This document shows, one piece after another, positions 1 through 64,000 of a DNA stretch of 64,000 nt. The position numbers and the translations under genes were made by a program. The DNA comes from Syntrophorhabdaceae bacterium. GTDB taxonomy: Bacteria > Desulfobacterota > Syntrophorhabdia > Syntrophorhabdales > Syntrophorhabdaceae. The stretch lies in NCBI GenBank assembly GCA_963665295.1, contig OY762209.1, positions 4,160,001 through 4,224,000 of the forward strand. The letters run 5' to 3'. The notes beneath the pieces were generated by a model. It saw only the letters and a program-made list of their open reading frames with translations, searched no databases and was not told the origin of the DNA. Numbering within the stretch: the first letter of the stretch is position 1; each line of letters starts with the position of its first letter.

Positions 1-1
1 C

Positions 2-514
2 TCCGTATACGGCATTATCAAGAATCATGGCGGCTTCATAAATGTCTACAGCGAAAAGGGCCACGGGTCCACTTTCACCGTGTATCTCCCCGCCTCACTC
101 AAGATGCCTTTGGAGGAGAAACCTCCCCAGGTCCACATCCAGGGCGGAAAAGAGACAATCCTTGTGGTTGATGACGAACCCACCATCGCCCGGGTTTGCA
201 AGGGACTTCTCGAAGTCCTTGGATACAGTGTCATTACCGCGACGAACGGCCGGGAGGCGGTTGACATATACCAGGCGCAAAAGGGCTCCATCCAACTCGT
301 AGTCCTCGACATGATCATGCCGGACATCGGCGGGGAAGAGACCTTCGAGTTCCTGAAGCTGGCCAACCCCGACGTGAAGGTGATTCTGTCCAGCGGTTAC
401 AGTATGAATAGTCAGGCAACGAGGATCATGAATCAGGGCTGCCGGGCATTCATACAGAAACCCTTCAGCATGCAGGAGCTTTCTGAAAAGATCAGAAGAG
501 TGCTTGATGCATAG
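2..514 (+). CDS. Hybrid sensor histidine kinase/response regulator, C-terminal part (5' end outside window)
   Basis: Frame open from base 2: SVYGIIKNHGGFINVYSEKGHGSTFTVYLP (end of HATPase_c), then a receiver domain (ILVVDDE...VVLDMIMP...SSGY...FIQKPF). Confidence 0.92.
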   Translation, partial: SVYGIIKNHGGFINVYSEKGHGSTFTVYLPASLKMPLEEKPPQVHIQGGKETILVVDDEPTIARVCKGLLEVLGYSVITATNGREAVDIYQAQKGSIQLVVLDMIMPDIGGEETFEFLKLANPDVKVILSSGYSMNSQATRIMNQGCRAFIQKPFSMQELSEKIRRVLDA

Positions 515-642
515 GACACACCTCGCCTCGGGCGAAGAGCGTATCCGCTTATCCAATTCTGTGATATAATGGCTTAGTGTTTCTGTTCAGGGCAGCAGGG
601 ACGCCGAAGTATCGGATCGTGGAGCAACAAGGAGGGGTGCAC

Positions 643-3300
643 ATGAGAAACATACTTAATCCGAAAGCCGTAGCGGTCGTAGGCGCCACCGAAAAGGCGG
701 ACTCCGTGGGCCGGACTATCCTTGAAAATTTGCTCATGTCGGAGGACCGGAAGATATTTGCCGTCAATCCGAACCGGAAAGAGGTGCTTGGCCTTCCATG
801 CTATGCCACAATATCGGATATCCCGGAACGGGTCAATCTCGCGGTGGTCGTCACCCCTGCCCCGACCGTGCCGGATATCGTTGAAAGCTGCGCGCAAAAG
901 GGCGTAGATGGAGCGATCATCATTTCGGAGGGGTTCAAGGAGGCAGGAGGGGAAAACGGCCCGCTGGAAGAACGCCTTATCGACATAAGAAAGAAATATG
1001 GCATGCGCATTATAGGACCGAACTGTCTCGGTATCATCATGCCCAACATGGGCCTCAACGCATCGTTCCTGAAGACGAACCTTCCCAAGGGTAATATCGC
1101 CTTTATCTCCCAGAGTGTTTCCCTGGCGAGCGCCCAGTTGGAGTGGGCCATGAACACACAGACAGGCTTCAGCATGTTTGCGTCCCTCGGTTCGACGATC
1201 GATGTGGACTTCGGAGACCTGATAGATTATCTCAAAGACGATGACGATACCAAAAGTATCATGCTCTACATGAAAGATATCGGCAACGCACGGAAGTTCA
1301 TGAGCGCCGCCAGAGGCTACGTGAGGAGTAAGCCGATCATAGTGGTAAAACCCAATAGATTTCCCAAAACAAGGCGTGACGCCCTTTCCCGGACAGGAGA
1401 GATGGTGAATATCGACGAGATTTACGAGGCGGCCTTCAAGAGGGCCGGTGTCGTGAGGGTCAGGGAGATCGTTGACCTCATCAACGCCGCGGAAGTACTC
1501 GACTCCAGACGCCTGCCCAGGGGAACCCGGTTGGCAATAGTGAGTAATGCCGAAGGACTCGGGGCCATGGGCGCCGATGCGCTTCTGGAACAGGGCGCCG
1601 AACTCGCTCCGTTTTCAGAGGAGACCCTTAAGAAGCTGGATTCTCTTTTGCCTCCGGGGTGCAGCAGGGTCAATCCCCTCAACATTCTGGGGGACGCTGA
1701 TGTCGAGCGGTACATGAACGTGCTCAATGTTTGCCTCAACGACCGGGAGGTGGACGGCATACTGGTCATCTACGCGCCGGTCGGTTCGACAGGGCCCGCC
1801 GAACTCGCCACGGCTGTGATCACCATCGCGAAGAGATCGAAAAAACCGATCCTCACCGCCTTTGTGGGAACAAAGGTTGTGGAAGAGGCGAGACTTATAT
1901 TCTTCCATAACAGTATCCCCACGTACCGGACCCCCGAGGAGGCAGTCAAGACATATCTTTACATGTACCGGTATAAGAAAAACCTCGATCTTCTCTATGA
2001 AACCCCTGCGGAATTGCCTTTGGACCAAACCCCTACGCGACACAACCTGAAAGCCCTCATCCGGAGGGTAATCAGGAGCGGAAGATTTCTCCTCAACGAA
2101 GAGGAATCCAAAAACTTCCTCATCAACTACGGGATACCGGTCACGACGCCGTACATCAGTTGTGATGTGGAGGCCGCAAAGAAAGTGGCCCACAAAATCG
2201 GCTATCCGGTGGTAATGAAGATTGTCTCCCCCGATATATCCCACAAAAGTGATGTGGGAGGCGTTGCCGTGGGGATAGACTCCGACGAGGCCCTCACCAA
2301 GACTTACAGCCACCTCATGGAACGGGTGAAGGGAAGCGTGCCCGAGGCATCGATACAGGGTATAACTATCCAGAGGATGATCGAAAAAATAGACTATGAG
2401 ACTATCCTTGGAGCAAAAAAGGATAAGGACTTCGGATCAGTCATCCTTTTCGGAAAAGGGGGCGTGGGGGCCCAGATATACAGGGATTTTTCCATCGGCT
2501 TACCCCCCCTCAACCAAACACTCGCAAGAAGGCTCATGGAGGAGACGCAAATATACAAGGTACTCCAGGGCTACCGCCACAAAATGCCCGCGGACCTGGC
2601 GCACCTCGAACAGATAATCGTCAGTTTTTCCAACCTCATAGTGGATTTCCCCGAAATCGCCGAGATGGATATAAACCCCCTCGTCGTATCGGAGGGAAGG
2701 TTCTATGCACTCAACGCGCGCATTGTCCTGGACGGAGAATACACGGAACAGACACCGCGATATCCCCATCTGATCATCACCCCCTACCCCACCCGTTATA
2801 TTCTGCCCCGGCGATTGCCGGACGGGACAGAGATTCTTCTGAGACCCATCAAACCTGAGGACGAGCCGCTGGAACATGAATTCCTCGCCACCCTCTCCAA
2901 GGATACCCTGAGAAGAAGATTCTTCTCCGTGCCGAAAAACATAACCCACGACATGCTCATAACCTTCTGCAACATCGACTATGACCGGGAAATGGCGATC
3001 GTGGCGGAGATGAAGGAAGGCGAACGAAAGAAGCTCGTGGGAATCGGAAGACTGGTGATCGAACCGGGGTTCAGGGCCGGGGAGTTTGCCGTTCTCGTGC
3101 ATGACAGCTTTCATGGACGCGGACTGGGCTACAAACTCGCCGACGAGCTTATCGGTATCGGCGAGGAAAGAGGACTCCAGGAGATCTACGGAACGGTCCA
3201 GAGCGACAATGAGAGGATGCTCCGCGTATGCCGCAGACTGGGATTTACTACCCGGGCACTTCCCGACGGCACCACGAGGGTCACCCTGCACCTCCGGTAA
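643..3300 (+). CDS. pat: Pat/YfiQ-type protein lysine acetyltransferase (NDP-forming acyl-CoA synthetase-like domains + ATP-grasp + C-terminal GNAT)
   Basis: CoA-binding start (LNPKAVAVVGAT), IIGPNCLG, SPDISHKSDVGGV, DINPL, then GNAT (LRPIKPEDE, IDYDREMAIVA, FHGRGLG). ATG 643 follows GGAGG. Confidence 0.88.
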   Translation: MRNILNPKAVAVVGATEKADSVGRTILENLLMSEDRKIFAVNPNRKEVLGLPCYATISDIPERVNLAVVVTPAPTVPDIVESCAQKGVDGAIIISEGFKEAGGENGPLEERLIDIRKKYGMRIIGPNCLGIIMPNMGLNASFLKTNLPKGNIAFISQSVSLASAQLEWAMNTQTGFSMFASLGSTIDVDFGDLIDYLKDDDDTKSIMLYMKDIGNARKFMSAARGYVRSKPIIVVKPNRFPKTRRDALSRTGEMVNIDEIYEAAFKRAGVVRVREIVDLINAAEVLDSRRLPRGTRLAIVSNAEGLGAMGADALLEQGAELAPFSEETLKKLDSLLPPGCSRVNPLNILGDADVERYMNVLNVCLNDREVDGILVIYAPVGSTGPAELATAVITIAKRSKKPILTAFVGTKVVEEARLIFFHNSIPTYRTPEEAVKTYLYMYRYKKNLDLLYETPAELPLDQTPTRHNLKALIRRVIRSGRFLLNEEESKNFLINYGIPVTTPYISCDVEAAKKVAHKIGYPVVMKIVSPDISHKSDVGGVAVGIDSDEALTKTYSHLMERVKGSVPEASIQGITIQRMIEKIDYETILGAKKDKDFGSVILFGKGGVGAQIYRDFSIGLPPLNQTLARRLMEETQIYKVLQGYRHKMPADLAHLEQIIVSFSNLIVDFPEIAEMDINPLVVSEGRFYALNARIVLDGEYTEQTPRYPHLIITPYPTRYILPRRLPDGTEILLRPIKPEDEPLEHEFLATLSKDTLRRRFFSVPKNITHDMLITFCNIDYDREMAIVAEMKEGERKKLVGIGRLVIEPGFRAGEFAVLVHDSFHGRGLGYKLADELIGIGEERGLQEIYGTVQSDNERMLRVCRRLGFTTRALPDGTTRVTLHLR

Positions 3301-3365
3301 TTGGTGACGGATATTCTGCCTGCCCGGCAATCACCGATAAAATCAGTGTATCCCCGTCCAGCCTA

Positions 3366-3394
3366 TTGACAACACCGGGGACGCCCTGTACAAT
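3366..3394 (+). promoter_or_regulatory. Sigma70-type promoter
   Basis: TTGACA-N17-TACAAT upstream of the ahbA-like gene. Confidence 0.7.
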
Positions 3395-3421
3395 CAGTCA
3401 TTGCATCACACCGACGGCCTT

Positions 3422-3865
3422 ATGGACGAAACAGACAGAAAAATACTCAATATAATTCAGGAAGAATTTCCCATCACCTCCAGGCCCTTTGCGGAAATAG
3501 GGAAACGGGCGGGCGTGCACGAGAAGGCTGCCCTTGAAAGCGTGAAGAAGCAAAAGGAGGCGGGTTACATCCGGCGGATAGGCCCCGTGCTCGAACCGAA
3601 GAAAATCGATTACACAAGCACCCTTTGCGGCACACACGTCGAAGAGGCCATGCTGTTGGACGTGGCAGCGGAAATAAACACCCACAAAGGGGTGACCCAC
3701 AATTATGAGCGCGAGGGCAAACTCAATCTCTGGTTCACAATTACCGCACAGTCGGCGGAGGAGATCGATGCCTTCATCGAAAGCATCGAAAAACTCTTCG
3801 GTCTCACCATATACAGGTTCAACAAAAAGAGGGTGTTCAAAATAAGGACCTTTTTCCCTGCATGA
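3422..3865 (+). CDS. ahbA: Siroheme decarboxylase alpha subunit-like protein (AhbA/NirD-like, Lrp/AsnC fold)
   Basis: MDETDRKILNIIQEEFPITSRPF, GYIRRIGP, STLC, GVTHNYER, NLWFT and FKI are typical AhbA/NirDL motifs. Confidence 0.75.
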   Translation: MDETDRKILNIIQEEFPITSRPFAEIGKRAGVHEKAALESVKKQKEAGYIRRIGPVLEPKKIDYTSTLCGTHVEEAMLLDVAAEINTHKGVTHNYEREGKLNLWFTITAQSAEEIDAFIESIEKLFGLTIYRFNKKRVFKIRTFFPA

Positions 3866-3962
3866 AAGAGGAGTCGTCCCACACCGGTCGCGGGCGGGTT
3901 CCGGGCACGACGGATTTGAGGGAAAGACTTCAACCCCATAACCGATAACGAGGAGAAAATAA

Positions 3963-6536
3963 ATGACTGAAAGTCCCGACCGCCAGACACACGACGCCGG
4001 ACAACCCACGACAAAGCGCGTATTTCTGGTTGACGGCAACTCATACCTCTACAGGGCGTTCTTTGCAACCCCCCACCTGTCGAATTCACGGGGGTTGCCC
4101 ACGAACGCGACCTATGCCTTCATGAACATGATCAAGAAGCTTGTAAATGAGGAGAAACCCGACAATCTCATCGTCATATTTGACTCCAAAGGCCCCACTT
4201 TCCGCGAGAAAATCCTGGAGACCTATAAAGCACACCGGCCGCCCATGCCCGGGAACCTCGCCCTTCAGATACCTTATGTCAAGGAAATCACCGTGGCCAT
4301 GGGCCTCCCCGTGATTGAGAAGGAAGGGGTCGAAGCGGATGATATAATCGGCACCATCGTGGAGCACCTCGGAAAGGAGAATGTCCTCATTTACATCGTT
4401 ACCAGCGACAAGGACATGATGCAACTTGTGTGCGGCAACGTCTTCATATACGACAGTATGAAGAACCTCCTTTTGAGTGAGAAGGAGGTGGAGGAAAAAC
4501 TCGGGGTGAAGCCACACCTTGTTACCGATTATCTCGCCCTCTCCGGTGACGCCTCGGATAACATACCGGGCGTGCCCGGCATCGGTGACAAAACGGCCCG
4601 CGAGCTTGTGGGAACCTTTGGAGACATAGACCGGATATATGAAAACCTTTCCGCCATAAAGAAGCCGTCGGTCCGGAAGAAGCTGGAGGAAGGGAGAAAA
4701 CTGGCGGTTCTCAGCAAAGACCTGGCCACCCTCAGGAAGGATGTCTCCACCCCCGAACACATTGACGAACTCACCGTGAAGGAACCTGATCTCAAAACCC
4801 TGCGCCGTCTTTTCAGGGAACTCGAGTTTACCGCGCTCTACAGGGAGATGAATGTGGAAGACGAAGAAAGGACGGAATGGCCCTCCATCGAAATCCCGGA
4901 CCTGAACAGGGCGCGCATCGCCATCGTCGCGGTTTTTCACGGTAAAGACCCCAAGGACACCCGTCTCGCGAGATTCGCGGCCTTCGACGGGAAAGGGGTC
5001 TTTTATTCCGAGAACGAGTCGGACCTGCTCCGTGTCGTTGCCGACGCCGCCGAACTGGTGGTCCACAACCTGAAACCCTACTATATCCTGTGCACGAACC
5101 GGGGCGTCGAGCTTTCGGCCAGGTGTTTCGATACCATGCTCGCCACCTATCTTATCAACCCTTTGAGGAAGGATTACAGGATCGGGTCCATCATTGAGGA
5201 ATACCTTGACCGGAACCTCCCTTCTCACGATGCGAAGGAAGCCCTCGTGGAGGGCGTCTCCCATCTCCCCGAACTTGCGGACGCCCTTTCGGCCAATATG
5301 AAAGAGCTTGGCCTTTCAAGTCTCTATGCCGATATCGAGATGCCTCTCGTGGAGGTGCTCGCACACATGGAGGATTACGGGGTGAAGGTGGACAGGAGGA
5401 TGCTTTCAAGCCTGTCCAGAGACTTCGACAAGAGATTGAACGGGCTCATGAAGAACATATATGATTTTGCAGGGGAATCCTTCAACATCAATTCCCCCCA
5501 GCAGCTTTCGCGCATACTCTTCGAGACCCTGAAATTGCCCCCCACAAAGAAAACAAAAAAGGGCTACTCCACCGACATCGACGTGCTCCAGGGACTCTCA
5601 ATGCTTCATCCGCTGCCGAAGGAGATCCTCGAATACAGAACCCTCACAAAACTGAAGAGCACTTACGCCGACGTGCTTCCCACACTTATCAATCCCACAA
5701 CAGGAAGGATCCATGCATCCTTCAACCAGATGGTTGTCGCTACGGGCAGGCTCTCCAGCACCGACCCCAATTTGCAGAACATTCCCATCAGGGGAGAGGA
5801 AGGGGTGAAGATACGCCGGGCCTTCGTTCCGGAAGACGGTTTTCTTCTTCTCTCCTCGGACTACTCTCAAATAGAACTTCGTATACTCGCCCACATCTCC
5901 GGGGACGAGTTGCTCATAGATACCTTTCTCAGAGGAGAGGATGTTCATTCCAGGGTCGCCCGGGAGGTCTTCGGGGTGAAACAGGGCGAAGTGACCGGCG
6001 ACATGCGAAGGACCGCGAAAGTGATCAACTTCGGGATCATTTATGGAATCAGCGGGTATGGACTTTCGAAGGAACTGGGCGTCTCTCCCAGGGAGGCACA
6101 GGACTATATCGACGAGTATTTTGTCAAATACAGAGGCGTGAAATCCTACATTGAACAGACCGTCGCCGGGGCCCGCGAGAGTGGCTTCGTAAAAACCCTC
6201 TTCGGTCGCATCCGTTATATACCCGAGCTTAATAACCACGACACGAACATACGCCAGCTTGGAGAAAGGCTGGCCATGAATACGCCTATTCAGGGCACCG
6301 CAGCTGATGTAATCAAGCTCGCCATGGTGAATATCTTCCGGAAATTGAAACCCCTTAAGCTTCTCTCACGCCTGATCATGCAGATCCATGATGAACTGGT
6401 CTTCGAGGTCAAAGAAGAGGAGATGGAGTTCATGGAGCAGATGGTCAGGGAAGAGATGGAACACGTGATCTCTTTGTCCGTGCCTCTGGAGGTAAACCTG
6501 CAGAAGGGCCGGAATTGGGCGGAAGCCCATGATTAG
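3963..6536 (+). CDS. polA: DNA polymerase I
   Basis: 5'-3' exonuclease (LVDGNSYLYRAFF, EADD, GDASDNIPGVPGIG); polymerase motifs TGRLSSTDPNLQNIP, DYSQIELR, RRTAKVINFGIIYG, QIHDEL. Confidence 0.98.
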   Translation: MTESPDRQTHDAGQPTTKRVFLVDGNSYLYRAFFATPHLSNSRGLPTNATYAFMNMIKKLVNEEKPDNLIVIFDSKGPTFREKILETYKAHRPPMPGNLALQIPYVKEITVAMGLPVIEKEGVEADDIIGTIVEHLGKENVLIYIVTSDKDMMQLVCGNVFIYDSMKNLLLSEKEVEEKLGVKPHLVTDYLALSGDASDNIPGVPGIGDKTARELVGTFGDIDRIYENLSAIKKPSVRKKLEEGRKLAVLSKDLATLRKDVSTPEHIDELTVKEPDLKTLRRLFRELEFTALYREMNVEDEERTEWPSIEIPDLNRARIAIVAVFHGKDPKDTRLARFAAFDGKGVFYSENESDLLRVVADAAELVVHNLKPYYILCTNRGVELSARCFDTMLATYLINPLRKDYRIGSIIEEYLDRNLPSHDAKEALVEGVSHLPELADALSANMKELGLSSLYADIEMPLVEVLAHMEDYGVKVDRRMLSSLSRDFDKRLNGLMKNIYDFAGESFNINSPQQLSRILFETLKLPPTKKTKKGYSTDIDVLQGLSMLHPLPKEILEYRTLTKLKSTYADVLPTLINPTTGRIHASFNQMVVATGRLSSTDPNLQNIPIRGEEGVKIRRAFVPEDGFLLLSSDYSQIELRILAHISGDELLIDTFLRGEDVHSRVAREVFGVKQGEVTGDMRRTAKVINFGIIYGISGYGLSKELGVSPREAQDYIDEYFVKYRGVKSYIEQTVAGARESGFVKTLFGRIRYIPELNNHDTNIRQLGERLAMNTPIQGTAADVIKLAMVNIFRKLKPLKLLSRLIMQIHDELVFEVKEEEMEFMEQMVREEMEHVISLSVPLEVNLQKGRNWAEAHD

Positions 6537-7398
6537 CGGGTTCCGCGAGAATCGAGAGCAGTTCGGCGCAGAGTATGAACACGAATACCGAAAAATAGAC
6601 CCAGAAAAGCAGGGCGATAAATATCCCGTACGTCCCGAAGAAGGTAGTAACCTTGGTCAGGTGGAGGATAAAATGCTGGAAAAAGTGTCTGCCCAGGTGC
6701 CAGCACAATACGGCCGAGACTGAAGTGACGAAGATGATCGTCTTGTTTCTCACGGGGGTGAGGAAATAATAGAGGAAGAAGAACTGGATGAAAGTCACGG
6801 ACATTTCCATGAAAGAGAAGGCATAGGCGAAGAAGGTTTTTGAAATGAAACCGGGCAGCGCCCCTATGAGCTTTGTCTGAATCACAATGCTGAAAACGAA
6901 ACTGAAAAAGATCACCGCCTGAACCAGGGCAAAAACGAAGGTGAGGAAGAATTCCTCGCCCTTTCCCTTGATAAACCCCTTGGTGTGTTTCCCGAAAATG
7001 ATCCTGAAGGAAGGCCTTATGATGGCAAAGAGCCTTGTCGCAAAGAAATAAAGAAACAGCAGGCCCAGGGGTCCTGAAAGTTTCTTCGTAATGGAAATAA
7101 TATTCAGCTCTTTGATTACCCTCTTTACCACAAACGCGTTATAGGGGTCGGGCAGGATATTCCTGAGATATTTTTCAAGGTGAACGGCAGGGTTGTGCAC
7201 GTCGATCACGTAACCGAGAATATATATGGAGAGAAGGGTAAAAGGGATGAATGTAAGGAGTATGTAAAAGGATATGGACGAGACTATTATGTTCGCATTG
7301 TCTTTCTGGTATTTCTTGAACAGAGTCTTGATAAAGGCGACGGGATAAGTGCCTTTCCCCTTCATACTCTGCATGACGCGAACCCCTGGTCCCTTCAT
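6445..7398 (-). CDS. YihY/virulence factor BrkB family inner-membrane protein
   Basis: About 6 TM segments; [13 protein letters not shown] near the N-terminus and [24 protein letters not shown] near the C-terminus. Confidence 0.8.
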
Positions 7399-8369
7399 CC
7401 TATCCTTATCCGGGGGTCTGCGATGGCGTACATGATGTCCGCGAGAAGGTTTCCCACAAGGGTGAGGAAAGCGCCGATCACGAGGATTCCCATGATTGTG
7501 GGATAATCCCGGGCCATAACACTCATGAAAAAGAGTTGTCCCATACCGGGGATGGAAAAAATACTCTCCAATATCACGCTCCCGCCGATGAGACCGGGAA
7601 CGGAAAACCCGAGCACCGTAATTACAGGGAGAAGGGCGTTCCTCAATGCGTGTTTCCTCAAGACCATCCCCTGCGGAAGCCCCTTTGCATAGGCAGTAGT
7701 GATGTACTCCTGTCTCAGCACATCGAGAAGGCTGTTTTTCATGTATCGGGATACGCCGGCGAGACCCCCTATTGCCGAGGTAAAAACAATAAGTACAAGG
7801 TGTTTCGCAAGGTCAGCCCCTTTTTCGAAAAAAGAAAGGTCTCCAAAATCAAAGGACTTCAGGCCTGATATGGGCAAGGCCTCCAGATAGACCCCGAAGA
7901 ACAAAATGAGAAGAAGGGCAAGCCAGAAGGAGGGCATGGCAAAACCCCCGAAGACAAAAGCCGTAAGTCCCTTGTCGAGAAGGGTGTCCTTGTATCGGGC
8001 GGAAAGTATCCCTATGGGGATACCCACAAGGAAGATGAGAGCCATGGAAAGAAGCTCAATCGTGATAGTAACGGGGAGTCGCTCCGCAATTTTATCGATC
8101 ACGGGCCTCCTGTCGGAGGCGAAGGACCGGCCGAAATCGAGCTTCACTATCCTCTTCAGCCACAACAGGTATTGAACATAGAGCGGTTTGTCGAGACCGT
8201 AATAGACCCTTATCCTCTCCCTTGCTTCCTTGGTGACCTTCGGGTTCATCTGTGCCTCCAGAACACCCGGTTCACCCGGAGTCAAATGGATCACCACAAA
8301 GGAGATGAGGGAGATCCCAAGAAGCATGGGGATCATGAAGAACAGTCGTTTAAGGAGATATTGCAGCAC
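7395..8369 (-). CDS. Peptide/nickel ABC transporter permease (DppB/OppB-like)
   Basis: [20 protein letters not shown] loop [30 protein letters not shown] 8369 follows AGGAGG. Confidence 0.93.
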
Positions 8370-9984
8370 TGGTCTTATACCTCCTCTGACTTTCCGGCAC
8401 ATACCATTTTATGAAATTATGCTTTATCCCCGCCGGGGCGGGCTCTATCCCCTTGATCCGTTTGTGCACGGCTGTGTTCGCATAGGGAACGAAGAGAAAT
8501 GTCACCGGCTGCTCCTCTGCGAGTATCTCCTGTATCCTGTAAAGATGCTTCTTCCGGCTTTCCCTGTCCAGGGTGTGGCGCGCCCTCACAAGAAGGTCAT
8601 CCACCTCCTTGTTCTCAAAAGAGATAAAATTAAGCTCTTTCTTTCCCTGCTTCGAGGAATGCCAAATATCGAAAAGATCCGGGTCCGTGGGGATGGTCCA
8701 GCCCAGCATTACGGCTTCGAAGTTCCTCGTATCGATGAACTCGTTAATGAAGGTGGCCCACTCTATCACCCTTATCCTGACCCTTATGCCGATCTCCGAA
8801 AGCCTCTTCTGAACAAGCTCCGCACATTTGATTCGCACGTCGTTTCCCTGGCTGGTAAGGATAGTAAACTCCAAAGGACTACCGTCCTTGCGGAGTATTC
8901 CATCCTGGCCCTTCACAAAACCCGCTTCCTCGAGAAGTCGGGCGGCCTTTTCTCTATCATAGGGGTATTTCTTCACCTTCCCGTTATAGGCCCACATGTC
9001 CGGCTTGAAGGGCCCCGTTGCCTCGATTCCCTGGCCAAGGAGAACGCCGTCGATAATCTCCTTCTTGTCGATCGCGTAGGTGATAGCCTGGCGAACCCGC
9101 TTATCCTTGAAGAACCTGTGTCTCAGATTATAGCCCAGGTAGATGTATGCAAAATCCAGGTACTTGAACTTGTTGAACTCCCTTTTGAACCGAGGGTAAT
9201 CCGTCTGTCTCACTGCCTGCATCGGGGTGAGGTCTGCCATATCGATGCCGCCCTGCTTCACTTCGAGAAACGCAGTCGCAGTGTCGGGGATCACTCGCAT
9301 GACATACCGGTCGAGATAGGGTCTGCCCTCGAAGTAATGGGAGTTAAAGCCGAGAACAAGTCTGTCTCCTCCTATCCATTCCCTGAATATGAAAGGTCCC
9401 GTACCGACGGGCGCCCTGCGCAGGGAAGATGACGCGATATCAACGCCTTCGAGAAGGTGCCGCGGCAGTACTGCAGCGCCCCAACTCACAAGCGCGGGAG
9501 CGAAGGGTTTTTCATAGCTGACCTTAAACGTGTAGTCATCGAGCACTTCGGCCTTCTTCACGAGCATGAAATCCCCCGAATACGCCGTAGGAGTCCTGGG
9601 GTCCACCGTCACCCTGTAGGTATACATCACATCGTGAGCAGTGAAAGGCCGGCCATCATGCCAGGTGACGTTCCTCCTTAAATGAAACGTTATAGAGAGG
9701 TTGTCTTTCGAAATATCCCATGATTCCGCGAGATCGCCCACAACGTTCAGATCCTTGTCGTATTTGACCAGGCCATTATATACATATCCGGCCACTTCGT
9801 GAGAGGGGCTGTCGGTAGCGAGCAGAGGAATGAGGTTTGAAGGCTCTCCTATGGACGATGTGATGATCGTATCACCGTAAGAGGGTTTCCCGGGATCGTC
9901 ATAATGCCTCGTATCTTTGCCCTTGGCGCAGGAGAAACAAAGGAGGAGGGCAAAAACGCCGATAATCAATCTTTTCGGAAACAT
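8350..9984 (-). CDS. Peptide ABC transporter substrate-binding lipoprotein (family 5)
   Basis: Lipobox [46 protein letters not shown]. Confidence 0.93.
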
Positions 9985-10125
9985 TCCGCTTATTCTAACA
10001 AAAGGACCGAACCAAAGTAAAGCGATGCGTTCCGGGAAAACCGATGCCGCAAAGCCCGGCGACCCGCCTCCGGAAAGGACCAAAGGGGCTGTTCTCAAGG
10101 GGGCGGGGTCCTTATTCGGGGAGTC

Positions 10126-10500
10126 TCATGCTTTCTCTATCCTTATCCTCACGGCGCCTTTTTCCTTGGTCAGAACCCGTGCATCCCCGGTTATTCTTCC
10201 CACGAGATTGACCCGGCTTGCCGGCACAGGGTCCCGGCCCTCGCTCATGGGCGTGGGGCCGAAGAAGATTGCAAGCGCCTCGCCGGGGGGCCAGTATCCC
10301 ATGTCTCCCACCCTTACTTCGACTGTGGCGCCTTCATCGAGCCCCATTTCTACCGGTATTTCAAAATAGAACTCGTCGCCCCACTCGTGAGGCTTCGCTT
10401 CGATGGGCAAAATCTGCCCGATGGCCCGGGCGCAAACCGTGTCCGAAAGCTCACCTGCAAGCGTGGTCTCTCCTACGATAATCCTTATAGGGATCGGCAT
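10126..10500 (-). CDS. Cyclophilin-like fold protein (DUF369-like)
   Basis: WGDEFYF, GDMGYWPPGEALAIFFGPTPMS, PASRVNLVG motifs; RBS AGGAGGAG. Confidence 0.8.
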   Translation of the reverse strand: MPIPIRIIVGETTLAGELSDTVCARAIGQILPIEAKPHEWGDEFYFEIPVEMGLDEGATVEVRVGDMGYWPPGEALAIFFGPTPMSEGRDPVPASRVNLVGRITGDARVLTKEKGAVRIRIEKA

Positions 10501-10834
10501 TTCTCCTCCTTTTCCTGCGTCTTCGCGATAGGTACTCCTGACTGTCTTTTATTACCTCTCCGACAAGCTTAAGTCAAGGCGTGATTCCACCGGCCCCTTT
10601 CCGACGTGAACCGCGAAGGGAAGGACTTCCTTCCTTTGAACCCCATCGCCGCACGTTTTCCGCTTAAGATTTTCATTTACTAATATCACCCGGTAATGTA
10701 AGATCATTTTCAGGCGGTGCCTAAGACCATGGCGTTTCCTTAAGTACCGGGTCCCCCATGTCGATAAAGTTGGTATAAAGTGGCGCGACCTCCAGGCTTT
10801 CTGAGAGGAAAAAACCGATAACTGAGGCATACAA

Positions 10835-11233
10835 ATGAAACCGTCCGCAAAGCTTGTTCTCGTTTGTTTTCTTTTCCTGGCCCTCTTCACCATGACCGGC
10901 TCCCTATATGCTCAAAACCAGGACAAACAGTGGGTCCGCTTCACCTATGACAAAGACAAGGCGGACACTAACTACTACTACGACCGCCAGGCAGTGCAGT
11001 ACCTTTCGGAGAACCGGGTAAGTACGTGGCTGAGAATAGGCACTCCTGAGGGAGACGATTTCATCCTCGTGGAAATTGAGTGCTCCACCCCGATGTTCCG
11101 CACCGTGCAACCGTATAAACCGCTCTTTTTCAAACCGGATAAGACGTCCTACGTGGCATATGGATGGCTTGAGGTCCCTCCCGACTCGGAGATATACCTG
11201 CTGAGGAATATTCTCTGCAAAAAGCCAAAATGA
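10835..11233 (+). CDS. Exported hypothetical protein (surface-adhesin E-like pattern)
   Basis: Signal peptide ending LYA; W...YYYD...V.TW...EIEC...W..VPPDS...ILC pattern. Confidence 0.55.
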   Translation: MKPSAKLVLVCFLFLALFTMTGSLYAQNQDKQWVRFTYDKDKADTNYYYDRQAVQYLSENRVSTWLRIGTPEGDDFILVEIECSTPMFRTVQPYKPLFFKPDKTSYVAYGWLEVPPDSEIYLLRNILCKKPK

Positions 11234-11355
11234 CCCAAACGTGACAAACCACCGGCTCCCGGTCCTCTGATCGCGGGATTACCGGATTTCTTCGCGTCGC
11301 CCTTTTCCCATGAATGGATGAATATGCCGCGGGTACGGGCGTGGACGACCCTATA

Positions 11356-11487
11356 TCATACGGGATAGGGGAAATTGGTACGTATGAGCCTTATCAGGTC
11401 GTGCCTTTCCCTGAGGCTCATGTTGAGGTAGAACTTGCTTCCCATCAATATGTGTATAATCTTCCTGATAGAATTTAACTCGAACAT
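11356..11487 (-). CDS. Small hypothetical protein, 43 aa (MFELNSIRKIIHILMGSKFYLNMSLRERHDLIRLIRTNFPYPV)
   Basis: Read by hand, below the ORF-track length cutoff. AAGGGGGT RBS 4 nt before the ATG; sigma28-like promoter upstream. Confidence 0.55.
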   Translation of the reverse strand: MFELNSIRKIIHILMGSKFYLNMSLRERHDLIRLIRTNFPYPV

Positions 11488-11607
11488 GATTACCCCCTTG
11501 CTTCGGGTAGCCGGTCTCTGAGCCTCACGCGCATTCGCCGGTTGTTCCCGACTGTCTTTGAATCCCCCTGGGTATATGTAGACCGTTCCTGCTTTCCACT
11601 CACTGGA

Positions 11608-11634
11608 TTATCGGACCTTCCCGCTAAAACTTTA
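11608..11634 (-). promoter_or_regulatory. Sigma28 (FliA)-type promoter
   Basis: Minus strand TAAAGTTT-N11-TCCGATAA, one mismatch to the consensus TAAAGTTT-N11-GCCGATAA. Confidence 0.65.
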
Positions 11635-11737
11635 GCGTGCCGGGGCAAAGAAAACGTCGGAATATCGGTAATGATGGTTGGAGGAAAAACACGTGAATGC
11701 CGGGTGGGGCACGCCGGAACGGGCGTGCTCCGCGCAT

Positions 11738-12520
11738 CTATTTGAACTTGTGATGTTCTTTGTTTTTCTGATACAGTATCTTGAGTCCCCTCAAGGTGAG
11801 CATCTCGTCAACCTCGTCAATCGTCTGGGACTCCTTGAAGATAAAGCTCGACAATCCCCCTGTGGCGATGACGTAGGGGTTGGCCCTGACTTCTTCCTTC
11901 ATTTTGCTCACTATCCCGTCCACAAGGCCCACATACCCGTATATGATACCCGCCTGCATGGCATGGACAGTATTCTTGCCTATGAGGCTCTTAGGTTTTA
12001 TGAGTTCAACCCTGGGGAGCTTCGAGGCCCTTTCGAAAAGGGCGCCCAGGGATATCATGATCCCGGGAGCAATAGCCCCTCCCACATACTCACCCCGTGC
12101 GGTGATATAATCGAAGGTGGTCGCGGTCCCGAAATCGACAATGATGAGGGCCTTCTTATACTTCTCATACCCTGCCACGGCGTTGACAATTCTGTCCGCG
12201 CCCACTTCCTGAGGGTTTTCATATAATATGGGCATACCCGTCTTGATACCCGGTTCTACCACGAGGGGCCTGATACCCACGTACTTACGGCAGATAATCT
12301 CGAAAGGAATCAGCATGGGGGGCACAACGCATGAAATAATTGCGCTATCTATATCCACGAGCTTGATCTTTTCAAAATCAAGGAGGCTGTTCAAAAGGAT
12401 CGCGTTCTCGTCAACGGTCTTCTGGATGGATGTGCTCAGTCTCCAGTGGTTGATAAGGGTGTCGCCATCGTATACCCCAAAGACAATATTCGTATTTCCA
12501 ATATCAATGACCAGTAACAT
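11738..12520 (-). CDS. coaX: Type III pantothenate kinase
   Basis: [45 protein letters not shown]. Confidence 0.97.
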
Positions 12521-12523
12521 AGG

Positions 12524-13486
12524 CTAAAAACTCACGTCTCCCGCTATAATCTTTTTCATCACTCCATCCTCGCTGAGAAGCATGGCGCCATCTCTATCTA
12601 TTCCTTCGCACGTACCTCTGTGAATCTCTCCCATCTGGACTATCTCCAGGTACTTCCCTTTGATGGCTGCCCTGTCCTGCCAGATGTCGCAGATTTCCGA
12701 CTCGCCCTTCTCTTTGAAGATGCGGTAATATTTTTCCAGGTTGGAGAGTAGCATACCACAGACCGCGGCTCTTTCATATACCTTTTTTGTCTCAATGGAG
12801 AGTGACGTGGCCTTCAGTTTGATCTCCTCGGACATCTCCTCCTGTTTCATATTAACGTTGAATCCGATGCCCACGACCACGAACCGCACCAGTTCCGCCT
12901 CTGTGGAAAGTTCCAGGAGGGTGCCGCACACCTTCTTCCCTTTAATCAGTACGTCGTTCGGCCATTTGAGCGTCGGTTCCGCCCCAAGCGTCCGGATAGT
13001 GTCATAGACCGCCAGAGATGAAAGAAAGGTGACCGGATAGATGCGCGACGGATGGACCCCGGGCCTCAGGATCAGAGACAGGTATAAATTCCGCCCCTCA
13101 GGGGAAAACCACACCCGTCCGAGGCGCCCTTTTCCGCTATTCTGGGACTCCGCGACAACAACGCTCCCCTCGGGTTCGCCCGCAAGAGCGAGGCGGAATG
13201 CGACCAGATTCGTGGAATCCACCGTATCTTTATAGATGATTCTGCGGCCTGTAAAAAGCGTCTCCAGGTCCTTGTCTATCTCCCAGGGATAGAGCTTGTC
13301 CGGACCCTTCAGAAGATGGTATCCTCTGCCCTTGGCCTTCGCGATATCATATCCCAAATGTTCAAGCTGATTTATATACTTCCATACGGCCGTCCTGGAT
13401 ATTCCTATTTTGCCCGCTATGTAGTCCCCCGAGACAAAATCGTCCTTCTCTCTCAAAAATTCCAGCAATTCCTTGATTCTATCCAT
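12524..13486 (-). CDS. birA: Bifunctional biotin operon repressor/biotin--[acetyl-CoA carboxylase] ligase
   Basis: N-terminal HTH ([18 protein letters not shown]), [30 protein letters not shown]. Confidence 0.96.
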
Positions 13487-15542
13487 TCTCTATCTTGTCG
13501 TAGTGGGAGAAGTACATGGTAAAGGACGCCCTGCCCTGCGAAAGGGAGCGCACATCCGTGGAATACCCGAACATTTTTGTGAGTGGGGCCTTCGCCTGGA
13601 CAACCGTAATCCTGTCTTTGGATATAACGTCCGAAATCTGACATTTTCTTGCGTTCAGGTCCCCGATTATGTCTCCCAGGAATTCGTTCGGTGTGGTAAC
13701 CGTGAGAGACATAAAGGGCACAAGGAGGGCCGGTTTGGCCTCGACGCATGCCCTGCGAAAACCTTCATACCCTGCCATTTTGAGGGTGAGCCGCGCAAGC
13801 TCCGGACTGCTGAATGAGGCATCCACGATCTCCACCTTGACGTCGGTCAAAGGAAAGCCTTTTAGCACTCCTATGTGTGAGGCTTCGGTAATACCTTCCT
13901 CCACCGCCCCGACGTATGGATAGGCGGGGCTTTCCTCAGAGATGAGAGAACTCACCACATTCCCCTCGCCCCTTGGATTAGGGGATACATGGAGCGATAC
14001 CCAACCCTTCTGAGTGCCTCCTCCCGCGATACCCTGCATGCCGGTGAGGACCTTCTCGAAGGTGTGTTCCACTGCAACCGCCTTTTCTATGGTCTCTTTA
14101 TATACTACCTGGGGTTTGCCGACAAGGAGATCTATTCCGAACTCCTCTTTGATCCTCCGCACCACCACATCGAGGTGAAGCTCTCCCATGCCCGAGACCA
14201 CGGTCTGATATGCGTCCTCATCCGTTTTCACCACAAATGTGGGGTCCTCCTCGGCAATCCTCTGAAGCGTGAGAAGAAGTTTCTCCTGATCCGCGTTCTT
14301 TTTCGGTTCCACCGCAATGGAAATAACGGGTTGGTAGACCTCTATCTGCTCCAGGATTATGGGTTTACCCCCTGTCAGCGTATGGCCGGTTGAGGTCTCT
14401 TTGAGACCCACCATCCCTATGATCGCCCCCGTTCTGGCTTCTTCTATCCGTTCCCGGTGGTTGGCATGCATCCTGAATATGCGGGAAATCTTCTCTTTCT
14501 TACCAATATTGACATTGAGGACATCATCCCCCACTTTTACGGAGCCCGAATAGATCCTCACGTATACCAGCTTCCGGCCTTCCTGCATCACTACCTTAAA
14601 TGCAAGGGCGGTAAAATCCTCATCGTCCGTTGCCGCCCGCTGTTCCAACTCGCCGGTGACAGGGTTCAATCCCTGGACCGGAGGAACATCGAGAGGCGAA
14701 GGGAGATACCGGACTACCGCGTCCATGAGGGGCTGGATGCCTTTATTCTTGAGGGCTGTCCCGCAAAGCACCGGCACACAGTGAAGACCGATCGTGCCCT
14801 TCCTCAACACCTCGTGCACGAGGGCCTCGTCTATAATTCCCCCCTCAAGGTAGAGTTCCATGAAGTGGTCGTCAATAAGGGACAATTTCTCAAAAAGCTT
14901 CTCCCTGTGAACCTCCGCAACCTCCTGGTACTCCTTGGGGATCGAGATATGGTTATAGGTCGTTCCCGAATCCTCCTCGTTCCACACGATGGCCTTCATG
15001 GTAATGAGGTCGGCAACTCCGTAGAAGCCGTCCTCTCGCCCCAGAGGTATCTGTACGGGAAGCGGGTTCGCTCCTAGCTTTTCGACCAGTGCATCCACCA
15101 CAGTAAAGAAATCGGAGCCCAGCCTGTCGAGCTTGTTCACAAAGGCAATTCTCGGAACGTGATATTTGTCGGCCTGATGCCACACCGTCTCCGACTGAGG
15201 CTCCACCCCGCCGACTCCGCAGAAGACCGCCACCATGCCGTCCAGGACTCGCAGGGATCTCTCTACCTCGATGGTAAAATCGACGTGCCCCGGCGTGTCG
15301 ATAATCTGCACCTCGTGGTCGGCCCAGTAAAGGGTCGTCACCGCGGACGTAATAGTAATGCCCCTTTCCTGTTCCTGGGGCAAATAGTCCATAGTTGCGG
15401 TGCCCTCATGCACTTCCCCTATCTTATGGGTCTTTCCCGTATAGAAAAGAATGCGCTCCGTGACCGTAGTCTTCCCCGCGTCGATGTGGGCTGCAATTCC
15501 AATGTTCCGTATCTTCTTAAGGCGCTGTTCTTCTTTTTTCAT
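13479..15542 (-). CDS. fusA: Elongation factor G paralog (stand-alone, divergent domain IV)
   Basis: [35 protein letters not shown]. Not in an rpsL-rpsG-tuf context. Confidence 0.93.
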
Positions 15543-15550
15543 TCCGTGAA

Positions 15551-15579
15551 AATATGACTTATTATGGCCTAAAAGTCAA
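15551..15579 (-). promoter_or_regulatory. Sigma70-type promoter of the fusA-birA-coaX operon
   Basis: Minus strand TTGACT-N17-CATATT, ending 8 nt before the ATG. Confidence 0.5.
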
Positions 15580-15653
15580 TAAATAAGGCCCTGCCCATAA
15601 TACCGGCATAACCCGCAACCTGCCCTTGTCGTCCCCGCGCGGGGTCCATTCCC

Positions 15654-16421
15654 TCACTTTTCTACTGCCTTAAGTTCCTTCTCTCTGTCGGGGGTGAGGT
15701 CCGCCCCATAGAACGTCTTGTCGGACGGAAGAATGATCGCAAATTCGCCCGTATCGTCAATCTCCATGGTTGCCCTCTCTACGTTGAAATCAAGCACGTG
15801 GCCACCCGTTTTCCGGTCCGCCGTGAGAAAATGCAGGTGATAGCCCGGGACGTTGACGCCTTTTGCGTATGGCGGGCAGCGAAACCCCACGATCGTTCCC
15901 TGAACATTCTTCAATTCAAAAAGAGGTTGGGATTTCACCACCTCATTCAGGGCCCTGTAAGGCTTCTGTTGAGCCGGTACGCTTCTCGTCTTTACCGACT
16001 GGAAAAGACCGGTAATCTTGATGGCATAAAAGATATTCGGAGTGGGGAGCAGTTTGTCGGTCTTCGCCGCAAATCGGGCAAAATCAAGGCCCTTTTCCAG
16101 AGGGACCACGCGGTCCGCCTCGAAAAACGTGACTGCCGCAAAAGGGGTCAGCGTGTCTGCGCCGGGACGCTCAACCGCGCCGGAGGCGGTGACCCGGTAG
16201 AACTCCCCGTCGAGAAGGACCATTTCCCCGTTGAGAGTGTTGAACGTCCCCAGTCCGAAGTCACCCTTCTCCCTGAGGGAACCGAGGGTTGTCTCTCCGT
16301 CGTAGATACCTGTCATCAGGGCATCGATCGTTGATATCTGTGTCAGCGTATCCCTCCCCGCATGGATCGTGCCGGCCCCGGCCAGGATAAGAACCAAAAA
16401 TACCGCGCAAATTCTTTTCAT
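15654..16421 (-). CDS. budA: Alpha-acetolactate decarboxylase with N-terminal signal peptide
   Basis: QISTIDALMTGIYDG, GDFGLGTF..LNGEM, TPFA, Zn motif GYHLHF...GGHVL; RBS GGAGG. Confidence 0.9.
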   Translation of the reverse strand: MKRICAVFLVLILAGAGTIHAGRDTLTQISTIDALMTGIYDGETTLGSLREKGDFGLGTFNTLNGEMVLLDGEFYRVTASGAVERPGADTLTPFAAVTFFEADRVVPLEKGLDFARFAAKTDKLLPTPNIFYAIKITGLFQSVKTRSVPAQQKPYRALNEVVKSQPLFELKNVQGTIVGFRCPPYAKGVNVPGYHLHFLTADRKTGGHVLDFNVERATMEIDDTGEFAIILPSDKTFYGADLTPDREKELKAVEK

Positions 16422-16540
16422 TTGGACCTCCCTTTGACGTTGGCGCAATATATCACAATTCGGCGGGATTTTGTACCCCGAAAGCGCCTCACAGCGGGCC
16501 CTGGCGGTATGGCGTAAAAAAGCCCGTGGCCATGAAATCC

Positions 16541-18145
16541 TTATTCTGTTGCCGGGAGTCCCTCGATGCGTTCCGCTATGGTTTGGCAGTGCTCCGATAT
16601 TATCTCAAGGTTTATAAGTATGTCGATAAACAAGGGACCGGCCTCCGCGCGGCAAAGCTTCATGTAGAACCTCTTCAGGTGCTTTTCCGTCGCCTCTTTT
16701 ACTTTCAGCCTTATCTCTTCGTGTCTGAACAACATCCCCCTTATCCTCGCCTGATCCTTCCGTTCGAGTAATAGGGCCGCGTCATGAATATTCTTGGAGA
16801 CCATGTTTCCTATCTCGTTTATCTCCGCATAGGCCTGCTCGGAGAACCCGGCATTCCTGCGGTACCTGGATTCCGCGAGTTCCACGAGGTTTGTGGACCT
16901 GTCGCCTACCCTCTCTATATCGTCTACAATCACGGAAAAGGCGAAGAGTCTTTTCGACAAGCCCGGTGAAAGCTCCCCGCACGAGATATTCCATAGAAAG
17001 CTCGTGATCTCAGCCTGTAGATTGTCCACCACCAGTTCGATATACATGATCTCCTTCTTCTTCGCCTCATTCCAGTGAAGGATCAGGCCGAGCCCCTGGG
17101 AAAACATCCTTCCCGCAAGCATGATCTCCCGCGACAACTCTTTATTCACGCAGATCAGGGCGTCCCGGGGGCTTATGAGGCATTTCTCATCAAGGTTTTC
17201 AGGCCACAGAGGCAGGGTTTCATCCCGGCCCGGCATTATCCTCTCGATGAGACGGGCAAAAGGCTTGAGGAAAAAAATAAAAAGGACCACGATCAAAAGG
17301 CTCAGAAGGACATGGCTAAAGGCTATCTGTTGGGCGATACTGGAGGTCAGGCTTTTAAGGACCCTTATAAAGAAAGGAAAGAAGAGAAAACAGAAGCCTA
17401 CCCCGAAACATTTGAACAGCAAGTGAGACAGGGCGCTCCTCCTCCCGTTCACACTCATGAAGATGCTTCCCATGATAGCCGTGGCAGTGGTTCCTATATT
17501 TGCCCCCAGCACCACGGGAATAGCGTTCTCAACAGATATGAGACCTTGCTGTCCGAGAATTATAAGAATTCCTATGGGGATGGCGGAGGCATGCACGAGA
17601 GCGGTAAAGACAATCCCCAGAGCCAAACCCAGAAGAGGGCTCCTCGTCTCACGGAAGAGCCGGAGGAACTCTTCGTGTTCCTTCAAAGGAGCCGTGGCGT
17701 CTCCCACCAGGCCGAGGCCGAAGAAGATGAGACCGAAATATACCACCATCTCTCCCGCGGGCTTCCATTTTTCTATCCCGAGGAAGAATATTGCGACTCC
17801 GGCGAAGATAATCAAAGGGGAGATGGCCGTCACATTCCAGACCACAAGCTGGGCCGTAAGGGTCGTACCTATGTCCGCGCCGAGGATAATGCCCAGGGAT
17901 TGATAGAAACTTATGAGCCCCGCACTCACGATCCCCACGGTAAGGAGCGTCGTTGCCGAACTGCTCTGAAGCACAGTGGTAGCCCCTATTCCTGTGAGCA
18001 ATCCGAAGTAAGGATTCTTCACGGCAAACCTGATGTGATTCCGGATACGACTGCTGAAAAGGCCCTGCATCCCCGCGCTCAGCTTCATCATCCCGAAGAG
18101 GAAAAGACCGAGACCGGTAAAAAAGAGAAGGAGACCGTTCAGCAT
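16541..18145 (-). CDS. Na+/phosphate cotransporter (NptA/YjbB family, PhoU domains)
   Basis: GLGLFLFGM, QSSSATT, GADIGTT, GANIGTT; C-terminal PhoU repeats (DIERVGD, LEIISEH). Confidence 0.9.
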   Translation of the reverse strand: MLNGLLLFFTGLGLFLFGMMKLSAGMQGLFSSRIRNHIRFAVKNPYFGLLTGIGATTVLQSSSATTLLTVGIVSAGLISFYQSLGIILGADIGTTLTAQLVVWNVTAISPLIIFAGVAIFFLGIEKWKPAGEMVVYFGLIFFGLGLVGDATAPLKEHEEFLRLFRETRSPLLGLALGIVFTALVHASAIPIGILIILGQQGLISVENAIPVVLGANIGTTATAIMGSIFMSVNGRRSALSHLLFKCFGVGFCFLFFPFFIRVLKSLTSSIAQQIAFSHVLLSLLIVVLFIFFLKPFARLIERIMPGRDETLPLWPENLDEKCLISPRDALICVNKELSREIMLAGRMFSQGLGLILHWNEAKKKEIMYIELVVDNLQAEITSFLWNISCGELSPGLSKRLFAFSVIVDDIERVGDRSTNLVELAESRYRRNAGFSEQAYAEINEIGNMVSKNIHDAALLLERKDQARIRGMLFRHEEIRLKVKEATEKHLKRFYMKLCRAEAGPLFIDILINLEIISEHCQTIAERIEGLPATE

Positions 18146-18204
18146 GGACCCGTCAAACCCTGTTCAACAACCTGGGAACGGTCTTCGATTACCGGACTAA
18201 TCAC

Positions 18205-18534
18205 TCACGATACCTTGCTCCCGTTCGGGACATCCTTATCCAGAGTCAAGAGTACCACCGAGGATTTGTCCTCCGTGGAAGCGGCGAGAAGCATTCCATG
18301 GGAGAGGATGCCTCTCAGCTTCCTCGGTTCCAGGTTCGTCACTACCACGATCTTCTTTCCCACCAGTTCCTCCCTACCGTAGTAGGGCTTGATCCCCGCG
18401 ACTATGGTGCGATCCTCACCCACATCAACGGTGAGCTTATAAAGCTTGTCGGCACCCTCCACTTCCTCGCAGGTCTTGATCTCGGCAACCCTCAAGTCCA
18501 TGCTCTGAAATACGTCAAAGGTTATGTTTTCCAT
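18205..18534 (-). CDS. tRNA-binding OB-fold protein (Trbp111/CsaA/MetG C-terminal-like)
   Basis: DLRVAEI, GADKL, RTIVAGI, NLEPRKLRGILSHGMLLAA. Confidence 0.92.
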   Translation of the reverse strand: MENITFDVFQSMDLRVAEIKTCEEVEGADKLYKLTVDVGEDRTIVAGIKPYYGREELVGKKIVVVTNLEPRKLRGILSHGMLLAASTEDKSSVVLLTLDKDVPNGSKVS

Positions 18535-18654
18535 TTTCCGCTCCTTTCTTTATATAATCGACGCCGTTCATTCAGCCGACAGCCGGGAGCGCGTGGTCCC
18601 GCCCCACTGCCGAACCTCGACGAATACATATCCCCATGTTGCCCGTGCCGGTCT

Positions 18655-19284
18655 TTACAGAACAGGTTTCTCTACCCTGTTTCGAAGTACCCCGATCCCT
18701 TCGATCTCCACTTCCACCTCATCCCCGACCTCCAGGGGACCCACCCCCGGCGGTGTTCCCGTAATGATCACATCTCCGGGCAGAAGGGTCATGACCCCGG
18801 ACACAAAGGAGACAAGTTCAAAAACATTGAAAATCATGTTGTTGGTCCGTGAATGCTGTCGGATGACCCCGTTCACCCTCGTCATGATCTCGCAGTTCAT
18901 AGGATCGATATTCGACACAATCTCCGGTCCCAAGGGACAGAACGTATCGAAGGATTTCGCTCTGGTCCATTGACCGTCCAGCCGTTGAAGGTCTCTTGCC
19001 GTCACATCGTTCGCACAGGTATATCCCATGATGTGGCGCGCCGCATCCTTTACGGAAACATTCTTTATCCTGTCCCTGATGACCACGGCCAGTTCTCCTT
19101 CGTAGTGCAACTCCCCGGTCTGGGTGGGGTAAACAATGGCAATCCCGGTTTCTATAACCGAGGTGGCGGGCTTGAGAAAGATCAGGGGATACCCCGGAAC
19201 CGGCATATTGAGTTCTTTTGCGTGATCATGGTAGTTAAGACCGACGGCAACTACCTTGGTAGGCTGAAACACTCTTCCCTCCAT
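18655..19284 (-). CDS. Fumarylacetoacetate hydrolase family protein
   Basis: [54 protein letters not shown]. Confidence 0.95.
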
Positions 19285-19410
19285 TCAAGGCGCATGGTAA
19301 ATATCGCCACCTTCAATTTCCCGCTTCACCCATGCTGCCTCTGTTCATATATACCATTAACAGGGCTCCCGGTTTCAATGATTTTTTTTCGGGAACCGGG
19401 CGGTCGGAAA

Positions 19411-19872
19411 TCACCGGACCTTCCTCCCCTGTTTGATCTGCAGGATGGTAAGGATAATCCCCACAACAGTCATGGCCCCCAGGAGGACAAACCCCGTCTT
19501 CTCCCTTCCCAGATAGGAAACTATATTTAAATATATAACAATACTGAGAAAAGCCACTGTGAAGAGGGTAACGAGGATGGACCATTTTGTGTTTGCACCG
19601 AACAACATGCCCCCGGATTTTGCCCCCTCAAGCGACAGTCTTCCCTCCGGACCACGGACGGCAGCGTCCTCCCTGCCTGGTTTCAACCTCCTTCCTATAA
19701 GGATATAGATGAAGATTCCAAAAGGCGCAAAGAGCACGATCAAAAGCCAGACGACCTTGGCCGTCTTCGTGAAATTGCTTTTGAAAATATCTATGATCGC
19801 CCAGATACAGAGGGCCAGCGAAAGAAGGAAGAAGATGATAAGGGAGGGAGAAAGGTTCTGAGTATTTTCCAT
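19411..19872 (-). CDS. Membrane protein with PLDc_N (phospholipase D-nuclease N-terminal) domain
   Basis: IWAIIDIFKS...KVVWLLIVLFAPFGIFIYILIGR plus two further TM helices. Confidence 0.75.
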   Translation of the reverse strand: MENTQNLSPSLIIFFLLSLALCIWAIIDIFKSNFTKTAKVVWLLIVLFAPFGIFIYILIGRRLKPGREDAAVRGPEGRLSLEGAKSGGMLFGANTKWSILVTLFTVAFLSIVIYLNIVSYLGREKTGFVLLGAMTVVGIILTILQIKQGRKVR

Positions 19873-20061
19873 ATCCTATGCAACGTATATGAACCTATCG
19901 CGCACACATGAGTCAAGAAAATTCTTGCACTTCCTGCAAGCGGAGACCCTGAATTCTCCGGATGACCCGGTACCCAGTGTGACCAATATCATATAAACAG
20001 GAGACGCCATGTCATATACTTCTTGGGAATTTGCCGGAATTACCGGAAAGGGCTGGGTATT

Positions 20062-21201
20062 ATGACACTCATATTGTCGGGCGTTCTTATCGCATGTCTG
20101 TTCCTTGCCTTCATGGCGGCTTTAAAAGGGAGAAGTCACCGGGTTACGTCCGGAGGGGGCGTATCCGCCGGTCCGGCCCAGGGTCTCATCAAAGCCTCCT
20201 TCATGCTGAAGAAAGAGCCCGACCCTGCAATGATGGACCCCGAAACGGAAGCCGTCCTGAAGCTCTACCCGGTCCTCAGGAATATTCCTTATTCACCCGT
20301 CGCCGAAGGTAACTGGCCCATGTCACCGGATGCAGTCGACAAGACACTGAAGAAAACAATTCAGGAAAGAATACCCACCCCGGGACCCATCCGGAACAGT
20401 TCCGTCAGGCTCCTCAACCTCCTGAAGGACCCGGAGTCGAATCCCTCGGAGATTACCTCAATTGTCTCGACCAACCCCGTGTTCTCCGCAAAAATACTCC
20501 AATCGGTGAACTCCGCGTTTTTCAGCCTCGACCATAAAATGACATCCGTGGGTCGGGCCATAACACTCCTGGGATACAACAACGTAAGGTCCCTCATATT
20601 GCAGGATGCCATGCAGGGCATGATACCCCGGCGCACCTTCGCCAACCCGGCCGGGTATTACCGGATATGGGTCCACTCGGCAATAGTCTCGGCGTGCGCC
20701 GGTTATCTGGGAAAGAAGATCTTCGGACTCCCGGAGTACGACCTCGCCACCATGGGGCTTCTCCATGACATCGGGAAGTATTTCTTTAATATTCTCGACT
20801 ACGTGCCCGCCTCACACCAGGATCTCCCCGCTATTGTCCAGGAGGAAGAGTCATACGGGGTCAATCACGCGCTGCTGGGATCAATCGCCGCAAAAAACTG
20901 GCAACTCTCCGACCCTATCGCGGACGCCGTTGCATATCATCATCACCCCACGTTTCTCCCGCCCCAAAGCATTCCTGAAGAGTATGCAAAATACAGCTTC
21001 ATCATCTGTCTGTCGGATCTGGTGGGGAAGCTTCTCGATTATGATCAGGAAGAGAAGGAGATTCTCCCTATTCGGGACGAGTATTTCGAAACATGGGGTC
21101 TCAAGAACGACGTGGCCCGGCTAATTACGCCGCTCCTCATCAAGGAAGCTCACAAAGCCCGCTTTATCGTAGAATCTTACGTCAATGTGAAGCCGGTATA
21201 G
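20062..21201 (+). CDS. HDOD domain signalling protein with N-terminal membrane anchor
   Basis: NPVFSAKILQSVNSAFF, SVGRAITLLG, WVHS, GLLHDIGK, GVNHALLG..AKNWQLS, YHH. Confidence 0.9.
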   Translation: MTLILSGVLIACLFLAFMAALKGRSHRVTSGGGVSAGPAQGLIKASFMLKKEPDPAMMDPETEAVLKLYPVLRNIPYSPVAEGNWPMSPDAVDKTLKKTIQERIPTPGPIRNSSVRLLNLLKDPESNPSEITSIVSTNPVFSAKILQSVNSAFFSLDHKMTSVGRAITLLGYNNVRSLILQDAMQGMIPRRTFANPAGYYRIWVHSAIVSACAGYLGKKIFGLPEYDLATMGLLHDIGKYFFNILDYVPASHQDLPAIVQEEESYGVNHALLGSIAAKNWQLSDPIADAVAYHHHPTFLPPQSIPEEYAKYSFIICLSDLVGKLLDYDQEEKEILPIRDEYFETWGLKNDVARLITPLLIKEAHKARFIVESYVNVKPV

Positions 21202-21264
21202 GCATTCGTTTTCCTATTTCTCGCCCGTACGGGCTGCCTGCGATCCGGGAACGGGGCCCTGCCC

Positions 21265-23373
21265 CTAATGCCCGGGGCCGTCCTCGGGAATAAAGTCGAG
21301 ATCGGCTATCCATGGCGCCGCTTCACCGTCACTCGGCGCCCGGTAATCACCTCTCGGAGAAAGTGATCCCCCTGACCCCACCTTGGGTGCATTCGCGATA
21401 CAGCTTCGTTTGTACTGGCTGTATTTAAAGAACCGCTCGACGAATACCTTGAGCCAACCCTTGATCTCCCCGATTGTGTACTGATGCCGGTCCGGCTCAG
21501 GGACATCCGGCCAGACTCCCCGCGTGCGATCATGCCATGCAGACCACGCGAGGAACGCCACTTTGGAAGGCAAAAAACCGAAGCGAAGCACGTAGTACAA
21601 ATTGAAATCCTGGAGTTCATAGGGCCCGACGACATGTTCCGAATGTTGGCCGGGCTCGTCATCCGTCGCCCCCGGTACCAGTTCCGGGCTGATGGCGGTG
21701 CAGAGCACATCTTCGAGCACGCGGCTCACCTCCGGTCCGTGCTCCCCTTTCCCCGCAACCCACCGGATCAGATATTGCACAAGGGTCTTGGGAACGCTTG
21801 CGTTCACGTGGTAATGGGCCATATGGTCGCCCACACCGTAAGTGGACCACCCGAGGGCCAGTTCGCTCAAGTCGCTCGTACCCACAACTATACCCTGCTT
21901 CCAGTTGGCCATGCGGAAAAGGTGGCTTGTCCGTTCGCCTGCCTGGACGTTCTCAAAGGTAATATCGTACAGCGGCTCCCCTCGGTTGAAAGGGTGACCT
22001 ATGTCCTCGAACATCTGCATGCAACTCGGCCGGATATCGATCTCACGGGTGGTACACCCCACCGCTGCGGTCAAACGTCTCGCCTGGTCGAGGGTACGGG
22101 CGCTCGTCGCAAATCCCGGCATGATACACGCAAGGATATTGGACCTGGGAAGACCCATCACATCCACGGCGCGGGAGCAGACAATGAGGGCGTGCGTTGA
22201 ATCCAGCCCACCGGAAACCCCTATCACCACGTTCTTTATCCCCGTTGACCGAAGCCGTTTCACCAGCCCCTGCACCTGTATCTCATAGACATCCCGGCAC
22301 CTTTCGTCCTGCCTCGCCGGATCACCGGGAACAAAGGGAAAGCGCTCATAGGTGCGGTCAAGGGGGAGTGCGCCTTCCTCCGGAATATCAATGTCCAGAT
22401 TGACCGTATGGAACCTCTCCAACTCCATGGAGTGGTTCTCGCCGTTCTGGCTGAAGCTGTTCTGGTACATACGGTCCTGGCTTAACCGGTCAAGGTCTAC
22501 ATCGCCTGTGACCAGTTGTGGACCGTAAACAAACCGCTCTGATTCGGCAATGAGGGTTCCGTTCTCGCAGATTATACCCTGACCGTCCCACGCAAGATCC
22601 GTCGTCGATTCACCGAAGCCGGCAGCAGTATACAGGTATGCCGCGACGCAGCGCGCCGACTGGTTCGAGACGAGCTGCCGCCGGTAGTCGTCCTTGGTGA
22701 CCGTCACGTTGGACGCGGAGGGGTTGACAAGTATGGTGGCTCCCGCAAGGGCCGCGTAAGACGAAGGAGGAATCGGCACCCAGAGGTCTTCGCAGATCTC
22801 GACAAAAAACGTAAGGAGGGGCTGATTGTTGACCCTGAACAGGAGCGTGTTGCTGAAGGGGACATCCTGTTGCCCCAGAAGGTCGACTCTGTCCCGCAGG
22901 GCCCGGTCGCCGGGCGCAAACTGACGCAGTTCATAATACTCCCGGTAATTGGGCAGGTAAGTCTTGGGGATTATGCCATGGATGGTCCCCCGGGAGACAA
23001 CGGCTGCGCAGTTGAAAAGCATGCCGTCAACTTGAAGCGGCAAACCCACCACGGCGATCACGGGGAGGTCGCGGGAGGCGGCGACTACCTCCGAGAGCGC
23101 ATCGAGACATCCGCGAAGCAAGGCCTGTTGATGAAAAAGGTCCTCGCACGTATACGCGGAAAGTCCCAGTTCCGGAAATACCACCAGCAGCGCCTTCTTC
23201 TCCGCCCCTTGCCGCATCAACGATATAGTCTGTCCTCCATTGAAGGACGGGTCCGCCACCCTGACCTCCGGTATGGCCATGGCGAGACGGACAAAGTTGT
23301 GCCGGTAAAGGTTAAAAAACCGGCGGTCGCGGTCTATTCTTTCAGAGTTCTTGTCCAAAACCTTGTTCCTCAT
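21265..23373 (-). CDS. nadE: Glutamine-dependent NAD+ synthetase
   Basis: Nitrilase-like glutaminase domain (FPEL, PKTYLPNYREYYE, EICEDLW) plus synthetase domain (GVSGGLDST, ENVQAGERT, QYKRS). Confidence 0.97.
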   Translation of the reverse strand: MRNKVLDKNSERIDRDRRFFNLYRHNFVRLAMAIPEVRVADPSFNGGQTISLMRQGAEKKALLVVFPELGLSAYTCEDLFHQQALLRGCLDALSEVVAASRDLPVIAVVGLPLQVDGMLFNCAAVVSRGTIHGIIPKTYLPNYREYYELRQFAPGDRALRDRVDLLGQQDVPFSNTLLFRVNNQPLLTFFVEICEDLWVPIPPSSYAALAGATILVNPSASNVTVTKDDYRRQLVSNQSARCVAAYLYTAAGFGESTTDLAWDGQGIICENGTLIAESERFVYGPQLVTGDVDLDRLSQDRMYQNSFSQNGENHSMELERFHTVNLDIDIPEEGALPLDRTYERFPFVPGDPARQDERCRDVYEIQVQGLVKRLRSTGIKNVVIGVSGGLDSTHALIVCSRAVDVMGLPRSNILACIMPGFATSARTLDQARRLTAAVGCTTREIDIRPSCMQMFEDIGHPFNRGEPLYDITFENVQAGERTSHLFRMANWKQGIVVGTSDLSELALGWSTYGVGDHMAHYHVNASVPKTLVQYLIRWVAGKGEHGPEVSRVLEDVLCTAISPELVPGATDDEPGQHSEHVVGPYELQDFNLYYVLRFGFLPSKVAFLAWSAWHDRTRGVWPDVPEPDRHQYTIGEIKGWLKVFVERFFKYSQYKRSCIANAPKVGSGGSLSPRGDYRAPSDGEAAPWIADLDFIPEDGPGH

Positions 23374-23389
23374 CCGCGGATGCGGTGGG

Positions 23390-25048
23390 TCACTTGAAAA
23401 CCGCCCCGGTGGAAGCGCTCGTCACAAGTTCGGCGTAGCGCGCCATATAACCTGTCTTTATCTTCGGCTCGGGTTTCTTCCACGCCTTCTTCCGACGATC
23501 CATTTCTTTCTTCGCCACGCGAAGGTCTATGCTTTTCTCGATAAGATCTATCTCGATCACGTCCCCATCATTCACAAAAGCTATGGGGCCTCCCTCTGCC
23601 GCTTCCGGCGAGACGTGGCCTATGCAAAGCCCGCGAGTCCCGCCTGAAAACCTTCCGTCCGTAATTAACGCACATTCCGCATCAAGTCCTCTCCCTGCAA
23701 GCACACTCGTGGGAGTAAGCATTTCTCTCATGCCCGGCCCGCCCTTAGGGCCTTCATACCTTATGATCAGCACATCGCCGGGATTGATCTTTCCCTCCAT
23801 GATGGCGGCTCCCGCTTCTTCCTCGCTTTCAAACACCCTGGCATTCCCCACGAAGTGCCACACGCTTTCCTGTACTCCGATCCGTTTCACAATCGCGCCG
23901 TCAGGGGCAAGACTCCCGCTCAACACCGCAAGTCCGCCTTTTTCGTGATACGCCTTATTGAGAGGACGAATGACCTCAGGGTCTTCCACTACAGCCTCCT
24001 TGAGGAGATCGCCCACATTCTTGCCTGCCACGGTCATGCATTTCTTGTCGATAAGCTTCTTTTTCGAAAGCTCTTTCATAATACCATACACACCGCCGGC
24101 CTCGAACAGATCCTCGAGGTGGTGGGGACCCGCGGGGCTCATGTTGCACAGGTGCGGCACCTTCTCTGAGATCCCGTCAAAAACCGACAGGGGCAGGCTC
24201 AGTCCCGCCTCGTGGGCCACCGCGGGGAGATGAAGGGCCGTATTGGATGAACCGCCGAATGCCATGTCCACTGTTATGGCGTTCGTGAAAGCACTCATGG
24301 TGACAATATCTCTCGGTTTCAAATCCTCTTTTATGAGACCGACGATTCTTTTTCCCGTGGCTTTCGCAAGCCTTATCCTGTCCGCATGGACCGCGGGTAT
24401 GGTCCCGTTGCCGGGCAGGGCAAACCCGAGGGCTTCGGAGAGACAGTTCATGGAGTTTGCGGTAAACATACCCGCACACGAACCGGGCCCGGGACAGGCG
24501 CATTGCTCGAGCACGGCGAGGGCTTCCTCGGTCATAAGGCCTCCCGCCACTTTTCCCACGCCCTCAAAAACCGAAATGAGATCCACGGGTTTACCTTTGA
24601 ACCTGCCCGCGAGCATAGGTCCTCCGCTCACCATAATAGCAGGGATATTGAGCCGCATGGCGGCCATCATCATCCCGGGGATAATCTTGTCGCAGTTCGG
24701 TATAAGAACGAGGCCGTCAAAAGGGTATGCCTTCGCCATAACCTCCACGGAATCACAGATGAGTTCTCTTGAACCGAGAGAGTATTTCATACCCTGGTGG
24801 TTCATGGCAATGCCGTCACAGATCCCTATGGTGGAAAACTCCATGGGAGTCCCGCCTGCCATCCTGATGCCATCCTTTACCGCCTGACATATACGGTCGA
24901 GGTGAATGTGCCCCGGTATAAGCTCGTTTGCTGAGTTTGCAATTCCTATTATCGGCCTTTCCAACTCCTCGGGCAGGCAACCCATAGCACTGAAAAGAGC
25001 CCTGTGCGGGGCTTTTTCAAGACCTTTTTTCATTTTGTCCGATCTCAT
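23390..25048 (-). CDS. ilvD: Dihydroxy-acid dehydratase
   Basis: [66 protein letters not shown]. Confidence 0.97.
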
Positions 25049-25275
25049 TTTTGTCTCCTCCTGGTGTTCATGGACCACCTTTCCTCCCATGGCCGGCATG
25101 ATTCGAAAAAAACTGTCATTAAGGTAGAAGATTATTATAGAAGTCCCCATATTTCAACAAAATATTGTTGCCCCGTTGATTTCCAGGCGGTTTTATTCTA
25201 TTAATATACAAACCGGAGCGGCATGGACGCTTCCATGAGCGTGCCGGAAAAAGAAAAAGAGAGAGGACGTCTTCA

Positions 25276-25938
25276 GTGCGGGAATCCATCAGGCAGTTTG
25301 CAGAGATCGTATCACGAACTCTGCCCATAGAAGAACCCATCTTTGAGTTCGGCGCGCTCCAGTTGCCGGGCCTCGAAGGTGTCGCCGATTTGAGGCCTTT
25401 GTTCCCCGGCAAGGAATACGTGGGGTGCGACATGCGCGAAGGCACGGGAGTCGACCGGGTCCTCAACCTCCACAGCATCGATCAGGCGTCTGATTCAGTC
25501 GGGACGGTGATCAGCCTCGACACTCTGGAACACGTTGAATTTCCTCACAAGGCCCTTCAGGAAATCCACAGGATACTCAAACCTGACGGCATAGTGGTCA
25601 TAAGTTCGGTCCTTCATTTCCGCATTCATGCCACGCCCTACGATTACTGGCGCTTTACCCCCCACGGTTTTGCAAGCCTCCTCTCTCCGTTTGCATCCTC
25701 CTTTGTCGGATTTGCGGGATTGGAGAGATTCCCCCATACCATCGTAGGCATCGGCTTCAAAGGCCAACCCTACCCCCTTGACGACTTCAGGAAGGAATTC
25801 GAGCAGTGGAAGATTCGTTGGAGAAAACCAAAAGGAGACTCGTGGAAAGATGTGGCGAACCAGTTCGTTCCCCCTATCCTTCTGGGGCTCGACAGGAAGT
25901 TGCTGCGCCTTTTGGGAAAGGCCAAGCGTCACACATAG
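25276..25938 (+). CDS. Class I SAM-dependent methyltransferase
   Basis: FEFGA, YVGCD, DTLEHV, EIHRILKPDG, DYWRFT. Confidence 0.85.
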   Translation: MRESIRQFAEIVSRTLPIEEPIFEFGALQLPGLEGVADLRPLFPGKEYVGCDMREGTGVDRVLNLHSIDQASDSVGTVISLDTLEHVEFPHKALQEIHRILKPDGIVVISSVLHFRIHATPYDYWRFTPHGFASLLSPFASSFVGFAGLERFPHTIVGIGFKGQPYPLDDFRKEFEQWKIRWRKPKGDSWKDVANQFVPPILLGLDRKLLRLLGKAKRHT

Positions 25939-26039
25939 GCCCTAAGCCCGCTTTTTCCCTCCAAAAGCTTCACATTTTCCGGACACCGGTTCGTTCCTCC
26001 GGCACCGGTCTTCGATGGCCGACACCACACTATTGCACA

Positions 26040-26423
26040 TTACACTGTGGTCTCGAAAGTATATGTAACCGGTTCATCGTGGGGCTCTTCTCCCGCGTCA
26101 GAGGGTCCGGATGAAAAGCACCCGTAACCTTTTACGCCCGGCGCTCGCTGAGGTGGCTCCGACAGTCCTTGCGGCTGACCGGCGCTGGAAAGGTTCGCCA
26201 GGAGACTGCCCGCTTCATACACCACGGAACCCGCAGCCGTAATGGCCATGCTCGCTCCGAAGGTTGCGGGACGAAGAGAACTGTTCCCATCCGCGGGTTT
26301 GACCTTCTCTTGCCTGTCTGTCCCCGTATCCCCGGTTCCAAAGGAAGAGAGCTGAGCGTGAACCTGCGCCGACACACCGTTCACCATGCCTGCGTAATAC
26401 GAACCGACGCCTTTGATCACCAT
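26040..26423 (-). CDS. Hypothetical protein (low-complexity, S/G/A/P-rich)
   Basis: ORF 9 nt downstream of the GNAT gene on the same strand, GGAGG upstream; no recognisable motif. Confidence 0.45.
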   Translation of the reverse strand: MVIKGVGSYYAGMVNGVSAQVHAQLSSFGTGDTGTDRQEKVKPADGNSSLRPATFGASMAITAAGSVVYEAGSLLANLSSAGQPQGLSEPPQRAPGVKGYGCFSSGPSDAGEEPHDEPVTYTFETTV

Positions 26424-26432
26424 GCAGTTATC

Positions 26433-26963
26433 TTATCCTCCATCAAATTCCCTCGGATACCTGACGGTGCCCCCTGCGTCCGCAAGGGCTCCCTTCTTCA
26501 ATTCCAGAGCCATAAAGACACCCCTCGCAGCCCTGAAAGGCGGTCTGATGTTCCAGGCACCCGCAGGCTTGAACCCGAACCGCGCGTAATACTCGGGGCT
26601 GCCGAATACCATCACCGACCCATGCCCGAGTTGCCTTGCCGTATCGAGCCCTTCCCGTACGAGCTCACTTCCCACGCCTCTTTTCTGATAGCCGGGAAGG
26701 ACCGCAAGAGGAGCAAGTTCGAGGGTCTGGCAACTCACTTTTTCACCTTTTATAAGGATTGGATAAAACAGTATATGGCCGACAATACTACCTGCGTAGA
26801 CTTCCGCCACAAGGGAAAGATCGCGGCTGAAACGTTTTGTCTCTCTCAGCAGCCACACAAGCCTGCCCTCATTCGATTCCCTGAAGGCCGAATCGTGGAC
26901 CAGGGTTATACGCCAGCAATCGGTTTCGGTCTCCGGTCTTACTTTCACCCATACCCTGTTCAA
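26433..26963 (-). CDS. GNAT N-acetyltransferase (YhbS-like)
   Basis: SLVAE..IVGHILF, LAPLAVLPGYQKRGVGSEL, GSPEYYARFGF. True start may be GTG 26948. Confidence 0.9.
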   Translation of the reverse strand: MNRVWVKVRPETETDCWRITLVHDSAFRESNEGRLVWLLRETKRFSRDLSLVAEVYAGSIVGHILFYPILIKGEKVSCQTLELAPLAVLPGYQKRGVGSELVREGLDTARQLGHGSVMVFGSPEYYARFGFKPAGAWNIRPPFRAARGVFMALELKKGALADAGGTVRYPREFDGG

Positions 26964-27144
26964 GAATCGCTCCTTGCTCAGTTCTTTCTGCTCCTGACAG
27001 TGGTCCCGTGCTCAATCCTGCCCAGAAGATGCTACCACCCTGTGCCACATGTGTCAAACCTTTTGTTTCCGTTCCGCCGCACCCGGCTCCGCTCGTGGCC
27101 CGCCCTGGAGCAGGCGGATACCAGTCGCTCCAACAGATCCGCAT

Positions 27145-28566
27145 CTAACGCCCCGTCAGCCTTTCTTCCCGGCCCACAAAACGGACTTTCAGCCTCAAGA
27201 GCCAGTATGACGGACTCCGCACCGCGCGCCACGCAAGGCGGACTCGCTCAAGGCGCTCGTCTGTAAGGCCCCTTTCCCCGTAAACCTCCCCATTGTACGC
27301 ATGGACAATCAGGTTGATTTCCGGAGTCAACTGTGGAAAATAGCGGTGAAGCCGGGTCCCGAATTCCAACGGGGTCTCACTCGCCGCAGGCGAAAGGCCG
27401 CTCCGCCCGCCCCATCTGAGAAGGGCGCCGTAAACCTCCGTTGCCCGGCGCTGCCTCCGGGCAAGCCGCCTGAGCACGTTCATGAGCCGCGTAACGAACT
27501 CCCGGACCCGCCTGAGCCACGCGAAAAGCCCGCCCCCTTCTCCCGCCGTCCCCCGGTCAAGGGCGGTCCTCGAAAAGAACCAACGGACGAGAAAGAAGAC
27601 CCCAAGGCCCACAACGGCCACGGACAAGGCGACAAAAAGACCCCACAGTCCAATCCCCAGCGTCCTGTCAAGAAATTGAATCCACCAACTGTCTTTCGCC
27701 CATGTGTAGGCGTCGAAGGCTCCCGTTTTTCGCGAGATAGCCGGTTCAGCCCGCATGCTGTCGGCACGGGAAAAGATGATACGGAGAACACGCTCGATTA
27801 TAGGGAATGACGAACTGAACGCCGTTTTGATCGCACCCTGGGTCGCGCGGGCCGCAGTGCTCAGACCGGATACGAAAAGAACGGTAAGTCCCGCAATCAG
27901 GAGAAGGGCGCTGGACGCAAAGCCCAGCACAACACCTGTCGCGCGGTAGCCCGGAAGGAAACTCTTGAAACCGTCTCCCCGAACCCTCGCCATGCCCACG
28001 GCAAAAAGACTGAAAAAGAAAAACGGAAGGATCAAAAGTTGAGGAAGGGGATCGTCTATTCTCGTTCCTCCTTTGACAAGCACCGCCAGCCTGATCAGAA
28101 AAAGGCAGAAGAATGCCCCCAGACCGATGTCAAAGCGGGAACAAAAAGCATAGTACGTGACCTGACGTCTCGACAGGGTCGCACCCCCAACCCAGAAGAG
28201 AAAGGTCCACAAGACCGTCAGGATCAGTCCCAGCCATTCAAAGGGACTGTGAGCGCCATTTGCCAGTATACCGGGCCACACCATGCCAAATAGGGGATAG
28301 CCGGAGAAATGCGTTCCATGGATGCTTACCGACAGGGCACACGCGAATCCCACGGCCTCTAATCCAAAGATCGCCGCGATTCGCCAACCCCTGCCCGTAG
28401 CGAGGCGGGTAATCCACGCCCCGAGAACAAATGCCATCGCTGCCTCGAGAAGTGGAAAGGGCCTGCCGAAAATGGCGGAGAAACAGAACGTGGCCCACCC
28501 GTAAAGCCAGCACATTTCCATACAAGCGCCTGCAACAACCAACATCACGTTTCCGTGTCTCTTCAT
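27145..28566 (-). CDS. Multi-TM membrane protein with C-terminal DUF4129-like domain
   Basis: About 8 TM segments; C-terminal Y..LLRW...GL...SETPLEF...YNGEVYG. Third gene of the MoxR-DUF58 operon. Confidence 0.75.
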   Translation of the reverse strand: MKRHGNVMLVVAGACMEMCWLYGWATFCFSAIFGRPFPLLEAAMAFVLGAWITRLATGRGWRIAAIFGLEAVGFACALSVSIHGTHFSGYPLFGMVWPGILANGAHSPFEWLGLILTVLWTFLFWVGGATLSRRQVTYYAFCSRFDIGLGAFFCLFLIRLAVLVKGGTRIDDPLPQLLILPFFFFSLFAVGMARVRGDGFKSFLPGYRATGVVLGFASSALLLIAGLTVLFVSGLSTAARATQGAIKTAFSSSFPIIERVLRIIFSRADSMRAEPAISRKTGAFDAYTWAKDSWWIQFLDRTLGIGLWGLFVALSVAVVGLGVFFLVRWFFSRTALDRGTAGEGGGLFAWLRRVREFVTRLMNVLRRLARRQRRATEVYGALLRWGGRSGLSPAASETPLEFGTRLHRYFPQLTPEINLIVHAYNGEVYGERGLTDERLERVRLAWRAVRSPSYWLLRLKVRFVGREERLTGR

Positions 28567-29765
28567 GAAGCCCGGGCCATCGGTTCCTGAGTCTCATCAA
28601 GACCGTTGCAATTGAGAGAACTTCCTACTCCGGCTTTCATCAAGGCGGCAAGGTCGTTGAGCATCAGGAACTCAACAGGCATTCCCCGTTCCTTGAACCG
28701 CCTTCGCGCCAGACGGGTCGCTTCCGTTTCTTCGTATCCGAAGTAGGCGCAGCTTACGCCCCATGGAAGCGTCAGGCCCCGGCCCAGGACGTCCGCGATC
28801 CGCCCTTGCGGCGTCGCGCCCAGCCTCGCCAGCGCCTCCAGGAGAGCGGGCAATTGCCCTCCGCTCCTCGTCACACGCAGGAAAGGTGAGCCCTTCCCCG
28901 TCATTATTCCGTTTGTGAGTAAACCCACCGCCCTGCCCCTCCGGTCCAATTGCACCGCCACGGACGCAACAACCTCCAGCATGTGCTCGAAAGGTTCGTG
29001 TGCCCGCTCCCCGGTAAACTCCTCTACATCGACAACAAGGAGCACTTTCTCCTGCCCCGACGGTTCAAAGACCTTCTCCTGCAAACGATGGTGACGGGCG
29101 CTCGCCTTCCAGTGGATATGCTTTGCGGGCCGTCCCTGGTGATAATCCGTGGTGCCTAGAATATATACGGGGTCTTTCACAGGACTTTCCGAACCTGCGA
29201 TTCCGAAAAAATCACGCCTCGGGAGCGAAAAGGGGCCGATGGGCACCAGTCTCGGATACACTATCACCTGGAGGGGCCCGTCCGGCTTCCTCTCTCTCGG
29301 GAAGAAACCGAAAAGATCACTGGATGCTACACGTAGGGGACCGATCTCGTGGACCCCCCTCGACCCTGCAAGGATGTTCCACCGGAGACTGGTTTCCTGA
29401 TACCAAAGGAGACCGCTCCCTGCAGTGAGAAGTGTCTCGCCCGAGGGGACACCCTTCACGCCGTGGAGGTGAACATCGATCTCAAGCCATACGGGGAGCG
29501 CCTTCCGGTTATCCACCCGTGCTTCAAGGGTAAGTCTCTCGCCTGCAAACACCCTCGTTTTGTCGAGAAAGGACGCACAGTTTACACGGAAGAGGCTGAG
29601 AGAGGCCCACAACCGCAGGCTTCCCATAACCCCCAGGACAAGAAGGGAAAGGAGCACAAGATCGGTCTGCCGGTAGGCCAGCGCGAGAAAGAGACAGAGG
29701 CCGGCGAACAACAGGAGGGGGACGGTTGCAAAAAGGCTTGATATCCGGCGGGTCCCAAAGTCCAT
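28563..29765 (-). CDS. DUF58 domain protein
   Basis: RGVHEIGPL..SDLFG, VIVYP, DYHQGRPAKHIHWKASAR, KVFEP. Confidence 0.88.
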   Translation of the reverse strand: MDFGTRRISSLFATVPLLLFAGLCLFLALAYRQTDLVLLSLLVLGVMGSLRLWASLSLFRVNCASFLDKTRVFAGERLTLEARVDNRKALPVWLEIDVHLHGVKGVPSGETLLTAGSGLLWYQETSLRWNILAGSRGVHEIGPLRVASSDLFGFFPRERKPDGPLQVIVYPRLVPIGPFSLPRRDFFGIAGSESPVKDPVYILGTTDYHQGRPAKHIHWKASARHHRLQEKVFEPSGQEKVLLVVDVEEFTGERAHEPFEHMLEVVASVAVQLDRRGRAVGLLTNGIMTGKGSPFLRVTRSGGQLPALLEALARLGATPQGRIADVLGRGLTLPWGVSCAYFGYEETEATRLARRRFKERGMPVEFLMLNDLAALMKAGVGSSLNCNGLDETQEPMARAS

Positions 29766-29773
29766 TTAAACCT

Positions 29774-30736
29774 TCACTCAGCCGGCGCGGGAACAGGAAC
29801 CCGACTTACTATCCCCTTGACCACCTGTTCCTGGGTCTCCCCCTGCAATCGCTCTTCTTCCTTCAGGATCAGCCTGTGGGAGAGAACACTTGTCGCGAGT
29901 AACTTAACGTCGTCGGGAAGTACGTATTCCCTGCCCCGAAGGGCTGCGAGGGCCTGACTCGCCCGCATAAGGCCAAGCGAACCCCGAGGGCTTGCCCCGA
30001 GGCGCACCGATGGGTGCTCGCGGGTTTCGCGGACAAGGCTCGTAATATACTCTTTCACATGCGACGAAACCCGTATACTCTTCCGCTCCTGCTGCATTCG
30101 GGAGATAAGATCGGGCGAAGCCACGGCGGCAATCTCCCGCAAGGGTTCCCTTTCCTGGAAGCGCTCCAGAATGGCAATCTCCTCGTCCCGGTCGGGGTAT
30201 CCGAGGCTGATTCTGAGGAGGAACCTGTCAAGCTGGGCCTCAGGCAAGGGGAAAGTCCCCTCGAGTTCGATGGGGTTCTGGGTCGCCACCACGAAGAACG
30301 GGTGGGGCAGCGGGTGCGTCTTCCCATCCACAGTGACCTGCCGCTCTTCCATGCTTTCCAGAAGGCTCGCCTGGGTCCGGGGGATTGTGCGGTTAATCTC
30401 ATCTGCGAGAAGGACATGGGTCATGACCGGCCCGGGTTGAAAAGTAAACCGGCCCGTCTGAGGGCTGTAGATATTGAAACCTGTAATATCCGCGGGCAAA
30501 AGGTCGGGCGTGAATTGAACACGTTTAAAGGAAGCTCCGATACTCGCCGCAAGGGACCTCGCAAGGAGCGTCTTCCCGAGTCCGGGCACATCTTCCAGAA
30601 GGACATGGCCGTCAGCCAGAAGGCCGACTACCAGCAGTTCCACCGATTCATGTTTTCCTACTATCACACGGGAGATATTTTCTATGATATCAGCGCATAG
30701 GTTGAATTGCACCTGAGACCTCCGACAGCCCACCAT
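29774..30736 (-). CDS. MoxR family AAA+ ATPase
   Basis: GHVLLEDVPGLGKT, RVQFTPDLLPADITG, LADEINR, ATQNPIELEGTFPLPEAQLDRF, GASPR. Confidence 0.96.
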   Translation of the reverse strand: MVGCRRSQVQFNLCADIIENISRVIVGKHESVELLVVGLLADGHVLLEDVPGLGKTLLARSLAASIGASFKRVQFTPDLLPADITGFNIYSPQTGRFTFQPGPVMTHVLLADEINRTIPRTQASLLESMEERQVTVDGKTHPLPHPFFVVATQNPIELEGTFPLPEAQLDRFLLRISLGYPDRDEEIAILERFQEREPLREIAAVASPDLISRMQQERKSIRVSSHVKEYITSLVRETREHPSVRLGASPRGSLGLMRASQALAALRGREYVLPDDVKLLATSVLSHRLILKEEERLQGETQEQVVKGIVSRVPVPAPAE

Positions 30737-30861
30737 CTCTCCGAGCCCCCCTTCTTGAAAGGGATGAGAGCGTTTGCCCTATTAATAACATGCCCGCCTA
30801 CGGCCTGTAAAGCGATTCCTCCCCTCACAACGGGAAGTCGCACCTAAACCCGAAGGCAGCG

Positions 30862-33807
30862 CTATGCATCCAGCAGATCCCTTACCTTCTGCAACAGGTT
30901 ATTAGGAGACAGTGGTTTGGAAATAAAAGCGAATTCCTTTTCCTGAATGCCCTTGTCGAGAAGGATGTCCCTGGTGTGACCGCTCATAAAAAGCACTTTG
31001 ACATCAGGTCTCATCTTCACGATCTCATCGTATGCTTCCCGTCCGTTTTTTCTGGGCATGACCGAATCAAGGACCACCAGGTCTATGGGTTCGTTCTTTC
31101 GAAACTTGTCTATCGCGTCCTCTCCGTCCACTGCTTCGATGATATGATAGCCGTAAAGGGAAAAGATGTCTCTGGTGAACCGTCTCACGTCATCGTTATC
31201 TTCGGCGATCAGGATCGTTTCCTTTCCCCGCTTCAGTACCGATGCGGCCACCGCTTCCGTGTCTCTTCCCGTTTTCACCACAGGCAGGTAAATATTGAAG
31301 GTACTGCCCATGTCAGGCTCACTATAGACCGTAATATACCCGTTGTGCTGTTTTACGATCCCGTATACCGTGGCCAGGCCGAGTCCCGTTCCCTTTCCCG
31401 TCTCCTTGGTGGTGAAGAAAGGCTCGAATATCTTTTCTTTTGTCGCCGCATCCATGCCCATGCCCGTGTCGGACACAGAAAGGAGCGCATATTTGCCTGG
31501 TTCGCCGAACCCGTGGACCAGCACGAAGTCTCCGTCCAGCACGGCCGGCTTCGTTTCGATGATCACAGTCCCTCCTTTCGGCATGGAATCCCGTGCATTC
31601 GTCACGAGATTAAACAATATCTGGTCGATCTGGGTGGCATCCGCCATTACGGTCAGGTCGTTCGGGCTTAATCCGGTTTCCAGCCTGATGTCCTCGGTAA
31701 GGAGCCGGTTAAGGAGTTGTCTTGTACCCTGGATGATGTTGTTAATGTCGATACGTTGCAGGTTTATGGGTTGCTGCCTGCCGAAAGTCAGGAGACTCCT
31801 TGTTAAGCTGGAAGCCTTGTGCGCCGCGGTGAGGATCTGATCCGCATATACCTTGAGAGGGTCCGTATCGTCCATGCGAATCTGAAGGAGGCTGCCGTAG
31901 CCAATGAGTGCCGTGAGGATATTATTGAAATCATGGGCAATTCCACCCGTAAGCGTGCCGATGGCCTCCATTTTCTCGGCCCGGCGTAGGTGAGATTCCA
32001 AGTGTTTCTCCCTTGTAATGTCGATCACTGTCCCTGTGGCGGCAGGCCGGCCGTTATAGGATATGGAGTTCCCGAAGGCTTTCATGGTGAGGACCTTTCC
32101 GTCCTTTCTTATCACCCTGAAGTCGTACTCCACGTGGTCCGCCTGTCCTGCAAGCCCTTTCGCCGTGTTTCTTTCCATCTTCGTCCTGTCGTCGGTATGG
32201 GCCATATCCGCGGGACCGAGAGCATCCACAACCTCTTCGTACGCATACCCTGTCATGTCCGAAAACCGTTGGTTGACGAACCGGAAAAGACCATCCTGCA
32301 CAATGTAGAAACCGACAAGAGAGCTTTCCACCACGCTGCGGTACTTTGCTTCAGATTCCACAAGTTCCCGTTCGATCTTCTTGCGTTCCGTAATATCTAC
32401 AAGGATGGCGCGGAACCCCTTCTGTTGCTCATCCCGAATAATCGGACTCGCATAGGCTACCATGGGAAACCTGCTTCCGTCCTTTCTTATTGCTGAATAT
32501 TCGTGGCTGCTCGATGGTTTTCTATTCGTCAGCATACTCGCGATGTTCTGCTTTATCCTCTCGCGGTCTTCAGGGACAATCATGTTTAGAACATTGAACG
32601 TCCCACGGTCGAATTCCTCCCTCGTATAGCCGAACATTTTACAGCCGAAGAGGTTTCCAAAGGTGAAGTTTCCCCTTTCATCGAACTCGCCCACTGCCTG
32701 CGGCAATGTGTCGGCAAGTTCTCTGAATCTGCGCTCGCTTTCCTCCAATTGCCCTTCCGCGGCTTTTCGGTCCGTAATGTCCGTACATACTCCCAATACC
32801 GCCCTCTCGCCCGTTGAGGATATGGTGAACGGGATCTTGATGGTATGCAGGAAACGGGTCCTCCCTGCCGAATCGGTAATCCTCTCCTCCGGAATTTCCA
32901 GAGCCTGACCACTCTCCATCACCCGCCTGTCGTTCTCAACAAACCAACCGACCTCATCCTTATGGGGGTGAACATCCGCATCCGTCTTCCCGGCGAGCCC
33001 TTCCACCGTCGTCCCGAAGGCATCGGCCACCGCTCTATTCACAAGGACGAACCGTCCTTGTCCGTCCTTCGCAAAGATAAAATGGGGAACGAGATCGATG
33101 ACCTGCCGGAGTCTGCTCTCGCTGTCGCGCAGACGCGTCTCCACCTCCCGTCTCATGGTTATCTCCGCTTCGAGCATCTCATTCTTTGCCTTCAACTCTC
33201 CGAGGGCCCCTGCCATCCGCTTCCGGAGCCCGTTTACAGAGAGGACAAGGGGCAAAAGGTACGTGAAGAAACATGCGACCTGGATGGTCCAGTTAATGGG
33301 GGACAAGAGATAGCGGTCCATGCCTGGTTTCGTGCCGATTACACCGCTGCAGATTCCGGCACCTATGACGGCGATTGCAAAACCCCCGATCGCCAGGGTA
33401 ATCAGACCCGCTTTTCTTCCGAGAAATATCCCCGCAAAAGCGCAAAAGATGACGCAGTGCATCACGCCCGTTCCCGCAAGTCCCAGGTTGAAGAGCGACT
33501 GTATCCCAAGCACATAACCAATGGCGAGCATAGATGAGAAGGACACGGGCAGGGGCAGACGCTTCCGATACCTGAACGCCAGGATTGCCGTCAAATAGGC
33601 CGCCACATGAAGAATGGCGATACGGTTGAAGGTGGGCTCCGTCAATGACCGATAAAGCGAAATTGATACTGCCACTCCACCGATAGCGAGCAACATGGGG
33701 AAGGTTTTGCTGAATATATCTGCCACGACCGGGTACATCTCGTGCGGATTGTCGAAGGACGAGAAACCGACAAGCCTGGATCGTGAAGGGTGTATCCGTT
33801 TATTCAT
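30862..33807 (-). CDS. Membrane-bound multi-PAS hybrid sensor histidine kinase
   Basis: About 6 TM segments, three PAS/PAC domains, H-box GGIAHDFNNIL, NLVTNARD, FEPFFTTK..GKGTGLGL, C-terminal receiver domain. Confidence 0.95.
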   Translation of the reverse strand: MNKRIHPSRSRLVGFSSFDNPHEMYPVVADIFSKTFPMLLAIGGVAVSISLYRSLTEPTFNRIAILHVAAYLTAILAFRYRKRLPLPVSFSSMLAIGYVLGIQSLFNLGLAGTGVMHCVIFCAFAGIFLGRKAGLITLAIGGFAIAVIGAGICSGVIGTKPGMDRYLLSPINWTIQVACFFTYLLPLVLSVNGLRKRMAGALGELKAKNEMLEAEITMRREVETRLRDSESRLRQVIDLVPHFIFAKDGQGRFVLVNRAVADAFGTTVEGLAGKTDADVHPHKDEVGWFVENDRRVMESGQALEIPEERITDSAGRTRFLHTIKIPFTISSTGERAVLGVCTDITDRKAAEGQLEESERRFRELADTLPQAVGEFDERGNFTFGNLFGCKMFGYTREEFDRGTFNVLNMIVPEDRERIKQNIASMLTNRKPSSSHEYSAIRKDGSRFPMVAYASPIIRDEQQKGFRAILVDITERKKIERELVESEAKYRSVVESSLVGFYIVQDGLFRFVNQRFSDMTGYAYEEVVDALGPADMAHTDDRTKMERNTAKGLAGQADHVEYDFRVIRKDGKVLTMKAFGNSISYNGRPAATGTVIDITREKHLESHLRRAEKMEAIGTLTGGIAHDFNNILTALIGYGSLLQIRMDDTDPLKVYADQILTAAHKASSLTRSLLTFGRQQPINLQRIDINNIIQGTRQLLNRLLTEDIRLETGLSPNDLTVMADATQIDQILFNLVTNARDSMPKGGTVIIETKPAVLDGDFVLVHGFGEPGKYALLSVSDTGMGMDAATKEKIFEPFFTTKETGKGTGLGLATVYGIVKQHNGYITVYSEPDMGSTFNIYLPVVKTGRDTEAVAASVLKRGKETILIAEDNDDVRRFTRDIFSLYGYHIIEAVDGEDAIDKFRKNEPIDLVVLDSVMPRKNGREAYDEIVKMRPDVKVLFMSGHTRDILLDKGIQEKEFAFISKPLSPNNLLQKVRDLLDA

Positions 33808-34142
33808 AATCTCTCCGTAGCGACAAGTCTGAGCCCCGGTGCGCTTTCAGCCCGCTAATACTGTAAGCGACTATAAAGTTAATACAAGTGCGCCGAAATT
33901 TACAGGACATTCTCCGCAAGCCGGCCCACGCAACGGGCTCTTCGGACCTATCTGTCCCCATGCGGCGGGGCTTAGCGGACGCAGTCATCACGGCCCCTTA
34001 TTATGTATACGGAGATTCTGCAGATTACTTAAGCGCCGGAACGCCTATCATCCAAAAAACCCCTGATAAACACAAGAAAACGGTGCTAAGGCGACAATTG
34101 AACTCCGCCCCGTCCTTCGTTGCCCGTCTGGGAGACAGCACA

Positions 34143-35276
34143 CTAGTGGGGGTCGGGCAGCGTAAAGTAAAAAACGGCCCCTCCATCGGGCTTTCCTTCA
34201 GCCCAGACGCGTCCTCCGTGGAGGTTCACGATCCGTTTTACGATAGCCAGACCGACACCCGTGCCCTCAAAATCATCCGAACCGTGGAGGCGGTGGAAGA
34301 TGTCAAACATCTTCTCTTTTTGCGCCATATCGAAACCCACGCCGTTGTCCGCAACGGAATAGACCTTTTCACCGTTGCCCTGCCAACCCCCGACCTCGAC
34401 CCGCCTCCTTTCCCGGCGTTTCGAAAACTTCAGTGCATTGGAAAGGAGATTGTTTACCACCTGCCGTACCAGCCTTTCGTCACCGACGCCGTCGGGGACC
34501 TCCCATACTATCACGTCGCCTCCGGAGTAAACGGCAGCCAGGTCGTCAAGCACGGATTCAATGAGCCTTTTCATGGGGATCGTATCCTGGTGTATTGCCT
34601 CCCGCCCCAACCGGGAGTATGCGAGGAGGTCATCGATGAGTTGTCTCATCCTTTCGGCATTGTTACTTATCAGGCCGACGAGTTCCCGGGCTCTCTTATC
34701 GAGTTCTGCGCCGTACTTGTCGGCAACCCTGCGGGAAAAACCCTGTATGGCAACAAGGGGAATGCGAAGGTCATGGGAAACCATGGAATTGAAAGCCTCC
34801 AAATCGCTGTTCGCAATCTCCAGATTCCGCACGTGCTGTTCAAGCTCCCCGTTCAGTTCGCGAATCTTCATTTCCGCCTGCTTGATCTCGGTGATATCCC
34901 GAAGTACGGCAAGGGTTGCGGGCTTGCCCCCGTGCCTGACGGTCTGCACGGAGGCCTGTATGGTGCGTATGTCCCCGCCAGACCTGAAAATCCTGTATTC
35001 CGCTATCTTATCCAGTTTATCGCCCCTCTGCCGGGCATGGACTCTTTCCTTTACCGCCTCCCTGTCTTCAGGCACGATGAACTGGTCGAAGGGTTGACCG
35101 ATAATCTCCGAGGGGTCTTTGATGCCATGAATAGCGAGAAACGCGGGATTCACAAAAACCCGCTCGTTTCCCACAGTGAGAGTGATACCGTCAGCGACGT
35201 TCTCGATGACGGCCCGGTATAATTCCTCTTTTTCGTGAAGGGCCCTCTCCGCCTTCTCACGTTCTTTCGTCTCCAT
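34143..35276 (-). CDS. Cytoplasmic PAS sensor histidine kinase
   Basis: One PAS domain, H-box VSHDLRIPL, NLLSNALKF, DNGVGF, FHRLH...GTGVGL. Start taken at METKERE. Confidence 0.9.
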   Translation of the reverse strand: METKEREKAERALHEKEELYRAVIENVADGITLTVGNERVFVNPAFLAIHGIKDPSEIIGQPFDQFIVPEDREAVKERVHARQRGDKLDKIAEYRIFRSGGDIRTIQASVQTVRHGGKPATLAVLRDITEIKQAEMKIRELNGELEQHVRNLEIANSDLEAFNSMVSHDLRIPLVAIQGFSRRVADKYGAELDKRARELVGLISNNAERMRQLIDDLLAYSRLGREAIHQDTIPMKRLIESVLDDLAAVYSGGDVIVWEVPDGVGDERLVRQVVNNLLSNALKFSKRRERRRVEVGGWQGNGEKVYSVADNGVGFDMAQKEKMFDIFHRLHGSDDFEGTGVGLAIVKRIVNLHGGRVWAEGKPDGGAVFYFTLPDPH

Positions 35277-35562
35277 GTTTCTCTTCCGCAACGGGGCCCG
35301 ATACTTTCTCAACATAAAGCAGGTCGTCTTCTGTCTTTCCCTGTCTCCTGTCCCGGAAAGCAGGGCCAACCTTCTTCCGCGCCCCCGCCCGTTGTCCGCC
35401 TTCGCTGCTACTCCTCTCCTCTTTGCGGCAGACCGCCTGTCATGCCTCGTGATCCGGTCCATGACAAAGTATACCAGATTACGCGTAGGTGAGAAACAGG
35501 GCCCCAGTCAGGACACTCGACAATCTGAGCGTCATGGTATTAAACTAATGCAGTCGGACGCT

Positions 35563-36663
35563 ATGAAACCCAGACCCCTCAAACAGGTTCTTATCTTCAT
35601 CCTTCTGGTTTGCCTGTTCTCCTGCACCCACAACCAGCCGTCCTTCAATGAAGCCCTGTGGCGCCAAACCGTCCTCGATGAGAAAGAGGATAGCCTCTAC
35701 GCGCCCCACTTCGCGGAGGGAAAGTATTTTAATCCCTGGATGCCGAGAGAACAAGGAGGTTTTCTCAGACTCCTTAAGATGTCCCTTTCCGAAGGTACTG
35801 AATATACGGAGGAAGAGAGCACCTTCAAGCCGGGGCTTATTCCGGGACTCAAAGAAAGGATAGGGTCGATGCCCGACGGCGACTTCATCGCCTGGATAGG
35901 TCACTCGACCTTTCTCATACGAGTGAGCGGCGTAAATATCCTGACCGACCCTATCTTCTCCGAAAGGGCTCTCATACCCAAAAGGATAACACCGCCGGCC
36001 ATGAAAGCCCGGGAGGTGAACGAAGTCGCTCCCGGAGTGAACGTGCTTATATCGCACAACCACTATGACCACCTGGATGTCAAGAGCCTGGAGGCCCTTT
36101 CAGGGGCTTCAAGGATTATCGTCCCCATGGGTCTCAAGTCCTTCGTGGAGGAAACGGGCGAAGCTCCCATAGAGGAGATGGACTGGTGGCAAAACATTTC
36201 TATCGGCGATAAGGTCAAGATAATCTGCCTTCCCGCCCACCACTGGTCGAGACGCCTATCCCAGAAGACCAATGAAACCCTCTGGGCAAGCTACCTGATC
36301 GTTGCCCCTCATGTAACTATCTACTTTGCCGGCGACAGTGGCTATTTTGTCGGCTACAGGGAATATGGACGCCTGTTTCCCGACATTACTTACGCCATTA
36401 TACCCACCACCGCCCTTCACCCGCGTGCTTTTATGCACTATGCCCATATGAATGTGGAAGAGGCGCTGGACGCTTTTCAGGACCTCAACGCGAAATATTT
36501 CATCCCCGCCCACTGGGGCACATTCCAGATCAGCAGTGAGCCGCCCGGTTATCCCGTCATGGAACTGAAAAGAAAGATACGGGAAAGGCGCCTCGATCCG
36601 TCGCGGTATAAGATTATGGACCTCGGTACCCTTCTCCCCGTGGAAGACGAACACGGAAAATGA
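35563..36663 (+). CDS. Metallo-beta-lactamase fold hydrolase lipoprotein (NAPE-PLD/RomA-like)
   Basis: Lipobox LFSC; WIGHSTF, LTDPIFS, ISHNHYDHLD, PAHHWSRR, FAGDSGY, HWGTF. Confidence 0.88.
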   Translation: MKPRPLKQVLIFILLVCLFSCTHNQPSFNEALWRQTVLDEKEDSLYAPHFAEGKYFNPWMPREQGGFLRLLKMSLSEGTEYTEEESTFKPGLIPGLKERIGSMPDGDFIAWIGHSTFLIRVSGVNILTDPIFSERALIPKRITPPAMKAREVNEVAPGVNVLISHNHYDHLDVKSLEALSGASRIIVPMGLKSFVEETGEAPIEEMDWWQNISIGDKVKIICLPAHHWSRRLSQKTNETLWASYLIVAPHVTIYFAGDSGYFVGYREYGRLFPDITYAIIPTTALHPRAFMHYAHMNVEEALDAFQDLNAKYFIPAHWGTFQISSEPPGYPVMELKRKIRERRLDPSRYKIMDLGTLLPVEDEHGK

Positions 36664-36776
36664 TGTCTTCGCCAACAGGTATTTGCAGAAATCCGGAAAA
36701 AAATGCTAAGGTATTTTTGTAGGATGGACCTCTCTTCACACTGAAAGGTACCGGCAGAAGAGGAAAAGGAGACCTT

Positions 36777-38390
36777 TTGCAATTCAGGAACAGTATACTA
36801 CGGCTTACGGCGCTCTTCATCATCTTCCTCATCGGGCCATGCCTGACCGCTCAGGCCGTTCCTCTTTCCGGCAGCAAGAAGGGCGTCGCCGCGCCTTCTT
36901 CAACCACCGACCCCCTAGGACGCGGCACACCTCAGGGTACGATAGTGGGATTTATGCTCTCCGCCCAAAAGGGTGAGTACGAGCGCGCTTTAAAATATCT
37001 CGACACCAGGAAGACGGGGCGGAGCGCGGTCAGGCTTATCGATGAACTGCAGGTGGTTCTGGAAAGAGGTTTTTCCGGTAAACTCGGGATGTTAAGCACG
37101 AAGGCCGAAGGACGTCTCGACGACAATCTTCCGCCCTCAAAAGAGTTGGTGGGCACCATCGAAACCGAGTCGGATAGTCTCGACGTCCTCCTCGAAAGGG
37201 TTCAGCGGGGAACCGACCCCCCTATTTGGCTCTTCGCGTCCGAGACGCTCGCGAAAGTCCCTGAAGTCTACACTGACCTCGACACCTTGTCTCCGGACCG
37301 GTTTTTCCCCCGATTCATGACTGAAAAGGTATTTATCTGGTTCCCCTTGTGGCAATGGATATACATCCTCCTTGTGGCCCCCTTGTCGTTTCTTGTGGCG
37401 ACGTTGCTTACCCGCCTTCTAACCCCGTTCCTCCTCAAGGTAGTGGTGCGCGTAACCAAGGTCAAAAGCGACCGCCATGCAATGACCCTCACGGGTCCCC
37501 TCCGTATATTGATACTGGCATTGGCCCTGTGGGCTATTTCAACTTTTTCCCACTCGATCCTGGTAAGCCTCTTTTGGACCTACGCCGCCATAACCCTTGC
37601 TGTAGTGGGCGCCACGTGGCTTACCATACGGCTGATCGACGTAGTGGTAAAGCTTAAACACAAGAAGTGGTCTGCCACCGCAACGGGACGGGTCGCCATG
37701 GTACAACTCGTCGGCAAACTCTCAAAAGCCTTCACCCTCATCGTGGGTGTCCTTATCATCCTTTATGTTGCGGGGATCAATATCACCGCAGCCCTGACCG
37801 GGTTGGGAATAGGCGGTGTCGCAGTCGCCTTCGCTGCTCAGAAGACCCTGGAAAATCTCTTCGGCGGCATTATGATCATCTCCGACCAACCCATCCGCGT
37901 CGGAGATTTCTGTAAAGCCGGCAATCACACGGGCACTGTCGAAAGCATCGGTCTTCGTTCCACGTTCCTCCGTACCGTCGAAAGGACGACGGTCTCGATT
38001 CCCAATGGACAGTTGGCCGTAATGAGCCTGGAGAATTTCGCCCATCGCGACAAGATATTATTTCACCACAGCATCAATGTGCGGCCCGATGCCACCGGTG
38101 ATCAACTCACGAAAATCCTCGCCGGAATGAGAAACCTGCTCCACGAACACCCGAAGATAGACCCTGAGGCGGCTCGGGTAAGCCTTATCAGATTCTCCGA
38201 TTCCGCCTTTGTAATAGAAGTGTACGCATACATCAGGGAAACCGCGTACGACGCATTCACTTTAGTCCAGGAAGAAGTGCTTCTCGAAATCATGGGTGTG
38301 ATAGAGGCTCACGGTGCCGGCCTTGCTTTCCCGGCTCAGACAGCAGCCTCCATCTCCCCGGACCGGGGAGCGGAGGGTCCCAAACCCTGA
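36777..38390 (+). CDS. MscS family mechanosensitive channel with periplasmic N-terminal domain
   Basis: DPLGRGTPQGT N-terminal domain; GLGIGGVAVAFAAQKTLENLFGG, PIRVGD, IGLRST, IPNG. Confidence 0.92.
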   Translation: MQFRNSILRLTALFIIFLIGPCLTAQAVPLSGSKKGVAAPSSTTDPLGRGTPQGTIVGFMLSAQKGEYERALKYLDTRKTGRSAVRLIDELQVVLERGFSGKLGMLSTKAEGRLDDNLPPSKELVGTIETESDSLDVLLERVQRGTDPPIWLFASETLAKVPEVYTDLDTLSPDRFFPRFMTEKVFIWFPLWQWIYILLVAPLSFLVATLLTRLLTPFLLKVVVRVTKVKSDRHAMTLTGPLRILILALALWAISTFSHSILVSLFWTYAAITLAVVGATWLTIRLIDVVVKLKHKKWSATATGRVAMVQLVGKLSKAFTLIVGVLIILYVAGINITAALTGLGIGGVAVAFAAQKTLENLFGGIMIISDQPIRVGDFCKAGNHTGTVESIGLRSTFLRTVERTTVSIPNGQLAVMSLENFAHRDKILFHHSINVRPDATGDQLTKILAGMRNLLHEHPKIDPEAARVSLIRFSDSAFVIEVYAYIRETAYDAFTLVQEEVLLEIMGVIEAHGAGLAFPAQTAASISPDRGAEGPKP

Positions 38391-38520
38391 AAATCACCTC
38401 GGAGGAAAGGGGCCCGGAGACAAGTGCGGTTCGGATATCGGGAACCGGCCATGCGATGGACCGGGACCTGGGATAAGAGCCCACGGAAATGAAGAACGGA
38501 AGCAATGAAAGGGAGGTCAC

Positions 38521-39678
38521 ATGAGAGTCGGAAAAGTCTTCGTATGGATCCTGTTCGGTTTATTTGCCTTAACCTTCATCACACCACCACCGGTATCGTC
38601 TCAAAATAATCCTTCCAAGTTCAAACAGGAGGAACTGGACCAGATGGTCGCCCCCATCGCGCTTTACCCTGATGCCCTTCTCGCTCAGGTGCTGATGGCC
38701 GCCACTTATCCCCTGGAAATAATTGAGGCCGATCGTTGGTCCAAGCAGAACAAGGGACTGAAGGGCGATGCCCTCAACGCGGCCGTAGACAAGCAATCGT
38801 GGGATACGAGTGTAAAGTCCCTTGCTTCCTTCCCTCAGGTTCTTGGCATGATGAGCGACAAGATAGAATGGACTCAAAAGCTGGGGGACGCTTTTCTCGC
38901 CCAGCAGAAAGATGTTATGGCCACGGTTCAGAAACTGAGGGCAAAGGCCCATGCAGCGGGCAACCTCAAGACCAACTCCGAGCAGAAGGTGGTGGTCCAG
39001 GAACAGATTATCGAAATAGTCCCTGCCAACCCCGCTGTAGTATATGTTCCCGCATACAACCCCACAGTGGTTTACGGGGCCTGGTGGTATCCCGCATACC
39101 CGCCCTACCCCGTGTATCCGCCCGGCGCCATGGCGGCTACGAGTATAATGTCCTTCGGCCTCGGGGTCGCGGTGGGAGCGGCCTGGAGCAATAACTGGGG
39201 GTCATGCAACTGGCACACGGGCGATGTGAATGTGAACGTCAATAAGAGCGTAAATATCAATAATACCCACATCAACAATTTCAACAACAACAACTTCAAC
39301 AAATGGCAGCATGATCCCGATCATCGGAGGGGCGTGGCGTATCATGATAACGCCATGGCCCAGAAGTACGGACAGACACAAAGGGGCGGCGCGGATCAAA
39401 GACAGCAGTACAGAGGGTTCGACGGAAACGCCAGGGGAGACTCCGCCAAGGCAGCCAACCGGCAAGGGGCGAACACAACCGCCGCAAACAGGCAGACGTC
39501 ACACCAACCCACAAGGGCCGCGGCCTTTGACGGGATGGACCGCGGCGGCCGGCAGGCGATGAATAGTAGTGAAAGGGGACGGACAAGCAGGGAGAGCATG
39601 GGCTCCTACGGAGGCCATTCAGGGTTCGGAAGTTCAGGCCGTTCCGAACGCAGCTTCTCCGGCGGCCGTCGCCGGTGA
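38521..39678 (+). CDS. DUF3300 domain exported protein
   Basis: ELDQMVAPIALYPDALLAQVLMAATYP, WDTSVKSL, LGDAFLAQ, VYVPAYNPTVVYG; N/R/G-rich tail. Confidence 0.9.
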   Translation: MRVGKVFVWILFGLFALTFITPPPVSSQNNPSKFKQEELDQMVAPIALYPDALLAQVLMAATYPLEIIEADRWSKQNKGLKGDALNAAVDKQSWDTSVKSLASFPQVLGMMSDKIEWTQKLGDAFLAQQKDVMATVQKLRAKAHAAGNLKTNSEQKVVVQEQIIEIVPANPAVVYVPAYNPTVVYGAWWYPAYPPYPVYPPGAMAATSIMSFGLGVAVGAAWSNNWGSCNWHTGDVNVNVNKSVNINNTHINNFNNNNFNKWQHDPDHRRGVAYHDNAMAQKYGQTQRGGADQRQQYRGFDGNARGDSAKAANRQGANTTAANRQTSHQPTRAAAFDGMDRGGRQAMNSSERGRTSRESMGSYGGHSGFGSSGRSERSFSGGRRR

Positions 39679-39730
39679 GCGCATGAAGAACAATCGCTTA
39701 CCCACTAACCCCTTGAGGAGGAAAACAGAT

Positions 39731-40696
39731 ATGATCGATTTTGCCGAAAAAACGCGAACCGGGTCAAGACCCTGGACCCGTCTGATATTTGCATTTGCCC
39801 TCGTAATATTTGCCCTTACATTCTCCGATTCATCGTGGGCCGCCCCCCGGGGGCAAAAGGTCTTCAAAACCGCCGAGGAAGCCGTGAGCGCACTGCTGGC
39901 CGCAACAAAAACAGCCGACGCGAAGGAAATGACCGCTATCATGGGACCCAGGATCAGGGATATTTTTTCCTCCGGCGATAGCGTTGCGGATAAGGAAACC
40001 CGTGATCTTTTTATACGGTCCTATGAGGAAAAGCACAGCCTTCAGCAGGTCGCCGGGGATAAGATGGTCCTCTTCATAGGTGCGGAGGACTGGCCTTTCC
40101 CTATTCCCGTGGTAAAGAAAGGGAAATCGTGGCGTTTCGATACAAGAGCGGGGTTGGAGGAAATACTCGACCGCCGGATAGGAAAAAACGAACTGGGAGC
40201 CATCCAGGTCTGCCTCTCTTATGTGGACGCGCAGCGTGACTATGCTTCGAGGGGGAAAGACAAAGGAGGGCTGCTCGAGTATGCCCAGAAATTTATAAGC
40301 GATCCCGGCAAGAAGAACGGCCTCTACTGGGAAGCGGCGGAAGGAGAGGAGCAGAGCCCCATGGGGCCCTTCATGGCCTCTGCGGCGCGGGAGGGATATC
40401 GGTTCAAAGCCGGCGCGAACAAACCTTCACCTTACCACGGTTATTTCTACAGGATCATAAAGGCCCAGGGGCCCGCCGCCCCGGGTGGCGCATATGATTA
40501 CATGGTTCGGGACAGCATGATAGGCGGTTTTGCCCTCGTGGCGTGGCCTGCGAAATACGGGGTTTCCGGAGTAATGACCTTCATCGTGAACCATGGAGGC
40601 AATGTCTATGAAAAGAACCTCGGCAAGGACACCGCAAAGGTGGCCAGACACATGACCACATTTGATCCCGACAAGACGTGGAAGAAACTGGATTGA
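39731..40696 (+). CDS. DUF2950 domain exported protein
   Basis: SSGD.VAD, WPFPIP, RRIGKNEL, KNGLYW, PYHGY, GFALVAWPAKYGVSGVMTF; GAGGAGG RBS. Confidence 0.9.
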   Translation: MIDFAEKTRTGSRPWTRLIFAFALVIFALTFSDSSWAAPRGQKVFKTAEEAVSALLAATKTADAKEMTAIMGPRIRDIFSSGDSVADKETRDLFIRSYEEKHSLQQVAGDKMVLFIGAEDWPFPIPVVKKGKSWRFDTRAGLEEILDRRIGKNELGAIQVCLSYVDAQRDYASRGKDKGGLLEYAQKFISDPGKKNGLYWEAAEGEEQSPMGPFMASAAREGYRFKAGANKPSPYHGYFYRIIKAQGPAAPGGAYDYMVRDSMIGGFALVAWPAKYGVSGVMTFIVNHGGNVYEKNLGKDTAKVARHMTTFDPDKTWKKLD

Positions 40697-40701
40697 CGAT
40701 T

Positions 40702-40736
40702 ATCGCAGGGGCGCCCTTCACGGACGCCCCTGCGAT
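40702..40736. terminator. GC-rich hairpin between convergent genes
   Basis: ATCGCAGGGGCG (40702-40713) and CGCCCCTGCGAT (40725-40736) form a perfect 12-bp inverted repeat; no clear U-tract. Confidence 0.55.
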
Positions 40737-40764
40737 GGCAGCCTGCAGATAAACCGGTTCTCTA

Positions 40765-41238
40765 TTATTTCATCCGGCGAAGAAGCAAACTTGCTTCGCC
40801 GGTATCGATAACCAATTGGTTGTCCCCTTCGATTCTGAACCTCGCATTCACGTCTTCCTTCGGCTTATTGATGATCATGGTAGATCCGATTATATGGTAC
40901 CGGAAGGTCTGGTCTCTTGCGGAACCGTCCGCATACCTGGTGGTCTCAACAAGACTGCCGTCGGGCTGGAAGAAAAGGATCATTGAGGTAAAAGCCTTTT
41001 CCGGCTTCGGGTTGATGCTCGTCACCTGCCAACGCGTATTACCCAGAGGCCTCGTGTCCTCGGGCACAGGCTTCGGTTTGGCAAGTTCGTAGCTGAAGAC
41101 TATGGCATCGGCTTGATCGACCATGGGTGGCGAGTCGCCCGGAACAAAGGGACCGCTGGCGCAGGCGCCAAGCATTACGAGGGCAAAACAGGATGCCGTA
41201 AGACTCAAGGCTGTCATCAGGTGTTTACTTCTTTTCAT
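40765..41238 (-). CDS. Hypothetical lipoprotein (lipocalin/META-like beta-barrel)
   Basis: Lipobox LGAC; LGNTRWQV...F.PDG...Y.I.G...L.I...LRR pattern; RBS AGGAGG. Confidence 0.65.
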   Translation of the reverse strand: MKRSKHLMTALSLTASCFALVMLGACASGPFVPGDSPPMVDQADAIVFSYELAKPKPVPEDTRPLGNTRWQVTSINPKPEKAFTSMILFFQPDGSLVETTRYADGSARDQTFRYHIIGSTMIINKPKEDVNARFRIEGDNQLVIDTGEASLLLRRMK

Positions 41239-41551
41239 TTTCTTCCTCCTCTTGCATATCATGATACGGTCCGCTCGAAAAACTGTCCGCCGCGACACGG
41301 AAGGCAGGTCAGGACTCACCCCCCCCCTATGGGGCAGCCGGAAATGGCGGGCCTATCCTTCAATGATTGTATGGTTTGCCTGGTTAGTCGGGAAAAAGGA
41401 ACGGCAGGTTACACGTTTCGGCGAAAAGAGCATCGCTGACGGAGATTCAAGGCTGCATTCATGAGGCATCATGTCTCTGAATCCAGTTGACTTGAACAAA
41501 CAAGCCACACAGGCATCGTCAAAACGTGAGTCTGCGAATGGACTGGAATGT

Positions 41552-41773
41552 CTATGCTTTTTCCTTCTCTTCGACGTCTTCTTTCACCTCGGCGTTTTCC
41601 TGACCTTCAGTTGCTTCCTGGGTTTCCATAACATCTCCCTCTTCGCCGACCTCAACCTCGCCGCCTTCTTCCTGCGTCTTGCCGGCAAAACGCCGCTGCC
41701 GTTTTTCCTCCTGCTTCTTGAGACGGGCAGTCTCCTTTCTTCTTTTTTCGCTTTTGTATGCGTGTCTCGCCAC
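41552..41773 (-). CDS. Small charged hypothetical protein (basic N-half, acidic C-half)
   Basis: GTG start with GGAGGAGGAGG RBS; YKSEKRRKE..R.KKQEEKRQRR then an E-rich tail. Confidence 0.7.
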   Translation of the reverse strand: MARHAYKSEKRRKETARLKKQEEKRQRRFAGKTQEEGGEVEVGEEGDVMETQEATEGQENAEVKEDVEEKEKA

Positions 41774-42026
41774 TTAAGCCCTCCTCCTCCTACATAAGAT
41801 TATGCTGGCATACTAACATTAAAAGCAGAGAAAGAACAGTCATTTGTGCAGGGAACCATACATGAAACATAATTTTCGAGGTTCCCGGGAGGACACCATT
41901 CCGCCTGCCGGAAGGTCGAGACATTCATACCCGCCCGATCATAAGTTCACGGATGGCGCCTGATGTGCTAAGATTGATTGCAGAGGGCATCATTGCAGGA
42001 AGAGAGCACAAAGTGAGCGAGGACAG

Positions 42027-43262
42027 ATGATAACTATCGACGATATATACGAAGCCGGGAGGCGCATAGAACCCTTCATCCATAAGACCCCGCTGATCCA
42101 CTCAAGTTCCCTGAGTAAGGCCACAGGGGCCGAGGTCTTCATAAAAGCGGAAAATCTCCAGAAGACAGGTGCGTTTAAAGTGCGAGGTGCCTTCAACAAG
42201 ATGATAGGTCTCGGGGCGGACAAAGTCATTACCGCCTCCATGGGCAACCATGCCCAGGCGGTTGCCTTCGCAGCAAGGGAAACAGGGGCCAGGGCAAGGA
42301 TTGTCATGCCCGTCATGGTGACCCTGGTAAAAGAAGAAGCCTCGAAGGCTTACGGGGCGGAGGTTATTCTTTATGGAGACAACTTCCGCGAGTCCCTCGA
42401 ATATGCCCTGTCCCAGAACGAATACCTCTTCATCCACCCCTTTGATGACGACCGGATCATCGCCGGACAGGGGACCATAGGTCTTGAGATTATGGAGCAA
42501 ACGCAGGGAATCGATGCGGTGCTCGTGCCCGTGGGCGGAGGAGGTCTTGTCGCGGGAATTGCCCTTGCCGTGAAGGCCATTTCTCCGCAAACGGAGGTCA
42601 TAGGTGTCCAGACCGAGTCGGCCCCCTCGGCGTACAGGTCCTTCTACGAACGCCGGCTCGCCACGATCCCGCCATGCCCCACCATAGCGGACGGCATTGC
42701 GGTAGGAAGGACCGGCGACAGGCCTTTCGAAGTCATAGCCTCCCTGGTGGACGACATGATACTGGTGAAGGAAGACTCCATAGCACTGTCGGTTCTTCTT
42801 TTCATGGAAAGGATGAAACTGGTTGTGGAGGGGGCAGGCGCAGTCCCCCTTGGGGCGCTTCTCTCGCACAAGGAACGCTTCAGAGGAAAACGTGTCGCAC
42901 TCGTTGCAAGCGGCGGAAACATCGATTTTACCATCATCGACCGTATTGTGCGTAAAGGCCTCGTTACCAACGGGAGGATCGCGGTTTTCGAGGTCATTGT
43001 CCACGACCTGCCGGGCAGCCTCCGCGACCTCACGGGGATTATCGCGGCCCACCGGGCGAATATCCTCGACGTGTATCACAACAGACTCGCCGAAAACGTC
43101 CCGGTCGGGAAGACCGAGGTGGCATTTACCGTGGAGGCGCGTTCCAGGGAGAACCTGGAAGAACTGCTTTCAAGTATCAGGGCCGGGGGCTTTGTTGTGA
43201 AGGATGTCGGGTCCCTTCCGGATAACGGCTATCCCCGGGCTCCCGATGGGGAGGGCGGATGA
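42027..43262 (+). CDS. ilvA: Threonine ammonia-lyase (PLP-dependent, C-terminal ACT domain)
   Basis: KAENLQKTGAFKVRGA, GNHAQ, IAGQGT, PVGGGGL, TIADG, SGGNID, ACT (HDLPGSL). Confidence 0.93.
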   Translation: MITIDDIYEAGRRIEPFIHKTPLIHSSSLSKATGAEVFIKAENLQKTGAFKVRGAFNKMIGLGADKVITASMGNHAQAVAFAARETGARARIVMPVMVTLVKEEASKAYGAEVILYGDNFRESLEYALSQNEYLFIHPFDDDRIIAGQGTIGLEIMEQTQGIDAVLVPVGGGGLVAGIALAVKAISPQTEVIGVQTESAPSAYRSFYERRLATIPPCPTIADGIAVGRTGDRPFEVIASLVDDMILVKEDSIALSVLLFMERMKLVVEGAGAVPLGALLSHKERFRGKRVALVASGGNIDFTIIDRIVRKGLVTNGRIAVFEVIVHDLPGSLRDLTGIIAAHRANILDVYHNRLAENVPVGKTEVAFTVEARSRENLEELLSSIRAGGFVVKDVGSLPDNGYPRAPDGEGG

Positions 43263-43633
43263 AGATAACCGAGCGGCAATTTGATGACCTTGTGGAGAAG
43301 GCCATACGGCGAATACCCCCTGAGATCCGGGAACACCTTGAGAACATAATTATCTCCGTGCTCCCTAAACCGTCAAGGGAGATGCTTCGCGAGGCGGGTC
43401 TGCCCGCAGGTGAGACGCTCCTCGGGCTTTTCCAGGGGATTTCGCTTCTGGAGCGCACCGTTTCGTCCCCTCCGCTTTTTCCCGACACCATCTTCCTCTT
43501 CCAACAGCCCCTTCAGGAGATGTGTGCTACAGCCGAAGAACTGGAGGAGGAGATCGAAATCACCGTGGTCCATGAAGTGGCGCACTTCCTGGGGATAACC
43601 GAAGAGCGACTCGCCGAGTTAGGCTACGAATAG
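43259..43633 (+). CDS. Zincin-like metallopeptidase family protein (DUF1025-like)
   Basis: LLGLFQG, PDTIFLFQ, TVVHEVAHFLG (HExxH). Confidence 0.88.
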   Translation: MKITERQFDDLVEKAIRRIPPEIREHLENIIISVLPKPSREMLREAGLPAGETLLGLFQGISLLERTVSSPPLFPDTIFLFQQPLQEMCATAEELEEEIEITVVHEVAHFLGITEERLAELGYE

Positions 43634-43646
43634 GTCATCAAACCGC

Positions 43647-44282
43647 TCACGTGAAGGGAACCCTGCGCTCCAGGGTCTCCGGATAGGGATACTCCATGCG
43701 CCTTGCCGTGGCTCGTGCAACCTCCTCCCCGAAATAACGGGCCACAAGGATTAAGGCGAGGTCTATGCCCGCGGAAATACCCGCCGAGGTGAAAACGTTC
43801 CCGTCTTCTACAACATGGAGGCAGTCCTCGACCACTGTGTCAGGGAAGGATTCTCTCATCCATCCCAGCATGTTCCAGTGGGTTGTTGCGCGACGGCCCT
43901 TGAGGAGTCCCGCCTTCCCGAGGAGCATCGAACCCGTGCACACGGATGTTACCGTTTCAGCCTGGACTGCACGCTCATGGATCCAATTAAGAAGGCGGCC
44001 GTTGGCTATCTCCTTCCGTGTCCCCAATCCGCCCGGGACCATGAGGATGTCGAAGGGTGGACAGTTCTCGACGGTGAACTCAGGCATTACCCGCATTCCG
44101 CCTGTCGTGATTACCATCTCGTCCCTCTCCGCCACAAGCATGACCCTGAAGGGGGAAGCCTCCTCAAGGCGCCTATCCTCGTTGAGGCGAGCCACGGAAA
44201 AGACCTCGAAGGGTCCGCAAAAATCGAGGACCTCCACCTCGTTGAATATAACAATACACACTGTTTTGCGCACCATATGCAA
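43647..44282 (-). CDS. DJ-1/PfpI family protein (InhA-like)
   Basis: EVLDFCGPFEVF, VPGG, SVCTG (nucleophile Cys), ATTHW, TSAGISAGIDLAL. Confidence 0.92.
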   Translation of the reverse strand: MHMVRKTVCIVIFNEVEVLDFCGPFEVFSVARLNEDRRLEEASPFRVMLVAERDEMVITTGGMRVMPEFTVENCPPFDILMVPGGLGTRKEIANGRLLNWIHERAVQAETVTSVCTGSMLLGKAGLLKGRRATTHWNMLGWMRESFPDTVVEDCLHVVEDGNVFTSAGISAGIDLALILVARYFGEEVARATARRMEYPYPETLERRVPFT

Positions 44283-44287
44283 CTCCT

Positions 44288-45169
44288 TTAGCAGCCCCTT
44301 GGCCGAGCCTTTCTCCCAGGGATTTTCGACTCACACGGGACCCCGGTCTGGCACAAACCGCACCCGTAGATATTCAGACCATATCTTTCCTTGATGTAAG
44401 ATGTGGTTACCGTATCTATGTATTCCTTGCACTTCTCTTTATTGTGCCCTTCTTTGGTAATTGCGCCGGCGGGACAGCGGTCCATACACTTCCCGCACGT
44501 ACCGCCCTGCAAAAAAAGACAGTACTCGTCGTGGTCCCTGTAAGGCCTCATGGTCGCGTCTATATTGACGCGCGCCACCACAGACCCACAGCGAACAGCC
44601 TTTCCCACGGGGGTGATAAGGCCGTCACAAAGCCCAAAAGTCCCGAGACCCGATACATATGCGGCGTGACGCTCAGACCATGTGGATGCCAAACCGTACT
44701 TTTCCGAGATATGCATGGCCCACAACGGGGATAACTGGGGCGCTATCGCCTCATACCCTCGCTGCGTGAGCAGAGAGACCAGGTGCCTGCGTAGTTTCAC
44801 GTTGAATTCCTCTCCTGCCTGTCGCGACCGCGCCCATCGTTCCGCCGGAAACCGCGTCTCCTCGCGGCTGTCCATTTTTGTCGCCCTTGTCTGGGGCAGA
44901 ATCCAGGCAATCACCGTGACCTGCGACGGTGCGACCTCCATATCGGGAAAGCCGGTCCTCAATATGTCAATCGGCTCCCAGTAGAACGTCCCCACATGGG
45001 CTTTGATTTCCGCATACAGAGGGTCCTGCCCCGTAGAGAAACCCACGAGGGGCCGCCCCCAGCCCGGCTCGTTGTTTACGGTGCCGAGATTGTTTTGAGA
45101 AGACGCCGCAAATCCGACAATCTCCTCCCTGATCCACGCCGCCAAATTTGCCTCGCCACTGCTTCTCAT
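44288..45169 (-). CDS. QueG/reductive dehalogenase-like 4Fe-4S protein
   Basis: WSERHAAYVSGLGTFG..GLIT..G..VR.GSV, C..C...CP.GAI, C, GCGLCQTGVPC. Confidence 0.8.
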   Translation of the reverse strand: MRSSGEANLAAWIREEIVGFAASSQNNLGTVNNEPGWGRPLVGFSTGQDPLYAEIKAHVGTFYWEPIDILRTGFPDMEVAPSQVTVIAWILPQTRATKMDSREETRFPAERWARSRQAGEEFNVKLRRHLVSLLTQRGYEAIAPQLSPLWAMHISEKYGLASTWSERHAAYVSGLGTFGLCDGLITPVGKAVRCGSVVARVNIDATMRPYRDHDEYCLFLQGGTCGKCMDRCPAGAITKEGHNKEKCKEYIDTVTTSYIKERYGLNIYGCGLCQTGVPCESKIPGRKARPRGC

Positions 45170-45205
45170 AACATAATCCCTTTTCCTTACCCTCCACCGG
45201 ATTCG

Positions 45206-46018
45206 CTACAGGTAGCGATGAAGCACCTTTCCTCCGGTGATGGTAAGACCGATCCCGAATGAATAACCTTCGCCCACTTCGATGGGTCCCAGGTCGGCCA
45301 CCTCCTCAAAAACGGAAGGCATAAACCGGACATCAGCGTCCCCGGCCCAGGCATCCGCGACTTTCACATCGGTGACCATGCTCATGGTGAGGTCATGCAC
45401 CAGAGGCTTCAGAGGATTTTCGAAATCAGGGAAATGGCGCATCAGATAAAACTTCACAGGGGGCACTTCTTCCTCGGCGATGCGCCTGCTGAATACCAGC
45501 GAGCCCTCTACAATCCTTTCCTCGTGAGAGACGCAGATACCCTTCATTTTCGCGCCTACCTTCTTTCCACCTACCTGAGGCGTCAAATCGTGGAGTTTTG
45601 TTATATGGACGCGGCCGAGTTTCTTGGGAAAACCCTGGATGAACCCCCGCATGAGGGTGAAATCGTTATCGACCCAGATATAAGGAACGTAATATCCGGG
45701 TACGCCCTCAAACTCGCACCGTACCATGACGATACATTCCCGATAGATGGAACGCTCGGGGTTGACAAAGGAGATGTCGGGATTGGAGGCGCTTACGGAA
45801 ACCCATTCCACGAACCAGACGGCTCCTTCCCCCGGGTTCAGACCCATCTCAAGGGGCGGAGGAATCAGGGCCCTCACTTTATCGGGGTCGGCCTTGAATT
45901 TGAGATGCATCACGTCTCCGCCATAATGCCAGGGCGGTGGGTCCATGAGGGACGATCGACCCTCCGGCGATAAAGGCAGCATATATCCCTTGAGCGAAAG
46001 CCTTTCTTTTGAATCCAT
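45206..46018 (-). CDS. Acetoacetate decarboxylase-like superfamily protein
   Basis: GY.LPLSPEGRSSL..PPPWHY, YREC, IWVDND, RG..QGFPKKLG (Schiff-base Lys motif). Confidence 0.85.
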   Translation of the reverse strand: MDSKERLSLKGYMLPLSPEGRSSLMDPPPWHYGGDVMHLKFKADPDKVRALIPPPLEMGLNPGEGAVWFVEWVSVSASNPDISFVNPERSIYRECIVMVRCEFEGVPGYYVPYIWVDNDFTLMRGFIQGFPKKLGRVHITKLHDLTPQVGGKKVGAKMKGICVSHEERIVEGSLVFSRRIAEEEVPPVKFYLMRHFPDFENPLKPLVHDLTMSMVTDVKVADAWAGDADVRFMPSVFEEVADLGPIEVGEGYSFGIGLTITGGKVLHRYL

Positions 46019-46100
46019 AAAGCCTCCTTTTTTATGTTTTAGGGTCTTTGCGTTCCCCTGTTTCCCGTCCCTGTGAATAACCGGTCGTGCCGATCATTGA

Positions 46101-46134
46101 TTGACTTGATACCATCAATAGTTTATTATGTCAA
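46101..46134. promoter_or_regulatory. Overlapping divergent sigma70-type promoters
   Basis: Plus strand TTGACT-N17-TATTAT (46101-46129); minus strand TTGACA-N17-TATCAA with extended TG (46134-46106). Confidence 0.65.
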
Positions 46135-46191
46135 GTAGTTACATATTTGTTACACAGTTTCATTATGTATACTATTGGAGGTTCACAGATC

Positions 46192-46485
46192 GTGAATGAA
46201 TTCTGCCCGGTTACGAGGACGTTAGATATCATTGGCGGAAAATGGACCCTCCTTATTCTGAGGGATCTCTTCGAAGGGACGAAAAGGTTCGGTGAGCTTC
46301 GAAAATCCCTGGAAGGAATAAGTCCCAAGACCCTGTCCGAAAGACTCCGTTACCTGGAGAAAGAAGGGATCGTTGAAAAGAAGATCTACCCGGAGGTCCC
46401 TCCCAAGGTCGAGTATTCATTAACGGAAAGGGGCAGAACGCTCCGCCCCATCCTGATCAGCATGAAGCACTGGGGGAATCTGTAG
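46192..46485 (+). CDS. HxlR (MarR/DUF24) family winged-helix regulator
   Basis: CPVTRTLDIIGGKWT, RFGEL, ISPKTLSERLR.LE, YPEVPPKVEYSLT; GTG after GGAGG. Confidence 0.93.
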   Translation: MNEFCPVTRTLDIIGGKWTLLILRDLFEGTKRFGELRKSLEGISPKTLSERLRYLEKEGIVEKKIYPEVPPKVEYSLTERGRTLRPILISMKHWGNL

Positions 46486-46555
46486 GACGCAGTCATCAGA
46501 GCGACACCGTCCGACCCGGTCGCGGCGGACTCTTTTCCCGGCAAACTGCACCAAC

Positions 46556-46900
46556 TCATGGCTGTGACCGGAATGTCTCCACCGCCGCTTCGATATCCCT
46601 CAACACCGGGATATCCGTGGAGAGGTCCACCATCTCGAACACCCGTTTTACCGTCTCATTTGCCCCGCATATTACCATCTTCCCTTTTCCTTCCTCTACC
46701 CGGCCCTGGGACTGGTAAAGAACCCTTATCCCTGCGCTGCTTATATATTCCAGATCATGGAAGTCCAATACGAGAAAGCACTGTCCCCTCTCCACCAGGG
46801 CCCTCAATGATTCTGTCAGTCCCGGGGCGGAAACTGCGTCAAGCCTCCCCTTAACCGTCAGGATCAGGATGTGATCTTTAGAATAATTTGTGATTTCCAT
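46556..46900 (-). CDS. STAS domain anti-sigma factor antagonist (SpoIIAA/RsbV-like)
   Basis: GRLDA, VLDFHDLEYISSAGIRVL (phospho-Ser motif), VKRVFEM; RBS GAGGAGAG. Confidence 0.93.
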   Translation of the reverse strand: MEITNYSKDHILILTVKGRLDAVSAPGLTESLRALVERGQCFLVLDFHDLEYISSAGIRVLYQSQGRVEEGKGKMVICGANETVKRVFEMVDLSTDIPVLRDIEAAVETFRSQP

Positions 46901-46951
46901 TCTTCTCTCCTCTCGCAGTGGATCCCCGCCCAAAAAGGCGCTCCACGAACA

Positions 46952-46978
46952 TTATCGGTATTTTCGCAGTTAAGTTTC
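46952..46978 (-). promoter_or_regulatory. Possible sigma28-like internal promoter for the STAS gene
   Basis: Minus strand GAAA-N15-ACCGATAA in the SpoIIE-STAS intergenic gap. Confidence 0.4.
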
Positions 46979-46985
46979 CCTTTGT

Positions 46986-49076
46986 CTACGCTTTTTCAAC
47001 CATCCCGGGGAAGGCGGCAGGCCCAAGGTACCTCACGCACAGCATGGTAATATCGTCGGATTGTATGGAACCCGCCGAGTGCGCTCTCACTGCGTCAAGG
47101 ACACGATGGGCCATGTCCTCCGGAGAAGTCATCGGGTCGGTCCGTCGCAAGGTAAAGAGGAGCCTTTCCTCGCCGAATAACCTCCCTTCGGAATCCATTG
47201 CCTCCGTGACCCCATCGGTGAACATGAACAAGGCCTGACCTTGGGACAGGACCATGGCCTGACCCTTGAAAGACGTCTCCCTCCTGATGCCGAGCGGCCT
47301 TCCCGGCGTCACGGGCACCGCCATTGCCCCAAGGTCCGGCCCCATCAGGTAAGGAGGATTATGACCTGCGTTTGCGTAATCGAGTTCTCCTGTCTCCACG
47401 TTCAGGACCGCGAGAAAAATCGTGGTAAACATGACGTGGTCATTCTCCTCGCAGAGAACATTGTTAGCCTTCGTGAGGATTTCCGAGGCAAAGGCGGGCC
47501 CCCTCTCGGCCGCGGCAAGGAGCCTGATAACCGTTTTGCTCCTCGCCATAAACAACGCGGCAGGGACTCCTTTATCCGTTACGTCGCCTATCACAAGGCA
47601 CAGGCGGGTATCATCGATGAAGAAAAAGTCGTAGAAATCGCCGCCCACTTCCCGCGCAGGTTCGAGTACCGCGAAAAGCCCGAAGGTCTCCCGGGTCAAC
47701 CCGGGAGGATGGGGGACCATGCTCATCTGTATTTCGTGGGCAATCTTCAATTCACTTTCAATCTTCTCCTTGGCGGCGGTGGTCTCCTTGAGTTTTTCGA
47801 TATACCCGGTGAGCGACCCTATCATAAATGCGAAGGCGTCGGCCAGGCCCGCGATTTCATCCTTCGATTTGCCGGCAAGGCTTTTGATCCCCGCACGGAT
47901 CTCGTCAACCATGTGAAAATCCGTGCGCGAGAGGGACCTCGCATAAAAGCTCAGAAGCTTCAGATTGCCTGTCATCCTGCCCACCAGAAAAAGGGCGAGT
48001 AGGCAGCTTAAAACGATGATGGTAATGGTGAGCACGATCTGCCAGGTGACAATCTTTTTGACCGGAGCATCTATCTCATCCTTGTAAACGGAAGCCACCA
48101 CATACCATCCCAGGGGGGCAAAGTAATCCGCGTACCCTTCCTTCAGGAAGCGATACTCGTTGGGATGGTCGGGTGGTTTGTTCCATAGATAGACAAAGGG
48201 GATTCCCGGGGTTGCGGACGCCCTGACTATGTCGTCATAATGGTTTGTGCCCCTCACGGGGTCCTTGACGCCGGCCACGTTCGTACCCGCCCGCTCGGGG
48301 TGAAGGAGCATCTGTTTCCGGTCGTCAAAAAGATAGAAGTACCCCGTCTTGCCTATGGTTATCCTGCTGAACGTATCTTTCAGGTCTGAGAGCACCCGGG
48401 CGATCTTGACGTCCTCATCCTTTTGGATGTCATCGATGTATACACCGGTTCCCACGATCCAGTTCCACTTCCGGTAAAGTTCTACGTAACTCAATTTCTC
48501 AACAGGCTTGTTCTCGCCCAGCCTTATGTGCCAAAAGGAATCAAACCCGCTTCCACGAGTCCTCGCCGTCTTTATGACGTCCCTTACCACGTATTTTCCC
48601 TTCACATCGCGGTATTGCCAAAGGTCTTTCTTATGGAGACCGGGGTCCGGATGGGAAATGTTCATTCCTTTCTCATCGTAGATGAAGAAGTAATCATTAT
48701 TCCCGAACTTGAATCGCCTCACTGATTCCGCCGCGAACTGTTTCGCCTGATTCTCGGTGAGGACGCCCGCTTCGTAAAGGCGCTCGCAGGAGTCGATATG
48801 CGCAATAACAACGGCTACCAGGTTTCTCAGTTGCTCCTTATATCTGAGCAAGGCGTACTCCCGGTGGTAGACAATGCTCTTGTACTGGTTTTCAATATCG
48901 AGTTTGACAAGAGAAAGTTGGTTTCGCGCCGCGTCCCTGGTCGTCCGACCCACAACCCGGGTGACTTCCGTGCCGGTGAGGGCCATAATCGCCGCAGATG
49001 AAACGACAAGTATGCCCACAATAAGAAGGAGCATTTTCGACCGGAATGAAGTGAACATCCGCGCTCCGAGGATCAA
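46986..49076 (-). CDS. Membrane sensor Ser/Thr phosphatase: Cache domains-HAMP-SpoIIE (RsbU-like PP2C)
   Basis: TM, Cache_2-like (YFFIYD...HP...D.KGK...W....KLSY...WNWIVGTGVYIDDI), second Cache module, TM, HAMP, PP2C motifs VGGDFYD, GDVTDKGVPAA, FTDGVTEA, SDDIT. Confidence 0.93.
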   Translation of the reverse strand: MILGARMFTSFRSKMLLLIVGILVVSSAAIMALTGTEVTRVVGRTTRDAARNQLSLVKLDIENQYKSIVYHREYALLRYKEQLRNLVAVVIAHIDSCERLYEAGVLTENQAKQFAAESVRRFKFGNNDYFFIYDEKGMNISHPDPGLHKKDLWQYRDVKGKYVVRDVIKTARTRGSGFDSFWHIRLGENKPVEKLSYVELYRKWNWIVGTGVYIDDIQKDEDVKIARVLSDLKDTFSRITIGKTGYFYLFDDRKQMLLHPERAGTNVAGVKDPVRGTNHYDDIVRASATPGIPFVYLWNKPPDHPNEYRFLKEGYADYFAPLGWYVVASVYKDEIDAPVKKIVTWQIVLTITIIVLSCLLALFLVGRMTGNLKLLSFYARSLSRTDFHMVDEIRAGIKSLAGKSKDEIAGLADAFAFMIGSLTGYIEKLKETTAAKEKIESELKIAHEIQMSMVPHPPGLTRETFGLFAVLEPAREVGGDFYDFFFIDDTRLCLVIGDVTDKGVPAALFMARSKTVIRLLAAAERGPAFASEILTKANNVLCEENDHVMFTTIFLAVLNVETGELDYANAGHNPPYLMGPDLGAMAVPVTPGRPLGIRRETSFKGQAMVLSQGQALFMFTDGVTEAMDSEGRLFGEERLLFTLRRTDPMTSPEDMAHRVLDAVRAHSAGSIQSDDITMLCVRYLGPAAFPGMVEKA

Positions 49077-50788
49077 TGCTCGAAATGAAGGAACAGAACG
49101 TTCATATCCCCTTTCCGTTCCTCGCGGATGCTGTCCGCATACTGCTGAATCATGTAGCCCGAGAGTCTCACCGCCGCCTGCACATCCCTCTTCAGTTCCT
49201 CCTTAGTAGGCCTGGAGGGCGACAGGAGAAGGGCCTGACCGCGGTATGATATGGCGACATCAAGTTTGAATTCATCGAATTCAACCTTCATCCTGATTGA
49301 GGTATCAGCCAAATCTATGAGAGACGCAGCCTCCAGGAATTCGTTCATGGCAGCTATGGCGTTACGGATCACCTCGGGGCGGGCCCCCCAGTTCCTTCCC
49401 TGATTCTCCATAAAATCGAAAATCTTGTCCGACGAATCAGTGCCCGCACCAAGATCCAGAACTGCCTGCTTCGAGATCCCTATCCTGAGGGCGAGGTTGA
49501 GAAGGATCGCGGTGACCGTTGCAAGGGAAAGGGATGAACTGAATATGGGTCTTATCCAGGGATGAACATTGAGATAGAGGTCGGGGACCATGTCCGCGCT
49601 CAGGCCGAAGATTATCGATGCCCCGACCACGAAGGTCTTGCGGGCATCCATCATTCTCGACATCATGATCTGAAATCCGGCAACGATCATGAAACTCACC
49701 GCAAAGATCAGCGTTGCCCCGATGACGGGTTTCGGCATTATAAGAAACACCTCCGCCAATTTGGGGAAGAACGCGAGGAGTATGAAAATACCGCCCGCAG
49801 CGAAGGCGATAATGCGGCTTGTGGCGCCTGTTGCCACGGAGAGACCCACATTCGAGGACGATGTAGATTGTCCATACCCTCCTATTATGCCGGGAATGAG
49901 CCCTCCCAGTCCGTCCGCCAGGATTCCTCGTGCTACCCGCTTCATGTCGGGTCGCTTCCACTCGCTGTCGTTGATCTTCTGGCACGTCACGAGGTCTCCC
50001 ACGGTCTTGAACGTAGAACAAAGTGTGGCTACTCCGAAGGGAATGATAAAGGAGAAATCAAAAGCCCATCCCACGTGGTTCAGTTGGGGAAACGCAAAGA
50101 CAGGAGCCTTCGATATCTTCTCCAGATCACTCCCCGTGAGAATACCGAGCAGGGCAGATGCCAGATATCCCGTTACCATTCCCACCAGGATACAGTAGAG
50201 CTTCATTTTCCCTTTGCTCCACACGCTGAGGATAATGATCACCAGGAAAGTGGTGAGCCCGACCATTATCTCCCTCGGGTGCAGAGAAGAACTGCCTGCC
50301 TCGTAGCCAAAGAAGTTCTTCACCGAAATGGGGATGACCACGATACCCACCATGGCCACCACAACCCCCGTCACCTCGCTCGGGAAGAGGACCCTGAGCC
50401 TGTGCATAACCCTGGAAAAAAGACACTCGATTATCCCCGCCACAGCGGTCATGCCGAAGAGAAGAGGGAGGCCGCCCGCCGCTACGGCAACCTTGGAGGC
50501 ATCGAAGTACGAGGGGCCGCACACCGACGGGCAGAGGAACCCTGAACCCAAGGGACCCTTCTTAAAGGCCTGTATCACCGTAGCCAATCCCCCGGCGATC
50601 ATGGACAGGCTTATGAAACTCCTCGCCGTCTCGGGCGTTATTGAGCTGCCCAGTTGACGGACAATGAGGACAGGAAAGATGATTGCAATGAAGAGTATAA
50701 ACACGTGCTGGAGCCCCAGCACAATAGTCGTAAAAAGGGGAGGCCTGTCATCTACGCCGTAGATCAGGTTTGTCGGTCTCTTGCCCAT
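49073..50788 (-). CDS. NCS2 (xanthine/uracil permease) family transporter with about 130-aa cytoplasmic C-terminal extension
   Basis: LIYGVDDRPP, LGLQH, FPSEVTG, GILADG, NVG...TG..SR, PKLA...MPKPVIG. ATG 50788 follows GGAG. Confidence 0.9.
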   Translation of the reverse strand: MGKRPTNLIYGVDDRPPLFTTIVLGLQHVFILFIAIIFPVLIVRQLGSSITPETARSFISLSMIAGGLATVIQAFKKGPLGSGFLCPSVCGPSYFDASKVAVAAGGLPLLFGMTAVAGIIECLFSRVMHRLRVLFPSEVTGVVVAMVGIVVIPISVKNFFGYEAGSSSLHPREIMVGLTTFLVIIILSVWSKGKMKLYCILVGMVTGYLASALLGILTGSDLEKISKAPVFAFPQLNHVGWAFDFSFIIPFGVATLCSTFKTVGDLVTCQKINDSEWKRPDMKRVARGILADGLGGLIPGIIGGYGQSTSSSNVGLSVATGATSRIIAFAAGGIFILLAFFPKLAEVFLIMPKPVIGATLIFAVSFMIVAGFQIMMSRMMDARKTFVVGASIIFGLSADMVPDLYLNVHPWIRPIFSSSLSLATVTAILLNLALRIGISKQAVLDLGAGTDSSDKIFDFMENQGRNWGARPEVIRNAIAAMNEFLEAASLIDLADTSIRMKVEFDEFKLDVAISYRGQALLLSPSRPTKEELKRDVQAAVRLSGYMIQQYADSIREERKGDMNVLFLHFEH

Positions 50789-50847
50789 GGAGTATTTCTC
50801 CACTACTCTTATCACTATACAGAATCTTTGTCAATCAGCTTCGGGCA

Positions 50848-52639
50848 CCATAATCCACCACCCCTCTCGCCCTTACCGCTGCTTTGCCCTCCATCCGAGC
50901 CGTCTTTCCCCACCACCCTTTAAATCGGAATCAAATATGAACCCTTCGTTCCGTTTCGTCTATCCAGACATGGCACACGCCTCTCTGACGGGTAAGATTT
51001 GGGCACACCCCTCCTTTCGCCGTCTCGTTCCACAAAGAGTCTCTTCCCCGCTTCTCATCATCTATCCCGAAAGTACAAGCTCCATGATGCGTTGCCGTGC
51101 TGCGAACAATAATTCCAGGGAGGGGTGTTCTCTCGATATGCGGATCACAAGTTCCCTCGCGTGGGTCATGACCCTTCCCGGCAGGTTGATGAGGGAAAAG
51201 CGGATCGCCTTCATTCTCCTGGTGGCCCATGATCCTTTCAGCACCAGACGTTTCAATGCCGAATTGATATTAAAGGCGAGGACCATTATCCACCACCAGG
51301 CGGCATTCTCTCCGAACTTACCCGTTGGGAGTCTTCCCCCGGCAAGGTCCTCTTTCATGATAGAGTGGGCCTCCTCCGATTTCCCTGCCCGTTTATAATG
51401 CCACCGTATCAGTTCATCTCCTTCCATATCCCTGTTTGTGACGATGCCGAATATCCTGTAGCGCTTTTGTGTCATCATCATCGTAGGGAATGAGAGTTGC
51501 CCTTCCATGCCGGGAAGGATATCCTGTTTTAAAAGCTCACGGGTAGCGAAGTAGCGGTATTCCGGATCCTTTTTGCTGTGGCCGACCGCATTGGGTACGT
51601 AGCAGACTTCGGTCCACTCCCTTCCCGTCTCCTTTCCTTCTTTATAGAGAGGTCTCCACTCTTCTGCCTGGGCCACTGCCTTTTTGAACTCAGAGGTCAC
51701 ATCGGCGCCTATGGCAAACTCGATCCTGCCGAAGCGTGTATTTTCGCCATTCTCGCAGTACTTCAGGAGGTCGTGTTGATACCCTGCGGTATCGGAACGG
51801 AGATAGACCTTCTCTACACCGGGAGGAAGCTTTGAGAGGGCTTCCTTGAATACTCTTAACTGTTCATGTCCCGCAGGGACATTGCCGTCCCTGAACTCGG
51901 TATGAAGAATCAACTCCTGTTCCGCCCACCAGGTATTGAACGGTTGATAGGCCTTATGGTGTTTATAACTGAAGAGGGCGCTTCTCTTCAACGTCTCTAT
52001 CAGGGTTGCATCCATATCGAGGGTCGCGACCTTTGGGGAGGCGGACTTCACTATGGAGCAGATGAAATCCCGGTGTACCTTCATGAGGTTCATAAGATGC
52101 TCGTTCGGGGCGGGAATGAAGGCCTTCCCCTTTTCCCTCTTCTTCTCCTCCCGCGCATCATGGAAGGCGGAGAGATACCGGAATATCGGGGAAGGGGAAG
52201 GGAACGTGCGTTGCCGCTCCCGGGCTTTCCGTTCCTTGCGGGTAAGCCCTTTCTGTTCTATTCGCCGCACGACTCTGCACAGCCCCTCATCCTTTTCAAG
52301 GATAGTTACATCGTCTACGCTGTCTCCTCCGGCAAGGTTCAGAAGAATGAGGGTGAGGATTATCTGCGTGTCTGTCCAGCCTTCACTCTTTATATGCATG
52401 TGAGCACCGATCGAACCGGCGAGGCCCAAGGCCGATGCAAGGTCGAGGTAGAGGGGGAGCCCTGCGAGGGAGGTCATGCCTGTTTCTCTTTTCTCTTCTT
52501 CATACTTGTACGGAAGGAGGCCCTGTGGCATAATTGATTCACCTCGTTGGTGATGGAATTTGGTGTGGTGACTACATTCTATCATCCCTATTCGTAGGGG
52601 CCAACGGGGTTTTTGATTATTTTTGGTGGGGGATTAAGG
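50848..52639 (-). mobile_element. IS1380-family insertion sequence (1792 bp)
   Basis: Imperfect 15-bp TIRs CCATAATCCACCACC (50848-50862) and reverse complement CCTTAATCCCCCACC (52625-52639), 13/15 identical. GGCA direct repeats at 50844-50847 and 52640-52643. Single transposase. Confidence 0.88.
51062..52531 (-). CDS. IS1380-family DDE transposase
   Basis: TSLAGL, LDMDAT, EFRDGN, LRSDTAGY, VTN, Y.RAGKSEEAHSIMKEDL, FGENAAW, MKAIRFSLINLPG; RBS GAGGTG. Confidence 0.9.
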   Translation of the reverse strand: MPQGLLPYKYEEEKRETGMTSLAGLPLYLDLASALGLAGSIGAHMHIKSEGWTDTQIILTLILLNLAGGDSVDDVTILEKDEGLCRVVRRIEQKGLTRKERKARERQRTFPSPSPIFRYLSAFHDAREEKKREKGKAFIPAPNEHLMNLMKVHRDFICSIVKSASPKVATLDMDATLIETLKRSALFSYKHHKAYQPFNTWWAEQELILHTEFRDGNVPAGHEQLRVFKEALSKLPPGVEKVYLRSDTAGYQHDLLKYCENGENTRFGRIEFAIGADVTSEFKKAVAQAEEWRPLYKEGKETGREWTEVCYVPNAVGHSKKDPEYRYFATRELLKQDILPGMEGQLSFPTMMMTQKRYRIFGIVTNRDMEGDELIRWHYKRAGKSEEAHSIMKEDLAGGRLPTGKFGENAAWWWIMVLAFNINSALKRLVLKGSWATRRMKAIRFSLINLPGRVMTHARELVIRISREHPSLELLFAARQRIMELVLSG

Positions 52640-52656
52640 GGCAAGCAAGGGCTCGC

Positions 52657-52685
52657 TTGACACGGGGCGGATGGAGTGCCACAAT
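52657..52685 (+). promoter_or_regulatory. Sigma70-type promoter upstream of the PP2C gene
   Basis: TTGACA-N17-CACAAT with extended TG. Confidence 0.55.
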
Positions 52686-52835
52686 GGTCAAAAGGCCCCC
52701 CTGCCCTGCATGCAAGTCCCCGGGGACACAACTACCGGGAGACAAAGGCGGGGGTTATTACCGCAGTTATAGTGGTTACATTATCCTTAAGGCACGATTA
52801 CCGCCAGGCGCTTCAGGTCGGAGGGCAGACGGCAC

Positions 52836-53687
52836 ATGAACATCGTTGCGGGCATCAGCGAAGATATCGGAATGCGGAGCGCAATGGAGGACGAGCACGC
52901 CATCTATGAGAGGCCCGACCTGTCCTTTTTCAGCGCCGAGGTGTACGACGGCCACCTGGGAATAGAAGCAGCGCGGCTCGCCTCGGAGATGCTCACCCCG
53001 CATTTTCTCAACGCCTTGTCCACTGAATCGGAAAAACGGGCGTACGACCGGGTCCCCGTGGAAGAGATGCTGCGGGAGGCCTTCGTCGCGATCGACAATT
53101 ACATCGTATACCAACGTATCAGAAGCGGGGCCGCCGCCGCGCTCCTTTATATCATGGGAGACCGGTTCCTGGCCGCCAACGCGGGCGACTCACGGGTTGT
53201 CATGGGCACGGAATCGGGCGTCATGCCCCTCACTCTCGATCATAAGCCCGATATTCCTGAGGAAAGGGCGCGGATAGAAGCGCTCGGCGGAAAGGTCACG
53301 CGGATCGGGGTCCCCCGGGTCATGGGTCTCCTTGCCATGAGCCGTGCCCTTGGGGACGCGGAACTCAAACCCCTGGTCACCTGCGAACCCCGGATAACTG
53401 CAGGTCTTCTCGGGCGGGAAAATGATTATGCGGTGGTGGCCTGCGACGGGGTGTGGGATGTCCTCAGCCCGGAAGCCGTGATGGATATCGTCCGCCATTC
53501 GGGAAATGTCCAAAAAGGGGCCGATGCGGTAAGAGATGCCGCTAGGCAGCAGGGAAGCTCCGACAATGTCACCGTCATCGTTCTCGACCTCACCCGCCAT
53601 ACCCGCCTGTGCAGCCGTGGATGGATGGAGATATCCCTTGTCTTTGACAAGGGACTAACCCTCTTGAACCGGGACGCCGCTCATTAG
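52836..53687 (+). CDS. PP2C/PPM family Ser/Thr phosphatase
   Basis: R..MEDEH, VYDGHLG, ANAGDSR, DHKP, SRALGD, ACDGVWD, SDNVT. Confidence 0.92.
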   Translation: MNIVAGISEDIGMRSAMEDEHAIYERPDLSFFSAEVYDGHLGIEAARLASEMLTPHFLNALSTESEKRAYDRVPVEEMLREAFVAIDNYIVYQRIRSGAAAALLYIMGDRFLAANAGDSRVVMGTESGVMPLTLDHKPDIPEERARIEALGGKVTRIGVPRVMGLLAMSRALGDAELKPLVTCEPRITAGLLGRENDYAVVACDGVWDVLSPEAVMDIVRHSGNVQKGADAVRDAARQQGSSDNVTVIVLDLTRHTRLCSRGWMEISLVFDKGLTLLNRDAAH

Positions 53688-53732
53688 CGGAATCCTTACT
53701 CCAACCCGCCTGACTGTGGTATTACATATACT

Positions 53733-54200
53733 ATGCCCCGCTTCGTAGTCCACGAACACCATTCAAAGAGGCTTCACTATGATTTCAGACTGGAGATGGA
53801 CGGCGTCCTGAAATCGTGGGCCGTACCTAAGGGCCCCTCCCTTTCCCCGGCCGACAAGAGGCTGGCCGTTATGGTGGAAGACCACCCCCTGGAATACGGG
53901 GATTTCGAAGGTGTGATACCCGATGGGTATTATGGCGCTGGTCCGGTGTTAATCTGGGATTGCGGAGATTACACCCTTGTGATGGCGGATTTCTCCAGGG
54001 GACGGGTGGAGTTCTTTCTGGAAGGGAAGAAGCTCCGGGGGACCTTCGTGCTAACGCGGTTCAAGGGTAAAGAAAGGGATTGGCTCCTCATCAAAAAGAA
54101 CGACGAATTTGCGCGGAGAGACTTCCGGATCATCCCCGAATTAACTCCTCACAAGAGTGATACCCTCGAAGAGCGGGTCCCTCCCTGTAATGCGGATTAG
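53733..54200 (+). CDS. Stand-alone LigD 3'-phosphoesterase domain protein
   Basis: FVVHEH...LHYDFRLE..GVLKSWAVPKGPS...KRLAV.VEDHPLEY..FEG.IP.G.YGAG.V.IWD.G.Y. Confidence 0.92.
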   Translation: MPRFVVHEHHSKRLHYDFRLEMDGVLKSWAVPKGPSLSPADKRLAVMVEDHPLEYGDFEGVIPDGYYGAGPVLIWDCGDYTLVMADFSRGRVEFFLEGKKLRGTFVLTRFKGKERDWLLIKKNDEFARRDFRIIPELTPHKSDTLEERVPPCNAD

Positions 54201-54201
54201 A

Positions 54202-55092
54202 ATGAATACCACCACGACCATCTTTCAAACACGCCTCCGGGCCTTCGTTCCGGGCCTTGCCGTCTCTGTCCTTCTTGCCTTCCTTCATATGCCTGTATAC
54301 GGGTCGACACTATGGGGCGCCGCGGGAAGCCGCGTGGACGGCGGTGGAATCCTCGTCGGAAAGAACTACGATGCCGTTTCAGGATCCTGCGAGCTTCGCA
54401 TGGTAATCCCCAGACAGGGTTTTTCCTACTTCGGTCTCTTTCCCGTTCCCGGCAGGAAAGGACAGGGACCCATGGCGGGCGTCAACGAAAAGGGTCTGGC
54501 CATTGTGACAGCCTCTCCCGACAGTCTGGCTCCACCGGCCAGGGGCAAACCTCCGGGGGAACTCATCATGGAACAACTCCTCACAGGTTTTGACACGGTG
54601 GATGGGCTCCTTTCGGCCGAAAAAATCCTTGAAGACGGCCCCTCCCTGTTCTATGTCGTTGCCGACAGGTCAAAGATCGCATTGGTCGAGACCGCCCCTC
54701 GGGGCGCAAGGGCCGTCAGAACCATCGATAAGGGTGTATTATTTCACACCAATCATTATATTGATGAGGCCCTCCTTCCATCGAACAAAAGGCCGCACAA
54801 AAACAGTCAGATGAGGTTTGACCATATAGGCCTCGTTCTCAATGGTCTGCCCGGGCCCCTCACCATGGATGACTTTATCCGAATCAGCGAGGATAAAGGC
54901 GCACAACCCGGAGAGAGCATCATAAGACCGCCCGGTCCACCCGGTGCCACCCGAACCCTCGCAACATGGATACTGTTTCTCCCCAAGTCGGGGCCTCCCG
55001 AACTGCATGCCCTGTTTCTCGGGCCGGAGGAAGTCATGAAGGAGTATGACTCCAGGCTCGATCAGTCCTTCTGGACAGAAGGACTGGAATAG
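54202..55092 (+). CDS. Exported Ntn-hydrolase (peptidase C45/acyl-CoA:6-APA acyltransferase-like)
   Basis: Signal peptide, then STLW...ILVGKNYD, AGVNEKGL, YVVAD, FHTNHY, S..R. Confidence 0.75.
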   Translation: MNTTTTIFQTRLRAFVPGLAVSVLLAFLHMPVYGSTLWGAAGSRVDGGGILVGKNYDAVSGSCELRMVIPRQGFSYFGLFPVPGRKGQGPMAGVNEKGLAIVTASPDSLAPPARGKPPGELIMEQLLTGFDTVDGLLSAEKILEDGPSLFYVVADRSKIALVETAPRGARAVRTIDKGVLFHTNHYIDEALLPSNKRPHKNSQMRFDHIGLVLNGLPGPLTMDDFIRISEDKGAQPGESIIRPPGPPGATRTLATWILFLPKSGPPELHALFLGPEEVMKEYDSRLDQSFWTEGLE

Positions 55093-55251
55093 GAGCATCC
55101 CTCCCCCGCTATCATCAAAACCCGCCCTGCCGGGGCAAAATCCCGCGGACATGGCGCAGTTAAATGATACATCACCGGTTTGTTTCGTGCTATAATACCA
55201 CGCAGGTTGTGAAGCGCACACGGACAGCCACTCATAACATGGAAGAATAAC

Positions 55252-56331
55252 ATGGACGAGATAGTCAACTCTATTCACGATCCCGGCAAACTTGAGGAAG
55301 CGGAGGACAGGTATCTCCGACTGACAAGGGAGCAGCGGAAGGGACTCATTCTGGCCCTCAAGGCAGAAAGGAATGAATCCGCGGGCAGATTTCTCGTTGC
55401 CATACTCCCCGGCGAGGGAGATAAGGAGATTCACAAACTCATCAGAAAACTGATCTTCAGGCTGAAAACCATGGGCGTAATGGTCGAGGAACCCCCGGCA
55501 GCAGGAGAGCCCGTTTTGAAGAAAGTGGAAGAAGCGAGGGAACACCGGGGCTTCATGTCGAATTACGACGCCGACGGCTCGCGCATCGTGATCGCTGCCT
55601 TTGAGGTAAAGAAGCACAACTTTATCTTCGTGAAGGCCATGACACACCTGTCCGACGGTCTCACGGACCTGGAACTGGCCCCCATGACCCGGCAGGACTT
55701 CAACACCATCATCGCAGATTATGTGAGTAAGACAACCGCCAGGATCGCCTTTGTCGAGATCTCACCCCGGTATGCAGCCTATCTGATCGAGGAAGGGGAC
55801 AGCCGTTACCACCACTTCAGGGAAGATGTAAAACACCTGACGCAATTTGCGTCCTCTCTGAAGAGTGAGGTCGAGAAACCGGAGGATATATACAATCTCG
55901 CGATTCCCGATGGGGTCGAGCCTCTGCCCGAGGCCGAAATCCTCACAAGTTCCGTATTCGCCCTCTTCAACCTTGAATGGGATACAGCGGACAAAGATAA
56001 GGAAGCTTTTGCCGCTCTGGGCGCATCGACAATCCTTGTGCCGCCGCACATACTTGAGGACAAGAAAAAGACATTTGTAAAAACCCTTCTCGAAACAAGA
56101 CCGTTGAAATCCATGCTCCTCTTTATGAAGAGAACACTCGAGGATTACGCGTATATCTTCTTCCGTACCGAACAGTTCGACTCCTTCAAGGGGTTGATCG
56201 AACTATTGAGGAGTGACGAAGGTCCATACCGCGCCCTCTTCTTCTTTGTGTGGAGAACCCTTGAAGCAGGCGAAAAGGCGCCTGAACAGCCCGGCGTGAT
56301 CGTGAATCCCTATGAGCAAATTCGTCGTTAA
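55252..56331 (+). CDS. Hypothetical alpha-helical protein, overlapping rlmE
   Basis: 359-aa ORF with genuine-looking composition; 20-nt overlap with rlmE; no motif recognised. Confidence 0.7.
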   Translation: MDEIVNSIHDPGKLEEAEDRYLRLTREQRKGLILALKAERNESAGRFLVAILPGEGDKEIHKLIRKLIFRLKTMGVMVEEPPAAGEPVLKKVEEAREHRGFMSNYDADGSRIVIAAFEVKKHNFIFVKAMTHLSDGLTDLELAPMTRQDFNTIIADYVSKTTARIAFVEISPRYAAYLIEEGDSRYHHFREDVKHLTQFASSLKSEVEKPEDIYNLAIPDGVEPLPEAEILTSSVFALFNLEWDTADKDKEAFAALGASTILVPPHILEDKKKTFVKTLLETRPLKSMLLFMKRTLEDYAYIFFRTEQFDSFKGLIELLRSDEGPYRALFFFVWRTLEAGEKAPEQPGVIVNPYEQIRR

Positions 56332-56905
56332 GGACACATTTTACAATAAGGCCAAGCAGGACGGGTATCGGGCGAGAAGTGTTTACAAGCTGAAGGAGGC
56401 CCAGGAAAAATTCGGCCTCATCAGGAAAGGTGACCGGGTACTCGATCTCGGGTGTGCCCCGGGAAGCTTCCTCCAGATGATAGCCACCCTGGTAGGCGAC
56501 CATGGCAGGGTCACAGGCATCGACATCCTTCCGGTTCCGCCTTTGCCTGCGAAAAATATTACTGTATTGACCCTCGATATCCGGGAGACGGACGTGAGGA
56601 CACTCCTGGGAGAACAATCCATCGACCGTGTCGATGTCGTTACCTGCGACATTGCCCCCAACCTTTCAGGCATAAGGGAAGCTGACGAGAAAAACGTGAA
56701 CGAGCTCTTCGATGCAGTCCTGAACGTGGTGCGGGACGGCCTGAAAACGGGCGGTAATTTCCTCATTAAATCATTCTTTTCCGAATCCTTCAAACAGACC
56801 GACAAGGCTTTGAAGGGACTGTTCAAGAAGGTTTCAGTCTTCAAACCCGCCGCATCGAGAAGCGTCAGCTCGGAAATCTACTTCATCTGCCTCGGAAAGA
56901 AATAG
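56312..56905 (+). CDS. rlmE: 23S rRNA Um2552 2'-O-methyltransferase (RlmE/FtsJ)
   Basis: AKQDGYRARSVYKL, LDLGCAPGS, DIAPNLSG, K, KPAASR..SSEIY. Confidence 0.95.
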   Translation: MSKFVVKDTFYNKAKQDGYRARSVYKLKEAQEKFGLIRKGDRVLDLGCAPGSFLQMIATLVGDHGRVTGIDILPVPPLPAKNITVLTLDIRETDVRTLLGEQSIDRVDVVTCDIAPNLSGIREADEKNVNELFDAVLNVVRDGLKTGGNFLIKSFFSESFKQTDKALKGLFKKVSVFKPAASRSVSSEIYFICLGKK

Positions 56906-56913
56906 GGACCGCG

Positions 56914-59346
56914 TCACACCGGTACAGGCGAAACGCCCCAGATGTTGTCCGCGTACTCAGTCACCGCCCTGTCGCTGGAGAACTTGCCTGAACGCGCCAC
57001 GTTAAGGATGGCCTTGCGGGTCCAGAGGGCTTCGTCCCTGTAAACCGAGCTCACCTCTTCCTGACACTTTATATATGAAGCGTAATCGGCAAGCACGAAG
57101 TAGGCATCGTACTGGAGGAGAGGGTCGACCACGGGACGGAACAGCTCGGGTGCGCCCGGGGAAAAATAACCGTCACGGATTTGATCGATGGCCCTCTTCA
57201 GTTCAGGGTTGTCTTCATAAAATTTGCATGGATTATAACCGGCCCGCATCTCAAGAAGCTCCCCTGCGTTATGTCCGAAGAGAAAGAAGTTCTCGTCCCC
57301 CACCTCTTCCCGGATCTCCACGTTTGCCCCATCCAGGGTGCCTATGGTCAGCGCTCCGTTCAGGGTAAACTTCATGTTGCCCGTCCCCGATGCCTCGTAA
57401 CCCGCCGTGGAGATTTGCTCGGAGAGTTCCGCCGCGGGCATTATGCGTTGCGCCAGGGTTACGTCATAGTTGGGCACGAAGACCAGGGCAAGCTTTTCCC
57501 CTATCGCAGGGTCCGCATCGATTGCAGCGCCTATATTATGGATAAGCTTGATAATGAGCTTGCACACGTAATATCCGGGGGCGGCCTTGCCTGCGAACAG
57601 GATGGTCCGCGAAGGAAATCCTTTCGGTACCTTCCCCTCTTTTATCCTGTTGTAAAGGGTCACAATGTGGAGGATGTTGAGGAGTTGACGTTTGTATTCA
57701 TGAAACCGCTTTGTCTGGCAGTCGAGGAGGTAATCCGCGGGAAAGGACAGCCAGTACGCCCTGTAGACGTAATCCGAAAGAGCTACCTTATTCATTTCCT
57801 TTATACGGCGGAATCTTGCGCAGAACCCCGCGTCTTCCACCAGTGGCTCCAGACCCTTGAGTTTGCCGAGGTCGGTGAGCCAGCCATCGCCGATCGCTTC
57901 AGTGATGAGACCGGCCAAATGGGGGTTTGCCTGGAGAAGCCACCGCCTGGAGGTGATACCGTTCGTCACATTCCGGAATTTTCCGGGGGTCATCTCGTGA
58001 AAATCCCTGAACACCACCTGTTTCAGGATATCAGTGTGAAGTTCTGAAACCCCGTTCACCGCATGACTGCCTATTACCGCAAGGCGGGCCATATTAATGA
58101 CCTGTCTTCCCTCTCCCGTGACAATCGCCATTCTGCCCCTGCGACCGGGGTCATCGGGAAACTGCTCCGCCACCTGCACCTGGAACCTCCGGTCTATCTC
58201 CTTTATAATCTGAAGGTGGCGCGGAAGGAGCTTGCCGAAGATGCCCTCCGTCCACGTTTCAAGGGCCTCAGGCAGCACCGTGTGGTTCGTATAGGCGAAG
58301 GTCTTCCTCGTCATCTCCCATGCATTATCCCAGAGTACGCCGTTTTCATCCACAAGGAGTCGCATCAACTCCGCTACCGCTATGGAAGGATGGGTGTCAT
58401 TGAGCTGCACCGCCACCTTGTCGGGAAACTCGTTATAGGTGGTGCGGGTCTTCTTGTACCTCCTGACAATGTCCTGGAGCGTGGCACAGACAAAGAAATA
58501 CTGTTGTTTCAATCTCAATTCCTTGCCTGCGTCGTATTGATCGTTAGGATAAAGGACCTTGGAGATATTCTCGCTATTGTCCTTTTCTTCCACGGCCTTC
58601 AGATAATCGCCCCTGTTGAAGTAATCGAGATCAAAATCTCTTGTCGATTTCGCGCCCCAGAGCCTGAGGGTGTTTACCGTCTCGTTCCTGAATCCGGGCA
58701 CGGGACAATCGTAGGCCAAAGCCATGACGTCCTCTCCTCCCACCCACTTCATGGCGTACTTGCCGCCGCCCTTCGGAGTCGTGCTCACCTCTCCGTAGAA
58801 ACGGACGGGGTAGAGAAGCTCGGGCCGTGGGAATTCCCACGGATTCCCGTACCTCAGCCAGTTATCGGGCACCTCCACCTGGAAACCATCCTTGATCCTT
58901 TGGAAAAAAATCCCGTATTCATAGCGTATGCCATAACCATAGGCGGGGTACTGGAGGGTGGCGAGAGAATCGATGTAGCATGCGGCAAGTCTTCCCAGCC
59001 CGCCGTTTCCAAGGCCCGCATCCGGCTCGTATTCGAGGGCGTCCTCAAAGGAGAGTCCGAGAAGTTCGATGGTCTTCGCGTATTCATCGGAAAGGCCGAG
59101 GTTAAGGACGTAATTCCCGAGGAGCCTGCCCAGGAGAAATTCCATGGAAAGGTAATACACCCTCTTCGTGTCCGCCTCGTAATATCGTTGCTGCGTCTTG
59201 ATCCATCGTTTAGCCAGAGGATCTCGCACGGACAGAACGATGGAATGAAACTTGTCCCTCGGCGTGGCGGAATGTACGTCCTTTGCCAGGTCATAGGTGA
59301 GGTGGTGCGTTAAAATCTTATGCAGCGTATCCTTGTCCCCTGCCAT
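56914..59346 (-). CDS. glgP: Glycogen/starch phosphorylase
   Basis: YYLSMEFL, GLGNGGLGRLAAC, LRLKQQYFF, QLNDTHP, KRFHEYKRQ, PLP motif EASGTGNMKF. Confidence 0.97.
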   Translation of the reverse strand: MAGDKDTLHKILTHHLTYDLAKDVHSATPRDKFHSIVLSVRDPLAKRWIKTQQRYYEADTKRVYYLSMEFLLGRLLGNYVLNLGLSDEYAKTIELLGLSFEDALEYEPDAGLGNGGLGRLAACYIDSLATLQYPAYGYGIRYEYGIFFQRIKDGFQVEVPDNWLRYGNPWEFPRPELLYPVRFYGEVSTTPKGGGKYAMKWVGGEDVMALAYDCPVPGFRNETVNTLRLWGAKSTRDFDLDYFNRGDYLKAVEEKDNSENISKVLYPNDQYDAGKELRLKQQYFFVCATLQDIVRRYKKTRTTYNEFPDKVAVQLNDTHPSIAVAELMRLLVDENGVLWDNAWEMTRKTFAYTNHTVLPEALETWTEGIFGKLLPRHLQIIKEIDRRFQVQVAEQFPDDPGRRGRMAIVTGEGRQVINMARLAVIGSHAVNGVSELHTDILKQVVFRDFHEMTPGKFRNVTNGITSRRWLLQANPHLAGLITEAIGDGWLTDLGKLKGLEPLVEDAGFCARFRRIKEMNKVALSDYVYRAYWLSFPADYLLDCQTKRFHEYKRQLLNILHIVTLYNRIKEGKVPKGFPSRTILFAGKAAPGYYVCKLIIKLIHNIGAAIDADPAIGEKLALVFVPNYDVTLAQRIMPAAELSEQISTAGYEASGTGNMKFTLNGALTIGTLDGANVEIREEVGDENFFLFGHNAGELLEMRAGYNPCKFYEDNPELKRAIDQIRDGYFSPGAPELFRPVVDPLLQYDAYFVLADYASYIKCQEEVSSVYRDEALWTRKAILNVARSGKFSSDRAVTEYADNIWGVSPVPV

Positions 59347-59493
59347 GGGTAGAACCCCCTTGTTGCAATGTTGTGTCCGCTATGATATCACGACACGAAC
59401 ACAACATGCAAAGGGTGGGCATTTCCGGCGGACCGGAGCACAGGCCGCCGGTATGTTTTTATTGTCTTACGGATCGACCCCGGAAGGACCTCC

Positions 59494-60081
59494 CTATCCA
59501 AGGGAATGGAGCTTATCGCTGTGGTTTGCCTCTTTACGCACCACTTCCACGGTGCTGGCCTGGGGGCCCTTCTCGCCCATCTCCTCTTTGAACCTCACCT
59601 CCATGCCGACCTTAAGTTTGGGAAAAGCGTCATACAAGACACTGTTTCTGTTAAAATAGACTTCGAGGCCCTCAAAAGTCTCTATAAACCCATAACCCTG
59701 GTCCGGGAAAAGTTTGCTTACCCGTGCGTGAGGGGCCGTCACGCTGGTCTTCACTTCACCGTGTCTTTTGCGGTCATAATCTTTAAGTTGCCGTTCCATC
59801 GCTTCAAAGGCATCGCGCACCATAACGTATACATCTTCATGGGAATCGCGGTCGCCCGGTTCACGGTCTACCACCAATTCCTTGCCGGGAACGCTTACAT
59901 CTACGCGGAGGTGGTAAAGCTTCCCTGTCCGGTGACGCCGATGGGGAGCTTCGACGACAACCCGGCAACTCATGATACTTTCATGGAACTGATCCAGTTT
60001 TGTTGCAGCTTCCCTGATCTTCTCCTCAAGGGCCTCGGACTTGTCCACATCATGGAAGGTAATCTGTAACGGTAGTATCAT
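59494..60081 (-). CDS. HPF/RaiA ribosome-associated domain + cold-shock domain fusion
   Basis: LQITF...SEAL...I.SCRVVVE...DAF...RQL, followed by CSD (GYGFIE...VYF..NSV...G.EVRF..E.GEKGPQAS). Confidence 0.9.
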   Translation of the reverse strand: MILPLQITFHDVDKSEALEEKIREAATKLDQFHESIMSCRVVVEAPHRRHRTGKLYHLRVDVSVPGKELVVDREPGDRDSHEDVYVMVRDAFEAMERQLKDYDRKRHGEVKTSVTAPHARVSKLFPDQGYGFIETFEGLEVYFNRNSVLYDAFPKLKVGMEVRFKEEMGEKGPQASTVEVVRKEANHSDKLHSLG

Positions 60082-60200
60082 ATGCCTTTCCTCCTCTTGC
60101 GTTATTACGTGTACTCCATACTAACAAATATAATACAAGACCGGGGAACTGTAAACGTATAAACGCTTATGGGGGAGGCGAACAGCAGTCCGTGACGCGG

Positions 60201-61022
60201 TCACGTGGCGGGTGTTTCGTCGGCTGCCTTCTTTCTTGCCTTGATGAATTTCAATATCTCTTCAACCTTCTCGATCTGAAGACACGTATTTTTGCAGGGT
60301 CCTTCAGGTCTCCTGTTGGGTATTGCAAGTACCGGCACCCTTTCGGACACATCCTTTATGCCGCTCAAAAGGTCTCTTTCGCACGCGACCGCGAGAATCA
60401 GGGTCGGTCTGAACTGCCCTATTGCTTTTCGAGCCTCTTCGCCGCCGCCTGCCGTCACTACACGCATATCGTATTCCCTGGTGCGGCTCATGAGGTCGCT
60501 ACGGGCCACCTTTCCCAGACAACGGGGCAAAAGCATGAGGAGCCTTTCAGGATTCAGCCGATCGGCATTGCTGGTCGTGACGCGATTATGCACCTTAATG
60601 AAGGAGTTGCCTACCCGGTCCCGGCTGATTCCAAGCCGCCCCCCGAGCCACAGGGCCTTGGGAAGCACCAGGAGAAACAACCGCTCCACCAGCGTGTAGG
60701 GAAAAAGAGATTTGCCGGCTTTCCTCAGCACAAACACCTCAATGGATACAAGCACCAGCAGACAAACCGACACTCCGATCATGGACCACTCGATGACCCC
60801 GGGAAGGACCGTGCTGAACTGCTCGACCCTCGGTCTCATCATGTACCATGAAACGATGAACAAACCGGCCAGAATAGAGAGGGCTATGCCGGCAAGGATC
60901 AGGAAAGTGGTCGAGCGCTCCTCGATCTCATGTTCATAGGGCTGGGAACGTCCGTCCCAGTCCGCCCATTCGTCACCCAGTTTCCTGTCTTTGAATTCCG
61001 ATTTATCTATGGATTCCTCCAT
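60201..61022 (-). CDS. DUF116 domain membrane protein
   Basis: Two TM segments; SFIKVHN, LLPRCL, AGGG..AR, AVACERDL.SG, N.RPEGPCKNT. Confidence 0.85.
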   Translation of the reverse strand: MEESIDKSEFKDRKLGDEWADWDGRSQPYEHEIEERSTTFLILAGIALSILAGLFIVSWYMMRPRVEQFSTVLPGVIEWSMIGVSVCLLVLVSIEVFVLRKAGKSLFPYTLVERLFLLVLPKALWLGGRLGISRDRVGNSFIKVHNRVTTSNADRLNPERLLMLLPRCLGKVARSDLMSRTREYDMRVVTAGGGEEARKAIGQFRPTLILAVACERDLLSGIKDVSERVPVLAIPNRRPEGPCKNTCLQIEKVEEILKFIKARKKAADETPAT

Positions 61023-61197
61023 GGCGCCTTTCATCCATTGCCGCGCCCCGTGTCGGTGCCGGTGAGGCGAGCCCCGATCTACAGTTTCTCACAAACAGGG
61101 TGCGCCGGTCAAGAACGGGGCCGGATATATACAAGGAATATAGTCACGGATTAAAACCATTGAAATACTTTGCTTCCTGATGTATAGAAAAGGTGTC

Positions 61198-62433
61198 GTG
61201 GCGACCGCAAGAATCATAGAGTACATAGAAGACCACCTCGATTGGCTGGTTGCGAAGACTGCCGGGTTTATAAGGACCCCAAGCGTGAGCGGCTTCGAAG
61301 GTGAGATCGCGAAGGTCCTCACCGGATGCCTCGCCGAATCGGGACTTAAGGCCTTTACCGACGAAGCGGGCAACGTAGTAGGGTCATTTGAGGAACCGGG
61401 CACTGCCCGGGACAAAGGAAAGGTTCTCGCCTTCAATGTTCATCTCGATACTGTCCCTGCGGGTCCCCGTGAATCGTGGAAGCATGACCCCTTCGGCGGC
61501 ATCGTGGAAGAGGGGAAGATATTCGGTAGAGGCGCGTCGGACACGAAAGGTGCGTGGGCGCCCATTATCCTCGCTATGGAGGCCGTCAGGAATTGCGGGA
61601 TCCGCCTCGAAGGCAGGACCGTCTTCACCGCCGTGGTGATGGAGGAACTCGGTCTTTGCGCGGGCATGAAGGTACTTCTTGAATCGACCCTTCGTAACGC
61701 CCTCCCCGACTACATAGTCCTCGGTGAACCAACGGGCTTGGATATTGCCATAGGGCACAAGGGTAAAACAGAGCTTGAGGTCGTCACCCATGGGAGGGCC
61801 TGTCACGCGAGCGCCCCGTGGATGGGGAAAAACGCACTCTATCGTGCGGCAACAGTAATACAAGCCATAGAAAGGAGGGCCCTGGAGATCGACACCTTGT
61901 CCGGAGACCCTCTCTTCGGTAAGTCCACCCTGGCCATGACCGACGTGACCTGCACCCCCGGCGCCAGAAACATAATCCCCGATTCCTGTGCCATGTATGT
62001 AGACTACCGGTTCCTGCCCGGCGAAACCATGGAAACCGTGAAGACTTCTCTCGAACGGTATCTCGCCTCGGACAAGATCGAAGCCGACGTTCGCATTTCC
62101 AGGGAGGACCGTCTCACCTACACGGGTTTGGAGGTAAAAGGACAGAAATACATACCGGCCTTCGGGCTGGACGAAGGCCACGTCCTCGTGCAGGAAGCTT
62201 CACGCGCGGTGCGTGATGTGCTTCCCCATGATCCAAAAATATACCGCTGGAATTTCGCCACCGACGGCGGCTGGTCCATGGGCAAACTAGGTATTCCCAC
62301 CATAGGTTTTTCTCCCTGCGAGGAGCACCTCGCCCACACGGTCGACGAGTACGTGAGAATCGATTCCCTCGTGTCCGCGGCCAAGGTTTATGCGGCCATT
62401 ATCGTCCGGCTGCTGAACGGGCGGGAACGTTGA
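61198..62433 (+). CDS. M20 family metallo-hydrolase (YgeY/ArgE-like)
   Basis: HLDTV, GRGASDTKG, MEE, GEPT, HAS.P..G.NA, FATDG, AHTVDE. TTGAAA-N17-TATAGA promoter upstream favours GTG 61198. Confidence 0.88.
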   Translation: MATARIIEYIEDHLDWLVAKTAGFIRTPSVSGFEGEIAKVLTGCLAESGLKAFTDEAGNVVGSFEEPGTARDKGKVLAFNVHLDTVPAGPRESWKHDPFGGIVEEGKIFGRGASDTKGAWAPIILAMEAVRNCGIRLEGRTVFTAVVMEELGLCAGMKVLLESTLRNALPDYIVLGEPTGLDIAIGHKGKTELEVVTHGRACHASAPWMGKNALYRAATVIQAIERRALEIDTLSGDPLFGKSTLAMTDVTCTPGARNIIPDSCAMYVDYRFLPGETMETVKTSLERYLASDKIEADVRISREDRLTYTGLEVKGQKYIPAFGLDEGHVLVQEASRAVRDVLPHDPKIYRWNFATDGGWSMGKLGIPTIGFSPCEEHLAHTVDEYVRIDSLVSAAKVYAAIIVRLLNGRER

Positions 62434-62619
62434 GGCTCCGGCCCTCGTTGAAACCGGAGTCGCTGGCCTCTATACTTGAACCCCTCGATAGAGTATAATA
62501 AGACGCGTCGCGTGGAAGAGCCGCCCTGACGTTCTCCGTCCGTGCGATCCCGCGCCTGTCGGTCCGTTGCCGGCTATAATAACCATTAAACTGTCGAGCC
62601 CGTAACAAGGCGAAGGAGG

Positions 62620-62958
62620 ATGACCGTGGAATTTTTCGTTGTTGCCGATGAAGTACTGATGGGACAGGGCGTCTTCGGCGTCTTTTCCACCCTCGATAAA
62701 GCAGGGGCATACCTGGAGGATGTTCAGTTAAGAACCGGCTTCAGGTGCACGATAACACAATTGTCCGTGATGGGCTATGCCGCCACCCCGGACAGGGTAT
62801 GTGTCGCGTATTTCCATGACTGCCTGCACGATGTCTTCATTCTGGACGGTCTGTACACGGATGCCGCACTAGCCTACGACGCCACCGGAGACCAGGGACT
62901 GATAGTCGAGTTCGTGGTGGATGCTCCCGAACAGAAGCAGATTGTCGAGGACTTTTAA
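62620..62958 (+). CDS. Hypothetical protein with internal two-fold repeat
   Basis: RBS AAGGAGG; two similar beta-beta-alpha-beta units. Confidence 0.65.
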   Translation: MTVEFFVVADEVLMGQGVFGVFSTLDKAGAYLEDVQLRTGFRCTITQLSVMGYAATPDRVCVAYFHDCLHDVFILDGLYTDAALAYDATGDQGLIVEFVVDAPEQKQIVEDF

Positions 62959-63031
62959 AGCCTGCTGCGGGGAGCGTGATGCCCGGGGTCCTTTCTGAGG
63001 AATAAGCGTCAACGCAGGAGGAGATTCACCG

Positions 63032-64000
63032 ATGAAGAAAAAAACTTGTGTGGTTACCCGATTCATATCAGTCCTTTTCTTGTTACTGCTTCCGGTCCTC
63101 CTTCTATCCGCGGAAAGTCATGGCACGACCCCGGCCGGGGGAGCCGGCCTTTCGGGCTCCGATTCAGCTACCCTCCCCGAGGATACCATGGCGGTCCTTT
63201 ATCGTCCCATCGAGACAAACACTGCCGACCTCACTCCCGGCACCAGGAACATAAGGGTCCTCGTCCATTACGGCAGGACTGAATTCTTTGTGGCCAATGG
63301 AAGACCCTTCGGCATCGAATACGAAAGCTTTGCCGAGTTCGAAAAGTATCTGAACAAGAACCGCCCGAAGCATTCACCCAGGATCAGCGTTACCTTTATC
63401 CCCGTCCATCTCGAAGACCTTATCCCCTACCTCCTTGAGGGCAAGGGGGACATTGCTGCCGGTTTACTCACCATGACGGAGGAACGCAAGGAAAAGGTTT
63501 CCTTTGCTAAACCGTACATTCAAAATGTGAGCGAGGTGCTCGTAAGCCATTCGGGGGCGCCCCGTATCGCGAATATCGAAGACCTTTCGGGAAAAACAGT
63601 CCACGTCCTGAGGGGAAGCAGTTTTGTCCATCACCTCCACGCCCTCAACAGGAAACTGGAGGCTTCGGGTCGAGCCCCGGCGACCATAGTCGAATTGCCC
63701 GCGGGTGCAAACGACGACGACATCCTCGAGATGGTGAACGCGGGGATATTCGAGTTTACCTTCGTGGATAATTTCATGGCCGAACTCTGGTCCCGCGTCC
63801 TGCCCGATATCAGGATCGCCTCGTCGGTCACCCTTCATAAAGGGGGGAGTATTGCCTGGGCCGTGCGGCCCGGCAACCCCGAGATGCTCAGTAGCCTAAA
63901 CGGATTTGTGGATTACGAGAAGGTTCACCTGAAGAGCAAAATCATTGAAATGTGGAACCGGTATTTCGTGGATACGAGGCTCATCAAAAACCCCTTGAGC
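63032..64000 (+). CDS. MltF-like periplasmic binding-domain protein (3' end outside window)
   Basis: Absent from the ORF track because there is no stop in the window. ATG after AGGAGGAG; reads MKKK...RVLVHYGRTEFFVANGRPFGIEYE...FIPV...LIPYLLEGKGDIAAGLLTMTEER...FAKPY...IAWAVR. Confidence 0.8.
   Translation, partial: MKKKTCVVTRFISVLFLLLLPVLLLSAESHGTTPAGGAGLSGSDSATLPEDTMAVLYRPIETNTADLTPGTRNIRVLVHYGRTEFFVANGRPFGIEYESFAEFEKYLNKNRPKHSPRISVTFIPVHLEDLIPYLLEGKGDIAAGLLTMTEERKEKVSFAKPYIQNVSEVLVSHSGAPRIANIEDLSGKTVHVLRGSSFVHHLHALNRKLEASGRAPATIVELPAGANDDDILEMVNAGIFEFTFVDNFMAELWSRVLPDIRIASSVTLHKGGSIAWAVRPGNPEMLSSLNGFVDYEKVHLKSKIIEMWNRYFVDTRLIKNPLS

Follow-up and report, generated by a model that had tools for sequence, protein, structure and literature searches.

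The locus and its genes

We have studied a locus of a Syntrophorhabdaceae bacterium in a window of 64 kb, by which we mean the whole stretch of DNA analysed. It contains three genes with the same orientation, as the sequence-only reading had described: an NCS2 permease, a phosphatase with dCache_2 and SpoIIE domains and a STAS protein. All of them are found on the minus strand. Their features are the following:

49073..50788, minus strand: NCS2/SLC23-fold permease of 571 aa with a C-terminal pseudo-RsbW tail (Pfam, structure, alignment)
49076..49468, minus strand: pseudo-RsbW tail, permease residues 441–571, of RsbW/SpoIIAB fold, with Glu483 retained and with loss of the N-box Asn, the G1 Asp and the G2 GxG
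46986..49058, minus strand: membrane-anchored dCache_2/SpoIIE (PP2C) phosphatase, which likely starts at ATG 49058, TTG 49076 being the alternative
48069..48941, minus strand: dCache_2 sensor domain of the phosphatase (domain match, residues aligned to PscD)
47028..47615, minus strand: SpoIIE phosphatase domain (domain match)
46556..46900, minus strand: free, RsbV-like STAS protein of 114 aa, with Ser55 at the phospho-acceptor position
50829..50834, minus strand: TTGACA hexamer, a candidate -35 element that lies 46 nt upstream of the start of the permease and that the promoter scan did not call

The stop of the permease and the start of the phosphatase had been read as overlapping in TTGA (49073–49076). 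The TTG at 49076 does exist, but the most likely start, judged from sequence, is ATG 49058. Since this ATG has a GGAG 5 nt upstream and agrees with the starts of homologues (loci L023, L024 and L028, for example), a gap of 14 nt is likely instead of a 4 nt overlap, and the TTGA probably has no function. The TTGACA hexamer recurs upstream of the permease orthologue in the same genus. The promoter scan gave one promoter-like site before the STAS gene (46988–46960), the terminator scan of the operon gave no convincing terminator, and there is no sigma factor among the neighbours scanned.

The phosphatase has intact PP2C motifs (IGDV 496–499, FTDG 619–622 and DD 674–675) and the STAS protein keeps its ISSAG serine, two points on which the earlier reading was correct. 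Ser55 lies in YISSAG, and a Ser is present in all 43 aligned STAS proteins. In the dCache_2 domain Tyr129, His142 and Lys194 align to Tyr90, His103 and Lys156 of PscD; the Tyr/His/Lys triad called critical in carboxylate binding is retained, while a fourth residue, Tyr143 in PscD, is replaced by Phe181. It had also been noted that a separate anti-sigma kinase gene is absent. This holds within the window, where no RsbW/HATPase_c_2 kinase gene was matched. An intact RsbW is found elsewhere in the genome, about 1.2 Mb away (G000:C1:3000494), beside a STAS gene of its own.

The permease and its tail

The permease matches Xan_ur_permease of Pfam (E 3.6e-58, residues 21–402) and has the UraA-like fold of NCS2/NAT/SLC23 (Foldseek E about 1e-16). 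Its score is above the NCBIfam cut-off for NCS2_1 and below those for pbuX and ncs2. With UraA, UapA and SVCT1 it has in common the fold, the Gln-His of TM1 and the Asn-x-Gly-x4-Thr-Gly of TM10. It differs from them by a Lys in place of the TM8 Glu, a Ser in place of the TM10 Gln/Glu/Pro and an additional RsbW-fold domain of 131 aa. In comparison with UraA, Lys261 is found at Glu241, Ser312 at Glu290 and Asp265 at His245. Lys261 is present in 82 of 84 relatives, none of which has Glu, and Ser/Thr312 in 79 of them: these two residues stand where two nucleobase-binding Glu stood. The permease falls outside the canonical nucleobase-transporting NAT motif as it is defined in the available text of PMC5972032; position 2 of its TM10 motif is Ser, which the same text gives also for ascorbate transporters. 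The Lys/Ser site is independent of any signalling by the tail, because it is found also in a sister clade without tail. It sets apart a subfamily within NCS2, with xanthine permease as its annotation, whose solute in syntrophs and acetoclastic methanogens is likely a different one.

The tail by itself has no match in Pfam or NCBIfam, and 7 of 59 homologues match PF13581 (HATPase_c_2), with a best E of 2.4e-4. Its relationship is apparent from the comparison with the RsbW profile (hhalign 96.9%, E 1.4e-10, 137 columns) and from structure. The top structural match is UsfX of Mycobacterium tuberculosis, followed by SpoIIAB, the RsbW domain of Rv1364c and RsbW; these matches have Z 12.9–14.1 and rmsd 2.0–3.0 Å over 101–122 residues, and histidine kinases score lower (Z 8.6 or less). 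The tail profile was also compared with PDB sequences, but the only matches were weak ones, to helices of unrelated proteins, and we rejected them. The motifs for ATP have been lost: the N-box Asn, the G1 Asp and the first G2 Gly are each found in none of the 84 relatives. The name pseudo-RsbW given to the tail was therefore appropriate. Two acidic residues have been kept, Glu483 in 83 of the 84 and Glu/Asp486 in 80. Glu483 aligns to Glu49 of RsbW, which contacts Ser56 of RsbV according to the accessible part of PMC7340262.

A prediction of the tail with STAS, proposed earlier as a check, gave a complex with ipSAE 0.84 against 0.00 for the best control, a score which may reflect likeness to the solved RsbW-RsbV and UsfX-RsfB complexes. 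This mark is reached by 116 of 157 solved pairs and by 2 of 215 mismatched pairs. The model runs share at least 96% of their contacts, and the pLDDT of the partners is at least 87. In the predicted complex Ser55 of STAS sits on Glu483 and Glu486 of the tail, Glu483 being its nearest contact.

Distribution in Bacteria and Archaea

The neighbourhood of transporter tail, phosphatase and STAS recurs in many bacteria and archaea. Two broad alignments gave no conserved seed for the locus search, while an alignment of 50 sequences did. We surveyed the closest 80 of 312 tailed loci, which are not independent, both because of this choice and because 17 of the 37 positives are of Methanotrichaceae type. 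SpoIIE and a free STAS are found within 5 kb at 37 of these 80 closest loci, compared with none of 38 untailed NCS2 loci; the control had 40 loci, of which two (L122 and L133) have a second tail type and were dropped. The enrichment that had been anticipated is thus present. The linked loci show at least six gene orders, and the sensor of their phosphatase is either dCache_2 or 5TM-5TMR_LYT.

The pair of phosphatase and STAS is absent at 43 of the same 80 closest loci, and at 26 of the 51 whose flanks both extend for 3 kb or more. In a phylum sample it is present at 2 of 11 tailed loci, and the second tailed permease of our genome has no such neighbours. Of 34 genomes in which the tailed permease has no STAS beside it, 33 have a match to STAS at another place, compared with 71 of 151 genomes in a phylum sample; the exception is G015, which is 94% complete. 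No STAS match is present in the two genomes that carry the untailed sister permease. Of the 37 linked loci, 17 have beside them an RsbW with intact motifs, separate or fused. Among 22 neighbours taken as "RsbW", L026 and L037 turned out to be histidine kinases; without these two, 20 of the 80 loci remain. Five Methanothrix-type genomes without an adjacent kinase were tested, and all five encode one elsewhere.

There is also a second tailed clade, in which none of 9 loci has SpoIIE, STAS or a free RsbW. A single exclusive clade for both groups is rejected (p-AU 0.00016). Two independent fusions do not follow from it, as a single fusion with a later loss of the tail in the untailed sister clade is an equally good fit. 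A literature search of mainly open-access papers gave nothing relevant on the fusion or on the system among those listed.

The family is present in methanogens, where bona fide sigma factors are described as not known in the available text of PMC2686161. The same text, of 2009, describes a trio similar to SpoIIAA, SpoIIAB and SpoIIE in Methanomicrobiales, with targets which could not be worked out from the genome. Such a trio directly adjoins the tailed permease at two loci, L046 and L071. Most trios, however, have no tailed permease beside them. In the methanogen order of G357 an RsbW-type kinase is found in 49 of 81 genomes and the tailed permease in 7, and they are adjacent in one; 42 of the 49 genomes with kinase have no match to the tail, and none of 19 kinase loci fetched has the tailed permease. 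We have therefore rejected the tailed permease as the general output of archaeal switches. Methanogen switches often adjoin other candidate outputs, for example STAS fusions of about 430 aa and metallo-beta-lactamase-fold proteins of about 570 aa.

A possible function for the tail

The tail had been proposed to supply the missing third component of a partner switch. In the sense of a kinase this is not supported: the ATP-binding motifs are lost, an intact RsbW is found at 17 of the 37 linked loci, and our genome encodes one elsewhere. That the tail serves the operon as its own kinase, or as an anti-sigma factor which binds sigma and completes a canonical three-part switch, is very improbable: it has the RsbW fold and Glu483, and the window has no other RsbW, but the N-box Asn and G1 Asp are lost throughout and the family extends to the methanogens mentioned above. 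We prefer to read the tail as a fourth component, a kinase-dead dock for STAS. Because it is without ATP motifs and is predicted to bind STAS, the transporter is likely the target of the partner switch and not its kinase.

We consider, with a probability of about 0.45, that a phosphorylation-gated STAS dock on the tail regulates a small-anion transporter. The dCache_2 domain would sense a small carboxylate and set the activity of the phosphatase, while the distant intact RsbW would phosphorylate STAS. The tail would be bound by unphosphorylated STAS only, because a phospho-Ser would face two glutamates. Binding would then alter transport, most plausibly by switching on the uptake of a small organic anion; direction and substrate are the weakest steps.

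Parts of this scheme have precedents. As in RsbU/RsbV/RsbW and SpoIIE/SpoIIAA/SpoIIAB of Bacillus, there is a PP2C phosphatase with a sensor, a free STAS with an acceptor Ser and an RsbW-fold partner whose conserved Glu is predicted to face it; here, however, a transporter carries the RsbW-fold domain as a fusion, the ATP motifs of this domain are absent and no kinase gene lies in the window. A similar division of labour is described for Mycobacterium smegmatis in the available text of PMC7693655, where the kinase-dead RsbW1 binds only unphosphorylated RsfB and RsbW2 is the separate kinase. That kinase-dead RsbW is a soluble protein which holds sigma F, whereas ours forms the tail of a membrane transporter. 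SLC26/SulP transporters, which the permease also matches structurally, have the same 7+7 architecture with a STAS domain on the cytoplasmic side (PMC6497670, in the part available). Their STAS is fused in cis, while here it is free, has a phospho-acceptor Ser and is predicted to dock on the transporter.

Two other explanations must be weighed, both of them unlikely. The tail could be a structural or dimerisation domain derived from RsbW, without useful binding of STAS, its linkage being left from an old fusion in a partner-switch operon or due to shared transcription. The conservation pattern is favourable to this idea: the 22 positions of the predicted interface show no extra conservation (mean entropy 2.19, compared with 2.06 in the rest of the tail), and the most invariant residues, Gly464, Trp467, Glu506, Tyr515, Gly517 and His571, all lie outside this predicted interface. 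It also agrees with the second tailed clade and with the lack of neighbours at about half of the 80 closest loci. However Glu483 has been kept in spite of lost catalysis, even at 23 of 24 loci without partner-switch neighbours, linkage holds across several gene orders and sensor types, and STAS is nearly always present in tailed genomes and missing from the two untailed sister genomes. Slightly less probable is that the permease acts as a sensor (transceptor), with a solute-dependent shape that exposes or hides the tail; the tail would sequester STAS or shield it from kinase and phosphatase, with the output elsewhere. Changes at both the nucleobase-binding and proton-coupling positions would also fit a loss of transport, the other candidate outputs of methanogen switches are in line with it, and a kinase-dead RsbW3 acts as antagonist through protein binding in the available text of PMC7693655. 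On the other hand the operon phosphatase already has a dedicated sensor, and the Lys/Ser site is shared with untailed permeases.

If the docking reading is extended to the whole family, it becomes a little more tentative: a widespread SLC23-fold transporter family of anaerobic bacteria and methanogens would be gated when a free STAS protein, which can be phosphorylated, docks on its dead anti-sigma kinase domain, the output of the switch being transport of small organic anions. It would be a counterpart, in trans and switchable, of the STAS that SLC26 carries as a fusion, and one target of such switches in some archaea without sigma factors. Since STAS is predicted to dock on the tail, a circuit best known from the control of gene expression likely acts on the transporter directly. 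The Lys/Ser subfamily of NCS2 stands even without regulation. If the regulation is true, partner switching would gain a post-translational output at the membrane, and there would be a testable target for a minority of the archaeal anti-sigma-type modules with targets called undeterminable in 2009. It would also provide a clean system for STAS control of a 7+7-fold transporter, because one is free to add STAS, to take it away or to phosphorylate it.

The three genes and their genome

The sequence-only reading had described three co-oriented genes, and these are confirmed on the minus strand:

50788–49073, minus strand: NCS2 permease
start more likely at ATG 49058, minus strand: dCache_2-SpoIIE phosphatase
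same strand as the other two (minus): free STAS

A TTG start overlapping the permease stop, as had been proposed, is less likely for the phosphatase than ATG 49058. The PP2C motifs and Ser55 of the STAS are both intact, and a separate anti-sigma kinase gene is indeed absent, since the window has no RsbW-type gene. The genome (5.5 Mb) has an intact RsbV-RsbW pair on the same contig (C1:3000134–3000868) and three other SpoIIE domains. A second tailed permease (C1:271720, ~271–273 kb; L001:7211–8917) follows an acyl-CoA ligase-like gene of the ADP-forming type and lacks switch genes beside it; its substrate site is divergent, with Asp at the Lys261 position.

The conserved TTGACA which precedes the window's permease has an IS1380-type element (DDE_Tnp_1_4; 50844–52642, minus) inserted ~10 nt upstream of it; five further near-identical full copies are found in the genome. 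The permease is divergent from a stand-alone PP2C phosphatase (52836–53687, plus) both in the window and in a same-genus genome, where the element is absent and the two genes are directly divergent. An HxlR-type regulator (46147–46485, plus), convergent with the STAS gene, was not seen at the same-genus locus.

A degenerate RsbW fold

Permease residues 441–571 form a tail which gave no match when searched alone against families; HATPase_c_2 was matched by 7 of 59 homologous fragments. A tail profile could be aligned over the full length with 19 true RsbW proteins (96.9%, E 1.4e-10), and the tail model (pLDDT 96) has its best structural matches in UsfX, SpoIIAB, the RsbW domain of Rv1364c and RsbW (Z 12.9–14.1). 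The family is large, comprising 427 representatives when taken at 50% identity, of which many are fragments; motifs were counted in 84 near-full-length relatives (>540 aa) from fetched loci, with one duplicate left out. The N-box Asn and the G1 Asp are found in none of the 84, while Glu483 is retained in 83, so that by sequence the tail is a pseudokinase, presumably inactive. An additional acidic residue at 486 is present in 80. Glu483 is the counterpart of B. subtilis RsbW Glu49, reported to contact RsbV Ser56 (PMC7340262).

A second NCS2 clade (L152–L158, L122, L133) has a different degenerate RsbW-like C-terminal domain, with Glu-Glu kept and the N-box Asn lost; 4 of the 7 scanned match HATPase_c_2 at E ~1e-3. 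This clade has neither Lys261/Ser312 nor nearby switch genes; a STAS match occurs elsewhere in each of the 9 genomes.

Distribution of the switch genes

A relative is encoded in 312 GTDB stretches, of which we surveyed the closest 80, all tailed. Within 5 kb there is a SpoIIE at 42 of these closest 80, a free STAS at 38, both at 37, and an RsbW-type kinase at 20, after two neighbours were dropped as histidine kinases; at 17 a kinase with intact motifs accompanies SpoIIE and STAS. Both flanks reach at least 3 kb at 51 loci, 25 of which have SpoIIE and STAS. In contrast, none of 38 untailed NCS2 control loci from the window's phylum has the pair, which bears out the expected association. The true linked fraction is probably well under half, because the Methanotrichaceae type accounts for 17 of the 37 linked loci and the phylum sample has only 2 linked loci among its 11 tailed ones.

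Linked loci come from records labelled Ignavibacteriales, Armatimonadota, Cloacimonadota, Bacteroidales, Dependentiae, Chloroflexota, Sumerlaeota, Syntrophales, Desulfobacteraceae and several methanogens. They show at least six gene orders, and their phosphatases carry dCache_2, 5TM-5TMR_LYT, dCache_1 or HAMP only. The window's order, with the permease followed by the Cache phosphatase and the STAS, is found at nine loci; four add an intact kinase, fused to the phosphatase in three. The same-genus genome also carries this trio, without a kinase. The Cache-SpoIIE gene is in two frames in three relatives (L166:7930–10000, L023:3916–6372, L064:9763–11781), by frameshift or assembly error. In Smithella-type genomes the permease follows a ~1400-aa CoA-enzyme activase gene (BcrAD_BadFG/DUF2229) instead of switch genes (L072, L076–L078, L082, L084, L085, L088).

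Tailed loci without switch neighbours usually have partners elsewhere in the genome. A STAS match is found in 33 of 34 tailed genomes, compared with 71 of the 151 genomes of the phylum sample; within that sample the counts are 12 of 13 for tailed genomes and 59 of 138 for the others. STAS domains within longer proteins count among these matches, and related genomes are not independent. The two genomes with the untailed sister permease have no STAS match.

Methanogens also carry the module. According to a 2009 paper, the genome cannot reveal which targets their anti-sigma-type proteins act on (PMC2686161). Of 5 archaeal genomes selected because they contain the operon, 4 have their sole RsbW match beside the permease. 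In the order of genome G357, the kinase occurs in 49 of 81 genomes and the tail in 7, all 7 with a kinase, adjacent in only 1; none of 19 fetched kinase loci has an NCS2 permease, which rules out the permease as a general output of archaeal switches. Methanogen partner-switch genes are repeatedly accompanied by proteins of ~430 aa (N-terminal STAS, unannotated remainder) and by ~570-aa proteins with a metallo-beta-lactamase fold (L181, L186–L188, L190–L194, L022:3929–5143, L171–L175), which are candidate alternative outputs. In some methanogens two tailed permeases lie in tandem (L195:6532–9926 in G374; similar matches in G392, G398, G410); the substrate motifs of both are divergent, and the tail of one is shortened.

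Substrate and mechanism

Compared with UraA, the permease has Lys261 for Glu241, Ser312 for Glu290, Asp265 for His245 and Ser for Tyr288; Glu241 and Glu290 hydrogen-bond uracil (PMC5539350). In TM10 its motif is similar to the Ser-rich one of ascorbate transporters, and the Glu motif of TM8 does not match (PMC5972032). The Cache domain keeps three residues termed critical for carboxylate binding (PMC5062169). Among solved structures, 4K08, PscD and a Vibrio sensor are closest to it. The solute is likely a small organic anion, because of the TM8 and TM10 changes, the Cache carboxylate residues and the occurrence of 5TM-5TMR_LYT, the alternative sensor domain, in pyruvate sensors such as BtsS. 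The Lys/Ser site also occurs in two untailed sister permeases, both downstream of stand-alone Cache_2 genes. Such genes immediately precede permeases with this site, with or without the tail (L115:6924–7898, L117:6987–7928, L023:1341–1874, L028:1589–2122), and their products are possible solute-binding partners.

The proposed tail–STAS interaction is predicted with a score of 0.84, a mark attained by 116 of 157 solved pairs and 2 of 215 mismatched pairs; the best of three controls scored 0.00. Between runs, contacts agree to at least 96%, partner pLDDT is at least 87, and the closest predicted contact is Glu483–Ser55. The score may reflect mere likeness to homologous complexes, since these are solved. 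Conservation at the 22 predicted interface positions does not exceed that in the rest of the tail (entropy 2.19 vs 2.06), although the core contacts 483, 486, 542 and 543 are retained in 79–83 of 84 relatives. The window's STAS belongs to a subgroup (12 of 43) whose position 62 is Tyr and which accompanies tailed permeases. That the tail is vestigial or structural is somewhat unlikely. Alternatively, the permease might act as a sensor or decoy, which we also consider unlikely. That the tail supplies the missing third component agrees with the lack of RsbW in the window, but 17 linked loci have an intact kinase and the ATP motifs are lost; a kinase or anti-sigma role is very improbable.

We tentatively favour (probability about 0.45) a four-part switch of sensor phosphatase, kinase in trans, STAS and a dead tail on the transporter. 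Phosphatase and kinase would fix the phosphorylation state of Ser55; the unphosphorylated STAS would dock on the tail and alter transport, most plausibly switching uptake on. M. smegmatis RsbW1/RsbW2/RsfB offers a precedent for a dead binder with a separate kinase (PMC7693655). We found no paper on the permease-tail fusion in the open-access literature searched, and in a review of STAS-only proteins the words 'permease' and 'archaea' do not occur (PMC8256260). Because the parts are already known but their wiring to a transporter is not described in the open-access literature searched, the system would be a variant of partner switching.
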